The notes under the pieces: generated by a model | Database searches by the model: none | What the model was told of the DNA's origin: nothing | Seen by the model: the letters and a program-made list of their open reading frames with translations, nothing else | Translations under genes and position numbers: made by a program | Origin: Mobula hypostoma | Lineage: Eukaryota | Length of the DNA stretch: 64,000 nucleotides | NCBI RefSeq assembly: GCF_963921235.1 | Contig: NC_086122.1 | Span: 27,466,001 to 27,530,000, forward strand | Reading direction: 5' to 3' | In this document: positions 1 to 64,000 of the stretch, piece after piece | Layout: each line of letters opens with the position of its first letter | Position numbering within the stretch: the first letter of the stretch is position 1

Positions 1-752
1 AGGTGAAAGGACAATGAAGTGGCTTCTGACCTCACCCCTGCTGTGTGATGCAGTGCAGAAGCACTCCTTTAGGACATAGAGGGTTACAACCGGCTTCGCA
101 GCTGCGGATCAAACTTTATTTGAACCTTGAGTTGGACATCTGCTGTTTTTTTTTATGAACTCTGACAGGAAATAAGCTTGCATTTTACTTAAAAATAAAA
201 AGGACAACAGCAATGAAATCCAGAACCATGCACATTATTCAATCATTCATTATATATAAAAAAAAAGAACATCTGCAGTCCGTTGCTAAGGTAACCCTGA
301 GATGTCAACTCTGCCCAAGGCTGTATTCTTTACCAGTGCCATCTTCCGACACTGCTGGCACAGAGCACGTTCTGTTGTGAACACTTCTGCTGTTACAACA
401 GTGCTAAGTATTCAAGAATTTAGTACTATTTCATATTTCTTCCTGATGTTTAAACTGGTAATTATTTCCTTGCCACACAATAGATTGCTAACACCTTGGG
501 GGAAAAAAATGCTCACTTCCCAGATGAGCAAAGGCTGGTATCAAGTGGGAACATCCTTCTACTGAGTAACTGCTTGTGTGAATAGATTCTAAATGATCTC
601 CTAATGTAAACTTGACGGCGATATTTATTACTGACAGACAATTTAATCATCACTTAGAACAGCACCTATCACAACACATCTTCCAACATTTTACCAAATA
701 TCATCTGTCAAAATTGAGATCAGTTTAAATAGATAGTACACCTATTGTTAAA

Positions 753-1410
753 AACGTGAGAAAGTCTGAAGGTGCTGGAAATCCAAAGCAACGCACACAA
801 AATACTGGAAGAACTCAGCAAGTCAGGCAGCATCTACGGAAATGAACAGATAGTCAATGTTCTGGGCTGAGACCCTTCTTCAGGACTGAGAAGGAAGAGG
901 GAAGATGCCAAAATAAAAAGGGGAGGGAGGGGAAGGAGGCTACCTGGAAGGTGATGAGCGAAGCCAGGTGGGTGGGAGAGGTCAAGGGCTAGAGAAGGAG
1001 AAATCTGACAGGAGAGGAGGGTGGACCATAGGAGAGAGGGAAGGAGGAGGGGCCCAGGATGAAGTAATAGGCAGATGAGAAGATGTAAAAGGTCAGAGTG
1101 GGGAATAGAAGAAGGGAGGGAGGATTTTTTTTTACCAGAAGGAGAAATTGATATTCATGCCATCAGGTTGGAGGCTACCCAAATGGAATATAAGATGTTG
1201 CTCCTCCACCCTGAGGGTGGCCTCATCTTGGCACAAGAGGAGGCCATGGACTGGCAATGTCGGAACAGGAATGGGAATCACAATTAGAATATTTGACCAC
1301 CAGGAATTTCTGCTCTGGCAGATGGAGCAGAGGTGCTCAACAAAGTGGCCCCCCTGTTTATGACGGGTCTCACTAATGCAGAAGAGGCCGCTTTGGGAGT
1401 ACCTGAACAC
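753..1410 (-). mobile_element. Penelope-like element (PLE) 3' fragment: GIY-YIG endonuclease C-terminus plus pseudo-LTR with decayed hammerhead motif
   Basis: ORF 1132-1410(-) GLFCISET...FVEHL...RVEEQHLIFHLGSLQPDGMN matches the PLE GIY-YIG C-terminus. It is followed by a pyrimidine-rich tract and CAGTC-CTGAAGA-AGGGTCTCAGCCC at about 855-889(-). Confidence 0.85.
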
Positions 1411-1730
1411 CTACTGTGATTATTTAATTGTGTCATTAGGGAAATCGGGAAATATGGGATAATATTGGAAAATTGTGTTAAGGTATAAGATTGGCTGGGA
1501 ATTTAACAAACAGGCTCAAAGAGCTGGATAGCTGACTCTTGTTTCTATTTCTTATATTCTATGTAAAGATTTTAATGCAACATGCTATGCAGGATGTGTC
1601 TTAATTTCAATTATACAGTAAGGTAACATACTCCAAGGAATAAGTGGAATTTTATTTGCAATGCCTTTCTATCCAATTATAACCAGGCCTTCAACAATAA
1701 TTGAAGGGTTCAGAATAACTGCAGCTCAGT

Positions 1731-1810
1731 CAATAGACAATAGACAGTAGGTGCAGGAGTAGGCCATTCAGCCCTTCGAGCCAGCACCGCCATTTACTGT
1801 GATCATGGCA
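1731..1810 (-). mobile_element. CR1 LINE 3' tail fragment
   Basis: CAATAGA tail repeats followed by GCAGGAGTAGGCCATTCAGCCC, the same tail type as other CR1 ends in the window. Confidence 0.6.
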
Positions 1811-2207
1811 GTCATTGCAAGGGAAAGATGTACAACCAACAATCAAAATAAAGCATTTATTCATTCCCAGCTGTAAAATGGACAAGAATCCAATTATTGG
1901 CATGCCTAAATCTGTAACTGATTGTCATTCCCCCGTGTAGTATTTTACAGGGGAACAATACATAGTTTGCAGAATCACCTTCCAAGTGGCTCGATATTGA
2001 TTTGCTTCCACTTTCCTCTTAGAATGTCTACAGAGGAGTATGGTCTATGCTTTATTATTGCCATTTCCAATGATCTCCGTGAAAGAGATCTCATACAACT
2101 TGAATTGCTTATGACACAATGGGCCAGCAAAATACGAGATTCTGCATAGACCTACCTGCAACTTGTCACACAGTGCTCTACCACTTACAGTTTAAAATGC
2201 ACAAAAA

Positions 2208-2744
2208 ATACAGTGTGTTCACTTTACTAAGTACCCTCTGTACCTAATAGAATGGCCACTGAATGTACGTTTATGGTCTTCTGCTGCTGTAGCCCATCTA
2301 CTTCATGGTTTGGTGTGTTGGGCTTTCACAGATGCTCTTCTGCTGTTGCAAAACATGGTTATTTCAGTTATTGTTGCCTTCCTGTCAGCTTGAAACAGTC
2401 AGGCCTTTCTCCTCTAACCTCACTCATTAACAAGGCATTTTTGCCTACAGAACTGCTGGTCATTTGTTGTTTTTTGTTTCTTGCTCCATTCTTTGTAAAC
2501 TCTAGAGATCAGCAGTTTCTAAGATACTCAAACCATCCCGTCTGGCACCAACAATAGTTCCACAGTCAAAGTCACTTAGATCACATTTCTTCCCCATTCT
2601 GATGTTTGGTCTGAACAACAACTGAACCTCTTGACCATGTCTGCATGCTTTTATGCATTGAGTTGTTGCCACATGATTGGCTGATTAGATATTTGCATTA
2701 ATGAGTAGGTGTAAAGATGTATCTAACATAGCCAATGAGTGTAT
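2208..2744 (-). mobile_element. Non-autonomous Tc1 element (decayed N-terminal transposase HTH, duplicated TIR at one end)
   Basis: Homologous to 14932-15491 and 21050-21578. TIR resembles CACTCAGTGGCCACTTTATTAGGTAC, and the minus strand encodes MGKKCDLSDFD-like Tc1 sequence. Confidence 0.85.
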
Positions 2745-3089
2745 ATTTTTAAAAAGAAAGTTGGTACCCATTTATTTTGTCTTTAAAATCTAGCTTCATT
2801 GCAACATCACAAATTTTGTCTTATTTTTGCAAGGTATTTTGAATTATTATTTTGAAAAATGCTTGGAGATGTTTGCAGTGCAAACTAAATTCTAGGGAAG
2901 GATTCTGTGTGCCAACACTGGCCTTTAAGAGCAATAGTCAAATATTATCAAGAATTAGCCATTTTCTATGTCCAATGTAAGACGTGATAATATTGTAGAC
3001 TTCTGTAAGCCTACACAAAACAGTTGTTACATCACTGTTTTCCTCAGTGTTGTATGTTGAGAATGTGTGGGGATGAGTTCAATAGTTGA

Positions 3090-3590
3090 ATGGTTCCATT
3101 TAAAATACAATACACAACCTGAAATTCTTACTCTCCGCAGACATCCACGAAACAGAAGAAACCCCCCCCAAAGAGTGAGTGACAGAAAAAAGACGGAAGA
3201 ACCCCAAAGCCCCCTGACCCTCCTATGTACAAGCTGCAGCAAGCAGCATCAACTCTCCCCCCAAATTATTCTAGCATAAAGCATTAGCATTCCCACTACC
3301 CAACATGCAAGCAACAGCAAAGCCCCCAAAGAGAGACCATGGTCTACAGTCCATCAAAAACTAACTGTTCACTCCAACACTTTGACATCCCTCAGGCTCC
3401 CTCTCTCACTAACAAGGGAGAGACAGATTTAGCTCCTTCCACAGTGAAAAGGGAGACAACAATCGCTATTTTAATGGTACAGTCAGCCTGAAGCATTGCT
3501 TTTTTGTTTCCAGTTCCCTGCCTTGAGAATCAGCAAATAGAGTGCAGAGACCTCTGACAGCTACCCTCGTTGTTTTTGATGTTCTGGCTC
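3090..3590 (-). mobile_element. Non-autonomous non-LTR retroposon with a Rex-Babar/L2-type tail
   Basis: Shares TACAACCTGAAATT...CAGACA...CCCCAAA blocks with 7810-8022 and 25540-25745. Confidence 0.55.
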
Positions 3591-4199
3591 CCGCTATGCT
3601 TCAGTATGTAACACAAGCGTGATTTTAAATTTCTAATAAATAAGAAGATGCATGTAATGTGTAGACTATTTAATATTTCAGTAATATGTGAGCAATACTG
3701 TGAATATATAGTTTGATTAAGCATTCTTTGTTTATTTACATAATTTATTATGGGTTATATGTAAGAACTATGTGAATGGCATACGTTATTACATCACCAC
3801 ATCATATGTGAGCGCCTCACCAAAGAAAAGAAAAATGAAACTAACCACATGCATCCAGATTCCCATGTTTCCTTGCAATTAGCTTCTGGAGTTACAAAAT
3901 AGTGACAGGGTAATTTTAAAATGAATCCAAGATGACTATCTACCTGTTGAAGCGTAGCAAGTTTTTTTCTTTGGAAGGGAGACAGAGATCTGCCTTCTCT
4001 GAGAAGAGCAAAAGTTAAAAATGTCAAGTTTTAAAAGGAGCACTAATTTGCATGCTGTTGATGAAAACTCTGATTATGATGTGAGTGACAAAGGAATGAG
4101 TAGTCTTTAGATTAACATTGTGACAAGAGATAAGCAATATGGCTTATAACAGAAAAAAACAGCAAATTAATTAAAATGGCTGGTTCAGTCATTCCTCAG

Positions 4200-4925
4200 A
4201 GCAGTCCATTTATTTTTTTCTGCCCCACATGCTCTTCAAATATGTATGTCCTATTTTGTTGCATTTCCTGCAAATTGCACCTTTAAATCTGCATTAGTCT
4301 GGTGAATGTGAGCCTCTGCCACAATAGTAACACAATTTGTTCAGCCAGGCAGGTTTCATTTTAGATGTTTCAATTTTGTTCACACTCATTTTCATTCCTG
4401 ATAGCAACTCAATTGCATCTCTGGCTGCTGTTTCCATTGATACAGTGATTTTAACTGCTTTTTTAAATGTAAGTAGTTCTTCAGTTAGGAGCCATTTTTT
4501 AATGCTTTCTTGTAAGATTTGAAGCTAAATAATCTCTCTGTGCATCATTAAGCCCAGCACTGAACTGACAATGCTCAGACAATCTTTTCAATTCAACCAC
4601 ATAAACTGAAATTACCTCACCTTCATTTTGATGCCGCTTATGAAACCTAAAATGTTCTGCAATCAGCAATGGTTTTAGTTCTAAATATTCCTGCATTACT
4701 TTCATGTTATCAGCAAAGCTCATTTTGGCTGGCTTGATTAGAGCAGTCAAACTTCTAAGCAAATTATATGCTTTTTTGCCTATTGCACTCAGTAACACCG
4801 GCACTCACTTTTCATTGGCGATTTCATTTGCTTCAAAATAATGCTCAATTCATTCAGTATACATCGTCCAGTTAAATATTGTGTAATTGAATGCTTCTGT
4901 CTTTCCAATATAGCCATCTATTTCT
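4200..4925 (-). pseudogene. Gypsy gag remnant (in the inverted block)
   Basis: ORF 4499-4804(-) LLSAIGKKAYNLLRSL...KPLLIAEHFRFHKRHQNEGE..SVYVVELKRLSEHCQF is typical of Mag/Gypsy gag. Confidence 0.85.
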
Positions 4926-5062
4926 GCTTGTATTTATTTATTATTACCCAGTACTCACTGTTTATGTATCCATGAATTTCATGCATTTTCTGCCTTTTGT
5001 TAAAGCTCAAATGTCCCTCTTCCCTTCTGAAGAAACATGCACTTTTTTTTTAATACCTTGAA

Positions 5063-5370
5063 CATCTCTCTCTCCCTTCCAAAGGAAAAAATGTGCCATG
5101 CTTCAGCAGGTAGATAGTCATCTTGGATTCATTTTAAAATTACCTTGTCACCATTTTGTAACTCCAGAAGCTAATTGCAAGGAAACACGGGAACCTGGAT
5201 GCATGTGTTTAGTTTTATTTTTCTTTTCTTTGGTGAGGCGTTCACATATGATGCGGTGATGTAATAACGTATGCCATTCACATAGTTCTTACGTATAACG
5301 TATAATAAATTATGTAAACAAACAAAGAATGCTTAATCAAACTATATATTCACAATATTGCTCACATAAT
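5063..5370 (-). repeat. Inverted copy of the Gypsy 5' LTR, PBS and leader
   Basis: Reverse complement of about 3683-3990. PBS TGGTGACAAGG at 5143-5153(-) is a CpG-decayed TGGCGACGAGG, complementary to the tRNA-Ser(GCU) 3' end. Confidence 0.9.
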
Positions 5371-5574
5371 ATTGAGAAGAGTAGAAGTTAAAAAAGTCAA
5401 GTTTTAAAAAGAGCACTAATTTGCATGCTGTTGATGAAATAGCTGATTGTGATGTGAATGACAAAGGAATGGATAGTCTTTAGATCAACATTGTGAAAAT
5501 TAACAAGAGACAAGCAATATGGCTTATAACAGAAATAAACAGCAAATTAATTAAAATAGCTTGGCTGGTTCAGC

Positions 5575-7290
5575 CATTCCAAAGCTGGCTACTGTGCTCC
5601 ACCCCTTCAACTCATTACTACAGATCGAGAAGAAATGGCAATGGACAAGGCAGTGTGAGGTGGCTTTCAAAAAGGCAAAGGAAATGGTGATGTCAGACAC
5701 TGTACTCTCACATTATGATTTATATCCTCCAGTGAAGCTTGCCTTGTGACACTTTGCTTTATGGTATAGGTGCGGTCATGTCACATGCTATCACTGATGA
5801 AAGTGAATGCCCCACAGCTTTTGCATCATGTTCCCTTATAGCTGCAGAGAAAAATTCTGCACAGATTGACAGAAAGGCCTTGAGTCTGGTTTGGGGTGTA
5901 AATCATTTCAACCAGTACTTGTATGGGAGAGAGTTTACCCTCATTACTGATCATCAACCACTCACGTCCATTTTCAATCTACAGAAGGTTGTTCCACTAA
6001 CAGCAGCAGCACGATTGCAGAGATGGTTCTGTTTCAAGAACAAATCGAAGAGGACAACTAATCATGGAAGTGCTGATGGACTGTCCCATTGACACTTGGA
6101 AAAGGAAATAGCTGAAAATTTTACAAAAGAGGACATTCCTCTTGACATATTCTCCCTAATACAAATCAAAAGTCTCCCTATTAATGCAGGGATGATCCAA
6201 AGGGAAAGCAGAAAAGACCGTATACTGTCTCATGTCTACACGGGCATCCAAAATTGCTGGAATGTGCAGCAGGAATTCCAGTTTCCCCATTTTTAATAGT
6301 GCCGGGATGAACTTGCCCTTGATGGAGGTTGTCTTATGTGGGGATTGAGAGTTGTTGTACCATCCAAGCTGAGAGCTAAAGTGGAGGAGCCACATACAGG
6401 TCATCTAGTTGTGATCAGAATGAAAACACTGGCTCGAAGCTTTGTCTGGTGGTCTGGGATAGATCTGCAGATCGAGCAGCTTGCCATGCACTGGTCGGGA
6501 TGCCAACACATCCAGAAGATGCCATGATCAGTGACTTTCCATCCCTGGGAATGGTCTGCAATGCCCTGGCAGAGGATTCATGTATATTTTGCCGGACCAT
6601 TCATGGGCACAAATTTCTTGGCAGTAGTGGCTGCAGCTACAAAATGGCCTGAAGTGTTCCCAATAGCCTCCACTTTGCCTCTCACACTGTTGATGTCCTG
6701 AGAAGCCTCTTCTCAATGACTGGTGTTCCAGAACACTTAGTTAATGACAGTAGATCACAGTTTGTTGCAGAATAGTTTCAGTCATTCCTGAAAGTGCATG
6801 GAATAAGACATACTACACGTGCACCTTACTACGCAGCTGCCAGATGGCTCGGTGGAAAAGTTTGTCCGGAGTCTAAAGAACGCACTGCAAACAATGTCAG
6901 CAGAACACACTACACTGACACTGAATCAGAAACGCACCGAGTTCATCCTTGCGTATTGCAATGCAGCACACTCCGCAAACAACAACTCACCAGCTGTGTT
7001 GGTCCTGGGTCGTCCCTTGTGCTCACACTTGGGTCTCCTCGAACCCAATCTCAGAAGGCGTATGTAGGTCAAACACCTGAGACAAGCTGAGGGCTCCTCA
7101 AACAAGGAGGTTCAATGTTTCACTCCTGGACAAGCAGTCATGGCTAGAGACTAAGAGGTGATCAAAAGTACTGTAGATTCTTAGAAAGATTAAGAAGCAA
7201 ACCGGACCACTCTCCTACACAGTCGATATTACGTTTGATGTCATATGGAGATGACACATTGATCAGTTGAGGAGAGCAGTTGATTGTTAG
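5575..7290 (+). pseudogene. Gypsy pol remnant (RT connection, RNase H, integrase) with frameshifts and stops
   Basis: IPKLATVLHPFNSLL, CDTLLYGIGAVMSH, YLYGREFTLITDHQPL, HTGHLVVIRMKTLARSFVWW (integrase zinc finger) and VEKFVRSLKNAL. Confidence 0.9.
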
Positions 7291-7576
7291 AGAAGAAACG
7301 TGTTCATAATGGTCAGACCTATTTCCTGCAGCCCCAGAGTCAACTACCACAACCTTCATGGATGAGGTCCCAGAGTCTGAGATCTTTTCACAGCCACAAG
7401 TCTAACCTGACAAGCAGAGTGAACCACCCTTATCAGGAAAGACGTTATCCCACAAGAGTAAGGAATTCTGCTCAGCAATTAAATGTTCAAGCCTGATTTT
7501 AAAATTTACTGTGCTGTGGATGTCTACATAATAGTTGTATTATAAAGTATACTTTGTAAATCAGAAAACTATAAAG

Positions 7577-7655
7577 CAGTGTTTCCCAATCATTTTATGT
7601 CTTGGACTGATACCATTAAGCAAGGGGTCTGTGGACTGCAGGTTGGGAACCCCTG
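7577..7655. mobile_element. 79-bp hAT (Charlie/Buster-type) MITE
   Basis: TIRs CAGTGTTTCCCAA / TTGGGAACCCCTG. 8-bp TSD CTATAAAG (7569-7576) / CTATAGAG (7656-7663). Confidence 0.85.
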
Positions 7656-7809
7656 CTATAGAGCAATCCGTCACATATTTGAATTGAGATGCATTCTATT
7701 TTGAGTTGGAGTTTATAGCTAAGCAGGGAAGAGTGTAGTGTATTTAATATTTCATTGATATTGTAAATATATGATTAAACCTTCTTTGTTTACATAATTC
7801 ATTAAGGTT

Positions 7810-8022
7810 CAATGTTCAATTTAATATTAGAGAATGTATACAGTAAACAACCTGGAGCTGTTACTTTTCACAGGCATCCACAAAATGAAATAAAAAACAG
7901 AAAATGAATGACGGAAAGCTTTAGAACCCCAAAACAAAATCATCAAACCTCCCCCCACTTTTTCCAGCAAAAGCATCAGCCCCCTCCACCACCCATCATG
8001 CAAAGACCTCAGAGACCATGAT
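7810..8022 (-). mobile_element. Non-autonomous retroposon fragment inserted in the Gypsy 3' LTR
   Basis: LTR homology stops at about 7809 and resumes at about 8023. The insert resembles 3090-3350 and 25540-25745. Confidence 0.7.
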
Positions 8023-8861
8023 CATACGTAAAAGTACGTGAATGGTATGTGTCATTATGCCACTATGTCATATGTGAGTGCCTCATGAATGAAAAGGCAA
8101 ATAAAACTAAGCACAGGCATCCTGGCTCCTGCGTTTTCCTTTCAATTAGTTTCTGGAGTTACAAAACATAACATCATGGACTGTGCTGATCCGAGTGAAA
8201 GAATTCCCAATTCTCATTTGCTTTTCATTTGAGATAATTTGAGATGATTTTAATCTCAGAAAATCAACCATCTTCAAACCTGTATAAAATAATCAATGCA
8301 TGATTGAAAAAAAAACTTTTTTCTGATTTCTCTAATCTTTTATTCCTTCTTTGCTTATGTCACAAATGACGTTGCAGGACCATAGCTGCCGACGGCCCAC
8401 TGGGAAGCAGCGAACGGCGAGCTCACTAACATTTGCCCTCAACTCCAGATTTTCTCTTTAAGCTGATTGTTAGATTTTTCAGAGGTGCCAAGGTTCTGAT
8501 GAGACACTTGTGACTAAGGTAGTATTTGCCATCGGTGTTCATCAGCTAACGTCAAAAGTAATTCGTCTCATCTCATTGTTTCTTCGTGGTGTCTTGCTGG
8601 TTGTACTTTGGCCATAAGGTTCTGAAGGCTTTGATCTGCCTTCTTGATCTATAGCACTGCATGTATTGAAGGGAGCCTGGGTAATGTCAGACTTTCCAGA
8701 GTTCTCACTATTATAAGTTACTAAGTCAGCTGTAATTTCAAGTAATTAATTGAGTTCAAAGCACTTCAGTACACCAGAATTTATATGTTTAAAATAACAC
8801 CCTGATTTATGAACTCATTTTTTGATTTTATGTCTACATGTAATGGCTAGCAGGTATACAT

Positions 8862-9280
8862 CGTATTGTGGCTATCCCTCGAGGTCGAGGATGATGGTCT
8901 GCATTCTGAAGAAGTGGCCAACAGAGCGAAGACGCCTGTGCGTGTATTTGTTTAACGTGTACTTGATGTTGCACTCCAAGGAGCACACGATACTTCACAA
9001 ATCAACCAACCGATTCCAATGGCATGGAAACCACGACGATTGGAGCTGATGGATTTGTTGCAGCCTTCATCCGCCTTCACAGCCGTTGAGTTTGAAGTAA
9101 CTTCGTCCGCCTGTTCCACAGTTGAGGTCTTGGTTGGATTGTTCTTTGTCAGGGACCTCACCCTCGACCTTACCACCATGGGTGACCCTACCAGGAGCAT
9201 AGCTCCAGACGGCATTGCTCTCGGGATCTCAGGACCACACAAGCTTCTCCACCACGACAAGGTGACAATCCACGGAGAAG
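8862..9280 (-). mobile_element. Short non-autonomous RTE-type (Expander-like 5' UTR) retroposon, family F1
   Basis: 5' end CTTCTCCGTGGATTGTCACCTTGTCGTGGTGGAG...GGTAGGGTCACCCATG resembles RTE/Expander 5' UTRs and aligns with 33290-33442. Confidence 0.7.
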
Positions 9281-9569
9281 CACCCCCAAAACAGTAAGGA
9301 GGTGAAAGACTTAGCAGCTGATAAAGAAGGCATAAGACAATACTTAATGATGATGATTGAGGGGAGGCAGTAATTCCTTTGCTTTAGTGTGCTTCCTTAG
9401 GCTCACCTGCACACACCTCAGAGACAGGTAATCCTCAGGTAGCAGTTTATGCTCCTGACAAGAAATGGAAAGATTCAAAGTGTCAGCCGGAGATGGTGCA
9501 CAATCCTCATATTGTGTTCGAATAACCTCTTCGACCACATGTGGTAGGAAGTAGTTAGAATGTATTTAA

Positions 9570-9741
9570 ACCATCCACCACCTGCACCCAAGGCTTCACC
9601 TGACCCTGATTCAGGGAGGTGGGGGAGGGGGCAGTTTCTAAGCAGGTACTACACCCTGCCCCAGGGTGACCTGCAGGCCATTAAGGGAAGGAGCACTTTC
9701 TACCTCCTCTGCTGGAGACTTATCTCCACCCCGCCACCCAA
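9570..9741 (-). mobile_element. 5' part of non-autonomous RTE-type retroposon, family F4
   Basis: Homologous to 16800-16950 and to the 5' parts of 44606-44977 and 45935-46312. Confidence 0.8.
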
Positions 9742-10969
9742 TAAAATATGAAAGACAATAAAGGTAAAAATGTTGCCTCTAAAACATGAAATAAAACCCT
9801 GGGGAAGGGAGCCAGCTTTCTTTATCTTGACCAGTCTGGTTCAGATACAAAGTCTATCTTATATGTGCTATATGTATTTTACTGATATCCTATATGTAAT
9901 ATATATGCCTCGTGCGGTGTTGTACTTTGGTCCTGGAGTAACACTGTTTCATTTTAATTGTATTCATGGGTATTCATGTATGTATGAATATTAATTAAAC
10001 TTAAAATTAAACTTGAAGTCCATAGCAAACTAACTAACCTTCAAGCACGCTGAAGGGAACACAACCCGGAATGGGCAATAGACTTCAACCTTCCTTCTGA
10101 CTAACACAGAGAGGTGATGGGCAACATCGCAGATGTAGACAGACAGTCAAACCAATCAGGCTCAGCTTCCTCAGCAAAGAAAATCTCAATCTAATAATTG
10201 TGAACTGACTGCGCAGTGAATTTGACCAGATGTGGAAGGAAGTAGTTAAAGCAGATCTTTGTCTCCCCCCACCCCCCCACTCAGTTTTTTGCTGCTAACA
10301 TATTCATTAGTAATAGATTTCATTTTCGAAAGCTGCTTCTTGCTGCTGGTAGTTTACTCACTTCTGCTGATGCATATTCAGTGCAGCATTAGCAAACATT
10401 ATTTACATTTCCTGTGCTTTAATTAGCTGCACCGAACAATGTGTTTATCAGTTATTTTCCTGTGTGTCTGTGGTTCCTTCACCTCTTCAGACAAATTGGC
10501 TTGGTTACAGAGGCACAGTTCAATTATGCTACATCCATGCAGATGTGCAAACAAGCTGGGGACCTGTCTAGGTTTTCTGTTTAAAATGTACTTCTTTCAG
10601 GCCATTACATGCTAAAGACTTGGTGTCTTCTCCCTTTCTTAAAACTGAGTATCGATCCAGGAAAATGAATGATTCCCACACTTACAGCAATATTTCTTCT
10701 TAGTAAATGCTTGGGCCTTATGTGGAAAGATGATCGAACACTTTACGTCATTACTTATTGGGGCTGGTCATTGTTTGTATGACAGGAGATACATGCGGCA
10801 CCAGTCCTTATAGGGTGAACGGATTATGATGTTACACGCTCTGCCAGCTTGTCTCAATTATAGGAAGACAGACATCGTTATTTATGTTGGCTATAATCCC
10901 ACTTGGAGATGAGTAGTGCGTGCCATTGCCCACATCTGAGGACAATGGCCAGAAAAATCCCTTTTTTAA

Positions 10970-11257
10970 AAAAAAATATTCGGAGATACAGCATGGAATA
11001 GGCCCTTCCAGCTGCCCAGCAACCCCCTGGCAACCCCAGTTTAACCCTAACCCAATCACGGGACAGTTTACAATGGCCAATTAACCGACTCGGTCAATGT
11101 TGAGACTGTGGGAGAAAACGGGAGCACCCGGGGAAAACCAAGCACAGATTCCGTAGAGAGGACGTACAGAGACTCCTTGCAGAGGATGCTGGGTTTGAAC
11201 TCTGACGCCCCGTGCCTTATTAGTGTCGCGCTAACCGCTGCGCTACCGTGGCGCCCA
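10970..11257 (-). mobile_element. tRNA-derived SINE (V-SINE/HE1-like)
   Basis: Minus strand GGGCGCCACGGTAGCGCAGCGGTTAGCGCGAC (A box), GTTCAAA (B box), V-domain GGGTGCTCCCGTTTTCTCCCACAGTC, A-rich tail. Confidence 0.85.
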
Positions 11258-11493
11258 AATTATAAAGTAAGTTGAGGCGAGCTGAGCTAAATACTTTAAT
11301 TATTAGTAAAAATGTCTTTCAGTTCTTCAGACACAAGATCCAAAACTAAACTTTGGCATTTTAAATTATAGACGACTTTTACATAAAATGCTATTTGCTT
11401 GCCGATGACTGAATACAACATGGGCATGAATTTGGTCCTCCCTTCCCCACCACTCTCCCCCTTGCTCCACTACCTGAATTCTCTGAATTTTCT

Positions 11494-11867
11494 TTCTTTT
11501 CAAATCTTTTTATTATTATTATTATCCAAAATTAACACGAGTACATCGAAGTAAGCAACACTTACAATGTCTCAAGAAAAAAAAAACATTATTCTAAAGA
11601 TTGAAAAAAATTTTAGTGATTAAGCAAGAAAAAGTGGGAAAAAAAGAGAAACCCCATTAGGTGTTCAACCCTGGAGCCGTGTGTCATACAGAAAGCATCT
11701 AAAGATAAACAACAAACTGCCAGCAAGAAAAAAAATGCACCAAAAATTTACAATTAGATTGTGGAGGAAATCGATCAATTAATTTCAAATGATAATAACG
11801 AGCAAATGAACCCCATCTTTTCTCAAAATCAAACATAGGTTCAAAGGTTCAACTAATTTTGAAGTCT
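11494..11867 (-). mobile_element. 5'-truncated L1-clade LINE with 12-bp TSD
   Basis: Minus strand encodes FDFEKRWGSF, like an L1 ORF2 end, then AATAAA and an A-rich tail. TSD TCTGAATTTTCT at 11482-11493 and 11868-11879. Target site TT/AGAAAA fits L1 endonuclease preference. Confidence 0.75.
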
Positions 11868-13107
11868 TCTGAATTTTCTAATCTATGTTACTGCTTTACA
11901 TTTTCCCTGCTCCGTTGAAAAGTAAATCACCTGATAGATTAACTCTGTTTCTCACTGTATAGATGCTGCCTGGTTGGATGAGTATATCCCACCAAGTTTT
12001 TCTTGCTTTTATTTTGACTTCTTGACATCTGCAACATTTTGCTTTTTATACATGCCTGGGATATGGTACTGGAGAATAATCAACAAAACTAACCGCAACC
12101 TGGAATCAAGTATCATCTCACTTGATATAAAATTTCGTTCAGACAATTTTACCACAATCCAATGACATAAATACACTTCTATTTTAATAATAAAACGTGA
12201 AAGCAAATTAGTGGACTTTGTTATTAGTGACAGTGGATTTTTACAGTGTTACAAACATTCAGATTGATATATACTATGGCTTAAAGATAGTTTTAAATAA
12301 CTTATGCTGTTAACTTCCAAGTTAATGTTGCCTAAAATCCAAGATAATTATACTCTCTAATATGCCAAAATTAAAGAGGTGGAAGAAGATCTGTGTGGTG
12401 AGTTAATCATGTATAAATCATGAATATGTATGTGGCGATAGACTCAATATTAATTAATGGCAGAGATTTGCATTCCTGTTTATATAGAATTAACTCATTC
12501 TTTGATGACAAGTCTCTATAGAGTTTCAGAGCTTTACGTGATGTAATCATATCATACAGCGAGGAAGTGGTGAACCAACAAAATGCTTGCTATCATGTCT
12601 CTCGACAGTCAGCTAAGCCATTCCATTAACTTAGCTGGCTATCAACACCATCAAAAAGTTTAGATGTATCTGTACAACATAAAGATGCCATGCATTTAGA
12701 ACCTATTCAAGCTATTATGATATTAAAAACTTGTCAAAAATAAAAAAACACAACTGAAAACAATAACAAATTATTAAATAGACCACAACTCTATAAAGAA
12801 TAATGTGGATAACCCACACCTAATTGTCACCTGCAGCTCTTTCCCTCCATTCTAGTCAATGGAGCTATAGTCCCAGTGCCAGATCTAAGGTGGCTAAATG
12901 AACTCACATAATCCCACACTGACTGCAACTCCAGTACTTGTATTCATTCAGAAAAAAAACACAAAGTTGCTAACAACTATGTATGGAAATCTAGGCTGTT
13001 ATCCACATAAATGTTTCCCTGCAAAATACTTTTCAGTGAGCTTCAGTTACTTTTGGTATTTTTCAATTCATTTTAATAACTGTTCTTCTCCAGAAATATC
13101 ATGATAC

Positions 13108-13313
13108 TGTAAGGGGTGGAAACATAGGTATAATTCACAGCCTCCGACATTGAGTTGGGGTTCACTTTAAGAGACAGGTCTGATGTGATGACATAACGAC
13201 GAGAAGCTTTCTTACCCTGCTTTCTGTTCCGTGTTTGGTTGACAATAAAGCAAGTTGTTATAGTTTCCCTTAAACTTAAAATGCCTCTGCCACTTTATTT
13301 ACGAAAACATACA
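13108..13313 (+). mobile_element. Solo LTR (206 bp)
   Basis: TGTAAG...CATACA termini, internal AATAAA, 4-bp TSD ATAC (13104-13107 / 13314-13317). Confidence 0.7.
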
Positions 13314-14156
13314 ATACTATTCTTTTGTTGGCGGTTCAGAGATGTTCTAGGTAGGATAAAGTGGAAACTTGAGTTCTTATTCCCTTCTTGCCCCTCAGTC
13401 CACAGAGAACGAGCTAAGGCCCAACCAGGAAGTTACAAAGCCTGAACTAACTTTGGCTAATGGATGCCGACTGGGGAAATGGCACAGAGAACAGAATCTA
13501 CTCCGTTTCAAGTTTGTATCTTCATTCACTGTACTCACACTTTCTTGAATATACGTGAACCTTTTTCAGCCGCAGAGCTCTACTGCAGACACTACCCATG
13601 ACTTTTCGGTCTCTGTTCAAGGTGTGGCTCCTGGCTTTTGACAGCTAATTCTATCTCCCGTCTTCACTGAAGCGGGGAGGAGTCACAGCGAAGGCAGAAC
13701 CTCACCTCTGCGAAGGTGAGAAAGTGGAGACGATACCTTGCTTTTCACGCAACAAGATGTTCAAAGTAAGTTCGCCTTGGAAAGTAGTGCTTGGATTTAT
13801 CAGGGCAACGAAGAAACAGATGCTGCACACAGCAGGTGCCATGACGGAGCTACCGTGTTATCATCTGTGGGTCCTCAATCAGCAAGCATCTGTTGAAAAT
13901 TGTGATTCATCACCAGAAAGAAACACTGCCTCTGTGCGTTCACACCTTCTCTAATCAAGCACTTGTACAGTGACTGGAGCATTGACAATTACAGAAGGTG
14001 ATATTGTTTGCTGTATTACTAATCCCCTATTAAATCCTTGAAAACTTTCTCTTTTTGGTGTCTTTGTATACTATCTGCAAATTACGTTCATTCCATATTT
14101 GTACGCAATTAATTTTTCCTTTATATCCCTCTTCAGGCACCACTTATATTCCATTA

Positions 14157-14735
14157 GGGGCGCCACGGTAGTGCGGGGAGGTTGACGGTGGCGTTGCGGT
14201 TAGCGTGACGCTATTACGCTATTACGGAGTACATTCAGCCAGAGACTCATTCCACCGAAATGCAGCACTGAGCGTCACAGGAAGTCATTCCTGCCTGTGG
14301 CCATCAAACTTTACAACTCCTCCCTTGGAGGGTCAGACATCCTGAGCCAATAGCTGGTCCTGGACTTACTTCATAATTTACTGGCGTAATTTACATATTA
14401 CTATTTAACTATTTATGGTTCTATTGTTATTTATTATTTATGGAGCAACTGTAATGAAAACCAGTTTCCCCCGGGATTAATAAAGTATGAATATGACTAT
14501 TAGACCTCAGGGCATCAGAGTTTGAGGTCAGTTCTGGCTCCGTCTGTATGGAGTTTCTACGTTCTCCCTGTGATTGCGTGGGTTTTCTACGGGTGCTCCG
14601 GTTCCCCCACAAGTTGGAAGACGTACCAGTTGGCACATTAATTGGTCAATGTAAATTGCCCCGTGATTAGGCCTGGCTGAAATAGGTGGGTTGCTGGGTG
14701 ACGCAGCTTGTTGGGCGTTGTTGCTCTAAATAAAA
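14157..14735 (+). mobile_element. tRNA-derived V-SINE interrupted by a Rex-Babar 3' fragment
   Basis: SINE head at 14157-14225, with the body resuming at about 14500 with the V-domain and TAAATAAA tail. Confidence 0.8.
14228..14500 (+). mobile_element. Rex1/Babar LINE 3' end
   Basis: TFSQRLIPPKCSTERHRKSFLPVAIKLYNSS followed by a 3' UTR ending GGGATTAATAAAGTA-TGAATA-TGACTA. Confidence 0.75.
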
Positions 14736-14931
14736 TAGAATAACAAGGTTAGACAAGCGATCTGCTCTGCACTGTTCAGTGAATGCTATTCCATGGCTCT
14801 CAGGACGGAGGGAATTGCCGGCAATGCCTATTCATTACTGCATAGTTAATTCTCGGTGCTCCCTTTCAGACTATGGGAGGTGCGTTATCAGAAACTCATG
14901 TATACCTTTTTGTTTCAGGTAAACTGTTTAA

Positions 14932-15491
14932 CGTACGCTCACTTGCAACTTCAGCAGGGACCTCCTCTACCTAATAAAGTGGCCACCGAGTGTATGTTCG
15001 TGGACTTCCACTGCTGTAGCCCACCCACTTCACTACTGAAAGTGTTGTGCGTTCAGATGTGCTCTTCTGCACACCACTGTTGTAAGGTGTGTTTACTTGA
15101 GTTTCTGTCGCCTTCTTGTTAACATGAACCACTCTGGCCATTCATCCTGTCCGCTCTCGTTAACAGGGGGTTTTCATTCACAAAACTGTTACCAACTGGG
15201 TGTTCTTTTGCTTTTCACACCATTCCCTGTAAACTCTAGAGACTGGCGTGTGTGAACATCCCAGGAGATCAGCAGATTTTGAGATACTCAAACGACCCCA
15301 TCTGGCACCAGCAATTATTCACTGTCAATGTCTCTTAGATCATGTTTCTTCCCCATTCTGATGTTTGGTCTGAACACCTGTACCTGACCACGTCTGCATA
15401 CGTTTATGCATTGAGCTGCTGCCACGCGATTGGCTGACTGGTGATTGCCATTAACGAGCAGGTCTACCTAATAGAGTGACCACCGAGTGTA
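14932..15491 (-). mobile_element. Non-autonomous Tc1 element
   Basis: TIR TACCTAATAAAGTGGCCACCGAGTGTA, homologous to 2208-2744. Confidence 0.85.
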
Positions 15492-15702
15492 TTTTTTGTT
15501 CTAATTTAGGGACATCGCTTTGTAGGGAAAAAGAGATGGAAAGACAGAGACAGAAAAATAGAGAGATTAGGAGAAAAAGAGGGACTTCTACTCTGGAATC
15601 CAGGTTTGTCACCAGACTTTAGTAATGGGATAAAAGTCTTATCCATCAGTAGACAGGTATGGACAATCCCAAAACTACTGTGCTCAGTTCCATTGGGTAA
15701 TA

Positions 15703-16179
15703 CTGTACTGTGCAAAATTCTCAGGCATATATATTTAGCTAGGGTAATTTTATGTATTGTACTGTACTGCTGCCACACAAAAAAAATTGCATGACATACG
15801 TGAGTGATGATAAACCTGATTCTGATATGGGTGTCTATTGTGGACTGAGAGTGGAAAGGGGGCAGGGAGAGAGGAATCATGGTTGGGAAAAGGGGAAGGA
15901 AGAAGGAAGCAAACAGAGAGACATTCTGTAATGAAGAAATAGACCAAATGGCCTTACCTGGTGTGTCTACACCTGCACCAACCCCTGATCCTGGCACTCC
16001 TTCTCTGCCACCTGTCCCACACCCCTCCCACAGTGCTCCACCCTCCCCATTCCCAACATCCTTTACTCCCACCAGATTCACAAACTCGCTCTCTGCTCCA
16101 CGTAGACCAACACAGCACTGTGCAAATGACTTAGGCATCCTGGCTATACATAGGTGCCTAAGATTTTTGCACAGCGCTG
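15703..16179 (+). mobile_element. Composite Tc1-like MITE with palindromic ends and LINE-tail cargo (copy 1)
   Basis: Ends resemble CAGTACTGTGCAAAAGTCTTAGGCAC, with the same interior as 24530-25068 and 48430-48935. Confidence 0.8.
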
Positions 16180-16519
16180 TGTATCTGTTGATCAGATCTC
16201 ATGGGACAACCCTGGGTAGTGCAGTACTAGATGGTGTAGTGAATGTGAAGGTTTGGAAAATGGGATATTCTCTAAAAAATTCCATCCATGGGCATCCCAA
16301 CTTTCCCTGTAAATAAATGTAGAGAAGTTGAGTTTCCAGATCATGAGATGTTCTCATGTAGGGAGAGCCAACAGTTATAATTAATTTTCACATCTCAGTT
16401 TAACACAGTAACAAGGAACAATTATCAAACAGAAGGTAATACTAAGCTGCACGATGAAACACTTGGGCTGATATTTCATTAAAAGGGTATGTCTTAAAGT
16501 AGGCAAGAAAAGAGAGAAC

Positions 16520-16720
16520 AATGCAATTGTAAACAAGGTGGGACAGCAGAAACCGGATTGGACGAGGACTAACCAATCGGGGGGATGGACGATGGGGTAT
16601 AAATACCACCGGACTAGACATGCCCAGGCATCATCCCTGATGAAGAGGCAGAGTTTGTCATTGAAACGTCAGTTCGAATTGATACCTGTACCTGACTGGA
16701 AGCCCAAGAAGAGTTTATTT
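16520..16720 (+). mobile_element. Penelope-type pseudo-LTR (second family) with CCAAT, TATA and hammerhead core
   Basis: CCAAT at 16573-16577, TATAAATA at 16598-16605, CTGATGA at 16637-16643 and GAAACGTC at 16663-16670. Confidence 0.75.
16631..16676 (+). ncRNA. Minimal type I hammerhead ribozyme motif
   Basis: Intact CUGAUGA and GAAAC-GUC, stem II GGCAG/UUGUC, palindromic ACGU stem III. Stem I is weak and activity is untested. Confidence 0.6.
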
Positions 16721-16799
16721 GACTGTGTAATTAGGTTTGTATGAGAGGGAGAGCAGGAAGCTCAGAGCATACTTTATAACAATCAGTACAGTCCATTCC

Positions 16800-17168
16800 T
16801 GGGCGGTGGGGTGGAAATATGTCTCTCCAAAAGGAGGTGTAAGGTGCTCCTTCCTCCCGCTAGCCTGAGGGTCACCCTTGGGCAAAATGTAGCACCTGCT
16901 TAGCCCCCAATTAGGGTCACATGAAGTCATAGGAGCAGGTGGCGGATGGTCGTATGAGCATCTGGTGCACATCACAAGTCCTGGTTATGCGACCACTGAT
17001 GCCAGGCAGACAATCTCTGAAGAGTATTGATAATGGCTGGGGTCACCCATCTTGTAAAGATACTGCCCAGAAGAAGGCAATGGCAAACCACTTCTGTAGA
17101 AAAATTTGCCAAGAACAATCATGCTCAAAGACCATAATTACTTAAGCTATGACACATGATGATGATGG
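16800..17168 (+). mobile_element. Non-autonomous bipartite RTE-type retroposon, family F4
   Basis: Contains GAAGGCAATGGCAAACCAC (BovB/Bov-A-like motif). The family 3' end resembles the RTE LINE tail at about 27740-27780, and it has a (GAT)n tail. Confidence 0.8.
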
Positions 17169-17404
17169 TAGTCCATTCAAAGTTTACCCTATTCAGTTTG
17201 AAGGATTTAAAGTATCTTAGTGAGTTGACCACTTTTTGATGAATTGTATGACAACTAACCAGCCTCTTGAATCCTCAAGATTGCTAAAGTTTCCTTTAGG
17301 ATTTAAAGTATAACTTTCAAGTAGGTAAATAGTATAACATCATGTTCAGCAGAAGATGTTATCTCTAAACAGTGAAAGCTTGAAATAAAATCCATGCTAC
17401 AATG

Positions 17405-17700
17405 TGGCACAGTTTCTCAGCAGTTAGTGCCTCGGCTCAGGTTCAGCTTGACTTTGGGTGCTGTCTAAGTGGAGTGGTGCACGTTCTCCCTGGTTTTCCC
17501 TGGTTTTCTCCCACATCCCAAAGATGTTCCAGTTGGTTATGTGGCTCCTCAGATTACCTGTAGCTGGTGTCCAATGAATCAGAAAGGGTTTGATGAGCAC
17601 GTGAGAGGTAATAGATTACAGGGAAACAAGTGCAGGAATGGGGATGCTCAGCTGGAAGTTAGCATGCAACTGATGGGCTGAGCGGCCTCATTTTGTGTCA
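17405..17700 (+). mobile_element. Older tRNA-derived V-SINE
   Basis: Decayed head, V-domain GGTTTTCTCCCACATCCCAAAGATG and CR1-like tail GATGGGCTGAGCGGCCTC. Confidence 0.65.
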
Positions 17701-18354
17701 TAAGAAGCAAGACTCTGAAATACAAGCCTATAAGATCAAATAGAAAGTATTTTAACATTGATGCATTAAAGCATTTTAGACTTATTTTCCCCGCAGAAAT
17801 AATATGTAAACAAAGTTATTACAGATATTGGTGATTTCAAGCAAGCAGTAATCACTAGTCTAGAAGAAAGCATCTGAATGGAATTAAGCAGGTTATCGGA
17901 AGTTGTTTTCTCAAAGACCTGGTTCTGTGACCAGCTTAGATGTGAATGCGCTCATCTGCTGCTCGTGAAGAACTTGCCCAAGAGGGCCTCATTCTCACTT
18001 CCAGCTTTCGCTGCTGTCAGACATTAGTTCAGTGAGCAACACGGTAGGCAGTAACCATGATGCCATCAAGCTGGGTAAGCATCCAAACACATTAAAGTAT
18101 CTTGTCCCAGGCAATTCACTGGAAGAGCTGAACATTGGACGTGCAGGCACTGAAGTTCCTGCCACTTTCAGACAGAACAGCGATAAATATTTTCATTACA
18201 ATGGCAAGTTTCAAGCCAGCAAAGAATAAACTGTCCCTAACTTGCCTCAATAATTGTTAAAAGCCTCACTCTCACTGGTTGAGAGATTTCTCATCCCTCT
18301 TGACTATGGACAAGAGATTTAATATAGGAAGAGACAGAGGCTATCTGTCGATCA

Positions 18355-18570
18355 AAAACGCAAGAGATTCTGCAGATGTGGAAATCCAGAGCAACAAGCA
18401 CAAAATGCTGGAGGAACTCAGCAGGTCAGGCAGCACTTATGGAGGAGAATAAAGAGCTGATGTTTCGGGCCAAGTCCCTTCATTAGGATGTCTTGACCTG
18501 AAACATCGGTTCTTATTCCTCTCTATAGTTGCTGCCTGAACTGCAGAGCTCCTCCAGTATTATGTGTGAA
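18355..18570. mobile_element. Palindromic PLE pseudo-LTR pair
   Basis: Arm at about 18399-18474 is the reverse complement of about 18492-18568. A hammerhead remnant lies at the centre. Confidence 0.8.
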
Positions 18571-18784
18571 TTTTTAAAGTTCAACAAAGGTTTGGGAAAA
18601 AAGGAAACTTTAGCAAACTTCATAAGGTAAGACTAGTTGTCATATGTGGTGCATGGTGTTCCACTGAGAGTTGATGATCCATAGTTTTTTCTTACCTGTG
18701 GAAACAAATTGATTGAATTCTATAAATCTGATCACAAGCATTATTATGAAATAAAACAAATTATAAGTTCATATTTTTTTGTCT

Positions 18785-19031
18785 TAACTCCATCACCCCT
18801 ACTGGGGTATAGGTAGCTCACCAGAGTCCTCTGTCCTTGAGCCAGTCTTTCACACTTTCCCCAGGTGTAGCCAAATTTTTTTTTGGGTCTATCCTTCCTT
18901 TCCCAGGGCTGAGGTCGCTGGAGCTTCTGTTGTCATTTTTGTAGCGCTGGGTTTTTATGGGATTGGGGTGGTATCCCCATGCCCAAACTTGCTCCTTTCA
19001 CAGCCGGGCTTGAGATCGTCCATGGCAGAGT
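18785..19031 (-). mobile_element. Short non-autonomous RTE-type retroposon starting with a twister-like motif
   Basis: Minus-strand 5' end ACTCTGCCATGGACGATCTCAAGCCCGG...AAAGGAG, then GGGCATGGGG...ACCCCAATCCCATAAAAACCC as seen in RTE 5' UTRs. Confidence 0.65.
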
Positions 19032-19514
19032 ATTTCTGTCACCTTACCAACTGATTTTTACATTCACCGTCTAAGAGATAGAAGAGTCAAACGCAAGGAT
19101 AACATGATTATTAGTTTAAATCACTGGAGTGTAATTGCTACAAGATGGGTTACAACATTGTTTAGTCAATTATTGGACAAATATAATTATAGGACGTTAA
19201 GCAAGTTTACATCAGTTATCAGCACTGATATATCCCAGTGTCTACTTTGAAGATCTTTTACCCTGGCACACTGGAATATTGAGATCACCAAGAGGCCAGT
19301 GCCTAACAGGGTCCAGGGTCCACCCTAACCTGAATATTGCCGTCCTCCTTAAATCTCTGTGATTCTTTAGGAGATGACATTAAGGTGTGCCCTTTTGCAG
19401 TCAAACAATAAGAGGGGATACCTTAAGACATGGAAATGTCAAAGAGAAATTTCTAAGCTGATAATGTGAAAGAAGTTTAGCAGCTGTATTGAAGCCTCTC
19501 AGCTTCAACTCATA

Positions 19515-20830
19515 TACACAAGACATTCTGCAGATGCTGGAAATCTTGAGGAACGCACACAAAGTGCTGGAGGAACTCAACAAGTCAGGCAGCGTCTATG
19601 GAAGGGAATAAGCAGTCGACATTTTGAGACCCATCATCAGAACTGGAAGGAAGCGGGAGAAAGCCAGAATAAATAGAGTAGGTGCGGGAGGTAACAGAGT
19701 GCAAGCCAAGTGAGGAGGAAGGTGGCCGGGTGGTGGGAGAGGGGCGATGAAGCTGGGAGGTGATAGGTGGGAAAGGTAAAGGGCCGAAGAAGAAGGAATC
19801 TGATAGGGGATGAGAGGGGACCACAGGAGAAAAAGAAGGAGGTGAGACACTAGAAGGAGTTGATAGGTGGATGAGGAGAAGAGAAGAGGTAAGAGGGGAG
19901 CCAGAGTGGGGAACGGAAAAAGAAAGGAAGGGAGGTGGTTGAAATTACCCAGAGTTAGAGAAATCAATGTTTATGATGTCAGATTGGAAGCTACCCAGAA
20001 AGAATATGAGGCATTGGTTCAGCAACCTGACAGTGGCCTCACCATGGCAGTAGAGGAGACTTAGAAACATAGAAAACCTACAGCACAATACAGGCTCTTC
20101 GGCCCACAAAGCTATGCCGAACATGTCCTTACCTTAGAAATTACCTAGGGTTACCCATAGCCCTCTATTTTTCTAAGCTCCATGTATCTATCCAGGAGTC
20201 TCTTAAAAGAGCCTATCGTTTCTGCCTTCACCACCATCGCCGGCAGCCCATTCCATGCACTCACCACTGTCTGCGAAAAAAACTTACCCCTGACATCTCC
20301 TCTGTACCTACTTCCAAGCACTTTAAAACTGTGCCCTCTCGTGCTAGCCACTTCAGCCCTGAAAAAAGGCCTCTAACTATCCACACGATCAATGCTTCTT
20401 ATCATCTTGTACATCTCTATCAGGTCACCTCTCATCCTCCGTCGCTCCAAGGAGAAAAAGCCAAGTTCACTCAACCTATTCTCATAAGGCATGCTCCCCA
20501 ATCTCAGCAACGTCCTTGTAAATCTCCTCTGCACCCTTTCTATGGTTTCCACATCCTTCCTGTAGTGAGGCTTGTCGGAAATTCCGTTTGTTGTGGTAGG
20601 TGGAGCGAAGATGGCTCCCACTGATGAAGAGGAGGCCACATTGGGAGCATGGATTGGGATACGTAGATGATCCCGACAGACTTGCCGGTGAGGTGTTACC
20701 TCTCCTGGAAGGCCTGTTTTGGGGCCCTGAATGGTAATGAGGGAGAGGCATAGTGGCAGGTGTAACACTTGTCCGCTTTCAGAGAAAAGAACCAGGAGGG
20801 AGATCAGTGGAGAGGGACAAATAGATTATG
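19515..20830 (-). mobile_element. PLE 3' fragment (GIY-YIG remnants plus pseudo-LTR), interrupted by CR1
   Basis: KCYTC and TIQGPK remnants at about 20700-20770 and LGSFQSD-like sequence near 19990. The pseudo-LTR has CAGTT-CTGATGA...GTCGACTG at about 19613-19645(-). Confidence 0.8.
20062..20570 (-). mobile_element. CR1 LINE 3' end
   Basis: YRKDVETIERVQRRFTR...LERRRMRGDLIEMYK, TRGHSFK...FFSQTVVSAWNGLP, and a TTTCTATG tail. Confidence 0.9.
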
Positions 20831-21049
20831 TGAATAATCTCTGTGAAACAGAAAGTGTGTGGGAGTGTAAAATATGTTCAGAGGTGGGCTGCCATTGAAG
20901 ATAATGGATGTTACAGAGAACAAATTAAAAGCAGGTGTCCACTGATCTTAGAAGAGCTGTTTTGCCTCCATTTCTGTTCTGTGCATTCCTTGTGTTCCTT
21001 AAACTGTTCGGTTAACCATGTTCCTCAATGTTCTTAGGTCTGATTGTAC

Positions 21050-21578
21050 GGACACTCAGTGTCATTTTTTTTAAGATACACCTGTACACCTGCTTGTTAA
21101 TGCAAATATCTAATCAGCCAAACAGATAGCAGCAACTCATGAATAAGAGCATGCGGACATGGTCAAGAGGATCAGGCCAAATACTAGAATGGGAAAGAAA
21201 TGTGATATAAGTGACTTTGACTGTGGATTGAATGTTGGAGTTAGATAGGGTGGGTTGAGTATCTCAGAAACCGCTGATCTCCTGGGATTTTCACAGGCTG
21301 TAGAGTTTAAAAAGAATGGTGTGAAGAACAAAAAAAACGTCCAGTGAGCAGCGGTCCTGTTGGTGAAAATGCCTCGTTAATAAGAGAGGTCAAAAGGAGT
21401 ATGGGACAGGTGACAGTAACTCAAACAGCCACGCATTACAACAGTGGTGCACAGAAAAGCATCTCTGAATGCACAACAGATTGAATTTTGAAGTAGATGG
21501 GCTACAGCAGCAGATGACCATGAACATTCTGTACACTCAGGTACAGGAGGTACCTAATAAAAGTGGGCTCTGGGTGTA
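21050..21578 (+). mobile_element. Non-autonomous Tc1 element
   Basis: ATGGGAAAGAAATGTGAT (MGKKCD) Tc1 N-terminus, with TIRs at both ends. Confidence 0.85.
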
Positions 21579-21767
21579 TTTATTCTTTAAATCAGTGAAA
21601 AACACCCAAAGAAAATAAACTGAGTTAATGAATAAATACACTTAGTAGCCATGTCACTCAGAAATTCATAGAACGTCCCAGAATTTCCGCGTAAGGTCAT
21701 CAACCTGACACACTGAGTTTGTTCTATCTTCACTGATGCTGTTAAACCTTCTGAAATATTCCTAATA

Positions 21768-22688
21768 CAGGCTGAGTTCCCCTTATCCAAAATGCTTGGG
21801 AGTGGAAGAATTTTGGATTTCAGATTATGTTGGATTTTGGAATACATAGTGAGATTTCTTGGGATTGTCATCATTTCTGACTCTGAATTTATGTGCTTCC
21901 GGTAAGCAGTTTTTGTCTTACACTTGTTCATCACACATATGTACTTAACAGTGAAAATTATTACATACTTTCAATAAAATAAAAATACAATGTGTGCAGG
22001 TTCGAGAGAATACCTGAATCAGCTGTTGAACAACAACACACAGCGGCTGGCTTTTAGTCTCTACCTGCGATGCTGTGTTTTGATTAAAAGCTAACAGTAC
22101 ACTGTATTTGTATTTTACCTTTTTTTTAGGTTTTATGTAAGGTATAAAAACAATCAGCATTGTAGACTTGTTCTGGTGTTAGATTTTCATCAGCAATGAT
22201 CTTCCCAAACGCATCAATGAATTTCTCTGCTGCCTCGTGATCAGCAGACACTTTATCTTTAAACTTTTTTGAATCTTTAAAAATATAATGCCTTGCCTTT
22301 TCTTAAAATTCTGCAACCAGTCTGATGAATATTCACAATTACCTTCAATTTTCAGCTTGACAGGACGGATCTTTGCTTGTTTCTTGATCAGCATACCGTT
22401 AAGTGGCAGGGGTTCACTCCAACGCTGACGAATCCTCTCTTTCAATACACATTCAAGATCTTCATATTTTGCTCTTTGCAGTGTTGTTCTATTTTTCCTT
22501 ATTACATACTGTATGCGAGGTCACTTCTCAGAACTATCAGTGGAGTACAGAGACCTGCGCGTTGCCTGGGAAGCTTTCCAGCACCTTCTGGAATTTTCCT
22601 TTTGTGATGTCGTGTCAGCACTCAAAAAAAATTTCGGATTTGGGAAGTTTTCGGATTTTGGACTTTTGGATAAGGGGTACTCAATCTG
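21768..22688 (-). mobile_element. Internally deleted pogo/Tigger-type DNA transposon
   Basis: TIRs CAGGCTGAGTTCCCCTTATCC / GGATAAGGGGTACTCAATCTG flanked by TA. ORF 22179-22445(-) PLNGMLIKKQAK...YSSDWLQNFKKRQGI is a CENP-B-type HTH. Confidence 0.85.
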
Positions 22689-22784
22689 TATTACCCCCAT
22701 ATCTTCCTGATTTGTCCCACTAAATGATGATTTTTTTAAAAAAAGTTTATTATGCCCATATATATATAAAAGTTTTTATCCCCA

Positions 22785-23635
22785 TATGACTGGTTCTCAA
22801 GGGATATTGCAACTCTGATAAAGAAGAAGAGGGAGTTGTATGACGTGTATAGGAAGCAGGGAGTAAATAAGGTGCTTGAGGAGTATAAGAAATGCAAGAA
22901 AATACTTAAGAAAGAAATCAGGAGGGCTAAAAGAAGACATGAGGTTGCCTTGGCAGTCAAAGTGAAGGATAATCCAAGGAGCTTTTACGGGTATATTAAG
23001 AGCAAAAGGATCGTAAGGGATAAAATTGGTCCTCTTGAAGATCAGAGTGGTCGGCTATGTGCGGAACCAAAGGAAATGGGGGAGATCTTAAATAGGTTTT
23101 TTTGCATCTGTATTTACTAAAGAAATTGGCATGAAGTCTATGGAATTAAGGGAAACAAGTAGTGAGATCATGGAAACTGTACAGATCGAAAAGGAGGAGG
23201 TCCTTGCTGTCTTGAGGAAAATTAAAGACCTGACAGGGTGTTCCCTCGGACCTTGAAGGAGACTAGTGTTGAAATTGCAGGGGCCCTGGCTGAAATATTT
23301 AAAATGTCGCTGTCTACGGGTGAGGTGCCGGAGGATTGGAGAGTGGCTCATGTTGTTCCGTTGTTTAAAAAAAGATTGAAAAGTAATCCGGGAAATTATA
23401 GGCCAGTAAATTTAACGTCGGTAGTAGGTAAGTTATTGGAGGGAGTACTAAGAGACAGAATCTACAAGCATTTGGATAGACTGGGACTTATTAGGGAGAG
23501 TCAACATGGCTTTGTGCGTGGTAGGTGTATGGAGGGATATGGTCTGTGTGCAGGTCAGTGGGACTAGGCAGAAAATGGTTCGGCACAGCCAAGAAGGGCC
23601 AAAAGGCCTGTTTCTGTGCTGTAGTTTCTATGGTC
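22785..23635 (+). mobile_element. CR1 LINE fragment with an internal deletion joining the RT N-terminus to the 3' end
   Basis: EVPEDWRVAHVVPLFKK...PGNYRPVNLTSVVGKLLE...SQHGF, then an abrupt jump to the 3' end at about 23526. Confidence 0.9.
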
Positions 23636-24529
23636 CTGAGCAGGAATAAATTCCTGCAGCTTCAAAACTGACAGCACTGTGGGAGTACCTCCGCCCATGT
23701 TTTGGACTGGTTTAAGGTTGTAGTTCACCACACCTTTTAACCAGGGGAGGACAATAAACATTGTCGTCGCCAGCGACATACACAGCTCATGAATGAGTAA
23801 AGAAAATAAATGAATTGCAATTAGTTAAACACCTCTGCCTCTCCAAGGAACTATCATCGACAAAGCCATTCCCAGTTACTATTTTTATGTTCGACAGGGA
23901 GTTAAAATGGAATTATTCATCATTTAGCTGACAATTTATGAAGAATACATCTTTCAGACAGAGGATTGTTTTAGGCACTTTTTAAAATCTTGCATGCAGA
24001 AATCAAAAAGTAGACCTGTAAACGCAATACTATCTGCCTAAAGAAAGATGTGAAAGGAGAATAATATAAAATTATTTGAAATTAAACACAGAACTGTTCC
24101 AAATTAAATTTCACAAGGGTGTGTACATTTAAATATATTTCCTCAGTGACTCTCCCTATCCTTCTTTCTGTTTCCCTGCTTAAGCATAATATCATAGGTA
24201 TCACATGTTCTCCAGCAAAAAAGACCACAGGTTTATATAGCACCTCTCATGACCTCAGGATTTCTTAAAGTGCTTTACAGCCAATTAACTACTTTTGAAG
24301 TGTAGACAATGCTATAACGTAGGAGCCTTTCCTAACTAGCAGCACTGTGGGGATTCCTTCACCACATGGGCTGCACAAGTTCAGGAAAATGCTTCAAAAC
24401 CACCATTTGAAAGGGAATTAGAATTGGACATTACACCCCAGCCTTTCTCAGCTTTTGTCCATAAATCAAAACAATAATGTGCCAGTCTATGTATACACAA
24501 CAGGGTTCCACTAAAACAGCTATGAAATA

Positions 24530-25068
24530 CAGTACTGCGCAAAGGTCTTAAGCACATATACCGTATATAGCTAGGGTGCCTATGACTTTTTCACAGTACT
24601 GTAGTAATTTTATGCATTGCATTGTACTTCTGCTGCACAAAAAAAATTACATGACATTGGATAAAACAGATTATGATACAGGTCTCTATTATGGACTGAG
24701 AGTAAGAAAGGGGCAAGGAGAGGGGAATCATGGTTGGGGAAAAGGAAAGGGATAGGGATGGGAGTAGGGAGCACCAGAGAGACATACTGTATTGATCAAT
24801 AAACCAATTGTTTGGGATCAAATGACCTTGCCTGGAGTCTCTAGGCTGGTGTGTTTGCATCTGCCCCAACCCCTGCCCCTGGCCCTCCTTCTCTGCCACG
24901 TATCCCACACCCCTCCTGCGGCACTCCCAGCATCCTTTGCTCCCGCCAGATTTACAACTCGCTCTCTGCTCCACATTGACAAATACTGTACTGTGCAAAA
25001 GTCTTAAGCACCCTAGATATATATATATAGATATAGATATATGTGCCTAAGAATTTTGCATAGTACTC
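24530..25068 (+). mobile_element. Composite Tc1-like MITE (copy 2, most complete)
   Basis: Palindromic units at 24530-24601 and 24986-25068 flank the shared cargo. TA precedes the left end. Confidence 0.85.
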
Positions 25069-25199
25069 TCGAACAGAAAAACTGATTTAGGTAGTGTTGT
25101 TTAAGTGATCAATGATGGTCTAGTCTAGGTATTAGTATCACTGTTAACTGGCCATTTGCCACGTATGAGTTTTTAACATCAGAGAGATATTTTATTAAG

Positions 25200-25495
25200 G
25201 AAGCGTAGTGGTTATTCCTAGTGGATAGCGTAGTGGTTAGCACAATGCTTTATAGTACCAGTGACCGGGGTTCAATTCCCACTGCTGTCTGTAAGGAGTT
25301 TGTATATTTTCCTCATGACTGTGTGGGTTTCCTCCAGGTGCTCCTGTCTCCTCCCACAATCCAAAAACCTACCAGCTGGTAGTTTAATTGGTCGTTGGAA
25401 ATTGTCTTGAGATTAGGCTAGGATTGCTTGATGGTACACCTGGAAGGGCCGAAGGGCTTATTCCATATTATACCTCAATAAAATTTAAAAAATAA
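25200..25495 (+). mobile_element. tRNA-derived V-SINE
   Basis: TAGCGTAGTGGTTAG A box, GGTTCAATTCC B box, V-domain and A-rich tail. Confidence 0.85.
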
Positions 25496-25539
25496 AGCCC
25501 ATCCTGGATCTTGGAAATGAATGAAAGAAAATCTCAAAG

Positions 25540-25745
25540 TTTCAAAGATTCAAAGGTAGATTTAATATCAGAGTGTGTATACAGTATACAACCTGAAATT
25601 TATCCTCTTCACAGACGACCGGAAAACATAGAAACCCCATAGAATGATAGAGATATCGAAGCCCCAAAGACCCCATCCCCCATCCCCTCCCTTCACCCAA
25701 GCAGCAGCAAAAGAAACGAACCTTCCCCCCACCCCCCTCCATGTG
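25540..25745 (-). mobile_element. Non-autonomous retroposon 3' fragment
   Basis: TTCAAAG tail repeats, homologous to 3090-3300 and 7810-8022. Confidence 0.6.
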
Positions 25746-27657
25746 CTGAATATCTTGTTATTTCAACAGAGCAGTGAAGAACAGTGCTCTAAAGAGGAAT
25801 TGAACTGATTGGAAATTCTGCGCCCTAACCAACATATTCAAAACCTCCCCCAGAGCTTGACGTTGTTCCCTGGAAAGAAGCCCTTCTATTGTCACTAGTC
25901 ACAGCCATGCTCAGAATCAAACAAGGCTTCCACACAACATGTTAATCTGCCTTTCACATGATATCTAACCTCTGGGCATATCCAATTTTGTTAAATATCA
26001 TTTGTGGTCATCTGGAAAAAAGTAAAAAATCAATTGTAAAATAAAACAGATTTCTGATACATTTTAACTTGCTACGTACAGGGACACAAACACATTAAAC
26101 AAAAATAATATTAGATTAATGGGGGTAAATCCTTTCTCTGAAGAATTAATCAATAGTGAAAAGGAAATTTTGCAGGGTTGGCATGTGTATTAGAAGTTGT
26201 GCAGAATTTGTTGCAATTAATGTCATATCTTCACCTTTGCAAATTCTAATTGTTTAATTATTTATCTATTATATAGGGTCAGTTTAATACCTCACTGTTC
26301 TTTAATTCCAGCTGTTATTGATGCTACAGATCTGAATTATTTAACAATAACTCTTCTGGTAAAACAGAGGATTGAAAGTACATTGCCGATAATCTACAGC
26401 TAATAATATTTAATTAATGGTAAGTTATACTCTGTAAAATCTATATATATCTTCAAGGGGGCATTGCCATTTCCTGAGGCCATATTTAGGTGTGAACCCA
26501 GTGTGTTCCAAAACACTCTATTCAATTTAGCTGCTAAGTACACATTATGCAACATGATTTTCTTTTAGAAGAAATGTGACGAAATGTTCCAGCAGCATGA
26601 TGAAACAGATTTATCTGCAAATCTGTCAAAGTATTTCACAAACCAGTGTACCGGTGTAACATCTTACAAATAACATTAAACTGCTGATGTGCTGAGATAG
26701 TGATAGCTAATATAGACAGGACTCTTATTCTAAGCATGAGAATGTGTTTAAAATGATCCTGTTCACTAAATCCAGTGTGAAGTTTTGGAGTTCTCCCCTT
26801 TAGACGCAATACATAGTTTAGCATTGAACCTTTTTGTCCTTTTGATAAATAGCTTACTAAAGTTGGAATATATTTTACTTGTCCTGATTCAGGGAACTGG
26901 CAGCATAGAGTTTGCGAGATTAATAAATAAATGTTAGTTCTATAGATTGTAGAGAATATTCTTTATCCTAATGTTTTCCTATCCACCCATATCATGATCC
27001 TGTTGAAATATGAATCCACATTTCATTAATTAATATTACCACATGAATCAATAGATCATCATGGTAAACTCCTTAGAAAATACAATTTGATTGCTAATAT
27101 TGATTAAATGTCAAAAACGAAATAAAATCTACAACCAGTGGGAAATTAGGAGGCAGTCTCTGGCCAGCTGGTGACAGAGTTGTGGTGTGTTCTCCCGCGT
27201 TCCAGATTGGGGCGCAGGAGTTTACCTGTAATTCTCAGTTCAGTGCACCTCTCTGTACCTTAGACTTAGGAGTAGGTGGATTTAAATCCCACCACACTCC
27301 GGGAGCATGGTATCAGGCTTGGCACTCTAGTGTAGCCAAAAATAAGCATGGGATATTATTCTTCCCCCCCCCCCCACCCCCCACACACAAAATTAATCAA
27401 GTTCTTAGCAGTTTTAAAGGAATGCAGATTAACAATAATGTGACATTAGTTCAAGGAACAACAAAAAGACATAAAATAATTGGTCATTGCTGTGCATGGA
27501 ACAATACCTGTCATATCAGTCTATATCCCAGCAACTGCCCTTCTCTGTTATTCACGTACAGCAGTGCAGTCTTCCAAAAGGTATGTTAAAGGGCTTTACT
27601 TTATTCCCTATGCAGTTTGCACTTAATTTGAAACCTAACTTTCTAAGGAAGCTAGTT

Positions 27658-30550
27658 CAACTTTCCCTCTAATTTTTTTTTTAACAGGTGCGTGGACCGA
27701 CCATTGCTGTGAGCAGGAAATTTGTCTCCTTCTTCTTCATGTGCCTTGCGTGTTACACGCTTGGGCGATCATGGCTCTCCACCTCGAACGATCCCTCACA
27801 GCATCAATGATATCTCGTACACTTAGATCTGTTAGTTCTTTCACAGTGTCCATATATTTCTTCTTTTCCTTCCTCTACCGCGTTTCCCAGACATATGGCC
27901 TTGTAAGGCATTCTATTTCTCCCTTTCTGATGACATGGCCCAGTTTCCTCTCATTTAATGTTCTCATTAAAGATCTTTTTCTATGGGCACGTTGGAGTAC
28001 TGTCTCATTAGTTACCCTATCTCTATATGATATTTTCAGCATTCTTCTAAGAAACCACATTTCTGTTGCTTCAAAGTTTCTTTGGCGTTCTGGTGTCATA
28101 GTCCATGTTTTGGAAGCATACACCAAGATTGACCAGATGTAACGTTTTGGTAGCCTAAGCCTTGTTGTCATAGAAATGTGTCTGTTGGTAAAAATGGGTT
28201 TCATATTTTGAAAGTTGGTTTTGGCAATGGCAATTCTTCTTTTTATTTCTACTTTACTTCTAGCATCTTGTGATATAAAGCTACCAAGGTAATTGAAGCT
28301 GGTCGTTTGTTCAATCTCTTGGTTACCAATGTACATTTGGCAGTTGGGAGTATCCTGATGTTCTGATATTAACATACATTTGGTTTTTTTACAGTTGATG
28401 GTTAGACCAAAATCTGTACTTGTTTGTATTACTTTATCTTGGAGGATTTGTAGGTCTTCTGCAGCACTTGCTATTAGGGTGGTATCGTCTGCATATCTTA
28501 TATTGTTGATGTTAACACCTCCAATTTTTATCCCATCTAGGTCTTCTATTTCTCTGAGAATCTTTTCACTGTAGATATTAAATAACTCCGGTGAAGCAAC
28601 ACATCCCTGTCTAACTCTTCTTTGAATTTTAGTTCAACTGCTTATATTATCATCAATTTTTACCGCCGCCGTTTGATTCCATTATAAATTTCGAAGCAGT
28701 TGTTGGTCCCTTCCGTCAATGTTTAGTTTAGGGAGAATTTGAAATAATTTTTCATGTTGCACTTTGTCAAATGCTTTAGTGAAATCAATAAAACATAAAA
28801 AGACATCATTTTGATATTCAATTGCCCTTTCTAAAAGCATTAGTAGTATGAAAATTGCATTCGTAGTTCCTCTATCCTCAATAAACCCATATTACAGTTT
28901 AGAAGTTTCTGGCTTTAACTTGTTTTTAATTCAACTCAGAACAATTCTCAACAAAATCTTTATTATGTAACTCATAAGACTGATAGTTCTATAATTTTTG
29001 CAGTCAATAGTTCCAGGAATTTTTGGCAGAGATATAAATACTGATTTCAAGAGATTGTCAGGCAATACACCAGACTCATATGTGCCATTAAACAGTTCAA
29101 AAAGAATATCTGTGCCCAGATCTTCTAGGGCTTGTATCATTTCCACTGAAATTCCACCAGGTCCAGTGGCTTTACCATGTTTCATGCTTTTCATTGCTTT
29201 AGTTATTCCTTCTCTGGTAATAGGTGGGCCAGAATTAGGGTGTTTAATATCTGAGGGTTCCCCTCTATTATCTTCAAAAAGCTGCTCTATATACTGAATC
29301 CAACTCTCACATATTTTATCTGGATCTGTTAGTATGGATCCATCTGATGATCTTATGCATCCTGTAGGGGAGGTTTTCTTAATTCCAGTAATTTCCTTAA
29401 TTTTCTTGTGCATTTCTTTGCTGTTGTTAATGTGGCCTTCTACTTCATTGCATTTTTGATTCAGCCATTCTTCCTTTGCAATATTACACAACTGTCTGCT
29501 CTGTCTGTCTAGCTCTCTGAATTGCATTTCATTATTCTTCATTATTCTTCACTAACCTTCTTTGTTCCATCAGATCTAGAATCTCTTGGGTTCTCCACCC
29601 CTTGGTGGTGTATTGGATTTCTTGTACTGGGATTATCTCCTCTGCTGATTGCTGTATAGCATATTTAAATCTGTCCCAAATCTGTTGTTTTGCTTTCGTT
29701 AAGGTGTTCTTCTACAGCTATTTTGAATTGTTGCTTAAGTATGCTATCATTTTTAAGTTCTCCCAACATATACTTTCTCTTTTTTCCACGTTTCAGTTTC
29801 TTTAATTTTGTTTTAATGGTAGCTATTACCGGATGGTGATCTGAACCACAGTCTGCTCCTGGGTAGGCTTTAGAATTTGTGATATTATTTCTAAAGCATT
29901 CATTGGTGGTAAAGAAATTTATTTGATTCCTTGTTCTATCTCCAAGGCTAATCCAAGTACACAATCTACGTGGATGGTTTTTATACCAAGTATTGGTGAT
30001 CACTTGGTTGTTTCTGATACACCAATCAGTAAACCTTTCTCCATTTTCATTTTTCTCCCCTAATCCAAAAGGTCCTATGATGTTATCAACCCTTTCCTGT
30101 CCAACTTTGGAGTTAAAATCTCCCATGACTAGTTTTATATCCTGAGATTTACATTGCTCATAAGCACTGTCGAGATCTTCATAAAACTTGTTGATATCTT
30201 CTTCATCCACATCATTTGTTGGCGCATGGGCTTGGACTATGCTAATGTTAAAAGGGTTACCCCTTAATTTAACTAAAAGCAGCCGGTCAGATATCGCCCA
30301 ATATCCCATAAGACATTTTGATACTTGTTTGTTTAAAATAATTCCAACTCCATACATATGCTGTTGACCTCCACAATACATTATCAGAGAACTGTCAGAG
30401 GAAATTTGTACACAGCCTGAAAACTGCACGGCTCTTTAATAAAACATTATATAAAAGAGAATTCCAGCTGCACTACAACAAAGGCTATGTGCGCGGGAGC
30501 ATTTCAGTTACTGCGCGGCCACGTACCCGCTCAGCTTAGTGGCAACAGCG
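27658..30550. mobile_element. Small hAT-like MITE split by the RTE insertion (pieces 27658-27725 and 30399-30550)
   Basis: Degenerate TIRs CAACTTTCCCTCTAA / TTAGTGGCAACAGCG. The two halves meet at the RTE TSD. Confidence 0.5.
27726..30398 (-). mobile_element. 5'-truncated RTE-clade LINE (AP endonuclease plus RT, decayed)
   Basis: EN motifs VMGDFNSKVG and ADCGSDHHPV. RT motifs NYRTISLMS, RQGC, RYADDT, FNYLGS. (GAA)n tail. Perfect 11-bp TSD AGGAAATTTGT at 27715-27725 and 30399-30409. Confidence 0.95.
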
Positions 30551-30904
30551 GGCAACTTCCTCCTTATTAGAATGTAACAAGCTGGTAGAATAGGTGGGAG
30601 AGAGGAGATTAGTGGTGGAGTGAGGGGTTGTTATTTTCAGCTGTGCTTTAGGGTCCTTTGGCAGCCATTTTGGAATTAGTGTTGATGAGATTTTTGCATA
30701 TTGCTGGGAGATGTCTGGGGTAATGAGGGGCCCCTCATAACCCAAAAGCATCTCCCAGCAATACTCAAAAGTTATTAGAAAACAGAATTTCTTAATTATA
30801 AAGTCTGTCTCTAAATTAATTGTGCTACTTTTGACACAGCTTATTACTTGCGCTAAAAGTGTAGGGCTGAGGGAGAACGTCATAACAGAGCATCTGGATC
30901 ATCG

Positions 30905-31135
30905 TAGAGTCATAGAACACTACAGCATAGAAACATTCCCTTTGGCCCATCTAGTTGATGCTGAACTATTAATCTGCCTACCCGCACCTGATCCATACAC
31001 CTCCATCCATGTGCCCATCCCAATTTCTCTTAAGTGTTGAAATCAATCTCACATCTACCACCTCTGCTGGCAGCTTGTACCACACTCTCACAACCTTCAT
31101 GTTCCCCTTAAATATTTCATCTTTCACCCTTGACC
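30905..31135 (-). mobile_element. CR1 LINE 3' end
   Basis: TAGAGTCATAGAACACTACAGCATAGAAAC tail, homologous to 36158-36430. Confidence 0.75.
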
Positions 31136-31309
31136 CATTGTCATCTTGTTAACCATTGTGTCAGGTCTGAAAAAAAAACTGTCAAGCAGAGATGCCTATA
31201 ATGGCCCCTCCTGCAGAGTCATTTCTCACATCCAACACCCTGCAGATTCCATAGAATTACTGCCAAATACAGTGCCTTACATCAGCAGAATGTAACAATT
31301 CATATCTGG

Positions 31310-31823
31310 AAAAAGATCGAGAATTTCCAGAGGGGAAGGCCCCAAATTCTTGGCTTTGCCTATTGTCTGTTGCCGGGGCCGGGGTCGAAGCACTCGGCAG
31401 AGATGGTGCTCGGTGCTTGGTGTTGGACGGCTGGTCGGAGGCTCAAAGTTTTTGGATGGACTCAAGAGTCGGCTGTGGTCAGGTGCTTCCAGGGTGCTGC
31501 ATCGGCAAGTTTGCGGTGCTGGAGGTTCATAGCAGGGAGAGTTTTCTTCCTTCTACCATCTGCATGAGATGATAGGACTTTTGAGAGACTTTGAGACTTT
31601 TTTTTACCGTGCCCATGGTCTGTTCTTTATCAAATTATGGTATTGTTTTGCACTGTTGTAACTATATGTTATAATTATATGGTTTTTTTGTCAGTGTTTT
31701 CAGTCTTGCTTTGTCTTGTGTTTCTGTGATATCTTTCTGGAAGAACATTGTATCATTTCTTAATGCATGCATTACTAAATGACAATAAAAGAGGACTGCA
31801 TGTCCTCATAATCATAATCATAA
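31310..31823 (+). mobile_element. Unclassified non-autonomous non-LTR retroposon with (CATAAT)n tail
   Basis: GC-rich body, then an AT-rich 3' UTR ending GACAATAAA...CATAATCATAATCATAA. Confidence 0.5.
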
Positions 31824-31964
31824 CAATATCCTAAGTTAGTTCATGTAGAAATTCCACAGGGAGCAGATTCAGGAGATGTCTATTCCTTCAGTCAGCGCTG
31901 GCATGAAAGCCAATTCATAAAGCACTACAATAGAATACGATCGTTAATTTTAAAAAAATCCAAA

Positions 31965-32505
31965 TAAGACCGTAGGACCATAAGATATAGGAGCAGAATT
32001 AGGCCATTTGGCTCATCAAGTCTGCTCTACCATTTCATCATGACTGATCCACCTCCATCTCAGCCCCAGCCTCCTGTCCTCTCCCTGTACCCCTTTGTGC
32101 CCTGATTCAACCAAGAATCTATCAACCTCAGCCTTAAATACACCTGATGACTTGGCCTCCACAGCCGCCTGTAGCAACAAATTCCACAGATTCACAATTC
32201 CTCCTCATCTCCATTTTAAATGGATGTCCCTCTACGTATTCTGGCCTTAGACTCCCCTACCATTGGAAACATCCTCTGTACATCCACTCCATTGAGACCT
32301 TTCAACATCTGATAGGTTTCAACGACACCCCCCCCCCCCACCATTCTTCTAAATTCTAGTCACCGAGCCATCAAACGTTCCTCATATGACAAGCCTTTCA
32401 ATCCTGGAATCATCTTTGTGAACCTCCTTCGAATGCTCTCCAATGTCAGCACATCCTTGCTTAGATAAGGGGTCAAGAACTGCTCACAATACGCCAAGTG
32501 AGGCC
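31965..32505 (-). mobile_element. CR1 LINE 3' fragment
   Basis: GACCATAAGA tail repeats and LESIRRRFTKMIPGLKGLSYEERL on the minus strand. Confidence 0.8.
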
Positions 32506-32654
32506 TCTGGTTGTCCTGCGGTCATAGCAAGTAGGAAGAACAGATGGTCCAAGGTAATGAAATGGACATGGCTGGAGCCTGAAATAGCTGGGCTGCCAGT
32601 CAGAGCAATTACCATTTCATCGGGGCTGATCCATTTCCAATTGAGGGGCGATCC

Positions 32655-32912
32655 TTTAGAACAGAGGTAAGGGAGGGATTTTTTTAACCAGAGAGTAGTA
32701 AATCTGTGAAATGCTCTGCCACAGACTGCAATGGAGACCACGTCTGTGAGCATACTTAAGGCAGAGGTTGATAGTTTCGTGATTGGTCGGGTCCTCAAGG
32801 GGTATGGCGAGAGGCAGGTGTGTGGGGTTGAGTGGGATCTGGGATCGGTCATAATGGAATGGTGGAGCTGATGGGCTGAGCGGCCTGATTCTGCTTCTAT
32901 GTCTTGTGGTCT
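32655..32912 (+). mobile_element. CR1 LINE 3' end
   Basis: FFNQRVVNL*NALP, then GATGGGCTGAGCGGCCTGATTCTGC and a TCTTGTGG tail. Confidence 0.8.
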
Positions 32913-33049
32913 TGTGATTACCTCTGTTACTCCCCAGAACAGATATTGAACTATCACAGGTGTGTGCTGGGATTGGATCACAGCAAAAAGAAAGAAAGAG
33001 CAAGATAACAATTGGAAGGAGAAATGCCCCCTTACCGCACACGGACTGT

Positions 33050-33442
33050 ACCATGACCATTACGCCACTGGCAGTTAGGGCAGCAATGAAGGTCCGCCAT
33101 CTTTGGTGGCATTCCGGCCTTCCTTCATCATGTCTGTAGCTTCCTCTTTGTTTTCACTGCTGTCAATCATGCAAATTCCAGATGGAGACTCAGGAATACA
33201 GTCACACTCAGATGTAGGAGGATTCTTCATTGCTGTTTCTGTAACAATTTTGTTTTAGCCCTGAGCTGAACCCCTGAACCTGGAGGACCGGTGGACCACT
33301 CTTACTCTGGCCTCTACCCTTTGACCTGTTTGGCATGGGCGACCAGAGCGTAAAGCCCCGACTCCAGCCAACATAGCTCTCCGGATCATTGAGGCAGGCA
33401 AGTCTCCAAACCCAATGACAAGATTGTGGTCCAACTGGAGGA
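33050..33442 (-). mobile_element. Non-autonomous bipartite RTE-type retroposon, family F2
   Basis: Expander-like 5' UTR plus RTE 3' end (RWRTFIAAL). A second copy lies at 63570-63925. Confidence 0.75.
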
Positions 33443-34479
33443 CCTCACACGGATTGCAGAGACATAAAGAGGGCTCAGGACAGGCAATCTAACAAAATTA
33501 ATGACAAACAAGACGTGGGTAATTTCAAAGCTGCCATCTAATGCCTGGGTTCAGAGGATGAGAATAAACATTCTTGTGCTTTTCTGACATGATGTGAAAC
33601 CACTGATTATGCTTTATAATCACTGCCTGATATCCACTGTAAACACTAATCCCATCTTGATTGTGGTGTTTCTGATTCCATGGCAGTTATTGGTGACTTC
33701 ATTCAACAGTAGCATATACATTTCAGGCCACTTGCTCATCAGGGTATCAACAACATGCGGCTTGTGACAAAGGAGTTCAGGTGCTGACCCTTGTCCATGG
33801 CAGAATGACTCGTCAAATGCCAGTCTCCCTTTTTTTTTTGGCTTTCGCATTCTGGGTTGGGATACAATCGTCTGAAAAACAGCAGAGAGCCCGCAACAGC
33901 TTTCCTCATAGTGTTCAGGCTCCTCAGAGTTGAACAAGAGTGCCCCCTTCTGTCCCCAGTGTTCGTGTCCACCCTACAACACAGAGCAGGAATATTAAAG
34001 TCAATCTTACAAACCCTAGTGGCTAAATTCCAGGGATCAAATGCCTCGCAGGTTGAAGAAGCCCAGCTGCTTCACACTTTGTCTCATGCATAATAAATGC
34101 TTAAGAATGCTTCTAGAATGTAATTTGTTGTTTGTTAATGTATTTGTGGTAATATTAATTCATGAGTTGTACGTAAGTTGTATGTACTGTGGTGTGGAGG
34201 AACGTTGTTTTGCTTGCAGATGTACATGTGTACGGTGGAATAGCAATAACCTTGAACTTGAACCTGCAGATTATTGGACAATATGAACCCTGCACTTCAA
34301 AACATATGTAATACTGATACATCAAGGCAACTGCACTTACTGGCCTCTCGTTATGAAACAAACTTATAATTATTTTTATCAGGAGAGTTTTGAAAAGCAA
34401 TTTGGGTACAGTAGGCCACTACTCTTGTAATTTAAACAAGCTAACTGATGAAGAGTCCCTGGACTGTACTGCTTTATGT

Positions 34480-34625
34480 TCTATGAGACCCTTCATCCAT
34501 ACTGGGTTGGACTTAAATTGGCTTATTTGCAAAGATCAAGAGAGTCCTGATGGAAGGTCTTGACATAAAACGTCAACTGTTCATTTCCTTCCATAGACGC
34601 TGCCTGGCCTGCTGAGTACCACCAG

Positions 34626-34665
<40 letters not shown>
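34480..34665 (+). mobile_element. PLE pseudo-LTR with decayed hammerhead, ending in a (TG)n microsatellite
   Basis: AGTC-CTGATGG...AAACGTCAACTG...ATAGACGCTGCCTGGCCTGCTGAG, with (TG)n at about 34628-34663. Confidence 0.7.
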
Positions 34666-34894
34666 CTGTCTGCAGAGAGTTGAGATCCCACTCTGGCACC
34701 GTGTGATTTTAACCCAGACTGAAAAGAAGAAATTTGGAACTCCATAAAACATATTGCTAACATAATCTGTTTTGTTTACTAATGTCCTTCAGGGGTGGAA
34801 ACCTGCTATCCTTTCCTTATTCGATCTCTATGTGAGTGCAAACGATACGTAACTCCCCAATGTAGTCAACTGCCCACTCAAGGGGCAACTAGGT

Positions 34895-35040
34895 GGTGGC
34901 ATCCGTTAGTCTCGCGAGACCATGGATCTGTGCTTGGAAAGTCTTGCTTCAGTCTGTGTTAGAGCAGCATCTGTGTGGCTGTAGAGGCCCACACGGAAGT
35001 GACAGTCTCGGCTGCAGCGACTGCATTGAAGGCACCGTCC
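34895..35040 (-). mobile_element. Retroposon fragment sharing its 3' tail with the SINE at 50033-50348
   Basis: GGCATCCGTTAGTCTCGCGAGACCATGGATCTGTGC is almost exactly the reverse complement of about 50307-50342. Confidence 0.65.
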
Positions 35041-35584
35041 TCCAGTGTTACCTTGTATCATTAGTTGTCAGGGGCCAAGATACCAACCTGACCAATGCTG
35101 CTCAGATCCTGAAAAGTAAAGGAAAACATTTAAAAAATGTTGCAAGTCAACCTCATGAGGAGATCTAACGGGAGGTTGAACTTGGAGAGACAAAGAAGGG
35201 ATGAGTCAGATGTGGGAATGGGAAGAGCCATTAAAGCTTTAGGCTATTTTGTTAAATTGATATTGGGTTCTGGAGATTATCTTGCAGACAAGCGCTACTC
35301 ATATCATGTTATCTCTTGGAATCAATAAGCTGATGATTTAGTCCTGGTTATGGATTCTTCTTTTAAATATCTTAAGTGCTTACTGGCTCTACGGAGCCTA
35401 AATTCCAGTGCAAATACACCCGTCCGCTCCTCTGTTGAAATTCTTAACAATCCTGTGTGCTTTTCATCCTAATGTTGAGTAACGATCTAGAACAGCTGCA
35501 TTCCTAAACCATTATGTAGCGTCTTGCCTTTGGTTGGTACTCGAATTTTATTCTTCCTGATCTTTGCAAATGAGATAATATACG

Positions 35585-36135
35585 TAGAACATAGAACAGT
35601 ACAGCACAGGAACAGGCCCTTCAGCACACAATGTTGAGCTGAACCAGCTAAAAAGTAAATTTAAAAAACCCAAAAAGCTACATCTTCCTACTTATATAAT
35701 GTCCATATCCCTCCAACTTCCTCGTATTCATGCATCTATCTAAATATCTCTTAAAACGTCCCTCATCTATTTGCCTCTACCACCAAACTAGGCAGCGCAT
35801 TCTAGGCATCCTTCACTCTCTCCGTAAAAAACTTACCCCTCATATCCCCTTTGAACCTACCCCCCTCATCTTCAATGTGTGCCGTCTGATGTTAGACAGT
35901 TCTACCCTGGGGAGAAAGATATTCTCTGTCTACTCTATCTGTGCCTCTCATAATCTTATAAATCTCTACCAGATCTCCCCTCAGCCTCCGCCTCTCCAGA
36001 GAAAATAGCCCAAGTTTATCCAGCCTCTCACGATAGCACATGCCCTCTAAACCAGGCAGCATCCTGGTAAACCTCTTCTGCACCCTCTTCAAAGCCTCAA
36101 CATCCTTCCTATCATGGGGAAACCAGAACTGTCTT
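35585..36135 (-). mobile_element. CR1 LINE 3' fragment
   Basis: ORF 35892-36140(-) QFWFPHDRKDVEALKRVQKRFTRMLPGL, with a TAGAACA tail. Confidence 0.9.
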
Positions 36136-36157
36136 GACACAAAACGTTGACAAGGTC

Positions 36158-36700
36158 ATAGAAAAGTACAGCACAGAAAACAGGCCCTTCAGCCCATCTA
36201 GTTTGTACTGAGCCATTTAAACTGCCAACTCCCATCGACCTGCACAGGGACCAGAGCCCTCCACGCCCCTTCCATCCATGTACCTATTCAAACTTCTCTT
36301 AAACGTTGAAACTGAGGTTGAAAGCACCACACGCACTGGCAGCTCATTCCACACTCTCACGATCCTCCAAGTGAAGAAGTTTCCCCTCATGTTCCCCTTA
36401 AACTTTTTGACTTTCACCCTATGACCTCTGGTTGTAGTCCCACCCAACCTCAGTGCCTGCTTGCATTTACCCTATCTACACCCTCATAATATAGTATACC
36501 TCTATCAAATCTCCCCTCAATCTTCTATGTTCCGAGGAAGAAAGTCCTAACTTATTCAATCTTTCATTATAACTCAGGTCCTCCAGACCTGGCAACATCC
36601 TTGCAAATTTTCTCTGTACTCTTTAACCTTATTTCCATCTTTCCTGTAGGTAAGTGACCAAAACAGCACACAATACTCTAAACTGGGCCTCACCAATGTC
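36158..36700 (-). mobile_element. CR1 LINE 3' fragment (second subfamily)
   Basis: KTLVRPSLEYCVLFWS and TRGHRVKVK...NFFTWRIVRVWNELP. Confidence 0.9.
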
Positions 36701-37698
36701 TTATGATTGTCCATTTCCCTCCACAGATGCTGCCTGACCCATTGAGTTCCTCCAGCAGTTTGTTTTTTTCTGCTTAGCTCCAACTAAGATGCCTACAACA
36801 TTGTCCGAAATACCAAGGTTGAGGGACATGGTTGTGAGTGTGTTGCATCTGTCCCATTGTCGAGTGAAAGGTGAAAAATCGGGGTGAGGGCACTGGTGAG
36901 CTGGAAAAAGCAGCAACTCTGGCCGTGTCTCTGTGATAGCCCTGCTGGAGAAATGGGAGCCACACTGGCTAGAATTGAATATTTGCATTAAATAATATTT
37001 GAAACCATTCAGCATTTCACCTTTGAAAAGTTTATCTCAACCATCGGCCTTGAGGGCAGCACATTTAAGCAATTAAGATGCTAATTATAAAGAGAAGGAA
37101 GTGTAAACTTAAAGAGTTATATAAAAAGTTTATAGTAATTGGGTTTAGACTCACAGCCATGAGTTTTGTGGACATTCCCTGGAGTATTCATTTAAAGACT
37201 GACACTGCTTTGAAAGTTGCAGAGGTGGGGGACACTTATTGATTCAAAGGAAAATAGGCCCCTCTCCTCTGGTATGCAGGAGTTACACAGGATATTAAAG
37301 ACTCCCAGTATTTTATTGTGAGGGACCTTGCAGAGGGGGAGGGGGAAATATTTCCTAAGTCTTTAATTGACTTTAAATGGCTGTAATATATTTGCCTGCT
37401 ATTAAAAGCATCAGGAATAGTTTATTTTTTTTATCCTCTTAGCTATTCAAATTTTCACTATGAGCATTTTCTAAGACTTAGTAAAATGATCCAATGTTGA
37501 GGAATCATTTGGATAAACTTTGAAAAATTGTTGTGTTTAGGCCACAAATCTATGGAATAATGTATTCTGTAACAACTCAGACCTGCATCCTGTAAATATG
37601 TACATTATTTTTGCAACATGCATTTTATAAAAAGTTGTCTTTGCAGATTGAGCACTTTGAGTAGATTAAATGGATGTTTGTTTCATACTGTAGGATAC

Positions 37699-38201
37699 CT
37701 ACAGATGTACCATGGAGAGCATTCTAACTGGCTGCATCATTGTCTGGTTTAGTGGGGTGGGGGAGGGCTACTGCACAGGACAGAAGTAAACTGCAGAATG
37801 ATGTAAACTCAGTCAGCTCCATCATGAACACTAGCCTCTGTAGTATCCAGGACATCTTCAAGGAGTGATCCCTCAGAAAGGCTGCATCCATCATTAAGGA
37901 CCCCCATCACCCAGGTCATGCCTTGTTCTCATTGCTACCATCAGGAAGGAGGTACAGGAACCTGAAGACACACACTCAGAGATTCAGGAACAGCTTCTTC
38001 CCCTCTGCCATCCGATTTCTGAATGGACATTGAACCCATGAACACTACCTCACTATTGATTTCTATTTAACTATTTAATACAAGTTTATACTTACTGTAA
38101 TTCAGTTTTTATTTCCATTATTATGCATTGTGTTTTCTGCTGCCACAGAGTCAACAAATTTCAGGACATATGCAAATGATATTAAACCTGATTCTAATTC
38201 T
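37699..38201 (+). mobile_element. Rex1/Babar LINE 3' fragment
   Basis: YRCTMESILTGCIIVW...KDPHHPGHALFSLLPSGRRYRNLKTHTQRFRNSFFPSAIRFLN, with tail ATTAAACCTGATTCT. Confidence 0.85.
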
Positions 38202-39451
38202 AAACAGATTAACTTTTGGTTTATTATCGTACAAATATCATGCAGTCATCCAGTGTATTGTACCAAAGAATTGCTCCACTAATTGATTAATCTTTTCCTG
38301 CCTAAACAGAATGCCATCCAAACTAATAGCAGTATGCTTTGCTAATTAAAAAATGATATTACTATCCTGTCAGTGTTGATATGTTGGTTACAGATTACCC
38401 ATAATCCAGTTTATGTAGTAATAAATGAAAATTTTAAACCATGTCTCTTCTGAGCATTTCTGTCATAGTTATCTCGATTTAGAGACAGAGTCATTAAAAG
38501 TTTCATACATATTTGAAGCTTCAGTAGAAAGCTAAGTTTCCAAAATGTGGGTCTGACAAAATGCATCTATTTGTTAAGTGCACCTTGCCTTTTACATTTG
38601 CATATGTTTCCAGTAGTTTGATTTGCACAATTATAATTGTCCTAGTCACTAAATATTCCACATGTTTAACCATAAATGACCGAAGATTAGCTTTGTTGTC
38701 GGCGGAAGTAAAGAAAAATTACAGCAAAGCTTCATAATACATCATTCTAATTTGTGCTGTATCCATTTGCTCTCCTGTGCTGTGCTGCATCTTTAGGCAG
38801 CCCCAGGGCAGGAAGGAACCTATTGTAAACAAGCCTTCAAAGTTAACTGGAAAATCCGCTACAAATGCCTTTAATAAATAAACCAAAGAGGACCAGCTGA
38901 TCATTAACTAAATAGAGAGGTTTCAATCCGATTGCTTGCTGTATTGCTGCTAACCTTGTGGTTAAACACAGTCCCCACCATGCCCACTAAAGACTGAGAA
39001 AACAAAATCCCTCCTCCTCCTCCCTCTCTTCACCAATCATAATTGTTCCATCATTTTAAATCTAATTAACTATACTTTCTTCCCTTCTTGATCTCCTTGT
39101 TCATTCTTTAAATATTTACTTTACAACCTGCCTACTTTTGTTCTATCCATCTACTTGCCTGACTTTGCTCTTTGCTGTTTTCTTTCTCTGTCTAATTTAC
39201 ATACTAGTCTCACAAGCTCCTTAACTACTACGTCAGACCACTTTATAAACTTCGTATGAGGGATCTTTGACACCCGTCATTAGAATGCAACCATTGTCAG
39301 CCTGACAGAATTTGCCGGTGACCAGGACAGATCTGACCTGTCATAAATTCAGGATCTCTGTCCAAGTTCATCTCCTTTTCATACTGAGGTATTTGGCTGA
39401 TGCAAGTTTATTGACCTGAAATATTGACTGTTTCTTTTCTCACAAATGCTG

Positions 39452-39946
39452 TGTCACAACCAGGGGTCGTTTTTTAAAGAGAGGGATTTTTTTTCTCAGT
39501 GTCACCTCATGCATTTGCATTGTCTTCAGACTGTTTACCCTATTGTTAAATTCTTTGTCTTTGGAAGAGCTCTGGTTTTCCTTCACTTTGATTTGCAGGT
39601 GTCTCATTTGGTATTATGAGGATTGTCAAACTCTTTCAATTTATCACTTTTTAAATTTGGGATTATTTAATTCACACAGTAATGTCAATGTCCAGAATTC
39701 CTACGCACTCCAGGGTGTATTTCAGTGGGGGGCATGCCAACCCATCTTTGTTGGGTCATTGTGGTGAAATGCAGACTGAGCTCTTTTGTGTCTCAGGAGT
39801 AATTTCGATTCATCAAGATTTTGTACTGTTTGACTGAGCTCTTGTTATTTCTTTTACGAGTTAATGCTCATAATAAATCGTCAGTCTTGTTTGAATCACC
39901 GAAGTCTCTGTGATTCATGCACCGGCGTTCACTAGCGACCCCCACA
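39452..39946 (+). mobile_element. Solo LTR (about 495 bp) inserted in an old PLE pseudo-LTR
   Basis: TGT...ACA ends, subterminal GGGGTCG/CGACCCC, AATAAA at about 39872, 5-bp TSD TGCTG/CGCTG. The flanks rejoin as PLE sequence. Confidence 0.75.
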
Positions 39947-40239
39947 CGCTGTTCGACCAACTGAGTGTTTCCAACGTTTTGTGCAGATCTGTCATCTGTA
40001 GTTAGCCATCATCTGCAAAACTTTGCTCTAAAGTGAGCAACAAGTCTACTTGATTTTATTACAACCAGGCAATGGATCCATGCAACCAAATGAAATTTAA
40101 TGATTGAATATTAATGTAATATACAGTAAATTTTCATAAAAATCTTCAGTAAATAAGTCTACTGTTGGGATGATTTCCCTAGCGTTTGTTGTAGTTCCAT
40201 TAGTCTTTGACTAGGAGATAATACGACTGACCCAGTTTT

Positions 40240-40387
40240 ACAAGCAAGAGAAAATCTGCAGATGCTGGAAATCCGAGCAACATACATAATCCTGCCAAGG
40301 GGTTTCGGCCCGAAACGCCGACTGTACTCTTTTCCATAGATGCTGCCTGGCCTGCTGAATTCCTCCAGCATTTTGTGTGTGTTGCAC
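40240..40387. mobile_element. Short inverted PLE pseudo-LTR pair
   Basis: Minus-oriented 3' end at 40240-40290, then plus-oriented GGGTTTCGGCCCGAAACGCCGACTG...GTGTGTTGC. Confidence 0.75.
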
Positions 40388-40419
40388 AGTTTTACAAGGC
40401 TTGAGTTAGGTGGAAGCGA

Positions 40420-40812
40420 TAACCAAAGAGATTCTGCAGTTGCTGGAAATGTTAAGCAGCACCAACAAGGTGCTGGAGGAAATCAGCAAGTCAGGCTGCA
40501 TCTATGGAAGGCAATAAGCAATTGCGATGTTGAGCTGAGACCCTTCATCAGGGCTGGAAAGGAAGGGGAGAGCAGAAGGTGGGGGGGCTACAAAGTGGCA
40601 GGTGATAGGTGAGACCAGGTGAGGGGGGAGATGTGTGAGTGGGGGAGACGTTGTATGGGTGCCAACTTGTACTCCTTCCCCTCCCTGCACCTTCTTATTC
40701 TGACCCCTACCTCCTTACTTTCCAGGCCTGATGAAGAGTCTTGACCGGAAACTTCGACTGTTTGTTCCCCTCCATATCTGCTGTCTGGCTTGCTGAGTTT
40801 ATCCAGCACTTG
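40420..40812. mobile_element. Inverted PLE pseudo-LTR pair with two hammerhead motifs
   Basis: Minus arm at 40420-40650 and plus arm at 40660-40812. CTGATGA at 40728-40734 and GAAAC-TTC-GACTG at 40748-40760. Confidence 0.8.
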
Positions 40813-41529
40813 TACAGGTAGAAGTTATTTTTCTTGATTTTTTTGAAGCAAAGGTTATACTCCCAAATGTGTACGCAACTAGTATCCACTAACAATTTGG
40901 TATGGATAAGTGTTCTTCAACTCATCGGGTAGGCAAGGTAGTCTACTGGATTAGAATGAGTTGTCAGTTCACAGATGGAGGCCAACATGTGTGAACATGA
41001 GTACCAGCAGCACGTTCCAACCAGTGAAGTGTGAGGCAAACAACATGTTTATTGAGAGAAAAACATTCATCACAAACAAAACATTTCGGAAAGAAGGAAG
41101 GTCAAAAATGACAAAAATTCGTAGGTAAAACATATGTTGTTTGTGGGGCAGTTGTCGTGAGGGAGAAAATATCTAACAATACCAGTTGAGGAAGGAAACT
41201 TGAGGAAGGACGAATAGTATGAGTGAAAACAAGAAAAAGGGGAACATGGCTGAAAATGAAATAAAGGTTCCAGGAACTAAATGTGGAAAAAATAAATAGA
41301 ATTCAGATGTTAATTTTTAGAAATATATGCAGATAATGAGTTTGATGCAGAAGACATCCACAAGCTCCATGGTCTTTAATGCCCATTTAGACTGAGTCTT
41401 TGAAAAGTGCCCCCAGTGGAGCTTTATGTTTGATTTTGAGTAACTTAGGAGGCATCAGGACAATAACAAAATCAGTCTCTTGCACAGAGTAATTTTAATA
41501 AATATTAACATATTAACATTTTAACATCT

Positions 41530-41845
41530 GGGGCAGCACGGTAACGTGGCAGTTAGCACAACGCTTTACAACGTTAGCTGTAAGATCAGGGTTCAATTCC
41601 CACTGCAGTCTGTAAGGTGTTTGTGCAGTCTCCCCATGACCACATGGATTTCCTCTGAGTGCCCTGGTTTCCTCCCTCATTCTCTTTATGTACGCTTAGT
41701 GAGTTGTGGGCATACTATGTTGGCATTGGAAGCGTGGTGACACTTGTGATACCATGGTAACTTATGCTAATTAAATTTGATGCAAACAATGCATTCCACT
41801 CTAGGTTCCAATGTATGGGTGACAACAAAAGCTAATGTTTATCTT
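41530..41845 (+). mobile_element. tRNA-derived V-SINE
   Basis: GGGCAGCACGGTAACGTGGCAGTTAG head, GGTTCAATTCC B box and V-domain. Confidence 0.8.
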
Positions 41846-41893
41846 CTAGTCCTAGAGGTAATTGTTGTTCTACTAATTCAATTCAGGCTAAAG

Positions 41894-41968
41894 CAGGGGT
41901 TCCCAACCTGGGACCCCCGCTCAGTTAATGGGTGGGGTCCATGGCATAAAAAAGATTGGGGACCCCTG
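41894..41968. mobile_element. 75-bp hAT MITE (same family as 7577-7655, opposite orientation)
   Basis: CAGGGGTTCCCAA / TTGGGGACCCCTG TIRs, 8-bp TSD GGCTAAAG / GCCTAAAG. Confidence 0.85.
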
Positions 41969-42944
41969 GCCTAAAGTCTGCTCAAAATTATTGCAAATAA
42001 GTATTGTTTCTTTTACATGCACCCAATAAGATATATTGACAGTGTTAGAATTCAAAAGAACTTTAATGCATTTAACCTGCCCAGCTGTCTGCGGTGACTG
42101 GATTAAGATCTTTATTAATTTAACGTATTCAGAGTGTTGAAGCATGAGTTTTAATGATCCTTACCTTTCACAGCACTCTTCCATAACTTGTTTACTCGGA
42201 AGAATTTATCAAAATCACAGAGCTGATACGGTCTCCGTGTATTCCATGACAGAGCTGGAGATCTCTGTTGTGCGATGTCATACCTATCCTCGCTTACAAC
42301 TTGTAAATAATGTGAATGAAAAGCTGAAAACTTTGCTCACTATTCTTTGCTCAGTTGCAGTGGGTAGGAGAAGATCCTACTTCTTTACCTGCCTTCACTG
42401 TGGTTTATATTTGATGGACTTGCTTTCATTGTTCTACCTACATTTTTCACCAGGGTTGCACAACTTCCTTAATGCCTTCTTTATTTTAATGTGATTAAAT
42501 GTTTTCAATAAAGTTATATAAATATATGATAAAAGAAACAACTCAACTTGCCTGGAGAAAACTTTAAGGATTATTGTAATTGTGAAGACAAAGAAAGAAT
42601 CATGCCTTGTCTCATGATGCACAATCTATGAACTTTGATATTCTTGCTGAGTACAAGGTCAGATTATTAGTATTAATATGCTCATTATTGACTTTGGTTC
42701 ATTTCCTTTGAACTACACCATGAACAGAACGAGACTAAAAACAGCTATTATGTTGTGGCAGATAAAGTTCCTGACATGTCTAGTGTCTGAGACACATGAT
42801 AATGAAGAAGTCACATGTTGGGTCCAGTGACTATTTACCATAAACCAGTGTAAAGTGTTTGGAATTTGGCCACATTAGATGAATAGGTTTGTTGTAGTTG
42901 TAAGCATTTGAGCAGTTGCTGATTTACAGAGTAATATTTAAAGA

Positions 42945-43165
42945 TAAAGATAAAGATTAGATTCTTTTTGTGTCACCACCTTCCTGATGCAAACGTATCA
43001 TGCTGTACCCACAACTCACTAATCCTAGCTGCACATCTTTGTAAAGTGGGAGGAAATTGGAGCATTCAGTGGAAACCCATGCACTCCCAGGGAGAATATA
43101 CGAGCTCCTTGCAGACAGGAGTTTCAACCCTAATCTTACAGCTAACACTGTAAAGTGTTGTACTG
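42945..43165 (-). mobile_element. tRNA-derived V-SINE (decayed)
   Basis: Reverse complement resembles 41530-41845, with an AAAGAT tail. Confidence 0.65.
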
Positions 43166-43459
43166 TCAGCTTCTCACTGGGTTCTTTCAGTCTGTGGAGA
43201 TGAGAGCAGGATTGAAAGTAGTTTAAATCTCTTAGCTATGCAGTCATTATAAGACCATAAGACATAGGTATCGTATACCCACTAGTGTACTTCGCCCATT
43301 CGTACTGGCCGCTATCTTACTGGAGTGCCATATTGGACCCTTTCAACTTGCTTTTACCTCTACCAGGGAAAGTCATCCATCCGAACACAACCCCACTGGG
43401 TAAGATGCCAATCATGTTAGGGAGATTGTGTGAGGGACCCCCTTTTGAACAGAAGAGGG

Positions 43460-44120
43460 TAACTACACTCATCTATTGAGATATTTCCACGGCCCATGAT
43501 TTCACTTTAAGGACTCTTTATCTGGTTATTTCATGTTCTCGTTATTTATTTCTATTTATTTATATTTACACTTGCGCAGTGTGCACGACCCACCCAGCCA
43601 ACACACTTTTCGTCCCTCTTCCCTCCAGAAGAAGGCTCAGGAGCTTGAAGACTCGTACGGCCAGATTTGGGAACAGCTTCTTTCCAACTGTGACAAGACT
43701 GCTGAACGGATCCTGACCCGGATCTGGGCCGTATCCTCCAAATATCCGGACCTGCCTCTTGTTTTTTTTTGCACTACCTTACTTCCCATTTTTCTATTTT
43801 CTATTTATGATTTATAATTTAAATTTTTAATATTTACTAATTTTAACTATTTTTAATATTTAATATTTGTAATCCAGGGAGTGTGAGGCGCAGAATCAAA
43901 TATCGCTGTGATGATTGTACATTCTAGTACCAATTGTTTGGTGACAATAAAGTATAAAGTATGAAGTTTGTTGTCTTCTATGCTCTACTTGAGCTTTTAT
44001 CGCTCCAGTTATAGGTACTATTCTCTGGATTTGCAGAGTAAGCCCACAGGAAAAAGAATCTTGGGGTTGCTTGTAGTGACATGTATGTACTCTGATAATA
44101 AATTTTACTTTGAACTTTGA
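43460..44120 (+). mobile_element. Nested Rex-Babar-type LINE 3' ends (inner fragment at about 43580-43965)
   Basis: Inner HPANTLFVPLPSRRRLRSLKTRTARFGNSFFPTV with an AAAGTAT tail. The outer tail ends ACTTTGAACTTTGA. Confidence 0.7.
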
Positions 44121-44605
44121 TAAGAATATAGCATTAGCAGTGCTCAATATGTATACAAGATTAGATGTTCTTCCCTGGAAAAAACATGTGTGAGTACAAT
44201 AGGTATCTTAAAACCAGATTGATACTCCAACTAAATTTCTGATTAAGTAAACCGAATCATGGTTGGGGAGAGATGATGTTTCATGGTTGTAATGTGAGGG
44301 AACTGGCGGAAGATTATTGTAATCCACAGCAGCAACAGCAGAAAGTGACTGCTGTGCAGCGAATTTATGCATAAGTTTCTAATGTGTGTTGCCTGCTGGT
44401 GCCGGGGAAAGGATATCTCCTTGGCGTGGAGATGGTTTTAAAGTGGAAAGGCAAATATCTAGTTGTAAGTACAGAAGCGAAAACAACATTGGTAGGTTTT
44501 AGGTGGAAGCCCAGCTGAGGAAGAACGTGTGTCCAGGATCTAAATTATGAAACAGAATCACAAATATTATTCCTCCTAATTACCAGCTGAGCAACATGCA
44601 AGCTG

Positions 44606-44977
44606 GCATCATCATCACCATTATGTGTCATGTCGTATGACATAGGAGATGATGGTCTCATACAATCTCAGCAAATTTTTACAGAACTACTTTGCCATTG
44701 TCTTCTTCTTGGCTGTGTCTTTATGAGATTGGTGACCCCAGCCATTATCAATACTCTTCAGAGATTGTCTGCCTGGCATCAGTGGTCACATAACTAGAAC
44801 TCGTGATGTGCAGCAGCTGCTCGTACGACCATCCACCACCTGCTTCCATGGCTTCACATGACCCTGATCGGGGGGCTAAGCAGGTGCTACATCTTACCCA
44901 AGGGCGACCTGCAGGCTAGCAAAGGAAAGAGCCCCTACTCCTCCTTTGGTAGTGCTGTATCTCCACCCTGCCACCCA
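44606..44977 (-). mobile_element. Non-autonomous RTE-type retroposon, family F4
   Basis: Full-length reverse-complement homolog of 16800-17168 with a (CAT)n tail. Confidence 0.85.
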
Positions 44978-45329
44978 AATGCTCGCAAAATGTCATTAAG
45001 ATGGGAGTGTTGAATCCTCAGAAACCGACTCAAGGTGCCCAATTCAAGGGGCACTGGTACCAGTAATTGGGAAAGTGGAAGCTGTTCTGTTGAATTGGGC
45101 CGGGATTCATGTCTAGGCAACTTTTATCTTAAGTTACATTGAAAGAATCAAACTGGTGGAGGTAGTCTTGAAGCTGAGTTCATGCAACATGTGCAGGAAA
45201 GCTTCTTTAAACATAATGTTGTGGAACCAAGTTGCAAATTTAAAAATTATATTGCTCATGAGAATCATTGGTCCAGTACTTGTGTCTTGAGCTTAAATAA
45301 AGGCAAAGGTGCTAATTGGGATCTGGGTT

Positions 45330-46545
45330 AACTGCACTGGGAAATTAGATTGAAGGTAAGATGATAGATACACATAGTAAAAAGTTAAAAGAAAAGCTTT
45401 TCATTACCTTATGAAGGGTGATCCTTTTGTGATTTCCACCTTGATAGGGAGAATAAAGAAGCAAACTGTTGCTTAAATGGAGGGAGAGTAGAGACTGCTA
45501 TCCTATACCGAGGTGTGGAAGCACTCATACGTAAAACAAGGAAACTAAGCACTTAGACAGGAAATAATTTAGAAAGCAAATTGAATGTTGGTTTTAATTA
45601 CAAGGAGGTTTCAGTCCCAAACTAAGAAAATCTGAGAAGGGAATTAGCTGGAGAAAACCTGGATAATTGCAAACATCTTTGATCTTATTTAAGGAGCAAT
45701 ATATTTGCATTAGATATCATTCAAAGTCCACAAGGTATGAAGGATTTGTCTTATGAGGAACAACTGAATAAGTTCTATGACTCTGAGATGGGCTTATGCT
45801 CTTCGGGAAACATATAAATTTTGAGGATTTTCAGCAGTTGACTGTATTCTTTCCTCATGAGAAACCTAGAACTAGGGAGCTCTGTGCAGAACCATAAGCA
45901 CTCCACTGTTGTATATCTATGTATATGTCAATGGTCATTTGTTACATGCCATATTGTATGACGTACACGATTATTGTCTTTCCATGACCGTGATTGTTTG
46001 GCAAATTTTTCAACAGAAGCGGTTTGCCGTTGCTTTCTTCTGGGCAGTGTCTTTACAAGATGGGCGACCCCAGCCATTATCAATATTCCTCAGAGATTGT
46101 CTGCCTGGCGTCAGTGGTCGCATAACCAGATCTTGTGATGTGCACCAGCTGCTCATACGACCATCCACCACCTGCTCCCATTGGCTTCACGTGACCCTGA
46201 CTGGGGGACTAAGCAGGTGCTACACCTTGTCCAAGGGTGGCCTGCAGACTCGTAGAGGGAAGGAGCACCTTGCACCTCCTCTGGTGGAAATGTATCTCAA
46301 CCCCGGCGCCCAAGTGTCAATGGTGAATTGCCATAAAGACTGCTTATTCTCCAGGACAGAAAGCAGAGGCTCCAGAGAAGATGAGATGGATGAAATTTTG
46401 GTCTATAGGGAGTCAAGTATTATGGAGCTTAGGTAGGAATATGGATTTGAGTCTAAGAACAGACTAGCCATGATCCAATACTGATGTAGAACAGGATTGA
46501 AGGGCTGAACAAGCTGCTCCCACTCTTCCTTTTCATGTTCCTTTG
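45330..46545 (+). mobile_element. Old CR1 LINE 3' fragment interrupted by an F4 element
   Basis: Decayed MKDLSYEEQL-like segment at about 45737-45770 and 3' hairpin GAGGGCTGAACAAGCTGCTCC at about 46500. Confidence 0.55.
45935..46312 (-). mobile_element. Non-autonomous RTE-type retroposon, family F4
   Basis: Homologous to 16800-17168 and 44606-44977. Confidence 0.85.
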
Positions 46546-47717
46546 GAGTCAGTCTTCTTCAGTTTGCAAAAACTATGATTGACAAAATTCCATTTCTACA
46601 TTTAGGGGAGAGAGAGAAAAAAAGATTTGTGGGAATCAAGTCAGCTTAACACTGGCATGCTTTAAAGTGAAAGTATTATTAAAATGATTTGGTGTGCAAC
46701 TAAAATGGTAAGATGCAAATTAAAATGAAAAATGAACCGTTTGTGTCATCTGCTTTCATTTCAATCACTTCTCCTCTTGTTCTTCGTTGGCTCACCGCAA
46801 TCATAGCTCATCATAAAATTCTGGATCTCAGAGCTTCAGTGACTGTATGTCACTGCCTCAAAGAAGAAAGGCTGGTCTGATACAGAGATACAGACTCTCG
46901 CAGTATGCTAAACTGCTAGAAGACTCTACATAGATAATGCACGGCTAGAACTTCCTGAAGCTTCTACAGTTCATTCATTCATCTATCTTGTCGATATCCA
47001 TTATCACCGCAGACAAGTGTTTGGTACCTATTCGGCTTTCATAATACATTGTCTTCAGGCTTTTCTATTAAGAGAGTGATAGTAGATTTATCATTTTCAA
47101 TATGACCATAGACGGGACAACTTCTTACCAAATCATTCTACATTTCACTGGAATCTCACTTCTGTGTTCTAGAGAAGAGATTGTCTTTACCACATTTCAC
47201 CACCAACATTATACAAAGAGTGCTTACAGTTCTTTATAGTGATCCAGAGGTTTTCAGTTCCAGAACAGAAATTGCAGGTGAGCTTTTGCTCTTTTGCTTT
47301 AAACCAGAACATCCCTGACCGACTACAGACCACAACTCCCCCACACACCCCCCACAGACCATTAAGACGTCCCCCCCTCTCTGACAGTGTCCAACTTGTC
47401 TAATCTAGCATTCAGCATCGGCGTCCCCAGAGGATAACCACATGTTCATGTGTGCATTTGAAGATATCCATGAACACTGGAGTTCTGGAGTTTACCCAGG
47501 ATGATGATCAAGTATTTTACGCTTAACCTCTGATAATTTATTCTGTGCAGTAAAATTATTCTGAAAAAATAAGACAAGGTTAATTTACAAATGGAAACTT
47601 ATGAAGTGATTAAAGATTATCAGGAAGTTAGGTGAGCATTGGAATACTCAATACAATGTATGAACCACGTTTTGAATTGGGTTGGCCTGATTTCTAGAGG
47701 AAACTAATAATTTAATT

Positions 47718-49380
47718 CAGAATCATAGATTTATATAGCACAGAAACAGGCCCTTTGGCCCAACTCCTTTATGCTATCTACGGTGCCGACCTGATCAAGT
47801 CCAATTTGCTTGCATTTGATCTGTATTGATGGCTCTCTCCAAATGGCTTTTACACATTGTAATTCTACCCTTGTCTACCACTTCCTCTAACTGTTCATTC
47901 CATATTCACACCACCCTCTTTGGGAAAAAAATTGCCCTAAGGGTTCCCTTTAAATCTTTCCCTGTTACTTTAAACTTTTTAGATCTTCGTACCCTCAGAA
48001 AAAATTCTTACCTATTCCCCTCATGATTTTAAATATCTCTGTAAGTCACCCCTCAGCTCCTTTGTTCCAGGGAAAAATGTCCCAGCCTATCAAGTCACTC
48101 CTTATACCTGCCCCATCCAATCCCTGCAACGTCCTTGTGAATCTTCACTGCCTCCTGTGTACTTAGTCAGTCCGTCCTATACAATGACGACGAGAACTGC
48201 TCACAGTACTCCAAGTGCAGCCTCTCACCAGCTGTAACACGACAAGCCAATTCTTGTAATCAGCGCCATATCTGATGAAGGCAAGCATTGTCATAGTTTT
48301 TCTTCAACAGTTTGTCTTTGTTGTCACCTTCCGGGAGCTCTGTCCAGGAGAAGGCTTCAGTTCTATCACGTTCCCCAGAGCCCTGACTTTTAGTGTGTAA
48401 GTCCTACCTTGGTTTAACTTCCCAAGATACAATTCTGTGCGAAAGTCTTTGGTACATGTATATAGCTAGGGCGCCTAGAACTTTTGTATAGTACTGTATG
48501 CGTCAACATGGAATGGAGAGCAAGTTTGTCAATCAGGCAGGAGCAAAGGATGTTGGGAATGGCGAGGGAAGAGTGCCGTGGGAGGGGTGGCAGAGAGGTA
48601 GCGCCAGGGGTGGGGAGGGGGTTGGCATGGGTGCAAACACCGGGCAAGGTCATTTAATTCCAAGCAATCAGCTTATTGATCATTACAGAATGTCCCTCTG
48701 GTACTTCCCGCTCTCTCCCCTTTTTCCAATCAATTCCCCTCTCCCTGTCCCCTTCCCACTCCCCACAATAGAGACCCATATCAGAACCAGGTTTATCATC
48801 ACTCACATAGGTCACGAAATTTATTTTTTTTACGTGGCAGCAGTACAGACAAATACATAAAATTACTGCGGTTCTCAGCAAAGGTCTTGGGCACCATAGC
48901 TATATATATGTACCTACGACTTTTGAATAGTGTTGTACATCACTTTGCACTTGTCTGCAGTAAATTCCATCTGCCATTCTTATTCTTACATCATTTTGCA
49001 ACGTTCTTCTTCACCGTCCATCATACCACTAACCTTGGTGGCATCTGCAGACTTCCTAATAACACCACCTGCATTTTTGTCCAGATTGTTAATATATTTG
49101 ACAAACAACAGGAATCTCAGCACTGATCCCTGTAGCACACCACAGGTCCCAGTCTTCAGTCTGACAAACAACTCTGCATTGTCACTCTCTGACTCCACCA
49201 CCGAGCTAATTCTGTATCCAGCTGGCTCGCTCACCTGAATCCCAGGTGATCCAACCTTCCAAAGCAGCTTACCTTGTGGGACCTGGTCAAAGACCTCGCT
49301 GAAGTTCATATAGACAATGTCTATTGCCAGGCCCTTGTCAATCCTTTTGCTCACTTCTTCAAAAAGCACAATGAAATCTG
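47718..49380 (-). mobile_element. CR1 LINE RT and 3' fragment, interrupted by the composite MITE
   Basis: ORF 48986-49369(-) DIVYMNFSEVFDQVP...GVLQGSVLRFLLFVKYINNLD...KSADATK. Confidence 0.85.
48430..48935 (-). mobile_element. Composite Tc1-like MITE (copy 3)
   Basis: Reverse complement of 24530-25068, TA on both sides, inserted in CR1. Confidence 0.85.
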
Positions 49381-49589
49381 TGAGCTATTAGCATATAAGT
49401 ATGATGTATCAACCATCTATCTATGAGAGCAGCTGTCTTCAGTAATCCTTGGACATGAACAATGATATCCTTTTGTTCCTCAGACTTCCTCAGGTCATTG
49501 TTCCACTTAAGAAGATGGTCGATTTGAACTTCTCATCCATTGACCTTCAGGATATGGACAGTGGAAAGCTAATGGTAATTCTATTCAAT

Positions 49590-50688
49590 AATAGCAGTAA
49601 GTGTGAGGTGTTGCACTTCGTTAGAACCAACCAGGATAGGTCTTACACAAATGAATGGTTGGGTACTGAGGAGTGCAGTAGATCAAAGGGATCCTAATTC
49701 ATTGGAAGTGGTGTCACAGGTTGATAGTCATAAAGAAACCTTTTGGCACATTGGCCTTCGTAAATCCAAATATTGAGTACAGGAGATGGGATGTTATGTT
49801 GAAATTGTGTAAGAAATTGGTGAGACCTAATTTGGAGTATTGTGTGCAGTTTTGGTCACCTACCGACAGGAAAGATGTAAATAAGGTTGAAAGAGTACAG
49901 AGAAGATATACAAGTATGTTGCCAGGTTTTTTCTAGCACCTGAGTTGTAAGGAAAGATTGAATAGGTTAGTACTTTATTCCTTGGATTGTAGAAGATTGA
50001 GAGGAGATTTGATAGAGGTATTCACAATTATGGGCAACTATTCGTGGGCACGCGGCCAAGTGGTTAAGGCATTGGACTAGTGACCTGAAGGTCGTGAGTT
50101 CGAGCCGCAGCCGAGGGGATGTGTTGTGTCCTTGAGCAAGGCACTTAATCACTGTGCTCTGTGACGACACTGGTGCCAAGCTGTATGGGTCCTAATGCCC
50201 TTCCCTTGGACAACATTGGCGTCGTGGAGAGGGGATACTTGCAGCATGGGCAACTGCTGGTCTTCCATATAACCTTGCCCAGGCCTGGAGAGTGAAGACT
50301 TTCCAGGCACAGATCCATGGTCTCGCAAGACTAACGGATGCCTTTAACTCACAATTATGAGGGGTATAGATAGGGTAAATGCAAGCAGGCTTTTTCCACT
50401 AGGGTTGGGTGGGACTAAACTAGAGGTGATGGGTTAAGGGTGAAAGGTGAAAAGTTTAAGGGGAACATGAGGAGAAACTTCTTCACTCAGAGGTTCATGA
50501 GAATGTGAATGAGCTGCCAGTACAACTGGTGCATGTGAGCTCAATTCCAACATTTAAGCGAAGTTTGGATAGGTACATGGATGGTAGGGGTCCCAGTGCA
50601 GGTCGATGGGAGTAGGCAGTTTAATTGGCTTGGCATGGACCAGATGGGCCAAAGGGCCTGTTTCTGTGCTGTAATTTTCTATGACTCT
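49590..50688 (+). mobile_element. CR1 LINE 3' fragment
   Basis: SKCEVLHF...LVRPNLEYCVQFWSP...ERVQRR, with tail TTCTATGACTCTA. Confidence 0.9.
50033..50348 (+). mobile_element. tRNA-derived SINE (CORE-like block, RTE-type tail) with 11-bp TSD
   Basis: GGCCAAGTGGTTAAGGC A box, GTTCGAGCC B box, GTGTCCTTGAGCAAGGCACTTAA. TSD TCACAATTATG at 50022-50032 and 50349-50359. Confidence 0.85.
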
Positions 50689-51224
50689 AAGTGATTGGGT
50701 TTTCTCTTCTTCATAATTGTTTTCATTTTTTGTCCCAGATTTCACTTCCCACTTATAAGCCCATGCCAAATGTCTGGGTCTTGCTACATGCGTACGTGAG
50801 TTACTTATTCATTGAGGAATTGTGAATGGAATTAGCCAGACTGGATTAATAGAGCAAGACGTTACCTGGCCAATTCCCTCATCGCTAGGTGGAAGCTAAT
50901 CTAACTGCACTGACACACCTTGGCCAGAGGCACCAAACATCCTGAGCAGTGGGAGGGATTGTCATGTCTTTTAAGGTGTTGGAAGTGGGAAGAAGGAATG
51001 CACTGCTTTTCCAACAGATCCAGGTGATTCTGGGTCTCCCTGTGTTCTCTCTGGTCTCTTTGGCCTGGAATGTTTGGTAGTAAGAGCTATTTAAACATTA
51101 TGTGAATAGAAATAAAAAATTACATTAAAATGCCTGCTCACCAGTGTACAGACCTAACTTCTGTGCATATAATTGTTCTTGCTTTCCTCTCTGCTCCTTT
51201 TGTCCCACATTGGTATTTGTTTTA

Positions 51225-51760
51225 GTATTAGTTTATCATTGTCACTTGAACCAAGATTCAGTAAAAAGCTTAGCATGCATCACGTCAAGACAGATCAAAT
51301 CATGACACGGTACATTGAGCTAGACTAAGGTAAGACAGCAATACAGAATCATGTGTAAAAGCTATCAAAAGATGTACAGTGCAGGTAAAAGATAAAAGAG
51401 CAAGATCACAATGAGGCAGATTGTTGGGGTCGGGAGTCCACCTTATCGTACAAGAGGACAGTTGGAGAGTGTGATTACAGTGGCATGGAAGCTGTCCTCA
51501 AGCCTGGAGGTGCGTGCTTTCAGGCTATTGTGTATCCCGCTTGATGGGAGAGGGGAGAAGAGAGACAGTCTAGGGTGGGAGGGGTCTTTGATTCTGTTGG
51601 CTGTTTTACTGAGACAGCAAAGAAGCGTAGGCAGAGTCCGTAGAGGGGAGGTTGGTTCCCATGATGAGCTGAGCTCTGTCCACAACTCTCTGCAGCTTCT
51701 TACAGTCTTTTGCAGAGCAGTTGTCGTATCGAGCTGTTCTGCATCCAGACAAACCGCAGA
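51225..51760 (-). mobile_element. Rex1/Babar LINE 3' fragment
   Basis: ORF 51443-51799(-) IKDPSHPRLSLFSPLPSG...ARTSRLEDSF. Confidence 0.8.
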
Positions 51761-51823
51761 GGGAAATGAAATTGTGATTGTTTCTGGATTAAGTGACACA
51801 TTTTTGGAAATCTAGCCTTAATC

Positions 51824-52746
51824 NNNNNNNNNNNNNNNNNNNNNNNNNNNNNNNNNNNNNNNNNNNNNNNNNNNNNNNNNNNNNNNNNNNNNNNNNNNNN
51901 NNNNNNNNNNNNNNNNNNNNNNNNNNNNNNNNNNNNNNNNNNNNNNNNNNNNNNNNNNNNNNNNNNNNNNNNNNNNNNNNNNAGTTTTTGTACGTGTGTG
52001 AGTGTCTTTCTCTGTGAGTATGTGAGCGTGTATGTGTGTATGTGTGTGTGTGTGTGTGTGTGCGCGCACACACGTGTGTTTGTATTTGTGAGTGTGTGTT
52101 TTTGTGTGTGTGTATGTGTGTGTGTTTCTCTCTATGTGTGAGAATGTGTGTGTGTGTGTGTGTGTATATGTGTATCTCTGTGTGAGTTTTTGTACATGTA
52201 TGAGTGTCTCTCTCTNNNNNNNNNNNNNNNNNNNNNNNNNNNNNNNNNNNNNNNNNNNNNNNNNNNNNNNNNNNNNNNNNNNNNNNNNNNNNNNNNNNNN
52301 NNNNNNNNNNNNNNNNNNNNNNNNNNNNNNNNNNNNNNNNNNNNNNNNNNNNNNNNNNNNNNNNNNNNNNNNNNNNNNNNNNNNNNNNNNNNNNNNNNNN
52401 NNNNNNNNNNNNNNNNNNNNNNNNNNNNNNNNNNNNNNNNNNNNNNNNNNNNNNNNNNNNNNNNNNNNNNNNNNNNNNNNNNNNNNNNNNTGTCTGTGAG
52501 TGTTTGTGTGTTTGTGTCTGTGTGAGTGTGTGTGTGTGTCTGTGTGAGTGTGTATAAGTGTGTCTCTGTCTGTGTGTGTTNNNNNNNNNNNNNNNNNNNN
52601 NNNNNNNNNNNNNNNNNNNNNNNNNNNNNNNNNNNNNNNNNNNNNNNNNNNNNNNNNNNNNNNNNNNNNNNNNNNNNNNNNNNNNNNNNNNNNNNNNNNN
52701 NNNNNNNNNNNNNNNNNNNNNNNNNNNNNNNNNNNNNNNNNNNNNN
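51824..52746. repeat. Imperfect (TG)n low-complexity array with three assembly gaps
   Basis: N runs at 51824-51982, 52216-52490 and 52581-52746, separated by TG-rich sequence. Confidence 0.95.
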
Positions 52747-53224
52747 GAAGTAAAGCAGTGCTTAGTGATGGTTAAGGGAGTGGGTGTTGAGGTGGAAACA
52801 TTGTCCACAGTATACCATACAAGTAGATTTTGCCTCTGTGTTTATGGGTAATGTTGCTGAGAGGCAGAATATAAATGAGAAATAAGAGTAAAGAAAAAAG
52901 AAAACTACTTCAGCACTGCAGAAGGTTAATGATATTCCGTCAATAGTATAGAAAGTGCTAACCATGGAATATTCAGCAAGAATGCAAGAATTCTCTATTC
53001 CTGAGGGCTGTTTAGCCTTCCTATTAGCATATTCTCCGCTCAGACATTTTGTTGAGTTATTGAACAAGTTTTCAAATGCCGGTCCCCGCACGGATCAAGT
53101 TGCTACACTCTACTTGCAAACCATTTTTAAAATAGTGCTGTACACAATTATTTGGTTTTAATTTTTTTTTCATTTGATTTCCTTTCTTTCTTTCTCACTG
53201 CACAGTTCGAGCACTGGGGAGGCC

Positions 53225-54100
53225 AGCCGGGATAGTGGAACACTCCTCTTGTGGGATGTGGGAAGGCAGGGAGACTTCCGGCGTCCCTGACAGCTACAGC
53301 TGCAAGAAATGCATCCAGCTGCAGCTCCTTTCAGACCATGTTGCAGGTTTGGAGCTGAGACTGGATCATTTGGGATGCGGAGAGGTTGATCGACAGGACA
53401 GGCAGTGGGCTAGTTACACCCAAGGCGCAGGGCTCGGGTAACTGGGTGAGCATTAGGATGGGGAAAGAGAACAGGCAGCCATTCCCCTCAAAAACAGTTA
53501 TACCACTTTGGACAGAGTTGGGGAGGGGATGATGCAGCAGAGGAAGACCATAGCAGTTAGGTCTTTGGCACTGAGTCTGCCTCTATAGTTCGGAAATGAA
53601 GGGGAGAAGTGATGAGCTATAATGATAGGGGATTCAATGGTTAGGGGAACAGACAAGAGGTTCTGTGGACAAGAACGAGTTTCCTGGGTGGTGTGCTGCC
53701 TTCTGGGTGACAGGGCCAGGGACATCTTGGATCAAGTCCACAGCATTCTTAAGTAGGAGGGCGATTAGCCAGAGGTAGTGGTCCATGTCGGTACCAGTGA
53801 CATAGGTAGGAAGTGCGGTGAGGTCCTGCAAAGTGAGTTCATGGAATTAGGTGTTAAGTTAAAGGACAAGACCCCAGGGTTGTGATCTTAGGAATGCTAC
53901 CCATGCCAAAAATAGGAAGACAGTTTAACTCATAGCTAGGAATATGGTGCAGGAAGGACGGCTTCAGATTTTTGGATCATCAGATTCTCTTCCAGGGAAT
54001 GTGGGACGTATACAGATGGGACAGTTCGCACCTGAACTGCGGGGGGACTACAAATCCTTGCGAGGAGGTTTGCTTACGCTGCATGGGAGATTTAAACTAG
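53225..54100 (+). pseudogene. CR1 ORF1 remnant: zinc finger/leucine zipper plus SGNH esterase domain
   Basis: GDS motif at about 53628-53636, HVGTSD block, and GQFAPE where the DxxH motif is expected. Confidence 0.75.
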
Positions 54101-54813
54101 AGTTTCAGGGGGGTGAGAACCAGAGCAACAGAGCAGATAGTGGAGTGTTTGAGGGAAAAGATGTTGTTAAGGCTACTTACAAAGTCAGGAGTCGCAGCTT
54201 TGAGCATGGTGGGGCTTATGTTCTGAGCTGTGCATATTTCAATGCAAGGACTATTGTAGAAAGATGGGAGCACTGGGCATGGACCAACATGTGGAATAAT
54301 GACATTGTGGCCATTAGTGAGGCTTGGTTGCAGGAGGGAGCAGGTCAGTGTCCAAGGGTTCAGTTGCTTTACATGTGATAATAGAGAGGGAGGGATTAAA
54401 GGGAGAGGAATCTCATTACCAGTCAGGGAAAATTTCATGACAGTGCAGAGACAGGACAGGCTGCAGAACTTGTCCAGTGAGGTTAAATAGGTGGAACTAA
54501 GGAATGAGAAAGGGATGACCATGTAATGGGATCATAACATTGACCACCTAATAGTCAGCGGGATTTAAAGGAACAAGTTTATAAAGAGATCGCAGACTGT
54601 TGCAAAAATCATAAAGTTGTGATGGTCAATGACTTTGACTTTCCACATATTTACTGGGACTCTCACACTGTAAAAGGGCTCAATAGGACAGAGTTTGTCA
54701 AATGTGTTCAGGAACGTTTCCTTAATCTATACAGAGGTCCCAACTAGAGGGAGTGTAATACTAGATCTCTGTTAGGGAATGAGACAGGGCAGGTGAGAGA
54801 AGTTTGTGTAGAG

Positions 54814-57632
54814 TAGTGATTCCCAACGGGGGTGGTTATGTGTCCTAAGGGGAGTATAGAAGCTGTTGGGGAGGGGGGGCATTCAAGATTCTTAGGGGGA
54901 GCCACCGTAAGCAGCACCCTAACTTGAGGCACGAGATCTGACTGACTGTTAGTAGAGCAGGCACTTACACCAAAAGGACGAGGCACTGGAACACAGGAAG
55001 AACCATAGCTCTGCAGACAGTGAGCACTCATCGTCACAATCTCCGCAATCTCATCCGACCCTACCAACCAAGCAGACATTATTGGGGATGCATATATAAG
55101 CAAGCAAGGTGCCCAATGGTTCCCCTTGACTCATGGCACGGAACGAGTTCATGCAAATTAACAGTTGATGAGTCAAGTATATCCTCTCAACTTTCTCAGC
55201 AGATCTACGGCAAACAGGTCACGCAATGATACAGCGGAACCGGACAGTAACATAGAGCCAATCACTGAACCTGCTGACCCTGAGGATTCCTCTTAAAGTG
55301 CGCAAAGTGACCTTGGCTTCATATGTGCAGCCAAGAACCATGTTTGGGGATTATGAAACCTTGTGTGATTGGTCAATCACATTAACTGGGATAGTATAAA
55401 GGTAGTTCTATCCCGACTAACATTCAGATCCCAGTCTGAATCTTTGTCAATATAATTTTCACTGCTGTGATAGTCTTCGTCTTCACTTTGCCGTTCCTTT
55501 GCATGCCGCTACCATCATTCCCACTGTGTTAACTTCTTGCCATTGTCAACATCTGATAGGCATTCCCAGTTTGTGCTAGTTTTTAATTTTAATTTAGCCC
55601 TGTTAGTGATGGATAAATATTTATAGCACGATATCCATGACTCTGAAGGTGGTAAAGCCTTAAATTCTGATCCTGCTAAGAAAAAGAAACTACAGAAAGT
55701 GCATCAATACAATGTTACATACATGGAGCATGGATTTATTCCATTCCTATCAAATCAGTGATGCCCCAAGCATCTTACTTGTAATACTATACTGTCTAAT
55801 GAAACCATGAAACTATCAAAATTGCAGGAACACTTCTGTAAAAGACACCCTGAAAGACTACTTATAGTATTACTCAGTTCCAGAAGATGATGAAAGCATT
55901 TGGAAAACATTGCACACTCGAGTCATTTGCCAAGAAAGCTAAAAATGACCTTGATAGTGGTTTCATTGCTTCTTATAACATTTCCAAAATGATAGCAAAG
56001 TGTGGAAAAATTCATACAACTGGTGAAAGATTAATAATGCCTGCTGTATCAGAGGTGCTCACCACTGTTCTCAAAATGGATACTGTACCAGTATTTTAAA
56101 ATCAATTCCTCTGAGTAAAAACTTTGCAGCTCATCGTATTGACAAAATAAGTGAAGACATTGAGTAGCAACTATGCACAGAGCTACAAAAAGCAGGATTT
56201 GAGATACAACTGGATGAGTCAACTGTGAGAGAAAATGAGGCATTGCTAATGTACAGTTTATCAAAAATGGAAAAGTTTATGAAAAAGTTCTCTTTTGGAA
56301 AAAGTTAAAAACAAACATCAACAGAGAATCAATCTACAATGAGTTCAAAATGTATATTGAGGATAGAAGTATTCCATTTAGGAACATGATTTCTTATGCA
56401 ACAGATGAAGCACTATTTCTGACAGGTCACCATGCTGGCTTAGTGACAATTATGAAAAAGAAATTCCAATCCATTGTGTAATTCATTGTCAACACCTCAC
56501 TGCCAAAAACCTCAGCCAGCGACTTTTTTCAAACATGACTCTTGTAATATCTGCTATCAACAAAATTAAAGCTCATCCATTAAATAGCAGATTATTTCAC
56601 CAGTTATGCCAAGATAATGATTAAGAGTTTGAACGCTTGCTTCTTCACACTGAAGTGCATTGGCTGTCAAAGGCTGCTGCTTAAAAAATTTATTAGATCT
56701 TTGGACACTGTGGTTGAGTTTTAGTTCAAAGTCGATAAGAACTTGGGAAACAAGTCTGAACTTCTATGTTGCATACCTAGCAGATCTGCATGACAAAATG
56801 AATATTCTAAATATAAAACTGCAGGGTGAGATTTTCGATTTAATCCAGGCAAAAAGTGAAGTGTTCATTTTTATCAGAAAATTGGAAATATATCTTCAAA
56901 ACATTCAGAAAAGAATGCTCTCACAGTTTCCCTGCATGGAAGTATGGCACTCTCTTTCACAGACAGTGATTTGCAAGAGTACTGTTTACTCCTGCAGTCT
57001 CTAAAGAAGGATTTTTAGAATCAATTCAAAGATTTGAATGATCGGAAATTCCGGACTGGGTAATTAGCCCATTTCTTTGCAAGGTGGAAGAATGGGAAGA
57101 GAGCTTGCAAGAAGAAATTATTAAAATTCAGAATGTTCAAGAAGCAAAAATGCTTTTCAAAACTGTTGGCTTTTGTGCTATGTGGTTACACTGTCAAATG
57201 AAGTGTCTTGGTCTTGGGAGAAGAGCCAATCTGCTCTTCATTGCTTTACCATCTTCCTACCTTGTTGAAAGAGGCTTCAGTGAAGTGAACCACGTACTCA
57301 CAAAAAACAGAAACCACTTAAACATGGTTATGCATGTGGACTTAAGGCTTTTTCCGTCACAACCTGAACCAGGTATTTCAACTCTTGTTAAAAGCCATTA
57401 AGCTCAAGGATCACATTGATATTGAAGCTGCTGTACAGTGCACAGGTACTGTGTAAGCTAGATTTAAAGACAAATAAAAATTTAAAGCAGAATTATTTTT
57501 TTCATGTTAGCATATGGTAGGCATGTTTTTACATTATGGAGGCCAGAAAGCATACTGTGCCTAAGAGGGTCATTGGCAAGTCTGAAAGGGCTTTAGGGGA
57601 CGTTGGGCTAAAAAAATGGTTGGGAAACACTG
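54814..57632 (+). mobile_element. hAT transposon (Buster/Charlie group), full-length but decayed
   Basis: TIRs TAGTGATTCCCAAC / GTTGGGAAACACTG. Imperfect 8-bp TSD GTGTAGAG (54806-54813) / GTGTAGGA (57633-57640). The CR1 EN domain resumes after it. Confidence 0.92.
55609..57419 (+). pseudogene. hAT transposase pseudogene (ZBED5/SCAND3/FAM200-like)
   Basis: BED-finger remnant LSNETMKLSKLQEH, plus QLDEST, IHCVIHCQHL, LHTEVHWLSKG, PSSYLVERGFS, DLRL and terminal QGSH*. Multiple stops and frameshifts. Confidence 0.9.
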
Positions 57633-60329
57633 GTGTAGGAGAACACTTGGCATCTAGTGATATAGTGCCATTAGTTTCAAGATAATTATGGAAAAGGATA
57701 GGTCTGGTCCTCAGGCTGAGATTCTAAATTGGAGGAATGCCAATTTTGATGGTATCACAAAAGATCTGGCAAGTATGGGTTGGGATTGGTTGTTTTCTGG
57801 CAAAGGTGCACTTAGTAAATAGGATGCCTTCAAGGTGAAATTTTGAGAGTACAGAACTTGTATATTCCTTTCAAAATAAAAGTCAAGGGTAACAGGTTAA
57901 AGGAACCTTGTCTTTCGAGAGATATTGAGGCTTTTGTTAAGAAGAAGAAGGTGCATAGTAGGTATAGGCAGGAAGGAGTAAATGAGATATTTGAGGAGTA
58001 TGAGAAATACAAGAGGACACTTAAGAAGGAAATCAGGAGGGCTAAAAGGTGTGAGGTTGCTCCAGCAGACATGGTGAAGGAGAATCCCAAGGGCTTTTAC
58101 AGATGTATTAAGAGCAAAATCATAGCAAAGGACAAAATTGGTCTGCTTGAAGATCTGTGTGGTCATCTATGCATGGTGCCGAAAGAAATGGGGGAGAACT
58201 TAAATGGATATTTTGCATCTGTATTGACTCGGGAGATGGACTTGGAGTCTGTAGAAGTCAGGCAATGCAGCAGCCAGGTCTTGGACGGTATACAGATTAC
58301 AGAGTTTAATGCCTTAAGGAAAGTTAGGGTAGATAGATCCTCAGGGCCTGACAAGGTATTCTCTCAGATTTGGTGGGAGGCTAGTGCATAAATTGCAGGG
58401 GCCATGACAGAGATATTTAAAACATCCTTAGCCACAGGTGAGGGGCCAGAGGATTGGAGGATGGCCAACATTGTTCAGTTGGTTACGAAAGGCTCGAAGA
58501 ATAAGCTGGGAAATTATAGGCTGGTGAGCCTGACATTAGTAGTGGGTAAATTATTGGAAGACATTCTAAGGGATCGGATATATAAGTATTTGGATCGACA
58601 AGGGCTGATTGTAGATAGTCAACATGTCTTTGCACATGGTAGGTCATGATTAACCAATCTTATGGAGTTTTTTGAGGAAGTTACCAGGAAATTTGATGAA
58701 GACAAGACAGAGGATGTTCGCTACATGGACTTTAGAATGAGCTTTGAGAAGGTCCTGCATGGGAGGTTGGTCAAGAAGGTTCAGTTGCTTAGCATTCAGG
58801 ATGAGGTAGTAAATTGGATTAGACATTGGCTTCGCAGGAGAGGCCACAGTGTGGTAATAGATGGTTGCTTCTCTGACTGGAGGCCTGTGACAAGCGGTGC
58901 TGCCTCTGTTGTTGTTTGTCATCTACATATCAATGATCTAGATGATAATGTAGTAAACTGGATCAGCAGATTTGCTGATGACACCTAGATTCGGGGGATA
59001 GTAAACAATGAGGAGGGCTATCAAAGCTTGCAGCAGGATCTGGACCAGCTGGACAAATGGGCTGAAAAAATGGCCGAAGGAATTTAATGCAGAAAAGTCT
59101 AAGGTGTTGCACTTTGGGAGACCAACCAGGGCAGCCCTTGCATGGTAGAGCACTAGGGAATACAGTAGAACAGAGGGATCTGGGAATACAGATCCATAAT
59201 TCTTTGAAAGTGGCATCACAGGTAGGTAGGGACATAAAAAGAGCTTCTGATACTTTGGCCTTCATAAATCAAAGTATTGAGTACAGGAGTTGGGATGTTA
59301 TATTAAAGTTGTATAAGATATTGGTGAGGTCTAATTCTGTTCTGTGCAATTCTGATCACCTACCTCCAGGAAATATGTCAATAAGATTGAAAGTGTGCAG
59401 GGAAAAGTTAAAATGACGTTACTGGGATTTGAGGACCCGAGTTATAGGGAAAGGTTAAATAGGTTAGGAATTTATTCCTTAGAGTGTAGGGGAATAAGGA
59501 GAGATTTGATAATTACAGATAAGGTAAATGTAAGCATTCTTTTTCCACTGAGGTTCATGTGAGACAAACTAGGGGTTATGGTTGAAAGGAGAAAGGTGAA
59601 ATGTTTAAGGGGAACTTCTTCACTCAGTTACTGGTGAGAGTGTGGAACGAGCTGCCAGTGAAAATGGTGGATGTGGGTTTGATTTCAATATTTACAAGAA
59701 GCTTCGGTAGGTACGTGGATGGGAGGGCTATGGAGGTCTATGGTTCAGGTGCAGGTATATGGGATTAGGCAAGTTAATAATTCAGTATGAACTAGATGGG
59801 CCAAAGGGCCTGTTTCTGTACTGTAGTGGTCAATGACTCTATGACTTATTAAAAAACAGAAGTTACAAAAATGAATTTTCACTTGAATGCAACATTGTAC
59901 TATTTAATATGTGAGAGATGCAGTTAATATTTCCACTTTTGAGCAGTTGAAGGAAATGGGATACTTGTCAATTGCACATTACACACACCCCCCTCCAAAG
60001 AGCTGAATAGTTCTCTCTTCCATACCAGAAGACGTTGGGGAGTTGTGACAGAGAGACTCCTTCCGACATTTTCCCAAAATTTAACTTCAGATTCATTCAG
60101 TTCATTTACGCCAGTGGCGCACAGCCTTTTAAAGGGAAGCAAAATCAAAATAGCACATATTCTGAAAAGCTAAAACAAGATACTGGAGTTTTGCTTCCTG
60201 CTTTTCTTATCTCTCTGGCAACGGGGTGCAGGCTTACCCTCACATACCGGGCTTGCCCACCTGCTCCGCATTTTGCAACTCCCAAATACCTTGTGCTCTT
60301 TCATCTATGTTCTCATTCAGTATCTGCTC

Positions 60330-60785
60330 CCATTAACCAGACAGCCTTGTTTACAACTCACCTCCATGCACACCATGGTTTTCTCACTCTCTCTCCATTT
60401 ACAGGCTTCCTTTGCGTATCCTTTGCAGTTCCGATGAAGGATCTCTGACCAGAAACGTCGACTCTGGTTTTCCTTCCTGCAGGTGCAGCCTGACCTGCTG
60501 AATATTTCCAACATTTTCTGGTCGTTCTTTGGCCTGGGAGGACCAGATTGGCAGCCCAAACCATCTCACAACTAACACAATTTACTCTTACTGCCAACAG
60601 AAGCCCCTTCTCACCTGGACCCGCCTATTACCCCCCAGCTTGAGCTCTGTCTCTCCTCCTGCCTTTTATCCTGGTTTCCGTCCTCCTCCCTTCCAGTCGT
60701 AATGAAGGGCCTGACCTGAAATGTTCACTGTTCATTTCTCTTCATAGGTGCTGCCTAACCTGTTGAGCTCCTTCGAGATTGTTGT
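60330..60785 (+). mobile_element. Two PLE pseudo-LTR copies in direct orientation
   Basis: CCGATGA at 60431-60437 with GAAACGTCGACT at 60452-60463, and a second decayed core at about 60699-60730. Confidence 0.7.
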
Positions 60786-60879
60786 ATGGCGTTTATTCTT
60801 ACTACAGATAACCGTGGACTGATGTCGTTGCCTATGTTTTAGACATAGTTCTTGCTGCTTCACTTGCTGCCCCATGCCA

Positions 60880-61205
60880 TAAGACTACAAGGCATAAGAT
60901 ATTGGAGCATCTGTACCTACCTCTGCATCTGGATCCTCAACTTCCTACCAGAGGACCACAATCTGAGCAGGTCGGAAATAATACCTCCATTGACTATCTA
61001 CACTGGCACACTTCAGGGATGTGAGCTTATCCAACTGCTCTACTCTCTCTACACCCACAACTGTGTGGCTAGACACAGCTCATATGCCATCTATAAATTT
61101 GCTGTCAATTCGACTATTTTTTGACAGAATTTCAGATGGTAGTGAGAGGGCATACAGGAGAGAGATATATCAGCTAGTTGAGTGGTGTCACAGCAATGAC
61201 CTCTT
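60880..61205 (+). mobile_element. Rex1/Babar RT fragment
   Basis: LCIWILNFL...TGTLQGCELIQLLYSLYTHNC...KFAVNST...AYRREIYQLVEWC. Confidence 0.8.
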
Positions 61206-62327
61206 GAAAAAGACTCAGAAAACTATTTGAAAAGTGATCAAAGTAGATCACCCCAAACGTCCTCAGAAATTAAATTTCCTGTACTGTTTTAGTGTGGCGT
61301 TTGTGCTAAAACTGGCCAGGGAAGTTCTCCCACATTACTTCAGGTGTGCTTGCACAGGAGATACTGTGTGCCATGATTGGAAGAAAGGAATCTCATTCCA
61401 ACTGTTACTGGAGAAATGAAAACAAAATGTTCAAACGCAGTTACCAGAACAATCTTTTATAATAATGATAAGATTACTGTTAGAAGTTTAAAGAATGGTT
61501 TACTGCTCGACAGGAAAGCTTTTTATGGAGTCAAGGGGTTAAGGTAATAAATAGCATAAGGTACCCAGAGAGCTGTTAACAGGCAGCCTGCAGCCAGGTG
61601 TGAAGGTAGTACTTTCACATTAAAGTGTGTTGGGGATTTTGTTTTAAAGCATCATTACTTGGATTTGCAGCAAAGACAGATTCAGTGTTGTTATATATTG
61701 ACCAAATATTGCAATGGTTCAGCATGTAATGCATTTGCCAGGTAAATATTAACAAAGGTCTGAAAAGGGACCCTGGAAGGATCTACTAAAAGACTAAGAA
61801 TCATTCCATCAAATTCCTCATTCTACTGGAGACGGGCATGTGAAGACCATAGGAGATTTCCGAGACCAAGCTGAAGACTTAATGGTATTGAGCATTACAA
61901 ATGTTTCGATATTGAAAATGGCTCATATAAAACGCGACAGATTAATTATTACCCTTTCATGAGGCAGCAGAACAAACACTGGAATAACAGTTGGATACCA
62001 AAGGAAATTCAAAGTGTTGCTGCAAATGAAAGAGCTTTAAAGATTGGCATTAGGCAGGGTCCATAGGGAAAACTGTAGTTCATACCTGCAGGAGGCAACT
62101 TTGGCGCTATCCCTGTCTGCAGACACACAACTATGTTTAGCATATTACGCCACATCTGGATCAACCTGGAAGCAAGCTTCCACATCTGGAATTGTTTGGA
62201 TATTAGAAGTTTTGTACATGTTACCATTCAAGGCACTTACTTAATATGTCGCACTTGATAGTTTAGCTCAGGGGCTGGCAAATCTTCCTGGAAATCTACT
62301 ACCATGACCCCAAAGTCTCCCTGATAC

Positions 62328-63160
62328 TCAGAATCAGGTTTATCCTCACAGACATGTGCTGTGAAATTTGTTGTTTTATGGCAGCAGTGCTTCCCCGTGG
62401 AGAGTTATATAGCCAGCTACATCATGGTTGACGCTCAGCTGGAAGGCTGAGGAAGTGCTATAAGGATCAGATGAAGAATGCTTTAAGGAAGTGCAAGATC
62501 AGACCCGAGCTCCTGGAGGATGTTGCTGCTGACCGTACCACTTGGTGACAGCTGTGTAGGGATGGGGTTCGTATTCTGGAGATGGAAAGAACAACCAGAA
62601 GACAGCAGAAGAGAGCCAGGAGAAATGCAGCCACGGTTGCCACCATTACTACATATACATGTCCCACCTGCAATAGAGCTTGTGGGTCCAGGATAGGACT
62701 GTATAGTCATCAAAGATCTCACCGTTAAAGGAGTGGACGTCATCATTGAATTTCGATGGACAACCGAAGAGAGGAGAGAGAGACTGTTCAATAAACAAAT
62801 ACTGCCAAAAAAGAGGAATATGGTGAGGTAGTGTTCAGGGGTTCATGGACCCTTCAGATACCTGACAGCTGAGGGGAAGAAGCTGTTCCTAAAACACAAG
62901 AGTGTGTGTCTTCAGGCTCCTGTACCTCCTTCCTGGGGGTAATAATGAGCAGGGGAGCATGTCTTGGATGCTGAGGATCTTTCATGATGGATGACATCTT
63001 CTCAAGGCATTGCCTTCTGAAGATATCCTCGATGGTGGGGAGGCTTGTGCCCCTGAAGGAGCTGGCAGAGCCCACAACTCTCTGCAGCTTTTACTAATCC
63101 TTTGCTTTGGCTCCTCCCTACCAGCCGATGATGCCAGTAGTCAGAGTGCATCTGTAGAAA
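62328..63160 (-). mobile_element. Rex1/Babar LINE 3' fragment interrupted by an RTE fragment
   Basis: TCAGAATCAGGTTTAT tail. ORF 62854-63075(-) GTSLPTIEDIFRRQCLEKMSSIMKDPQHPRHA. Confidence 0.8.
62465..62782 (+). mobile_element. RTE-clade LINE 3' end with a C-terminal C2H2-like zinc finger
   Basis: KNALRKCKI...AADRTTW*...YTCPTCNRACGSRIGLYSHQRSHR*, then a short UTR and GA-rich tail. Confidence 0.8.
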
Positions 63161-63569
63161 TTTGCCTTTGGTGTCTTACCCAATCTCCAAGCATTGAACT
63201 GTACGTATTCCTGAGATTGTTATTGCACGCAAATTTAAATCAGAATGCTTTAAATAGACATCTTTTCAGTGCGTCAGTACAAGTCTGTTTAAAGCCTCGG
63301 CCTGCTTGCTGTTTGTTGGCTCTGCCCTCGCCCCATGCCAGTGTGATCTTGCATGTTAGTGAGGTCGCATTGAATCTGCTATCCGTTCCCACGTGGTGGC
63401 TTCTGATTGGATAAACAGCCCTCACCCTCAGAAGACCATGAGTAATTTTGTCACAGTGGATGTGGGAAATGAAACCATACCCGTTCCCTTGTGTTTCTGA
63501 GGTCTGTGGTCATGAGAGTGGCATAATGCAAATGTAATTGGCCTCACAGATTCCCTGCCTCAGGAAACT

Positions 63570-63925
63570 TTTGGGGCAGCGATGAAGGTCCTCCAACTTT
63601 GTCGGTGTTCAGAGCTTCCTCCATCATGTGGGTTTTCACTCCTGCCAGTCATGCAAGTCCAGGGTGGAGACTCAAGAATACTGTTGCACTCAGATTTAGG
63701 ATTCACTGCTGTTTCCATAACAATTTTGTTTTATCAGTCAGGGTTGTTAGCCCTGAGCTGAACCCCCTAACCTGGAGGACCAGTGGACCACTTTTATTCT
63801 GGCCTCTACCTTTTATTTCTGTTCAGTATGGGTAACCCGATCAAGAGCCAAAGCATAAAGCCTTGAAACATGGCTCTCCAGGTCACTGAGGCATGCAAGC
63901 CTCCAGGTTGTGGTCCTCTCGGAGG
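63570..63925 (-). mobile_element. Non-autonomous bipartite RTE-type retroposon, family F2 (second copy)
   Basis: Homologous to 33050-33442. Confidence 0.75.
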
Positions 63926-63939
63926 CTATGATCATCAAG

Positions 63940-64000
63940 TAGGGTTCAATTCCTGCTGCTATCTGTAAGGAGTTTCTACTCTCTTCTCCTATCAGATTCC
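63940..64000 (+). mobile_element. V-SINE fragment (B box region)
   Basis: GGGTTCAATTCCTGCTGCTATCTGTAAGGAGTTT, as in 25200-25495. Confidence 0.6.

What the first reader, a model, noticed from the sequence alone, without database searches (positions are those of the whole stretch)
9130..9280. Covarying multi-helix RNA structure at the 5' end of two different RTE-type retroposon families (candidate ribozyme or RT-recognition element)
Seen: the minus-strand 5' ends of family F1 (9280 leftwards) and family F2 (33442 leftwards) align in the blocks CTTGTC, GATCCnGAGAGCnATG, GGTCRCCCATG, GGTC and GGGT, while the paired regions differ with compensation. The outer helix is TGGATTGT/ACAATCCA in F1 (9135-9142 and 9265-9272) versus TGGACCAC/GTGGTCCA in F2 (33292-33299 and 33426-33433). 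The inner helix is TGCCGT/ATGGTG in F1 versus TGTTGGC/GCCAAACA in F2. GATC/GGTC can also pair, and RCCC/GGGT could form a pseudoknot. Established: non-LTR elements, including RTEs, can use 5' self-cleaving ribozymes (HDV-like, twister). Inference: I cannot fit this fold to HDV-like, twister or hammerhead by eye, so it may be an uncharacterised structured RNA kept by elements that lost all coding sequence.
Basis: partly seen in the sequence, partly recalled or inferred. Interest (0 to 1): 0.78.

Follow-up and report, generated by a model that had tools for sequence, protein, structure and literature searches.

The report
HDV-like ribozyme heading RTE retroposons
The covarying RNA fold is real, but it is not a new class. 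It has the strand order and core of a hepatitis-delta-like self-cutting RNA, a device already known to trim the 5' ends of RTE-type jumping genes; cutting itself is untested here.

Summary
They are far better kept than chance allows. With five full-length RTE LINEs from marine metagenomes added, 93.6% of pair cells are standard pairs, against 32-48% when partners are slid. Nineteen pairs carry double changes, against 8.0 +/- 1.9 in shuffles (0 of 500 reach 19).

The first 7 nt of the element (window 9280-9274, minus strand) pair with 9250-9244. That gives the hepatitis-delta (HDV) strand order P1-P2-P3-L3-P3'-P1'-P4-P2'.

P1 is 7/7 paired in six independent sequences, including an amphioxus RTE, with different letters each time. 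It starts where similarity between copies starts. A C sits 5 nt before P2' (4 in amphioxus) and is followed by NAA. F1 keeps it at 9148; F2 and F2b have lost it.

No Rfam model matches. MFE z-scores and a bare one-sequence descriptor are not significant, so the case rests on comparison. Cleavage is untested.

HDV-like ribozymes in RTEs are published, and this scan has already noted them in this ray genome on other DNA. This is a new member of a known kind, notable for its large conserved P4.

The parts
9274..9280 (-). F1 P1 5' strand (CTTCTCC). The predicted cut is 5' of C9280, between 9281 and 9280.
   Evidence: It pairs 7/7 with 9250-9244. The homologous helix is 7/7 in L005, L008, L009, L010 and L011 with different letters. 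Upstream flanks of all copies are unrelated.
9273..9273 (-). F1 J1/2, a single G
   Evidence: The linker is 1-4 nt in the ray and metagenome copies and a 25-nt hairpin in amphioxus L011.
9265..9272 (-).
   Evidence: 8/8 paired with 9142-9135. All six pairs counted on A4 show changes on both sides.
9251..9263 (-).
   Evidence: There is a 3-bp stem with a 7-8 nt loop in all intact copies. L3 reads U-U-G-N-(N)-G-U, and the core is near-identical in amphioxus L011.
9244..9250 (-). F1 P1 3' strand (GGAGAAG), directly after P3'
9243..9243 (-). C38, candidate one-pair P1.1 with the invariant G at L3 position 3
   Evidence: C is invariant in all 9 sequences and the L3 G is invariant in the 8 copies that keep L3 (F2b lacks it), so covariation cannot test the pair.
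9153..9242 (-). F1 P4 domain.
   Evidence: RNAalifold and pair counts: the closing stem has 4 of 5 pairs with double changes and the inner helix 4 of 5. The GGAGC/GCUCC hairpin covaries in L010. The closing stem is imperfect in F1.
9143..9152 (-). F1 J4/2 (CTGACAAAGA), with the candidate catalytic C at 9148
   Evidence: A C sits 5 nt before P2' (4 in L011) and is followed by NAA in F1, L001, L005, L008, L009, L010 and L011. It is replaced by G in F2 and by A in F2b.
9135..9142 (-).
33292..33443 (-). F2: a decayed copy of the same ribozyme at the head of an internally deleted RTE
   Evidence: P2 is 8/8 and P3 is ATC/GGT. L3 has its G changed to A plus a 2-nt insertion, P1 is only 5-6 of 7, and the J4/2 C is changed to G. 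The 5' UTR downstream matches RTE LINEs.
63784..63927 (-). F2b: a second decayed copy of the F2 family, lacking the P3/L3 stretch
   Evidence: It is 71% identical to F2. P1 is AGCCTCC/GGAGGCT and P2 is 7/7. P3/L3 is deleted and the J4/2 C is changed to A.

Best explanation
Window 9280-9135 (minus strand) is an HDV-like (delta-type) self-cleaving ribozyme. It forms the first ~146 nt of a non-coding retroposon and was inherited from the 5' UTR of an RTE-clade LINE.

Inferred mechanism: the element is transcribed as part of a longer host transcript. The RNA folds into the nested double pseudoknot:
- P1, 9280-9274 with 9250-9244
- P2, 9272-9265 with 9142-9135
- P3/L3, 9263-9251
- a one-pair P1.1
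- a ~90-nt branched P4
- J4/2 with C9148

The RNA then cuts itself just 5' of C9280. This leaves an element RNA with a defined 5'-OH end, which an RTE reverse transcriptase copies into a new site.

Shown here: the helices, their covariation, the strand, the HDV strand order, the conserved C, and the match between the start of P1 and the start of the element. Inferred: cleavage itself, the role of C9148, and P1.1.

F2 (33443-33292) and F2b (63927-63784) are mutated, probably dead, copies of the same device.
For: (1) P1 is 7/7 paired in F1, L005, L008, L009, L010 and L011, with different sequences. The chance of such a match within the allowed offsets is about 2% per sequence.

(2) P2 is 7-9 bp in all nine sequences, in five different versions.

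(3) In every intact copy, P3 (3 bp) and L3 (7-8 nt) directly abut P1'.

(4) Formal counts on A4: 93.6% of cells paired, against 32-48% slid, and 19 doubly changed pairs with 0 of 500 shuffles reaching that.

(5) G.U outnumbers A.C by 19 to 3, which is sense-strand specific.

(6) Upstream flanks of all eight copies compared are unrelated (28 pairs, none significant). Homology therefore starts at the first base of P1, where HDV-like ribozymes cut (PMC4908430).

(7) A C lies 4-5 nt before P2', followed by NAA, in all seven intact copies.

(8) The module heads full-length RTE LINEs with endonuclease, reverse transcriptase and DUF6451 domains.

(9) Amphioxus L011 keeps the P3/L3 core and P1/P2 but has other peripheral domains, as expected if the core is the functional part.

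(10) Literature:
- HDV-like ribozymes occur in RTE and baggins elements (PMC6765202).
- P1 is 6-7 bp, P2 about 7 bp, and the cut is at the first P1 nucleotide (PMC4908430).
- P3 is 3 bp and P1.1 is 1-2 bp. The active L1Tc ribozyme starts with C1 paired to G37, and its non-autonomous partner NARTc shares the ribozyme (PMC3185411).
Against: - No cleavage data exist.
- No Rfam HDV-type model matches, even in permissive mode.
- P1.1 is at most one invariant G-C pair, so it cannot be tested by covariation.
- A bare HDV-topology descriptor without sequence constraints hits 8 places in the window and 1-10 (mean about 4) in shuffled windows. The fit of one sequence alone proves little.
- MFE z-scores are not significant.
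- J1/2 is only 1 nt in F1 and L009, and a one-nucleotide linker gave little activity in a mosquito ribozyme (PMC4908430).
- In F1 the flanking G9281 could extend P1 onto C38 and compete with P1.1, an effect described for L1Tc (PMC3185411).
- F1's P4 closing stem is imperfect.
- The number of sequences is small (9), and the source organisms of the metagenome contigs are unknown.
Confidence: 0.8

Rival explanations
1. The fold is a structured but non-cleaving 5' UTR element that merely shares the HDV strand order. It might be a binding site for the RTE protein, an internal ribosome entry structure or a stability element. The element's 5' end would then be set by transcription start, not by cleavage.
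For: - The P4 domain carries long, nearly invariant single-stranded blocks shared by ray and marine RTEs. That is more conservation than a passive peripheral stem needs.
- HDV-like ribozymes of R2 and L1Tc are reported to also serve in protein binding and translation initiation (PMC6765202).
- P1.1 is weak, and there is no Rfam hit.
Against: - The core has exactly the catalytic layout: P3/L3 abutting P1', and a C at a fixed distance from P2'.
- Homology starts at the first P1 base in every copy.
- Amphioxus keeps the core while replacing the periphery.
- The extra roles reported for R2 and L1Tc came in addition to cleavage, not in place of it.
Confidence: 0.12
2. It is a new class of self-cleaving ribozyme, unrelated to known classes.
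For: No Rfam family matches. L3 (UUGNCGU) and the C1-G37 first pair differ from the HDV virus sequence.
Against: The strand order, helix lengths, P3/L3 geometry and J4/2 C are those of the HDV-like class. That class is known to have very few fixed letters (PMC3774820), and C1-G37 occurs in the active L1Tc ribozyme (PMC3185411).
Confidence: 0.03
3. The complementary arms are DNA-level features, such as terminal inverted repeats of a small DNA transposon inserted in the RTE head, or they are chance matches.
For: In F2 a 10-nt direct repeat (GGTCCTCCAG) flanks the 150-nt unit, whose ends are inverted repeats. This looks like a target-site duplication.
Against: - L008 and L010 carry the downstream copy of that motif but have quite different 5' strands. 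The 'duplication' is therefore the P1 strand of one lineage resembling a conserved downstream motif.
- At least five helices covary, with G.U pairs on one strand only.
Confidence: 0.02

Closest known systems
[quoted passage not shown] 2011 as cited in PMC6765202; PMC3774820; PMC3185411)
   Same: - Nested double pseudoknot in the order P1-P2-P3-P1'-P4-P2'
- 7-bp P1 starting at the element's first base
- 7-9 bp P2 and 3-bp P3
- 7-8 nt L3 with a conserved G
- A C in J4/2
- Position at the 5' terminus of the element
- Shared between autonomous LINEs and non-coding derivatives, as with L1Tc and NARTc
   Different: - L3 reads UUGNCGU.
- The possible P1.1 is a single G-C pair with the G on the L3 side.
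- P4 is a ~90-nt branched domain with long, nearly invariant blocks shared between a ray and marine RTEs.
- No match to any Rfam HDV-type model.
- Activity is untested.
L1Tc ribozyme (L1TcRz) of Trypanosoma cruzi (PMC3185411)
   Same: The first pair of P1 is C1-G37 and P1.1 is one pair. The cut is at +1 of the element. A non-autonomous partner (NARTc) carries the same ribozyme head. An upstream G can extend P1 and disturb P1.1, as G9281 could in F1.
   Different: L1TcRz is 77 nt with a small P4 and belongs to a different LINE clade. There is no sequence similarity.
Large HDV-like ribozymes with peripheral domains (mosquito drz-Agam-2-1, PMC4908430; R2 of silkmoths, PMC3774820)
   Same: Peripheral domains are added to a small conserved core. 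The amphioxus relative L011 has a hairpin in J1/2, like the P1.2 of Agam-2.
   Different: In the ray and metagenome copies the added domain sits in P4, not J1/2, and J1/2 is only 1-4 nt.

Membership tests
HDV-like self-cleaving ribozymes | Nested double pseudoknot with strand order P1, P2, P3, P3', P1', P4, P2' | tested here: met
   The order is found in F1, L005, L008, L009, L010 and L011. P2, P3 and P4 were counted on A4 and P1 was counted by script. L011 was read directly.
HDV-like self-cleaving ribozymes | P1 of 6-7 bp whose first nucleotide is the cleavage site; in retrotransposons this is the first base of the element (PMC4908430, PMC3185411) | tested here: met
   P1 is 7/7 bp in six sequences. 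Similarity between copies begins at the first P1 base and the flanks are unrelated. Cleavage itself was not tested.
HDV-like self-cleaving ribozymes | 3-bp P3 closing L3, directly followed by the P1 3' strand; a conserved G in L3 (PMC3185411, PMC3774820) | tested here: met
   P3 is 3/3 in F1, L005, L008, L010 and L011, and 2/3 in L009 and L001. L3 is 7-8 nt with an invariant G next to its last base, changed to A in the decayed F2.
HDV-like self-cleaving ribozymes | P1.1 of one or two pairs between L3 and the nucleotides just after P1' | tested here: inconclusive
   One G-C pair is possible (L3 position 3 with the C after P1'). The C is invariant in all nine sequences and the G in the eight that keep L3, so there is no covariation to test. 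A second pair is not available.
HDV-like self-cleaving ribozymes | Catalytic C in J4/2, a few nucleotides before the P2 3' strand | tested here: met
   The C lies 5 nt (4 in L011) before P2', followed by NAA, in F1 (9148), L001, L005, L008, L009, L010 and L011. It is lost in F2 and F2b. Its catalytic role was not tested.
HDV-like self-cleaving ribozymes | Mg2+-dependent self-cleavage that leaves a 5'-OH product | not testable with these tools
   This needs in vitro transcription and cleavage assays.
Rfam HDV-type families (HDV_ribozyme, CPEB3, drz-Agam and others) | Score at or above the family's gathering threshold | tested here: not met
   No hit was found at gathering or at E up to 10, on the window stretches and on six loci. 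This is expected, because these models cannot encode the pseudoknots and the ~90-nt P4 insert. The RNA is therefore filed under the structural class, not under any Rfam family.
Hammerhead, twister | Conserved core motifs and a three-way junction or double-pseudoknot layout of those classes | tested here: not met
   No Rfam hit. The hammerhead CUGANGA and GAAA boxes were not seen by eye in the right context.

The most novel reading that the evidence does not exclude
The ~90-nt branched P4 domain may be more than a folding aid. Its nearly invariant loops (GAGAGCUAUG, CACCCAUG, ACAGGUC) are shared by a ray retroposon and RTE LINEs from marine samples. It could be a second functional module of a distinct RTE-specific subclass of delta ribozymes, for example the binding site of the RTE protein or a cap-independent translation start. 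That would explain why non-coding derivatives keep it intact.
Probability: 0.25. Interest if true: 0.5.

Novelty: new member of a known kind. Interest (0 to 1): 0.3.

Why it matters
This removes a candidate new ribozyme class and assigns the structure to a known one, with defined helices, a predicted cut site and a predicted catalytic base. Each of these can be tested in a day of bench work.

It also shows three further things:
- The same ribozyme head is shared by ray retroposons and by full-length RTE LINEs from marine metagenome contigs. The closest named protein relatives of these LINEs come from a marine snail and from amphioxus.
- RTE 5' heads are modular. Some lineages carry this ribozyme and others carry quite different heads.
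- Standard Rfam scans miss this variant, so such heads are probably under-annotated in vertebrate genomes.

Tried and rejected
- **Rfam.** Nothing relevant at gathering or permissive thresholds, on the window or on six related loci.
- **Single-sequence folding.** z-scores are 0.25 and -0.93, so this is uninformative.
Rejected, because nothing like P3/L3 abuts its 3' arm, which is preceded by an A-rich strand. It fits as P2.
- **F2b pairing of CCTGGAGG with the downstream CCTCCAGG, read as P1 or P2.** Rejected as a lineage-specific coincidence. L008 and L010 keep the downstream motif but have unrelated P1 strands.
- **Small DNA transposon with a target-site duplication in F2.** Rejected for the same reason, and because of the covariation.
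- **Viral contig scan with the two-block pattern.** Zero hits.
- **Covariance model R1 over the window and 13 loci.** It found no copies beyond the eight it was built from, plus the amphioxus core.
- **Sequence-free HDV descriptor.** Not specific: 8 hits in the window against 1-10 in shuffles. One hit, at 1242 on the minus strand, lies in an unrelated repeat and is taken as chance.
- **RTE coding remnants in F1, F2 and F2b.** None found by tblastn.
- **Key papers.** Webb 2009, Webb and Luptak 2011 and Ruminski 2011 are not held in the library. Family definitions were therefore taken from PMC4908430, PMC3774820, PMC3185411 and PMC6765202.
- **Formal pair count for P1.** MAFFT did not put the P1 5' strand in register, so P1 was counted by script from explicit coordinates, not with the pair-counting tool.

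Full report
**Observation**

- F1 has TGGATTGT (9272-9265) and ACAATCCA (9142-9135).
- F2 has TGGACCAC (33433-33426) and GTGGTCCA (33299-33292).
- The blocks CTTGTC, GATCCnGAGAGCnATG, GGTCRCCCATG, GGTC and GGGT are shared.

Self-BLAST of the window found one more copy, F2b (63927-63784, minus strand). It is 71% identical to F2 and lacks the CTTGTC stretch.

Rfam gave nothing, at gathering scores or at E up to 10. Minimum-free-energy folds of F1 and F2 are no better than shuffles (z = 0.25 and -0.93). Three copies in one window could not settle anything.

**Relatives from elsewhere**

A two-block pattern found nothing in viral contigs. It found one metagenome contig, L001. L001 carries the module at the head of a full-length RTE-clade LINE with endonuclease, reverse transcriptase and DUF6451 domains.

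The protein has hundreds of close relatives. They are named in a marine snail (85% identity), amphioxus, an eel, Littorina, schistosomes and a bichir. Fetching the DNA around some of them gave:
- four more full-length RTEs headed by the module: L005, L008, L009 and L010;
- an amphioxus RTE (L011) with the same core but different peripheral parts;
- several RTEs with quite different 5' heads: L002, L003, L004, L006, L007 and L012.

F1 matches these LINEs at 73-76% identity over the module only. F2 and F2b also match further into the RTE 5' UTR. None of the three ray copies has a detectable RTE coding remnant.

**The missed helix**

In every intact copy, the 7 nt that directly follow the small CTTGTC hairpin are complementary to the first 7 nt of the element.

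| Copy | P1 5' strand | P1 3' strand |
|---|---|---|
| F1 | CTTCTCC | GGAGAAG |
| L005 | CTATCAC | GTGATAG |
| L008 | CTGTCCT | GGGACAG |
| L009 | CCGTCAC | GTGATGG |
| L010 | CTCCCCG | CGGGGAG |
| L011 (amphioxus) | CCCTCAC | GTGAGGG |
| F2b | AGCCTCC | GGAGGCT |

All are 7/7 paired. The chance of such a match within the allowed offsets is about 2% per sequence.

This is the nested double pseudoknot of the HDV-like ribozymes. In that class P1 is 6-7 bp, P2 about 7 bp, P3 3 bp and P1.1 one or two pairs, and the cut falls at the first nucleotide of P1 (PMC4908430, PMC3185411, PMC3774820).

**Is it more than chance?**

On the 8-sequence alignment A4, with P2, P3 and the P4 stems marked:
- 93.6% of cells are standard pairs, against 32-48% when partners are slid by 1-3 columns.
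- 19 of 36 pairs show changes on both sides, against 8.0 +/- 1.9 in column shuffles (0 of 500 reach the observed value).

G.U cells outnumber A.C cells by 19 to 3, so the fold belongs to the element-sense strand.

The 120-nt flanks upstream of P1 show no significant similarity in any of 28 pairs. Homology therefore begins at the first P1 base, where a delta-type ribozyme would cut.

A caution: a sequence-free HDV descriptor finds 8 places in the window and 1-10 in shuffled windows. The fit of a single sequence is not evidence. The case rests on the comparison.

**Core letters**

- L3 reads U-U-G-N-(N)-G-U in all intact copies. The G next to its end is invariant, and it is an A in the decayed F2.
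- The base after P1' is always C. It could form a one-pair P1.1 with the invariant G at L3 position 3. This cannot be tested by covariation.
- A C lies 5 nt before P2' (4 in amphioxus) and is followed by NAA in F1 (window 9148), L001, L005, L008, L009, L010 and L011. This is the place of the catalytic C in the class. F2 has G there and F2b has A.
- The first P1 pair is C-G in six sequences, not the G.U of the virus. The experimentally active L1Tc ribozyme also starts with C1 paired to G37 (PMC3185411).

**P4**

The ~90-nt P4 domain has these parts:
- a covarying closing stem;
- a stem formed by ATCC with GGGT;
- a GGAGC/GCUCC hairpin;
- a small GGG/CCC hairpin;
- long, nearly invariant unpaired blocks.

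Amphioxus replaces this domain while keeping the core.

**State of the three ray copies**

- F1 keeps all core features. Its weak points are a one-nucleotide J1/2, an imperfect P4 closing stem, and a flanking G (9281) that could extend P1 onto the P1.1 C.
- F2 has lost the L3 G and the J4/2 C, and it has a 2-nt insertion in L3.
- F2b has lost P3/L3 altogether.

F2 and F2b are probably dead copies.

**Comparison with what is known**

[quoted passage not shown] They are thought to free the element RNA from a co-transcript and perhaps to help translation (PMC6765202, PMC3774820, PMC3185411). A non-autonomous partner sharing the ribozyme head is known for L1Tc and NARTc (PMC3185411).

Earlier notes of this scan report HDV-like ribozymes heading non-coding RTE retroposons elsewhere in this same ray genome. 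Those notes gave me the lead to test the delta fit. I could not see their sequences. Their descriptions ('hairpin in L3', 'long J1/2, no P4') differ from the architecture found here, so I cannot say whether they describe the same family.

**Verdict**

The interpretation as an uncharacterised class is not supported. This is a new member of a known kind. Its notable features are the large conserved P4 domain, its spread between a ray and marine RTEs, and the fact that Rfam misses it. Cleavage remains untested.

Noticed in passing
L002:1-330, L004:980-1100, L006:230-560; L007:140-240, L012:790-850: RTE 5' heads are modular. Closely related RTE LINEs (72-82% protein identity to L001) lack the ribozyme module. 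L006 has about four tandem ~75-nt repeats instead, with related units in L002 and the eel L004. L007 and L012 have a different head containing CATGTCGTAAAAGGCGAC. These may be internal promoters or other processing devices.
   Followed up: partly
window 63770-63700 (minus); L003:880-945; L005:375-435; L008:430-500; L010:265-335: All these RTE 5' UTRs, with or without the ribozyme head, share a downstream hairpin (GGGYYAACA-CCC type). It is followed by CUGUAAAAA and GUUACAGAAGCAUCRACGA. F2 carries a deletion in it. Its function is unknown.
   Followed up: no
window 33444-33435 and 33289-33278 (minus); 63906-63899 with 63779-63772: In the F2 family the P1 5' strand resembles the conserved GGTCCTCCAGG motif that follows P2'. 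As a result the P1 3' strand could pair with either one, and the alternative is 8 bp in F2b. It could be a competing fold or just a lineage accident.
   Followed up: partly
window 27743-30420 (minus): A nearly full-length LINE with endonuclease and reverse transcriptase regions. It is only 25-35% identical to the RTE proteins used here, and model R1 finds no copy of the module anywhere near it.
   Followed up: no
L011:5097-5451 (minus): A fragment matching eukaryotic small-subunit rRNA (75.5 bits, model positions 57-388). It lies just downstream of the amphioxus RTE, next to a low-complexity stretch.
   Followed up: no
window 759-1242 and 19521-20058: Another repeat family. It gave a chance hit to the sequence-free HDV descriptor at 1242 (minus strand). 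Similarity between the two copies extends beyond that point, so this is not an element start.
   Followed up: partly
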